NCBI GenBank assembly: GCA_010015585.1
Contig: ML975175.1
Reading direction: 5' to 3' (one strand)
DNA length: 20,000 nt
Origin: Eremomyces bilateralis CBS 781.70
Lineage: Eukaryota
A program made the position numbers and the translations under genes. Within the stretch, counting starts at the first letter, position 1, and every line of letters begins with the position of its first letter. This document shows positions 1 through 20,000 of the stretch, piece by piece. The notes under the pieces are model-generated. The model was not told where the DNA came from. It worked only from the letters and a program-made list of their open reading frames with translations, and did no database searches.

Positions 1-479
1 CTCGTGAATACCCGCCTCCTCGAGATGGGTTGGTTCTCCGAGTTCTGTGCTGAGACTATTTAGCTTTTCCCTCGCCCCGCGAATGAATCATGCGAATACT
101 ACGCACCGCGCCTTCAGTCGTACTGTGACGACAATGACATGTACTGCGCAAGCGGCGATAGCGAGGAGGTTCATATATCGTATGCCGATAGGTATAACAC
201 GAAATCGCTGGAATTTTGTGAACTCGAAATTGCAGAGGGTAAGGTTGATCGATGAGAATCCGCCGGGACAGGGCTGATGATTTTCCAGGCAAATGGAACC
301 GTCAGCTCTACTCTAAATTCAGGAGGAGTGCCACCGGCGGCTAGTAAGACCGCTCCTACGTCTACGGGCGCGGCGGTGGCGAACGTGGTTCCGCAGTCGG
401 CTGTGGTGGTCGGAACCGTGATGGGTCTCTTCTGTTTGCTCTTTTAGCTTTGAGTCCCATGGGGTTTCGCGAATCTGAT

Positions 480-2476
480 TCAACTGTCGAGGCGGTGGAA
501 TCGTAGATGAGCAGCCATTGCAAACGCGGGAAGTTTGGCCTCGCATAATGTACAGTCGACGTCGTCGAGAGTGTCGACTTCGTCTTCGTCTTGCCAAAGC
601 GATTCTACTTCTTTTGTGCTGGATTGGGAGAGTCGCATGTCCTCTTCAGAGCCATATAATTCCATAGTATCGGACCGTTCCATGCTCTTTCCATTTATCG
701 AGGTTTTCTCCATGGCCTGTGGTATCTCAGTATCGATCCTCCAGCCGCTTAATCGGTCATTTTGGGTCTTGAACATTGTCGAAATGTCTCGACCGCGTCT
801 TATATCAATCTCATTGTCCATGTCAGTGACGCCAACATTGATTAGACTCAAACAGAATCTGTCCGGGTGCAGCTTTCGAAAGAGGTTCTCAAGTGTCCCT
901 GTAACAAATTGTTCAGCGATTGATGGAACGCTTTGGCCAAGGTCGAAGATAAAAGATGGAAGTGGACAGGACCGAGAGGTTCGAGCCCAGGAACGTTCCC
1001 CCTCTGTATTGGTTGCGGATGAGAATCTGTCTCTGGTAGACAGTCGAACGGTCTTTGGGCGTGCTAACCAGCGTCTTTGCTGAGGCTCGTTTTTCTGATG
1101 AGATACCCTATCGAGTATGCGCGGCTCGATATCTGTTACCAGATCCACGCGCATCCGTTTGACCAAGCTGCATGTCAACCTAAGCAGTTCATCATGTACG
1201 TCTTCTAATTTTTCGAGCTTCTGGTAGCTGTCCTCAATGCTGATACCGCGTGGTACATCTCTTGCTTGCGATACATCCGAGTCATCACATCCGTTTAGTA
1301 GTTGCCACACCCGCGTTCCAATTCCTCGTTGGGCGCCATGCCCGGAGAGAAGCCGCTCGAACGCAATGGGATTCGCATCAGGATGCTTAAGGATCTCCGA
1401 AACAGTGACGGATTCCGAGGGCTTATGATAATTCAATTCCACTGACTGGGCAGCCTCTCGTCCGAGCGTGAACGACCGGAGGGCATGTGCCATTTTATGA
1501 CCAATCCCAGGAATTAGGCCGACCTCATAATTACTTAGGAAAAGGCGGACATTGCTCTTTTCGCGTTCTATTCCCGCGTCATCTTGCAAGTCATCGGCAT
1601 AGGGCGGCATAAGTGTCGTTCCAGCGCTTGGTTTATGGACGTTTCCGGCGAGTTTTGACAAGAGCTTCGAAGTCGAAACGCCCACAGTCGAGGTATACCC
1701 CTTCTCCTTCTCAACAAGCAGACGAAGATGCTGAGCAAGGTGAGAAGCGAGATGCAAACGTAGCCTCAGCTGAATGAATACTGGATCAGACCAGTGCTGC
1801 TCCTCATCTTCTGCTAGCGGCAGCACCTGCTCTGGAAACGTATGCCCTGCTGGAACAGACGCGTCAAATGAGAATCCAACAGTGGGATCACTACGCGACA
1901 TATTGAAAAAGGCGGTCCGGAGGTCGTTATAGTTCAGAAGGCCCATATTGTATGCTATTATATCAGAGACATCCATGAACACCTAGCACTGTTAGAGGGT
2001 ATAGCTCAACCCAATATTAGGCATACCTCGTCAAGTCCAAGTCGCTCAACCCTTTCATTCCAAGAAAAGGAACGAAGATACTGAAATAGCTCTTTGGACG
2101 CATCGCGGAACTTCGTCAAGTCTTCCCCGAGCACGGTGACAACCTCAGGACATGTCTTCTTCGCCTCTGTTACCAACTGCAATTTCTGTAACCCCTGATT
2201 GTAGGATCAGCTTTGCGGGCACCACTGAGAAAAAATGAAGCACACACCCTTCTTCGAGCCTCATAGTTACATGTCGCCACGATCTGCTTCTGCTGGACTG
2301 CTAATGGGACCCCTTTTAAAGACGGGTTCTCCACCTCGAATACAGAGGCGTAGAAGCAATCATAGTCCTAACGCAATCAGCACCTCTTCAATAATCAAAG
2401 ATATTATAAAAGGCTCAAATATCATATTAATACTTACAAAATGTAGTATGATTCGGTCATCTCTCCTCGGAGGCAT
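480..2476 (-). CDS. Y-family translesion DNA polymerase, iota-like (~609 aa); exons 2476-2438, 2367-2248, 2194-2027, 1982-480
   Basis: Manual splicing at GT..AG introns (2437-2368, 2247-2195, 2026-1983, all phase 0) gives MPPRRDDRIILHF-DYDCFYASV...QKQIVATCNYEARRR-G...ERLGLDE-VFMDV. This contains the Y-family motifs DxDCFYA, TCNYEAR and LDE, plus STVGVSTSKLLSKLA, the HhH IPGIG and a C-terminal UBZ-like CTLC...HLRFH. Confidence 0.9.
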
Positions 2477-2837
2477 GCGATGCGGTCGGGTCGGCTTCAT
2501 CGTGACGCGACATATTGCGGGCCTTTGAGAAACCTGTCAATGTTTGAATTACTATCATCAAAACGGGACCCTCGCACCCGTTGCTTAATGGCGTCGATTC
2601 CCCTATCCAAGGAAATGGTACTGATTAGCAGAAGTCTACTCTGAACGTGTTCTATTCCCCTCAAGTTTGCCCTTAGTTCTCCATTCCTGGCATTGGGACA
2701 TTAGATTGTGGCGGAAGACCCATCCGAAAGGGCAGTGGGCGAGCCAAAGCTGCGCCACCAGTCCAGGGACTAATATCCACCGGGGTGTGAAAATTGACGG
2801 AACAGGGGTCTTGGCATTTCAGATTGCTGGATTTCTA

Positions 2838-3184
2838 CGGAGCTGCGTCAATAAAGTTTTGGCACACCAAGTACGGAAGTCCATTCAAAAGTTCTTGCTC
2901 GCCAAGAAAGTGGCTTGATTATATAAGCCCTTGGAAAGCCGATATCATGGGCGGTAGGGTGCCTAGCCAACGGGCGGGTACTAGACGCGGTAAATCGAAT
3001 GTCCGGCGCCCTTGGTTCGAATTAGGCTCTGTGAAACCTAGATTAAGTGCCTAGTTGATAGGCAGTCTAGTGCCTGTGGTATAGGCCTATAGGGCTCTCG
3101 AAACCGCTTATATAATCAAGCCACTATCTTGGCGATCAAGAACTTTGAAATGGAGCGTGCCAAAACTTTATTGACGCATCTCCG
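2838..3184. mobile_element. Non-autonomous Tc1/mariner-type MITE (347 bp)
   Basis: TA on both sides (2836-2837, 3185-3186). Terminal IR CGGAG(C/A)TGCGTCAATAAAGTTTTGGCAC, then after a 12-bp indel a second IR block (TCCATT..AAAGTTCTTG.TCGCCAAGA.AGTGGCTTGATTATATAAGC, 2880-2928 vs 3106-3154). No coding capacity. Confidence 0.88.
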
Positions 3185-3205
3185 TACGCCTCTATCTTTT
3201 GATTA

Positions 3206-4434
3206 CTACCCCCACGAGCTGCGAATACGGTTTCCCTCTAGCCGGACGACCTCCTCACACCGCCAGCGCATCTCAGATATCCTTGAGCGAATTTGCTGCT
3301 GCGTAATACGCCTCCACTCGCGTCGAATCGCCTCTTTGAACTCCTCTACTGTTTGCCAGTTCCCACCTCGTAGGCGTTCCTTTATAATCTGCCAAATTGC
3401 CTCAATAGGGTTGAGATCTGGTGACTGCGCAGGATGGGGTGGGATTGAGATACCTACCGCGCGTTTTGCATGCGCTGCTAGATTATTCCAGCTCCGCGTC
3501 CCATGGGACGGATCACCGTCTTCTTGTAGGTAAAAGACATGCTTATATTGCGCCTCGAGCGCCTTGATATGATCAATATGCTTTGGGAGGAAGTTTTGGG
3601 TATAATACTTTAGCGTCATCGAGTTTCCTTTGATCTTGATATCGGCCTCAAGACTGCCCTTTTCAGCGGCTTCCCATGCGTCTTGTACGGCAGCGAATTG
3701 TTCCGGGGTCTCGACACTTGATTTCCGAGGTCTCCGAGGTTTATACGCTCTTTTGGCAGCTGGTTTGACTGGGTCGGAGTAGAAATGGAAGGGCCCTTTT
3801 CGATCGTAGGAGATTCCGGCTGCAACGTGAACCGTCACGTCAAGGGGGCTACCCCGAGTCTCCTGTATTGATTCAAGGCGTCGAGATTCGCCCGGGACCG
3901 TAACTCATATTCCTGTTTATCGGCGAGCTCTCTCGAGTTGAAATGGACTTCGTCTGTAAAGTAGACCCTTTTCCACCACTGAGTAAGTGTCTTGCCCCGG
4001 TGCTCCTCGCCGTAGCCCTTTCGGATCCCCTTATTTATATCACGTATAGCCGTAGTGCTTGGATTTTTATAGTGCCTAGCGTTAAGCCGTTTTGAGAGGT
4101 TCTGATGGAGTGTTGATACCCCAACGCCTAGTTCTTTCGCTTGGTAGTCGATGTCCTTATCGTAGAGAGGTTCCTGTGGATCGAGGAGGCGCTGTAGAGT
4201 CCGGTTATCGAGTTTACGAGGTCGCCCTCGACGTTTACTTAACCCCCGTGTACGTTGTACAGCCTCTGGCCCGAGTTCTTTGCGATTCTCAAGCCATCGG
4301 ATACCTGTAGATGGTAGGATCTCAATACCCTTTTGGCGGCAGATTGAACGAAAAGAACGACGATTTTTAGACTGGTCGTATAGCCTAAAAAAGACTACTC
4401 GACGAGGAGAATCGTATTCTTGTCTTTTTTGCAT
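3206..4434 (-). pseudogene. Tc1-like DDE transposase, frameshifted near 3896-3899
   Basis: ATG at 4434, HTH-type N-terminus with GRPRKL, then VYFTDE, LQEDGDPSH and PAQSPDLNPIEAIW. ORFs 3835-4590 and 3206-3838 join if one base is restored after ...EYELR. Confidence 0.88.
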
Positions 4435-5286
4435 GATCCGATAAGCATTGCTGAAGATATTGATGCAAAAGGATTGAGGAAGCAGATATATCTCAGCTGC
4501 CAAGACCACTGTTCCGTCAATTTTCACAGTCACAAGCATGTGGTGGTGGTTTGCGTGGAATGTTTGCATTTTAATGATTTTACCCACCACGGATATCTCG
4601 CTCTCATTCCTCCCCCCTTTCCCTCTCTCCTTTCCTTCTTCTTTAGAGCTTATTTCTAGCGAATCAACCTGTTCAAACGGCTCCCTGAGTGATCCAAGGG
4701 TTCATCGATACGGATACTGGCTACTTGGTTGGTGGCTGAACTTGGAGCGCCGTTCCGGAACCTCCGGTTGGTGCCTGAGTTCACGGACGGAGGGACCTTG
4801 AGCACGGAGCAGTCATCAAGCACTCCCCCAACAAAACGGCTTTTCCGGTGTACAACTTTGGAAGCTGGAGAGTCTGTTTAGATTTACCATTTGGCTCTCT
4901 TCATTAGAGAGACGTCTCCAGAGCAAACCTGAATCTAACTAACATCAAGCGAACATGCAAAAGAGTTTCGGTGGTTCTGTACTCTAGTTCAAGCAATTCT
5001 GAGTCTATATACACTGAGCTCGCTCTTCGGAGGGTAGCATACACAGTAAAGGATCTACTCCCATGTTAATACTTATACGGAATACGAGTCGCTTTATTAA
5101 TGCAACTTATCAAGTTAATGATCGCCATTGCGGCTGAATGTTGCTCGAGTATATTAACCAAGCCACTCGATTGATTTTCAGTCATTGGCGCTGAGCCTCT
5201 TCGGAGTTCAAGTTGCGATTCACTTCCTACAAGCTGAAAACTTTCCGTTTATTAACTACGTCGTTCCTTTATCCTGACCCTCAACA

Positions 5287-6091
5287 ATGAGCACCAATAC
5301 TAGTGGTGCTGGCTTCGCAATCCGCCGTAATGGCACCTGTAATGCGTCTCTTGGAGAAGTTTATTGTGGTGAAACCGCAAAACCCTATCACGCATGCTGT
5401 CCTCGGTCCGCGTACTGTCCAGCCGATCCCCCCTACAATGCGTACTGCTGCGATCAGCCTGATTTCAATTGTACTATGGCGATCTTGGATGAAGGTCCAT
5501 TCTGTGCCAATACATCATGGAATATGTACGACAACGGCGGGTATTTTTGTTGCGACGTGGGCATGCCAGGATATCAGAATACTGAGTTGAATTCAAATGG
5601 ATGCGCGAGGCCTGGGTTTCAGCTTGCAAGTTCGGAGACGTATTTAACTCCACTAGGGCAGGAATCGAAACGTTAGTTATGATTCCGTTGTCTTCGAAAT
5701 CCCTAGCTAATTATTACTCCATAAAGCCACCGCCTCGTCTAATACCAGTCCCTCACTGCCTCTTACTACCACTGCCTCTTCCCAATCTCCTGCATCGTCT
5801 TCCTCCCCGACATCAGGTTCCAACTCCCCCAACGTGGGTGCCATTGCTGGTGGCACAGTCGGCGGGCTCGCGGTCCTCGCTCTCATAATAATTATCCTCT
5901 GGTGTGCCTTCCTTCGTCGACGAAACCATCGACAAACCGATCTACACCCAGCAGACTTGCATCTTTTTCAGAGCCCAGAGAAAGTCCAAGGTCGAGGGGT
6001 CGCGGTAGAAATGGAGACAACTATTGTGCCATCGGAACTTCCTGGAGATAGGCCTACAACTATTTCCGGGCTGCCACCTGTGACACAGTAG
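5287..6091 (+). CDS. Cys-rich single-pass membrane protein (~249 aa); exons 5287-5671 and 5727-6091
   Basis: Intron GTTAGT...GCTAAT...AAG (5672-5726) joins the Cys-rich ORF (RRNGTC...CCP...YFCC) in frame to a Ser/Thr-rich stalk, a TM segment GAIAGGTVGGLAVLALIIIILWCAF, a basic RRR stop-transfer and an ELP-type tail. Confidence 0.8.
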
Positions 6092-6570
6092 GGGAAAGAT
6101 GAGGTTCAATTTCCTAAAATCCGGCAAACTAAAGATATAGGAGAAGGAAAAGAAGGAAGGGAAACAAACCGCAACGGAATTATCTTACATGTTCCCCATC
6201 GCTGATCGTACCTTGCTCTTCATTCACCGTGGTGTTTATCTCCAATGGTGAATTGAGATACACTGTTATGGTCCCAGACCTGTGACTGATGTATGTGTGG
6301 CTGAAGCCAGGTGTGGCGAGAGGATTATCAGGATGTAGTCATGTGTTGATGGTCTGATGGATGTGTTAATGAAGTGGAGGAGAGGTCTAATGGTCTATCA
6401 TACACAGGAAATATTAGGTGGAGATCGGAACTTGTTGTGATAGTCCCATGTGTTCAATTCTGGGTGAAGCTCCTTTCACACCCTGCTGTGCTCCATTCAC
6501 ACCTGCACCCTGCTCTATTTTGTTAGACCTGGGCCGGGAGAACATCGGTTATGAGGCAGCACGTTATTAG

Positions 6571-7542
6571 TCATTCTTTGTAGCTATTTAACCTCTCAAT
6601 TGGGAAGTGACCGTGGTGAGTAGTTAATCCGGATCCGAAACTTACCATCAGCCTCTCTGCCGCCGCAACGCCGGTACGCCGCTCTAACCATTCACTCCTC
6701 ACAACGATACATGAAGACTGTACAGGAGACTGGGAACGCTGTTCCTCACCATAATGGGCACCCGGGTCTTGCATGAGCCGCTTCGACGGCCACAGTGGTG
6801 ATGTTGGTTCGGAGTCGTGCTCATCAGATGTACGACGTCGTTTCGCGCTCCCTCTTTGCTCGCTTTCGTTCAATAGAATAGTCACCACCCGACCTATCGA
6901 CAGGTCGATATCCTTGGCGAGCATTTCGCGTGTTTTGTACATGGTATCCTGCAACGATTGAAGGCCCTCGGTGTGCTGGCGCTTAAGTTCGTCCGCAATC
7001 TTGAGAAGGAGAGCGTGGTCGAGAGCATGGAGAGCAGCCTGGGGGGCTGGTGGAGATTGGGCTAGAACTTGTGAAGGGAGCGGGTGGTGCTGGTGCGGTG
7101 CTTGAGAAGCAGCCTGTGGAGGAGATTTGCCATGGACCTGCCGCAGAGACGGCTCGTGGTGCTGCTCCTCCTCACGCTGTTGGGACTGGTACGGCTGTAG
7201 AAGGGAATCGAGTTAGCGGCGAGATCGAAATACGGGCGAAAGGGGGGAGACTTACCAGCCTTTGTGGCTCCGCCACAGGCGAAATCCGATCTAATTGTAT
7301 CTTGTACGGACCGTCCGGTAGCCGGGCGGTATTTCCCTGAAGGTGCAGATGGATCTGCGCCGGGTTCTCACATCGAATCGTCAACTTCACATGGTCGCCA
7401 TCAGGCTAAGTGCTGGCTTGACTGAACTACTGGGTCGGGAAACAGTGACGGAGGCCATCGATGATCTGGCGACCAAAGAAGAGCCACTCACATTGCCAGG
7501 GCAAATGGGTTTCGGCAGGCGTAGTAGATACGGACATGACAT
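6571..7542 (-). CDS. Hypothetical protein, multi-exon (exons about 7542-7492, 7405-7256, and 7197 onward; 3' end uncertain)
   Basis: ATG at 7542; donors GTGAGT and GTAAGT, acceptors TAG and CAG (GCTAAC branch in intron 2) give a continuous frame MSCPYLLRLPKPICPGN-PDGDHVKL...QRL-PYQSQQ...LQDTMYK...KRRR. A third GTAAGT donor lies at about 6645. No domain recognised. Confidence 0.55.
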
Positions 7543-7798
7543 GGCGAAGAGAAGGTAAGCGACGATAGGACGAAGGCCCTGAGGTGGAGTCTCGCGACAC
7601 AGCCATTGCTTCACAATCCTCTAGCTGGAGGAATAGAATGAGATAGAAGTAAAGGGAGGAAAGAGCGGAATAAATCTGAAGAAAGAAGCCGAAGAAACGG
7701 CGTAACCAAAGGATAATACTATGGGTAGAGTCGAGAGAGAGAAGCCAAAGATGTTCACTGCGAGCAATGAGCAGGAGGATAGACTGATTCCGTCCCGT

Positions 7799-7807
7799 CT
7801 TTTATAG
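7799..7807 (-). promoter_or_regulatory. Putative TATA box for the 7542 gene
   Basis: CTATAAAAG on the minus strand about 260 bp upstream of the ATG, followed by a pyrimidine-rich leader. Confidence 0.35.
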
Positions 7808-8811
7808 CCCTCAATTTCCAACATTATTAGCGCTAAGGGATCCCCCTCAAAGAGCTACTAAGCTCGTTGGCCCTGCGCTAACATCCAGCTGCGGCGTGCC
7901 GCATGAGAACCATCCTCTGCTCTCAGCACGTTGTGGATAGCTGATCAAGAACTGAGTGGACGACAAGCCCTGACTTGCAAGTGGGCATTGAGAACCGGCT
8001 TAACCGCCCAACATGACCAGGTCAACTCACAGAGAACTCTCGTATTTGGTTAGGGCGTTTGAAGACTCCGTGGATCCTTCGTGTTCCTTTATGCGAGCTG
8101 GAGTTCCAAGGACTCCTGCCACCTCCGAGTCGGACAGCTTGGCCAACCCGAGAGCGGTGGAAACGCATGAAGCGCCTAAAACCTCAAGGTCGAGATGTCC
8201 ATGCTGCGTTCCATCGCCGTGGAGCAAGTTCATGCATTACGCACGAACACATCCGAGTTCCAGCCATATCCCAGGCTCGAGTCCGCGTGATGGGGTACGT
8301 TGCCAAGGTAGCGAGCGACGATGACGGGGCAGTGCGTGTTCCTAGGACGGCTGGAGCAATTGGCGTTGAATGGTCAATCTCATCTGCTTGAGGAGCACCC
8401 GTTCAACGAGAAGCGGACAAAATCAGTCAGTCTTAACAAGCTGCTGGGCTAGATGGTGCGATTAAGGGGCCCTCTGCTATCAAAATGCGGTGGTTAAGGG
8501 CTATTATCTAATCCTCAAGTCTACTTCGATAATCAAGCAGTTCTGTACTAAATTCGCTGTTAGTAGGGGAAAAGGCGGTCTTGTAGTAGTAGCGGGTTAC
8601 CAAACGGCACAGTAGCAAACATGCAGGCCTCCTCACTCACTTCCGGGAGAGCGCAATCCCAGAATCCCGGGGACAGACCGAGTTGGGTTCCGTACACCAA
8701 GTTAGAACGGAAGGGCTTAGTAAACCCTAATCCGGTCTGGTTTCGAGGAGCAGCTAACATAATCATGCTGCCCTCAGATAAGGATCGATTGTACGGTGGC
8801 ACACAAAGAGC

Positions 8812-11094
8812 CTAGCTCAAGGTCACTTGCTGCATTTCCTTCACAGATGCAGAACCTCTCCGCTTGGTCACACACGCATTGGGGTCTCTCTTCCTCTTTC
8901 GGTTTGCTGAGATAGTGCCCAGTGCGGGGCGTTGCTCGATGAATTGTGCCCGCTCGAAATCAATCAGCATCACTTTGCCGGTCTCCTCATTCCACAACAT
9001 GTTGCGAAGCGCGAGATCATTGTGAACGATCCCGAGGCTAGCGACCGCTTGGATTGAAGAGCGAATCAACCGAAGAATCCGTGGCCGGTTCTCGGTGGTA
9101 AGGTGCGTGGATAGGAGCTCTCCACCAAAGCTCATGAGCATCATGTGATCAAGCTTCGCAATTCCCTCGTAGTAATAGGGAGTGCTCAGGTCGATGTTGC
9201 CCAAATAAACTGGCACAATGCCGCTGCCCTGAATCGGACGGAGGCTGTCGTAGAGGGTAGCCTCGTGTTTCAGGCGGTGAGCAAAGTCGGTGGCTTTGGC
9301 GGCGATGGTATACCCGTGAGATCTGAGTCTGATGCGAAATAGGATGCCGCATGATCCAGGAGGGCCTATGGGCATGCAGTCGGTATCAAGGTCTTCTGAA
9401 AGTTGCCGACGAACGAGACTAACGAAGGTAGATAAACAAATCCGATGATAGCTCTTCCCATGGTCTCGCGCATTGGGACATGACATGTCAAGGAGACCCC
9501 GGTTGACGAGGCCAAGGAGGCACTTTTGAGTACAATGCTGTCCACCACTCGACGTTCCTCCGTGAAGATCCGCACCGGATGATGAGCGGGCGGTGGCCTG
9601 GGTGCGAGCGGAGTGTCGGGGTAAAGGCCGCTCTCGACTCGGAGTATCCGGATCAAGCTCATCATCGCTTGAATTTTCGTGACTCTGCAGTCGCACGCAA
9701 CTAGATGAGCCGGTTGTAACCGGTCGTCGTCGGAGGCGCACAGGAGACATGCGAAGGAAGCCATCGTCACGAGGTGGCCGATACTCTGACGGTGGGGCGT
9801 CCTGCAGGGGGATTGTATCGAGCAGTTCGGCGTACACCACCTCCCAGCTGTTCAGTAGGTTGGCAGCCTGGGATCGCCAGCTCTGGTTTCGAGGCGGCGA
9901 CTTCAATGCTTGGAGCGTAAACGCGAGCATTTGCCCAACCGCGGTCAGATGCAGACGATTTGGGTCGTCCGAATCCGGCACCCATTCCGTGGGTCCCCCA
10001 ACGTCACCCGTCGGGACCGATAGGAAGTAATGGACCGTACCGGGGTCCATCTCCGGCACCCGGAGGAAGATGAACGCTTCGCCGGTGCAAACGCACCCGT
10101 ATTCTACCCCAGCGTTGATCATATATGAAAACGCTTGTGTAATGATTGCGGCAATCAATCGGCGGAAGCGGTTCCGCGGAGCATCGGATTCTTGATACCG
10201 AATCACGTCCTCAAGTTTCATGTCATCCAGGCCTTCGTAAATGTACCCAAGGGGGAGATTATGCGGTGCTTTGTATTCCATGACGAAGGCAGGGATGCGG
10301 TTCTCCTGGTTCCGAATGCTCTTGTTGTAGACGCAGAATTGATCTGCACGAGGACGGGAGGATCGTATGTGAGTTGTCGGTGCCGATTCTGCCGGGTGCA
10401 CCGCCATCGATTCGTTGGCTTTGGCATGTAGGCATGCCGACCGCCGTGGCGGATTTCCGGAGAGGGGAAGTTGGTCGATGCCCTCTGCAAGCTGAGTGTC
10501 AGGGCATAGCGCGTTGGCGTGATTCTCAAAGCTGATCAAGCCCTGCAGACCAAATTCCTGCTGAAGTCTTCGGTCGGTGTTCATTTGTTGGATGATCAAC
10601 GCAACGGGGTCTTCGACAGTGGTGCGCTGGAAATGATGCAGGTCAAGCTCAGAACTCAGCGACCGTTTTCGGACCGTTTCCCCAGACTCTTGCAAAGTAT
10701 GTACCGAGGTGAAGTGCCGCTCCGAGACAAATCCCGACTGCATCAAAGTGTTCCAAATCGCGTCCTGGCGGGCTGGGAAGTCCTCCTACTCGAGCAGCTT
10801 CTCGGCTCGAAGCTTGTTGTTCGCGTTGGCAGGGTCACCCCGTGTCGACCTGGTTGCATCGGTCTGGACGGTGAGGCCGGAATGCAGGTAATTGTGGCAG
10901 GCATCGAGATATTCGGGTAGAGTGCTTTTCCGAGTGCTAAATTCAGCCTGCTCTTGGGCCCGCTCCGCTTCTTCGCGTCGACGTTGTTCCTCCTGCCATC
11001 GACGCTGTTCCTCCTGCCATCGACGCTGTTCCTCCTGTCGTCGGCTCTGCTCCTCGAAATAGAGCGTTTTGTAGTCGGGCGACTCTTCCGCCAT
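8812..11094 (-). pseudogene. Spok-like (spore killer family) nuclease-kinase gene, 760 codons, with an in-frame TAG at codon 103
   Basis: ORFs 10786-11094 and 8812-10746 are in the same frame, separated only by TAG in LLE*EDFPARQ (likely TGG, Trp). Domain order is a coiled coil with EEQRRWQ heptads, PD-(D/E)XK nuclease (RADQFCV...MEYKAPH), Cys cluster (HCTQKC...CPNARDH), kinase (HNDLALRN...IDFERA) and basic NLS RKRKR. This matches the Podospora Spok architecture and size. Confidence 0.82.
10978..11055. repeat. 21-bp tandem repeat (3 copies plus a degenerate one) encoding coiled-coil heptads
   Basis: TCGACGCTGTTCCTCCTGCCA units at 10978, 10999 and 11020. Confidence 0.9.
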
Positions 11095-11394
11095 GGCTAG
11101 CCGCTATTAGAGGTGGTCAGATGCACAAAGGAATGTCCATCTCAGAATCGGGTATAATCGCTGGTGAGACGCCAGGAAACAAGCGTGTTTACCAAAAGTT
11201 GGATTGTTGTTGTCCAAGTTACCAAGCTTAGTCCAAGCGACCAAGCAGGACTTGGCAGCGCACGGATCCCTTTTCTGGTGGTGGAACTACTATGTAGTCC
11301 CAGTATGTCCTTTCGCTGAAGATATTCTTAAGAGAACTCATCAACTCAATCTCCCTAGCGACTTACGTTCGGTTCCTCAAAGCCTACCCTTACT

Positions 11395-14300
11395 ATGCGA
11401 CTGCTTAGCACTGGCCCTGGCGGAAGCTTCAGCCTGCACTGCTTCACCAGCAACATTCCTAGCTATGCAATCCTTTCGCACACCTGGGAGGCGGATGACC
11501 AGGAGGTTACATTCCAAGATATTATGAATGCCGCGGGAACCAGCAAGACAGGCTATAGAAAGATCGAGTTTTGTAAGGAGCAAGCAGAGAAAAACGGACT
11601 TCAGTATTTCTGGGTGGACAGCTGCTGCATCGACAAGTCAAGTAGCGCCGAGCTCACAGAAGCTATCAACTCGATGTTTCGCTGGTACCAGGATGCAGCA
11701 AAATGCTATGTATATCTCTCAGACGTTTCAACAGGAAAGCACACCCGATCTTCTAAGCTCCTATGGGAACCGGCGTTTAGACAGGGTCGATGGTTCACCA
11801 GAGGTTGGACACTACAGGAGCTTCTTGCTCCGCGATCAGTCGAGTTCTTCTCCCGAGATGGCAAGCGACTTGGTAACAAAGACTCGTTAGAACAGCAAAT
11901 TCATAAGATCACTGGGATTGCAATTGACGCACTTCGAGGACATCTTTCTCAATTCAGCGACGAGGAGCGAATGGCATGGGCAGAAAAGCGAGAGACCACG
12001 AAAGAAGAGGATCAAGCATATTGCCTCATGGGAATCTTCGACGTCTCCCTACCAGTCATATATGGCGAGGGGAAAAGAAAAGCACTCCAGCGGCTTCGAG
12101 AAGCGATCGATAAGCGTTCAGGCGATACGCAAGGTAATTTAACCGCCAAATTATTTAGTTAGCCGGCTAATCTGCGAAGTGGAATGGAACAACAAGGAAC
12201 GGGACTGTATGCAAGCCCTGCGTACTTCGGCTTCCGACTACGAGCAGTTCAAGGAGAGGAACTCTAGCCGACTTAGAGATACCTGTCAGTGGGTTCTCCA
12301 TCATAAAAATTTCCGAAACTGGAAAGACAGCAGCTCCTCAAGTCTTCTTTGGATATCTGCGGATCCTGGATGCGGAAAATCGGTTTTTTCTAAATCTCTT
12401 GTCGACGAAGACTTGAAAAATATGGACGCTCGCACAACTTACTACTTCTTCTTCAAAGATGACGACGACGTACAGAAAAGTGCAGTTACAGCTCTTGCGG
12501 CACTACTCCACCAGCTCTTTCGGCGGAAACCAACACTTATTAAACATGCTATTTCGGATTTCGCCGCTAATGGACATCAACTTTCTCAATCATTTCATAC
12601 ACTCTGGGGGATTTTAATAAAGACGGTGGCTGATCGGAATGCCGGGGAAGTCTTTTGCGTCTTGGATGCCCTCGACGAATGCACAAAAGCAGGGCAGTAT
12701 CAGATTATTAACGCTCTCAGTTCATTCTATCAGCAAGCAAGCTCCGGAAACGATTCATCTCGACTCAAAATATGTATCACTAGTCGTCCTTACCCAGACA
12801 TCGAACGGCGCTTCACCGATCTTACTTCTAACTTTCCTACGATTCGGCTACACGGCGAGCAAGAGTCAGATGAAATCAGTCGTGAGATCGACCTAGTCAT
12901 CAAATGGAGAGTATCCCAACTCGGATCTGAGCTTAAGCTTAATAATTTAGAACAGTCAAATCTCGAAATAGAACTGTTAAGAATGAGCCACCGAACATAC
13001 CTCTGGGTAACGCTCATTTTCGATATCATTCGTAAAATGATTCGACCGACAAGTCGGAAACTGAAGGCAGTTATTAGTAACCTTCCGTCTACAGTTGATG
13101 AAGCATACGAAGCGATTCTTACAAAAATCGAGGAAGATGATCGACCACAAGCGCGGAAATTGCTCTATATCGTTGTTGGAGCAACCAGGCCTCTTACACT
13201 GAAGGAAATGAACATCGCTCTAGCTATAGAAGACCGTCATCGCTCCTACGACGACCTTAAGCCTGACCTTGACGATAAAGCGAGGTTTGAGGCGTCGGTG
13301 ACACACCTCTGCGGGCTCTTTGTGACTGTAGTGGATCGAACGGTCTATCTAATCCATCAGACCGCAAAAGAATTCCTTCTCGCGAAGAGCGAGGCCGCTG
13401 CTATTGGATGGAAACATTCTCTTGTTCCAACGAATTCCGAGACCCTTATGGCCAGAGCATGCCTTACATATCTTTCATTTACTGAATTTGATGGAGCGAC
13501 AGATCAGATCTCTGCAGCAGTCAAACACGACTACTTAGATTATGCTGCCGGTTCTTGGGCTGCTCACTATCGAAAAGCACAGCATAGTGCAACCGAGCAA
13601 ATGTTGGACTTGGTTTTCAGAGTCTGCGATACCCGATCCCAGCGGTTCAAGACTTGGTTCGATATATACTGGAAGATGGCTTACCAGTGGCACTCTAATC
13701 CACAGTTCACAAGCATTCTGATGGTAGAGTCATATTTTGGGCACGAGGGTATCGTCAAGCTGCTGCTCGAGGCCGAGGCCGAGGCCGACTCGAAGGATGA
13801 TAACGGTCAGACGCCGCTGTCATGGGCGGCCGAGAACGGGCATGCGGGTATCGTCAAACTGCTGCTCGAGGCCGACGCCGACGCTGACTCGAAGGATAAC
13901 AACGGTCGGACGCCGCTGTGGAGGGCGGCCACGAACGGGCACGAGAGTATCGTCAAGCAGCTGCACGAGGCCGAGGCCGAGGCCGACTCGAAGGATAACT
14001 ACGGTCGGACGCCGCTGTGGAGGGCGGCCGAGAACGGGCACGCGGGTGTCGTCAAGCTGCTGCTCGAGGCCGAGGTCGACGCTAACTCGAAGGATAACAA
14101 CGGTCAGACGGCGCTGTCGTGGGCGGCCGCGAACGGGCATAAGAGTATCATCAAGCTGCTGCTCGAGGCCGAGGCCGAGGCCGACTCGAAGGATGACTAC
14201 GGTCGGACGCCGCTGTCGTGGGCAGCCGAGAACGGGCACGAGGGTATCGTCAAGCTGCTGCTCGAGGCCGAGGCCGAGGCCGACTCGAAGGACGATGACG

Positions 14301-14509
14301 GTCGGACGCTGCTATGGTGGGCGGCCGAGAACGGGCACGAGAGTATCGTCAAGCTGCTGCTCGAGGCCGGCGTCGACGCCAACTCGAAGGATAACTACGG
14401 TCGGACGCCGCTGTGGTGGGCGGCCGCGAACGGGCACGAGGGTATCGTGAAGCTGCTGGAGTCCTTTAGCACTCTAGGATTTTCGGTTTGCCCCCCACCC
14501 ACTACCTAA
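11395..14509 (+). CDS. Fungal NLR-like protein HET-NACHT-ankyrin (~1022 aa); exons 11395-12133 and 12180-14509
   Basis: HET domain (YAILSHTW, YFWVDSCCIDK, WFTRGWTLQELLAP); 46-nt intron GTAATT...GCTAAT...AAG keeps the frame; NACHT P-loop ADPGCGKS, Walker B VLDALDEC and ITSRP; C-terminal ankyrin repeats. Confidence 0.92.
13739..14459 (+). repeat. 99-bp high-identity ankyrin tandem repeat, 7 full units plus a partial unit
   Basis: Units begin GGGCAYG/AAG..TATCGTCAAG-like at 13739, 13838, 13937, 14036, 14135, 14234, 14333 and 14432. The array is GC-rich and contains internal GAGGCC hexamers. Confidence 0.95.
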
Positions 14510-15071
14510 AGTCATCCACGCTCTTAAAATATTCTGTATAGTTAATAGACAAGAACTTCTATTGCTTTGAAATCAATCTGCTGTTTATAAAATCCATGCG
14601 GTTCTCGGATTGGTAATAATTCTCGGTTTAATGTGCCACGTGATATACGGTACTCATTTGACAGTCAAATGGCTTTCGTTGCCACCAGACTCTCTGCATT
14701 TTAAAAGCGTTCTTTTGAGGTCAGCTTCAGCTGAATCCCCGTTTAGCTTCAAGAAGACCATTTAGGCAAAGAGTATGAAGGCATCCGTGCGCTGAGAAGA
14801 ATCCAAGATTCCAAGATGCAAAATGCAAAACCGGAAACCGAATCTCCTCGCGACTGTATAAATCATAGAACGCCTGCGGAATAGACTCTTGGTGTCGTGA
14901 GTGTTATAAAGAGCCAAATCTGGCTCCCGGTAGGAGTGAGAGCCTGATTTTGTACAGTAGTAGGGTCATTCGAGGCGTAATGATGTAAACGAGTGACCCT
15001 TTGGGCCATTAGAGAGTCCGAACAGGCCGTTCCGACTACGATATACATGTAGGAGAGGAAAGGGAGAGAGC

Positions 15072-15209
15072 GAGCAGTGGGTGAGCAGTGGGTAAAGAAC
15101 CCAAATGGCTAATATCTATCAGGAGCCTGTTTGAGCTCCGGTAATGATCTACGAACCGTGAAAGTCATAGAGTGCTGCGTGAGCAGTGGGTGAGCATTGG
15201 GTGAGCAGT
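15072..15209. repeat. Two clusters of an 11-bp motif GAGCAGTGGGT
   Basis: GAGCAGTGGGTGAGCAGTGGGT at about 15073-15094; GAGCAGTGGGTGAGCATTGGGTGAGCAGT at about 15181-15209. Confidence 0.75.
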
Positions 15210-15360
15210 ACCACGTGGCTGGGCGCGCGAGCCGCGCGAGGGAGATCTGGGGCATGGACGCGCCGCTCATCAGGCCGGATGATCATATCGTGTGGCGGAT
15301 GTCGTCTGGTGCGAGGCCGATTGATGCCGACTCGATCCTGCGTTCGATGAGCAAGTGGGG
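15210..15360 (+). pseudogene. Fragment resembling the C-terminal domain of an FAD-dependent aromatic-ring monooxygenase
   Basis: Translation RAREIWGMDAPLIRPDDHIVWR resembles the conserved LVRPDGHVAWR motif. The fragment is a GC-rich island with no upstream exons evident. Confidence 0.45.
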
Positions 15361-15735
15361 GGTGAGGCACACCCCACTGTGCTCCATTCATACCCGCTGA
15401 CCCCGCCACCCTGCTCCATTCACGCCCTACCCGGTCACATGACATACCAATCCCTTAGAAATGTGGTCGTGGGTTACCTCAGCAAGCTCAGGCTATTTGT
15501 GGTCGTGCCAAGGCACCGGAGTGGGACTATACCTAATCGGTAAGTCACATGCACTCCTCGAACAAATAGCCTGAGGATTCTGTCAATGGGTTTTGGGTGT
15601 GTGTGGAGAGCTTTCATACCAAATGGAAGACCATTTTTAACTCCATTTTCTTCCACAACCACACTGTGCTCCGTCAATTAAATATAACCATTCGATTCCC
15701 CTGCTTTTTCTCCATAATTGATTGAATTTTGGGTC

Positions 15736-16600
15736 ATGTCGGCCTGAAACCAGCGTCGTCAGAGCGCGCGGTTGAACTCGCCCACTTTGCTACTTGCTCC
15801 AAGTCCTCAGCATAGTGCTGCGTCAAACACATCTAATGCACCACATCAGAAAGTAAGAGGGTCTCAAAGACGCAGTAAGCCACAGAGAATAAATGAGATA
15901 TGTCAATTCATGAAGAAAAGAGCATTAAATTTTGAGAATTTATCTACATCTACGCGACGACTTAAGGGTTGGGTGGTTATAGAGAGTGCTCTGTCACGCG
16001 AGCCAAATAGCTCGCTGAGGCTGTCTACGGTTAGCCAGAGCCCAGAGGTCTTAGACGCACTATAAGAATCCCGCGTCTAGTGCGGCAGGAACTATCACTA
16101 TAAAGGGTCTAAGGAAGGAAATGAAGGCACTAGAAGAAGCCGTAGATATGTTTAGTGCCTACTAAGTCGACTGCATCTAGGAGAAGACTTTACCTACCGG
16201 CGTAGGGAGGGGGAAACAGTTAGAGGGTTAGAAAATCGAGGACTACGAGTGTATACTAGGCGACATACTGTCTAGGCAGATATACGAGCAAGTTAGCACT
16301 CGTGCTCCTCTTCTATGTAGATTGCTTAATAGTCTTATGACACCTAAGATGAGAAAAGATCGACTACCACGGGATCCTGTTAAGTTTAACCACAGGATTG
16401 CGATAGTCACGTTAATTCTCTGCTATTCTCGGGGGTCGGAAGGGAGCAATAGGTTTCCCCGCGTATTTGACGCCTTTCTGCATTCAAATGGTGTGAAACG
16501 GCGTGTCCTCGATATTCTTCACCAGCTTGGGGTTTATAAAGGCTACAAGAGGGCCCACAGATATCTCGAAACCGTGGCAGAATAAACAAAGGCATCCTTA
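15736..16600 (+). pseudogene. N-terminal remnant of a DUF6589/Academ-type transposase-like protein
   Basis: Degenerate frame with many TAG/TAA stops, ending in ILCYSRGSEGSNRFPRVFDAFLHSNGVKRRVLDILHQLGVYKGY. This resembles the LxLHxxGxxRRVIDxLxxLG..SY motif of fungal DUF6589-associated proteins. Truncated at about 16600. Confidence 0.6.
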
Positions 16601-16654
16601 TCGCCTCTTAGTATATAGACGTCGACCGATTATAACTAGGGGACGGTCCGTCGA

Positions 16655-17024
16655 TATACTCCTGTCTAATTCGATCCAAAGGGATAAGGATGAAGCCGAT
16701 GCCACCGCGACAAAGCAATAGCGTTACCTGGAATATGACACTTTTACCAAAAGATATCTTCGCTACAAGAGGAAGGTCCTCCTACTTGAATACTAAATGC
16801 CATATAACATCTACCTGCTTCTAACGAGGCTCGAATGGGTAGAGATGGCGGTCTAGGCCTGCTCGGATGATGACCTTCTGCACTTCCTCGGGCACGTCTC
16901 TTGCAATTTCGACCAGCCGCTGTATAGCTAGCATACTCGTAGTGCTATAGGCATCGTGGACGAGATCTCTGGCGATGTCCACAGTCTCTCGTCGCCCGTT
17001 TCGAACGCTCGCCTTGCTTCGCAT
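16655..17024 (-). pseudogene. N-terminal remnant of a RecQ-like SF2 helicase
   Basis: Reading through two TAG stops gives YPFEPR*KQVDVIWHLVFK*EDLPLVAKISFGKSVIFQ...GIGFILIPL, i.e. the Q motif, Walker A (AKTSFGKS with a T>I change) and motif Ia. Confidence 0.8.
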
Positions 17025-17544
17025 GGGAAATATGAACACAAAATGTGTTCAATAATAGATATTCGTGTGAATACCGACCGAGAAAGGCGTTATATGACAT
17101 CCAATGGGTGTTTTCCAGGCTCATTCGACCGTAAGCTCCGGAACGATGGCTGGATGGTGATTTCGGTGTGGTCTAGTTCATCACATATTAGCGTTTTTCA
17201 CCCGACACAAGCATGGACATGTAAAAAAAAATCAATTACGAGATAGAGAATACTTTAATACACAATCGATCAGATTTTGGAGTACATACGACGTGTTTTG
17301 ATGTGGTTATTAATGGATCGTGATTTTGTCAAATCCACAGAGATACATACAAACCACATACAAAATTTATGCAGAGCAGTGCGCGTCATTGACAGAATCC
17401 TCAGGCTATTTACCAGAGGAGTAGTTAAAGTAACGTGACCTTTTACAAAAAAGGTTAGACTCCCCTGAGAAATAGCCTGAGCTTGCTGAGGTAAGTCGTG
17501 GGACTCCTCAAAACTGAGGATGAGTAAGCTTCAGCTGACGAACC

Positions 17545-20000
17545 TAGGGCAGTCCAAATGAGCTCATCTGGATTAAATGATGAATTACAGAGGAATCTCA
17601 TAAAAGGTGGCAGTAATGGGCCCGTGCGTTGCTGATTAATCATGCTGAGTCATCATACTGAGTCATGTAACGTGCCTATTTTATGAAGAATTGAAGATTG
17701 AGGCTATGTACAGAGTATATACACGCCCATTGCTTGAACAATTGCGTACTAAGATGCCCCCCAAAGGGCGCATCCCCGATGTAGAAATACTCAATTCCTT
17801 TATACGAATAAAACACCTTGATTACGCTACAGATAGAGCTATCTGTACTCTAAGGCGTGTAAGACAGAACGATCCTGGCAAACCACCGACCTCCGGACAC
17901 ACCTCACACGCTGCAAGCCATACCTTACGCTTAATGGGAAATTATAGACGTCAATCCAGCCGAAACTTAGGGTGCCGTCGCTCTCTGCGCTACAAATGAG
18001 GACTATCCAGTTGGATATGACAATGGCTGTCATAATGGATGCCTTACCGCTTGATGCTTTTGAGGAGAAGAAGCACCTCGCGCGTATCTATCGCACGTTC
18101 TATCCTCTCGTCAAGCCTCCTACACGGAAGGATATCGTCAACGACTTTCTACCAGGTTAGTTTAAGTACTCTTTTATTTCTCCCAGCCACTAATTAAGTA
18201 GAACTCTACGAACGTTGCCGGAAGCAAGTTATGCCTATTATTCAGAGCTCCTCCACAATCAACCTTATTGCTGATGAGTCGAACAACATACGCAAGAAAC
18301 GAGTCCAGAATCTCTGTGTCAACGTGCCAGACTACGGCGCCTTATATATCAAATCCGAGATCCTCGCCGGCGAAACCTTAAATGGCGAATGGAGCGCGGG
18401 GTGGCTATACAAGTGCATGAAGGAACTATGCAATGGCAACTTCACACGGATCAATTCGGTTACAACAGACACCTGTGCTACACAGCTTAAAGCGGCGACG
18501 ATACTCAGCAAGCAACCGGAGCTTCGACACGTATTCTTTGTACCGTGCAATAGCCACGGCTTGCAGCTCCTTATTAAAGACATTGTGTTACTCCCGTGGT
18601 TCGAAGAACGGTTCAAAAAAGCACAGGCTATTGTTACGGCATTTACCTCCTCTCCAAAGCAACTAGGTATCCTCCGAGAGCATATGCAAAGTACAATGCA
18701 GAAGGTATACTCCTTTACCTTATCTGTTATTACTAGATGGGGTACTCAAGTATCAATGCTCAAGTCTGTCAAGCGAGCACAACCGGCCTTATTACTGTAC
18801 TTCAACAGCCTACCAGACGAGGTAGGCGATTCGGTAAACGAGCTTAAGGCGGTAGTCTGGGATCGACAATTCTGGATTGACATCGAATTCATCCTCCACA
18901 TTTTGGAACCGATCGATAGCCTTATTAAGCAGTCAGAATCGGACTCTGCAAAGCTTCACCACGTCGTGACTAGCTGGAAGCAAGCTCAACAGCACTTAGC
19001 CAATATCGTTCAAGAACGTCCTGATATCGATGACCTCTCAAAGATCCCACAACTCCTGCAGTCTCGATTTGAACGTCAAACGACAGATATTCATATTGCT
19101 GCGTTCCTTCTTAACCCACATACGATCGGCGACGACTCAATACCATTCCATACAGCCGCACAGGTTTGGGAGAAGCTTAATAACTTCTTAAAGAGGATGG
19201 GGGTGGATTATAAGAATGCTATAACTCAGATCATTGAGTTTCGGGGGCGTGAAGGACGATTCAATATGGGACACTTTATATGGGAGCATAAAGAGACGAT
19301 TAAGACTTTCTGGCAGATTGCGTCCACATTCGCCCCAGCAGTTGGACCTATTGCATTGAGACTGGCATCAACTCCTTGCAATTCAGTGCCCTGTGAGCGC
19401 TCCTTCTCTATACTCAAACTATTACAGAACAAGCTCCGTTCATGCCTTGAGGGTACGAATGTTGATATGCTACAATTCGTGTATATCAATCAGAGAGTAT
19501 TTGATAGGAAGGGAAGAGACCATGCTAGCGAGATTGAAAATGCAGCGGAGGACTTAGAGGAGGAGTATATTGAGCTTGAAGATGGCCTTATTGAGGCGGG
19601 AGAAGATCATGTAGATAATCCTATGCTATTGTAAACACGAAAAGAATCAATATCTTTAGGATTAAAGCTTCAAATACGTTAACAAAGAAAAGCAGTTGAA
19701 GGTAGGAACCAAGTTGGCTAGTATTTATAAGGACGGCGAGCCCTAATGTACATACACGTCCATTACTGTTATGGTTTGGTCATTTGAGTGATGAAGATGT
19801 CGATTACAAGACTTATACAGTTGGAGAGAGCTATGAGAACGGGTATTAGGATCTCCTGCAAATACTGCTGCGGGTGCCTCAGGCACTAATATTTGGGTAA
19901 TGCTATACCTAATTAGGCTAGTATTAATGAGGGCATTTATGAGCGCTAGAGCTAAATCGGGTTAGATTTCATGAAGACTTTATGAGGACGGCGTGCCCTA
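17545..20000 (+). mobile_element. hAT-superfamily transposon (boundaries tentative)
   Basis: TAGGGCA at 17545 and TGCCCTA at 19994-20000; ATGAG/CTCAT subterminal motifs at both ends; hAT transposase inside. The TSD cannot be checked because the window ends here. Confidence 0.6.
17754..19634 (+). pseudogene. hAT transposase (BED finger plus DDE core plus dimerisation domain); frameshift at about 17855, TAG at 17945-17947, intron 18156-18201
   Basis: C..C...HLTRC BED-like finger across the frameshift; catalytic motifs IADES, VTTD, CNSHGLQL, TRWGT and SVPCERSFS; intron GTTAGT...CTAAT...TAG restores the frame into ORF 18231-19634. Confidence 0.88.

Follow-up and report, generated by a model that had tools for sequence, protein, structure and literature searches.

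A Spok-Family Gene of Eremomyces bilateralis with One Premature Stop Codon, Probably a Young and Still Transcribed Pseudogene

Introduction

Spok genes are single-gene killer-antidote drivers. In Eremomyces bilateralis CBS 781.70, a Spok-like reading frame is interrupted by one in-frame TAG. This raises the question of whether the gene is dead, whether it serves in a shortened form, or whether the stop is read under some condition. Here, the locus is analysed in a 20,000-nt stretch of contig ML975175.1 (assembly GCA_010015585.1), which is called the window below. All positions are those of the window, and the gene and its features lie on the minus strand. On the basis of a single genome and a single RNA data set, the locus is probably a Spok homologue that was inactivated recently and is still transcribed, that is, a very young pseudogene.

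Results

Reading Frame and Family Membership

The whole Spok-family reading frame occupies positions 8812–11094. Translation of the minus strand gives 760 codons, a terminal TAG at 8812–8814 and a single internal TAG, as described in the first-pass annotation. The protein has 664 homologues at E ≤ 0.001, of which the best 120 are listed. The best named homologues among the matches listed are 64% identical over 95–100% of the length. With 2.3 kb interrupted by a single stop, and 664 homologues at this threshold, the frame is not a chance open reading frame (ORF).

The first-pass annotation had proposed Spok homology, and a profile bears this out. PF27653 (SPOK2_N) is matched by the protein called for this locus on the source assembly (P0002), as well as by the homologues listed; the match, to PF27653.1, is a precomputed annotation. 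Judged by its sequence, the gene falls within the Spok (spore-killer) family, with a Dothideomycete as its host. It is a broken member, as the killer-antidote frame is interrupted at the TAG of codon 103. No Podospora or Fusarium Spok sequence is found among the best 120 of the 664 matches listed, and a literature search found no paper naming both Eremomyces and Spok.

Domain Layout and Structural Models

The N-terminus is a coiled coil. A repeat search finds a 21-nt tandem repeat (10978–11055, 3.7 copies) that encodes the coiled-coil repeat EEQRRWQ, in line with the comparison to Vogan 2019. The repeat number differs among the aligned homologues, and Logan contigs break at this repeat. In the structural model, the coiled coil is a helix of residues 8–54 with pLDDT of about 95 or more. 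Residues 54–117 follow, with 17 near-invariant columns ahead of the stop, from T57 to P97.

The PD-(D/E)XK nuclease core corresponds to residues ~249–400 (9895–10350), based on conserved columns, pLDDT of 85–98 and structural matches. Its residues D251, E273-Y-K275 and Q320xxxY324 are at invariant or near-invariant columns. The Cys/His cluster, C521-x3-C525-x13-C539-x5-H545-x4-H550, is encoded at 9445–9534 and is recognised by its motif and by the alignment. The kinase domain spans residues ~574–725 (8920–9375). It is supported by the alignment, by Pfam matches (APH at 1.7e-05, above its cut-off, as well as Kdo and Pkinase) and by profile matches to solved kinases, the best at 4e-07. Both H691-N-D693-x4-N698 and D712-F-E714 are invariant in the alignment. 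The EYK, the Cys cluster and the kinase HxD..N/DFE motifs, which had been reported as intact, are thus all present at invariant or near-invariant columns.

A first model of 761 residues, built from 25 sequences, reached pLDDT 44.1 and pTM 0.27 and was discarded. The model of the N-terminal 480 residues reached pTM 0.80, and in it residues 54–117 fold together with the nuclease part. Among 48,161 chains, the best structural match of these 480 residues is the BpuSI nuclease (Z 9.4, rmsd 3.7, 155 aligned). Further matches are DrdV (Z 6.8), a Vibrio vulnificus HsdR fragment (3h1t, Z 6.5) and EcoR124I HsdR (Z 6.0). The modelled N-terminal unit aligns with the N-terminal domains of restriction nucleases from residue 62 onward. 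A Foldseek search of the PDB with the good N-terminal model gave no match at E ≤ 0.001.

The Premature Stop at Codon 103

The premature TAG (10786–10788) is at codon 103, in the context GAG TAG GAG, and replaces a near-invariant Trp (TGG) in the N-terminal domain 1. In the 120-sequence alignment, 114 of the 119 homologues have W at this column and the other five have gaps. W is also seen in 23 of 24 homologues in the smaller, 25-sequence alignment. The TGG to TAG change proposed earlier therefore stands as a change at a conserved Trp.

Premature stops in Spok homologues can be Nanopore errors, as a Fusarium study warns. Here, the DNA contig (record 5 of run X1, 9181–11014) and the RNA contig (record 9 of run X3, 8601–11014) both carry the TAG and show 0 differences from the window. 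X1 may be the library behind the assembly, while X3 comes from a different sample and study. Since DNA and RNA contigs agree, a sequencing error, which the first-pass annotation had listed as a possible source of the TAG, is ruled out. The TAG in the RNA contig is unedited. X3 is one data set of unrecorded growth stage, and its contigs conceal minor variants. It is not recorded as RNA; this identity was guessed and is supported by a spliced joint. An intron spanning the TAG is ruled out as well, as the RNA contig runs collinear with the window between 11014 and 8601. Two further runs, X4 and X5, gave no contig over the locus, which is no proof of its absence from them.

Transcription and Start Codons

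The spliced joint belongs to a 53-nt intron in the 3' untranslated region (8548–8600), 212 nt beyond the normal stop, with GT..AG ends and a CTAAC branch site. The joint is seen in X3 only and is missing from the DNA run X1, which indicates that the RNA of X3 is truly spliced elsewhere. The gene is still transcribed, and there is no splicing across the stop. A transcript abundant enough to assemble fits a young pseudogene, and it also fits a gene still in use.

The first ATG has a strong context (GCC ATG G) and falls in the interval 11082–11402, where X3 cover is missing. It opens an upstream frame of 102 codons (10789–11094) which, based on the ATG contexts, the model and the alignment, would encode the coiled coil and the first half of domain 1. 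The other frame starts at M118 (ATG at 10743–10741) and runs for 643 codons (8815–10743); it corresponds to P0002, as annotated in the source assembly. The context of this ATG is weak (TTG ATG C), and four out-of-frame ATGs lie upstream of it.

Age of the Inactivation

Stops are generated by ~3.6–3.9% of the possible substitutions, and no additional stop is seen. This caps the neutral divergence that followed the stop at about 0.034–0.036 when indels are left out, or at about 0.011 if 0.1 indels per substitution are assumed. The rest of the frame is without decay, so the loss is recent. The very recent disarming suggested earlier gains support from the absence of a second disabling change in the frame. 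We infer that the stop is recent and that it brought a loss of function.

In the 25-sequence alignment, the gene departs from 16 of 236 near-invariant columns (6.8%), against 0–4% in most close relatives. This raised count could reflect an older relaxation. In the 120-sequence alignment (residues 1–480), the departures number 3 among 97 columns with conservation of 95% or more, which is rank 19 of 120 against a median of 1.0%. Relaxed constraint was rejected because this count leaves the gene a non-outlier.

The Duplicated Segment and RIP

The end of the kinase and the 3' flank (8300–9395) are duplicated, and the other copy is in the same genome, as seen in a second set of X1 contigs. The two copies are ~92–96% identical with 47 differing places, and the likeness stops at 9395. 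The other copy encodes a 177-aa kinase-only protein (P0242) on another scaffold, with 157 of 171 residues identical.

It can be speculated that RIP leaking from this duplicated 3' segment made the stop, in which case the gene was silenced by genome defence and not by chance mutation. The G to A change lies within TpG, a RIP-type dinucleotide, the duplication takes in 1.1 kb or more of the gene, and 40 of the 47 differences are transitions. The nearby positions 16001–17000 are RIP-like, with TpA/ApT of 1.25 and a substrate ratio of 0.83; the thresholds used for comparison are 0.89 and 1.03. However, the whole gene has TpA/ApT of 0.43 and (CpA+TpG)/(ApC+GpT) of 1.25, and its duplicated and non-duplicated parts alike show non-RIP indices (TpA/ApT 0.41–0.71, substrate ratio 1.10–1.34). 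Of the 34 transitions listed between the copies, only 8 fall in a CpA/TpG context, close to the proportion expected by chance, and the stop is 1.4 kb outside the duplicated segment. The first-pass annotation took TpG to TpA as a RIP signature. These indices do not support that reading, and the dinucleotide context is a trivial match. A single transition cannot be attributed to any process. Composition and the transition contexts rule out RIP as a demonstrable cause, and RIP as the actual origin of the stop is quite improbable. The stop appears to be a product of ordinary point mutation and not of any demonstrable RIP.

A Starship captain (tyrosine recombinase, DUF3435) was not found in the 28 of 41 ORFs of at least 80 aa that were scanned within the 20-kb window. 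The remaining ORFs comprise the two Spok frames and 11 that overlap with known genes, and a much larger element could extend beyond the 20-kb window.

Discussion

Fate of the Gene Product

The series of events that best explains these data is simple. One G to A transition would have changed the conserved Trp-103 codon from TGG to TAG. The promoter would still work, and the unspliced coding region is transcribed with the stop included. Because the unspliced transcript retains the stop, ribosomes starting from the strong first ATG would be expected to make only a 102-residue peptide, composed of the coiled coil and half of domain 1. The full-length nuclease-kinase would not be produced, so that killer and antidote action would both be lost.

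The main alternative is that the 643-aa N-truncated nuclease-kinase is made from M118, by re-initiation or by an internal transcript start, and that it keeps the kinase antidote or another function without full killing. No stop interrupts the frame between 10743 and 8815, which keeps every catalytic motif and is the gene caller's choice on the assembly. According to Vogan 2019, resistance is located in the kinase domain of SPOK3, while killing requires the N-terminal residues 1–490. Kinase-only forms do persist in this genome, where the kinase-only paralogue retains its motifs. On the other hand, M118 is preceded by the strong-context first ATG, the four out-of-frame ATGs and the 102-codon upstream frame, and its own context is poor. 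RNA contigs reach upstream past the stop, which rules out an internal start for the assembled transcript. The M118 product would also be without the near-invariant residues 54–117, which are part of the folded N-terminal unit in the model. Long-term use of M118 only should have let codons 1–117 decay, and this decay is not seen. The first-pass annotation had pointed to this ATG as a possible restart for a "coil-less" nuclease-kinase. The ATG exists, but the product would not be simply coil-less, because the conserved residues 54–117 are lost with the coil. Rescue from the downstream start is unlikely, although it deserves to be taken seriously.

Another alternative is that sexual-stage A-to-I mRNA editing turns the UAG into UGG, or that the codon undergoes read-through, so that the 760-residue Spok protein is made only in ascus development. 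Such a change would restore exactly the Trp conserved in the homologues, and both halves of the frame are intact. The neighbouring nucleotides (U at −1, G at +1, G at +2, A/G at +3/+4) fit the preferences of Fusarium graminearum, although positions −2 and −3 do not. About 70 F. graminearum genes depend on the correction of premature stops by editing, yet even in this species only ~9% of UAG triplets are edited. The Neurospora spore killer rfk-1 is a precedent for editing control; editing of rfk-1 is required for killing by Sk-2. A second precedent comes from F. verticillioides, where a spore-killer gene is reportedly controlled by A-to-I editing (Lohmar 2022).

The host, however, is a Dothideomycete, and the literature examined describes editing for Sordariomycetes and Pyronema alone. 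Editing is described as "not yet" reported in Leotiomycetes, and the Ame1–Tad3 interaction that editing requires is placed within Sordariomycetes. A literature search for mRNA editing in Dothideomycetes found no report: one study mentions this class only for residue conservation, and the others retrieved deal with F. graminearum, judging by title and abstract. The sole RNA contig carries the unedited stop, with the growth stage unrecorded and minor variants hidden. Only the 31-nt fold would place the edited A in a loop proper; the 61-nt fold (±30 nt) puts it in an internal loop rather than a hairpin. Of three folds around the site, not one is more stable than its shuffles (z −0.09 to 0.31). 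Editing or read-through of this UAG is thus very improbable. That the TAG is a regulatory device, with UAG read as Trp only in ascus development, through A-to-I editing or some other recoding specific to that stage, and Spok silent in mycelium and armed sexually, is extremely improbable.

The preferred reading remains a recently inactivated Spok homologue. On the present evidence, it is one more pseudogenised homologue of a kind called common in the literature. As a copy with one change that is still transcribed, it offers a natural before-and-after allele for the role of domain 1. It also bears on how Spok drivers get lost or tamed, and the kinase-only paralogue in the same genome could serve as a stand-alone antidote. 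If the stop were conditionally read, the locus would have a wider bearing on driver control and on the reach of fungal RNA editing. Editing-controlled spore killing would then extend to the Spok family, and mRNA editing to Dothideomycetes.

Comparison with Known Systems

The nuclease part shares its fold, in the model, and the conserved D...ExK with BpuSI, DrdV and HsdR, which are type I, IIG and IIL restriction enzymes. The sequence identity is only 8–14%, and the domain has a kinase as its fusion partner here in place of methylase or helicase modules. Vogan et al. also obtained a match to the V. vulnificus HsdR fragment, which scores Z 6.5 here.

The rfk-1 gene and the F. verticillioides killer resemble this locus in having an early UAG in a killer gene, with a Trp reading giving the active product. 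They differ in that they belong to unrelated protein families and that both hosts are Sordariomycetes with documented editing machinery.

The closest comparison is with Podospora Spok1–4, and this likeness is based on the published layout description and PF27653. Shared parts, in the same order, are a coiled coil built on a variable repeat, domain 1, the PD-(D/E)XK nuclease, the Cys/His cluster and the kinase. The catalytic residues of SPOK3 are K240 in the nuclease and D667 in the kinase; the corresponding motifs here include K275 and H691-N-D693. A coding region without an intron is also shared, seen here in the RNA contig and described in the Fusarium study. Podospora Spok1 and Spok2 are expressed vegetatively, and the gene here is transcribed at an unrecorded growth stage. 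The last spacing of the Cys/His cluster is x4 here, whereas x7 is printed for SPOK3 in Vogan 2019. The gene differs from Spok1–4 in the stop at codon 103 and in its host, which is a Dothideomycete and not a member of the Sordariales.

Pseudogenised Spok copies are common (Vogan 2019). In Vogan 2019 and the Fusarium study, pseudogenes are found among Clade I/II homologues and FuSpok copies and "exist in many genomes". A pseudogene with a single stop is an ordinary case for the Spok family. Spok-Psi1 of Podospora has many stops, a transposon insertion and a missing 5' end (Vogan 2019). In contrast, the copy of E. bilateralis has one stop and is otherwise undamaged, and it thus represents the earliest visible stage of decay.

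Interruption of the Reading Frame

The gene belongs to the Spok family; a single, real and recent change has turned a conserved Trp codon into a stop, and the gene is still transcribed. Translation of the minus strand at 8812–11094 gives 760 codons, numbered from the first ATG (ATG1), with one internal stop, as the first-pass annotation had described. The stop is a TAG at 10786–10788 (codon 103, in the context GAG TAG GAG), and the frame is closed by a terminal TAG. The next in-frame ATG, at 10743–10741 (M118), opens a 643-codon frame, which is 100% identical to P0002, the 643-aa protein called on the source assembly. At the column of the stop, Trp is seen in 23 of 24 homologues in the smaller alignment and in 114 of 119 in the larger one, where the remaining five have gaps. 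Because Trp has just one codon, a single G>A must have turned TGG into TAG, in agreement with the earlier proposal.

The possibility of a sequencing error was checked with contigs from the DNA run X1 (9181–11014) and the RNA data set X3 (8601–11014). Both show 0 differences from the window, TAG included; X1 is possibly the assembly's own library, X3 comes from another sample and another study, and contigs mask minor variants. The RNA label of X3 is a guess, and its growth stage is not on record. The X3 contig omits 53 nt at 8548–8600 (minus strand), 212 nt past the normal stop codon. These nucleotides have GT..AG ends and a CTAAC branch site, and the joint is absent from the X1 DNA run. The omitted stretch is therefore an intron, and X3 is spliced RNA. 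Since this spliced contig matches the window, the gene is transcribed, its coding region is intron-free, and the stop is present on the mRNA.

Domain Organization and Predicted Structure

When the frame is translated through the stop (written as X), 664 of 8000 scored candidate proteins match at E ≤ 0.001. The top named homologues show 64% identity across 95–100% of the length and are mostly from Dothideomycetes. The precomputed Pfam domain PF27653, named SPOK2_N ("Spore killer 2 N-terminal domain") in the Atlas output, is assigned to the window's own protein and to the listed homologues. Kinase families only (APH at 1.7e-05, Kdo and Pkinase) were found by a Pfam profile search with a model set lacking PF27653.

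The domain order is the same as that given for SPOK3 by Vogan et al. (2019): coiled coil, domain 1, nuclease, Cys/His cluster and kinase, all on the minus strand here. The coiled coil is encoded by 3.7 copies of a 21-nt unit at 10978–11055 and modelled as a helix at residues 8–54. Domain 1 lies between it and the nuclease core. The motif residues of the PD-(D/E)XK core (D251, E273-Y-K275 and Q320xxxY324), the Cys/His cluster (C521-x3-C525-x13-C539-x5-H545-x4-H550) and the kinase (H691-N-D693, N698 and D712-F-E714) are all at invariant or near-invariant columns of the homologue alignments. PF27653 and the SPOK3-like layout confirm the suspected family membership, and the motifs are intact as first noticed.

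A model of residues 1–480 from 120 sequences reached pLDDT 82.4 and pTM 0.80; a whole-protein model from 25 sequences was dropped (pLDDT 44.1). Foldseek found no match to the 1–480 model at E ≤ 0.001. With an exhaustive aligner, the BpuSI restriction nuclease ranked first among 48,161 chains (Z 9.4, rmsd 3.7, 155 aligned, model 62–422) and was the only chain to reach Z ≥ 8 in the first pass. It is followed by DrdV (Z 6.8), a V. vulnificus HsdR fragment (Z 6.5), which Vogan et al. give as their own top match, and EcoR124I HsdR (Z 6.0). Overall, the predicted nuclease fold has support of moderate strength. The unit aligned to restriction nucleases (from residue 62) starts upstream of the stop codon.

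Genomic Surroundings

The Spok gene points away from a HET-NACHT-ankyrin NLR gene (11395–14509, plus strand), with about 300 bp between them. The latter consists of a HET ORF and, in another frame, an ORF with NACHT/NPHP3_N and ankyrin. Its ankyrin part contains seven 99-nt repeat units; the five central ones (13838–14434) are 86–100% alike, and the flanking two 65% and 72%. The X3 contig extends more than 800 nt beyond the Spok stop, which means either that the 3' UTR is long and spliced or that the transcript is fused with a neighbouring one.

A Tc1/mariner-like element is located at 2786–4528, with 39-nt inverted ends (90% complementary). It is probably defective, because its DDE_3 transposase is distributed over two neighbouring ORFs (3206–3838 and 3835–4590). 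A hAT-type transposase (467-aa ORF, 18231–19634, plus strand) has DUF659 and a hAT dimerisation domain. A segment of about 2 kb at 15474–17494, bounded by inverted repeats of 25–36 nt, has no recognisable ORF. No Starship captain is present among the window ORFs scanned. Although the region looks variable, this does not demonstrate that the Spok gene is mobile. At 480–1982 (minus strand) lies the final exon of a polymerase iota-like gene. The closest relatives of this gene from other species share no more than 44–45% identity, indicating that the host lineage stands apart from the fungi sequenced so far.

RIP and a Partial Paralogue

The stop had been taken as a RIP signature, a reading that is not supported. 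The change fits the RIP dinucleotide, as would any TGG>TAG. Judged against the usual RIP-index thresholds, neither the duplicated nor the non-duplicated part of the gene shows RIP-like composition (whole gene: TpA/ApT 0.43, (CpA+TpG)/(ApC+GpT) 1.25). The sole RIP-like part of the window is 16001–17000 (TpA/ApT 1.25, substrate ratio 0.83). A second, diverged copy of 8300–9395 in the X1 DNA run differs at 47 places, of which 40 are transitions. Forty of the 47 places were listed individually, and only 8 of the 34 listed transitions are in CpA/TpG context. By these indices and contexts, RIP as the origin of the stop is not demonstrated.

On another scaffold of the same organism, this second copy is represented by P0242, a kinase-only protein of 177 aa. 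P0242 shares 157 of 171 positions with Spok residues 574–744, and its catalytic motifs are retained. The listed differences in the coding overlap are 13 non-synonymous and 10 synonymous, with two single-base indels near the 3' end. P0242 could be a stand-alone antidote-like remnant.

Age of the Stop and Possible Rescue

About 3.6–3.9% of the possible substitutions in the frame would add another stop, and none is present. Neutral divergence since the stop is below about 0.034–0.036 at the 5% level; this bound falls to about 0.011 at an assumed 0.1 indels per substitution. These figures favour a recent inactivation. Of 97 columns with at least 95% conservation within residues 1–480, the protein deviates at 3 (rank 19 of 120, median 1.0%). 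In the smaller alignment the departures are 16 of 236 (6.8%), against 0–4% in most close relatives. Some additional divergence is possible, yet the gene is no outlier, and the region before the stop is just as conserved as the region after it.

In SPOK3, killing requires residues 1–490 and resistance requires the kinase (Vogan et al. 2019), so an N-truncated, antidote-like product from M118 would be conceivable. The ATG suggested for re-initiation exists, but its product would not be merely coil-less: residues 54–117 would also be lost. These contain 17 near-invariant columns ahead of the stop, from T57 to P97, with pLDDT 88–97 except for one dip. Besides, the surrounding sequence is GCC ATG G at ATG1 and TTG ATG C at M118, and four out-of-frame ATGs lie between them.

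Restoration of the UAG by A-to-I mRNA editing is very unlikely. Genuine precedents for it do exist. A Fusarium killer, in work of Lohmar and coworkers from 2022, reportedly has an editing requirement like that of Neurospora rfk-1. The early UAG of rfk-1 must be edited for killing. The host, however, is a Dothideomycete of the order Eremomycetales; the product of the nearby polymerase gene is 100% identical to a protein attributed to Eremomyces bilateralis. In the literature consulted, fungal mRNA editing is reported for Sordariomycetes and for Pyronema but "not yet" for Leotiomycetes, and the Ame1–Tad3 interaction required for editing is placed within Sordariomycetes. In one paper matched by a search for editing in Dothideomycetes, the class is named only for residue conservation; the other matches are, to judge by title and abstract, studies of F. 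graminearum. The site fits the published nearest-neighbour preferences 3' of the A, but departs from them at positions −2 and −3; in F. graminearum, editing reaches only about 9% of UAG triplets. Three local folds around the A are no stabler than shuffles, and only the shortest places it in a hairpin loop.

A young, still transcribed pseudogene is therefore preferred over an edited gene. Vogan et al. (2019) and a Fusarium study describe pseudogenised copies of Spok as common, and the present case is thus a further example of a known phenomenon.

Follow-up and report, generated by a model that had tools for sequence, protein, structure and literature searches.

Introduction

Among fungal DDE transposons, RecQ-type helicases are carried by AcademH, a lineage reportedly going back to Kojima 2020, within the Academ superfamily, and by KolobokH, whose target is TTAA. 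RecQ helicases have 3′–5′ polarity. In the accessible portions of the literature, these helicase-bearing DDE transposons are known from sequence, and the helicase is without a demonstrated substrate. AcademH, as outlined in excerpts of two papers (PMC10045372, PMC10799480), combines Academ-type DDE motifs with a RecQ-like helicase and terminal inverted repeats in a fungal host, and is said to make target duplications of 9 or 10 bp (PMC10045372). KolobokH is a fungal DDE transposon with a RecQ helicase (PMC9587614, in part); in the supplement rows consulted, its transposase motifs are FDCSWSH, IDGDLD and ADLKH.

The solved folds nearest to its transposase are those of the Drosophila P element, which works with GTP as cofactor, and of hAT Hermes, and both elements share an 8-bp target duplication with the one described here. 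The P element makes a 17-nt staggered cut, so that its ends have 3′ extensions of 17 nt, and its transferred strand is looped out (PMC7776569, in part), which provides a mechanistic analogy. Hairpins at the ends are also found in HUH/Rep transposons (IS200/IS605, IS91, Helitron, Replitron); according to the sections of that literature available, they are recognised on single-stranded DNA, which is supplied by the element's own or a host helicase.

The present work concerns a transposon in a stretch of 20,000 nucleotides from Eremomyces bilateralis CBS 781.70, called the window below. It shares the AcademH traits listed above, but its target duplications are mostly of 8 bp. It differs from KolobokH in its motifs and in lacking a TTAA target, and from the P element in that it carries a helicase, has no THAP or BED Pfam match in the N-terminal transposase exon (profile scan only), and has ends that are each self-complementary with a covarying stem. 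Unlike the HUH/Rep elements, it has an RNase H-fold DDE enzyme, symmetric ends and a target duplication of fixed length.

The element family is already known. Three of its features appear to be undescribed: fold-back ends that covary, a duplication of 8 bp, and self-targeting. The literature searched holds no account of folded Academ ends or of insertion into an element's own inner arm, and four terminal 18-mers were looked for there and found in no paper; the Repbase ends and Kojima 2020 lie outside this scope and may show them. We propose that the fold-back unit at each end is a cis signal that acts on DNA during transposition, and give this reading a probability of roughly 55%. The covarying ends suggest a substrate for the helicase.

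Element and parent copy

The element and its coding remnants are located as follows.

15466–15473, plus strand: left target site duplication, 8 bp, GTCGTGGG, same letters as 17495–17502
15474–17494, plus strand: AcademH-like transposon, non-autonomous, 2,021 bp, lacking about 4 kb of the 6,016-bp parent
15736–16660, plus strand: transposase gene, decayed 5′ exon with substitutions relative to the parent
16656–17048, minus strand: RecQ-like helicase gene, remnant covering residues 1–131, with two TAG stops
17173–17289, minus strand: intron in the leader of the helicase transcript, offset-mapped from the parent joint 5966>6084 (run X3), with CT..AC ends
17495–17502, plus strand: right target site duplication, 8 bp, same letters as 15466–15473

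An earlier note, made from the letters of this DNA alone, had placed the termini with exact arms but had missed the 8-bp duplication GTCGTGGG. A 9-bp version of this duplication fails. Among 40 candidate end pairs in the same genome, the duplication is exactly 8 bp in 19, 8 bp with one mismatch in two, 9 bp in one and 10 bp in none, and the remaining 18 rows include nested inner ends. For 12 metagenome end pairs, 8 bp was found in one and 9 bp in two.

The parent is a 6,016-bp copy in the same genome (L031, G000:C26:193172-199187). The 2,021-bp form is present there in five full-length copies of 99–100% identity, the window copy counted, and in one truncated copy. In the window copy the deletion junction lies near 16658. 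It retains the 5′ parts of both genes, which have decayed mostly by transitions: 131 substitutions separate it from the parent in 1,185 bp, C>T and G>A together accounting for 79, and the transposase exon remnant has no Pfam match. Although the interior has decayed, the terminal 115 bp on the left and 108 bp on the right show no changes at all. The helicase of its own that the earlier note had ascribed to the element is indeed carried by the family, with an intact 834-aa frame in the parent copy, but the window copy has only a remnant of it. The genome has apparently intact, recently mobile copies, which are a natural starting material for an assay.

The surrounding window is fungal sequence, with HET-NACHT-ankyrin genes and hAT and DDE_3 transposases. 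A hAT transposase (DUF659, Dimer_Tnp_hAT; 17649–19634) begins about 150 bp to the right of the element. A Tc1/mariner-like element with a DDE_3 match lies at 2786–4528, its edges being 39-nt imperfect inverted repeats; nested inverted repeats at 2836–3186 (arms of 30 and 49 nt) adjoin it and may be a small insert. At 11359–14509, an ORF with a HET domain is followed by a NACHT-like/ankyrin ORF with a 99-bp repeat, a fungal NLR-type locus. There is no tRNA in the window, and a sigma-70 promoter and terminator scan, which is inapplicable to a fungus, gave chance-level counts.

Classification

The parent has an intron-split transposase gene (DUF6589, E 1e-67) and, convergent with it on the opposite strand, the gene of the 834-aa helicase. 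The helicase ORF matches Pfam DEAD and Helicase_C, and its best PDB matches are RecQ helicases (E 2.5e-18). The helicase is likewise on the opposite strand in 16/16 of those metagenome loci listed that have a right end. The transposase model (pLDDT 82) shows an RNase H fold that contains a large insertion. It comes nearest to the transposase of the P element (Z 10.0; 278 aligned at rmsd 5.4), followed by Hermes (Z 8.0; 282 aligned at rmsd 7.1), and these scores are middling; Foldseek gave no match for the model at E≤0.001.

The transposase motifs YDNFD (D15) and FGDQ/AFGDQ (D176) agree, by eye and unscored, with fDNwD and ltgdq in the consensus of the Academ profile, for which positions 1–40 and 169–194 of RNase_H_Academ.hmm were compared (PMC5751038 supplement, in part). 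KolobokH-type DDE motifs do not appear when the supplement rows consulted are set by eye against alignment A1, and Pfam scans of the parent's three long ORFs found no HUH family. Membership of the Academ superfamily rests on the modelled RNase H-like DDE fold and on this DNxD/GDQ match by eye, and the earlier note's guess of Academ is right at superfamily level. We are highly confident that the element is an Academ-type helicase transposon. Of the AcademH traits, it has the RecQ-related superfamily 2 helicase and the terminal inverted repeats; since its duplications are mostly 8 bp rather than 9–10 bp, it is filed as AcademH-like and not as strict AcademH.

At least three such families occur in the same genome, with helicases down to about 33% identity. 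In metagenomes, the transposases of the best 80 of 220 relatives are 28–89% identical to the query, and those of Stachybotrys, Fusarium, Metarhizium and Dactylonectria are 82–90% identical over the matched part, which hints at possible horizontal spread; near-identical transposases in other ascomycete genera range from 81 to 90%. No relative was found in viral contigs or in prokaryote genome contigs. Three loci (L211, L219, L228) are 11–12 kb long, with 5–6 kb extra between transposase and helicase that is possibly cargo, and two of them have 9-bp duplications. One 970-aa record (P0017) joins DUF6589 to PF02171 (Piwi) and is either a fusion or a gene-model artefact.

Fold-back ends

Each end of the window element consists of an outer arm, a spacer and an inner arm.

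15474–15498, plus strand: left outer arm, with the terminal TTACCTCAG, a 4-nt linker, a second CTCAGGC and the start of the stem
15487–15575, no strand: left fold-back unit, 14-bp closing stem of 15487–15500 with 15562–15575, predicted fold
15505–15516, no strand: small hairpin GTGCC-AA-GGCAC, predicted fold, its loop being CTTG on the other strand
15518–15557, no strand: interior helix GGAGTG/CACTCC around the motif hairpin, predicted fold
15527–15542, plus strand: oriented motif CTATACC and hairpin TACC-TAATC-GGTA, from motif polarity and hairpin counts
15564–15588, plus strand: left inner arm, 25/25 inverted to 17387–17411
17387–17411, minus strand: right inner arm, 25/25 inverted to 15564–15588
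17400–17481, no strand: right fold-back unit, with a 12-bp closing stem, a second stem CAGAGGAGT/ACTCCCCTG and two hairpins, from predicted folds
17453–17458, minus strand: CTAACC motif of the right fold-back unit
17470–17494, minus strand: right outer arm and terminus, 25/25 inverted to 15474–15498

The perfect outer and inner arms described in the earlier note are there, and so is the divergence of the spacers between them, whose alignment score is reached by 119/500 shuffles. When whole ends are folded, as that note had suggested, 0/200 shuffles are as good on either strand; z lies between −5.3 and −6.8 for DNA and between −4.8 and −6.5 for RNA. It is important to note that much of this energy comes from the 12–14 bp stem between an end's own arms. 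Folded by itself, the left spacer has z of −1.5 to −2.3 (7–17 of 200 shuffles as good) and the right one −3.2 to −3.7 (0–2 of 200). The helices that had been named for the spacers do occur in the predicted folds, but the two spacers differ in topology and are weaker alone. In a sister subfamily, a compensated stem TATCT/AGATA stands in place of the right unit's second stem. Judged from sequence, the perfect 25-bp arms are a trait of a young subfamily and the self-pairing is a trait of the lineage.

Pairing across the lineage

The lineage-wide terminal motif is TTA(C/T)CTCAG-N3-6-CTCAG(A/G)C, and its second half pairs with an inverted copy 30–135 nt inward. It offers a simple handle by which such elements, MITE-like derivatives included, can be annotated in fungal genomes. 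Ends were collected by this outer motif only, which gave 168 ends (53 from metagenomes) in 44 sequence clusters. Pairing was then scored at stem positions 8–14, that is, beyond the seven motif pairs, with all 44 clusters kept. The earlier note had held that its reading would fall if homologous ends showed no compensatory changes. Such changes are present: 6–7 of the 7 positions form Watson–Crick pairs in 24/44 cluster representatives, compared to 55/1,892 (2.9%) of swapped control combinations under the same scoring. The mean number of pairs is 4.75, a value reached by 0/20,000 permutations (maximum 3.27). In the 34 units with intact stems (those of the 36/44 clusters that satisfied a 10-of-14 filter, less two duplicates), positions 1–7 are nearly invariant, and all four pair types occur at positions 9–14.

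The decisive comparison is between the two ends of one element, made for 13 left–right pairs. For L180, L211 and L219, only 0–2 of 7 bases are common to the two stems of an element, and the stems cross-pair at 0–2/7, yet each pairs with itself at 6–7/7, so that a longer shared binding site is no explanation there. In the window family, the left and right stems share 6 of 7 bases. Pairing is not uniform across the collection, as 18/44 clusters have at most 4 of 7 pairs without gaps, among them family C and two groups with multiple copies, L188 and L195; L197 also pairs poorly without gaps. An alignment of 14 close relatives gives weak, suggestive covariation, with 36/500 shuffles reaching the pair count and 10/500 the score. 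MAFFT with RNAalifold recovers the closing stem alone, the interior helices being missed because the interiors vary in length. Each end consists of a sequence-conserved cap (TTAyCTCAG..CTCAGrC) followed by a fold-back unit conserved in pairing and not in sequence.

Left ends were found with the strict pattern at 19/27 metagenome loci with at least 1,400 nt upstream, and a looser pattern revealed variant left ends in three of the eight misses (L160, L200, L213). Subfamily A3 (G000: C35, C50, C44, C20, C17) and L197 have a left-type spacer at both ends, so that exchange or copying of end types from one terminus to the other can take place.

Derivatives of 480–700 bp and a 130-bp mini-element retain long stems, and short derivatives without the two genes have their own distinct, well-paired stems, which points to a role in cis. 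This bears on the option that the stems act in RNA, where as part of 5′ leaders or read-in transcripts they would stand in the way of scanning or hold down expression driven by host promoters. The genes are convergent, start near the ends and are transcribed inward, and the RNA folds are significant to the same degree as the DNA folds. Run X3, which is RNA by guess, has three joints skipping 46–117 nt, two of them with GT-AG ends, and both genes are spliced. One of its spliced contigs extends to the right terminus, so the fold-back unit is present in RNA too, against a DNA-only reading, and in two contigs the flanking sequence continues into the left end. However, this transcript support is one study, with contigs only and no readable start site. 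In addition, gene-free derivatives keep their stems, the weak signals on strand preference (see below) point to the strand that is antisense to these transcripts, and Rfam gave no match at E≤1 in four loci (L031, L087, L180, L219). Control at the RNA level is thus improbable in our judgement, and we retain the reading of a cis signal on DNA.

Spacer interior and strand preference

The branching of the interior is less well supported than the closing stem. In 32 units, pre-selected for intact stems (36/44 clusters), the interior z has a mean of −1.1 and is ≤−2 in 9–10. A motif of the type CTA(N)ACC, whose pattern was derived from the same data in which it was counted, occurs on the terminus-first strand in 22/34 units and on the opposite strand in 1/34, with 2.85 expected; in the largest cluster the polarity is 47 vs 0 of 53. 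The motif opens a hairpin of at least 3 bp in 11/22 units (shuffles: mean 5.5, maximum 10), the fourth pair of which occurs in all four types, and 7/22 motif-bearing units have a hairpin of at least 4 bp upstream. An interior helix varies as GGAGC/GCTCC, GGACCG/CGGTCC, GGACG/CGTCC and GAACC/GGTTC in alignment A2, an imperfect alignment in which 66% of its cells are paired. The earlier view that structure is conserved and sequence is not holds across relatives whose transposases are 28–89% identical to the query; the conserved part that is well supported is the closing stem and the oriented motif hairpin, and not a branched fold common to both spacers. A CACGTG/TCACRTG box was dropped as a defining feature, since most of the 34 units lack it and its orientation varies.

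Loops of the types GNA, GNNA, CTTG and T-rich are stable in DNA. Short loops of such types favour the transferred strand by 18 to 4, with classes set post hoc and many of the loops homologous. At stem position 8, the terminus-first strand has C.A in 22 ends and T.G in none; this corresponds to a G.T wobble on the transferred strand, and the 22 ends may descend from one event. Over all units, the mismatch polarity (G.T 9 vs A.C 17) is not significant. Together, loop types, mismatch polarity and the position-8 C.A weakly favour the transferred (3′-end) strand. Spacers align better in the same orientation in 27/34 units and flipped in six, mostly near shuffle level, and no convincing case of flip-flop was seen in the 34 units, L168 being the single candidate.

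These data can be set against the main rival, neutral upkeep. In that case the three duplex CTCAG sites, two direct and one inverted, would suffice for function, and template switching would keep their flanks complementary. Template switching can create or repair stems and give multi-base compensatory changes, as described in the portion consulted of 10.1101/2021.04.15.439925; stem positions 1–7 are as invariant as a binding site would be, and some active ends carry short stems. Yet the same process also inverts spacers (PMC8604942, in part), which is at odds with the motif polarity of 22 vs 1 and the lack of a convincing flip, and the C.A mismatch persists in the 22 ends of an amplified family. 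Moreover, structure-breaking changes seldom fix, according to the same portion of 10.1101/2021.04.15.439925, which implies selection. We consider neutral upkeep unlikely, and it is probable that the stem pairing is under selection.

Mechanistic proposal

We now turn to how a fold-back unit acting in cis on DNA could work. The transposase would bind the CTCAG repeats at each end, and cleavage, like that of P elements, would leave or expose a 3′ tail. The 3′–5′ helicase encoded by the element could then unwind about 100 nt of each end, upon which the transferred strand would refold into the stem and the motif hairpin. The transposase would use this structure, and the refolding would leave the terminal 12–15 nt free for strand transfer. 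By analogy with the P element and with HUH elements, opening by the helicase, refolding of the strand and use of the fold by the transposase are the most likely steps.

More tentatively, and at somewhat less than even odds, AcademH-like elements may constitute a mechanistically distinct class of eukaryotic DDE transposons, in which a helicase melts the ends, the refolded single strand is recognised and insertions are steered to existing ends. Such a class would join HUH-style recognition of structure (stem and CTA(N)ACC hairpin) to DDE chemistry.

Insertion sites and doubled ends

Readable flanks were obtained for 122 ends, and 22 match the end library, six of these matching sequence beyond mini or truncated units. 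The other 16/122 flanks lie within the inner arm of another copy or immediately beyond it, at about seven distinct sites, while end units are estimated to make up less than 0.1% of the 26.9-Mb genome. Six nested flanks elsewhere in the genome share one 8-bp site in the left inner arm, equivalent to 15563–15570, and carry different outer units, so several of the events were independent. In the proposed mechanism, the same recognition of CTGAG would account for new copies landing in the inner arms of old ones.

Seven further flanks lie at one repeated near-palindromic target. Run X1 contains right-to-left end joints with 7–8 letters between the ends, at about genomic depth. These were rejected as evidence of circles, since the letters match the repeated target beside the seven flanks, and they are probably tandem insertions. 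Parvovirus terminal hairpins are the model for a fold-back that serves as primer or origin. A replicative or copy-out pathway of this kind, in which the helicase peels a strand and circles or dimers are intermediates, would fit the T/Y-shaped ends and the presence of tandem copies and doubled ends among the genomic copies, as well as the X1 joints if these were not so readily explained by insertion. It would be harder to reconcile with ends that show no flip-flop orientation and are open rather than covalently closed, and with an enzyme that is DDE and not HUH. We regard it as the least probable of the alternatives, and keep to the cis signal in DDE transposition.

Doubled-end elements with flanking 8-bp duplications were found at G000:C3:1252090, C14:369577, C22:162936 and C40:12459, and these duplications indicate that the doubled form moved as a unit. 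Two mini-elements, G000:C1:1825588-1825676 (89 bp) and C36:46949-47078 (130 bp), have two terminal caps and one fold-back unit, the latter with an 8-bp duplication. A short derivative (L108, G000:C8:974267-976494) has an apparent Tc1/mariner element inside, and its flanks are inverted copies of each other with no direct duplication. Finally, the motif GCTCCATTCA lies beside several insertions of the family (15368–15427 and 6477–6506 in the window; G000:C15:620093 and C1:1825514), and is possibly a second target preference.
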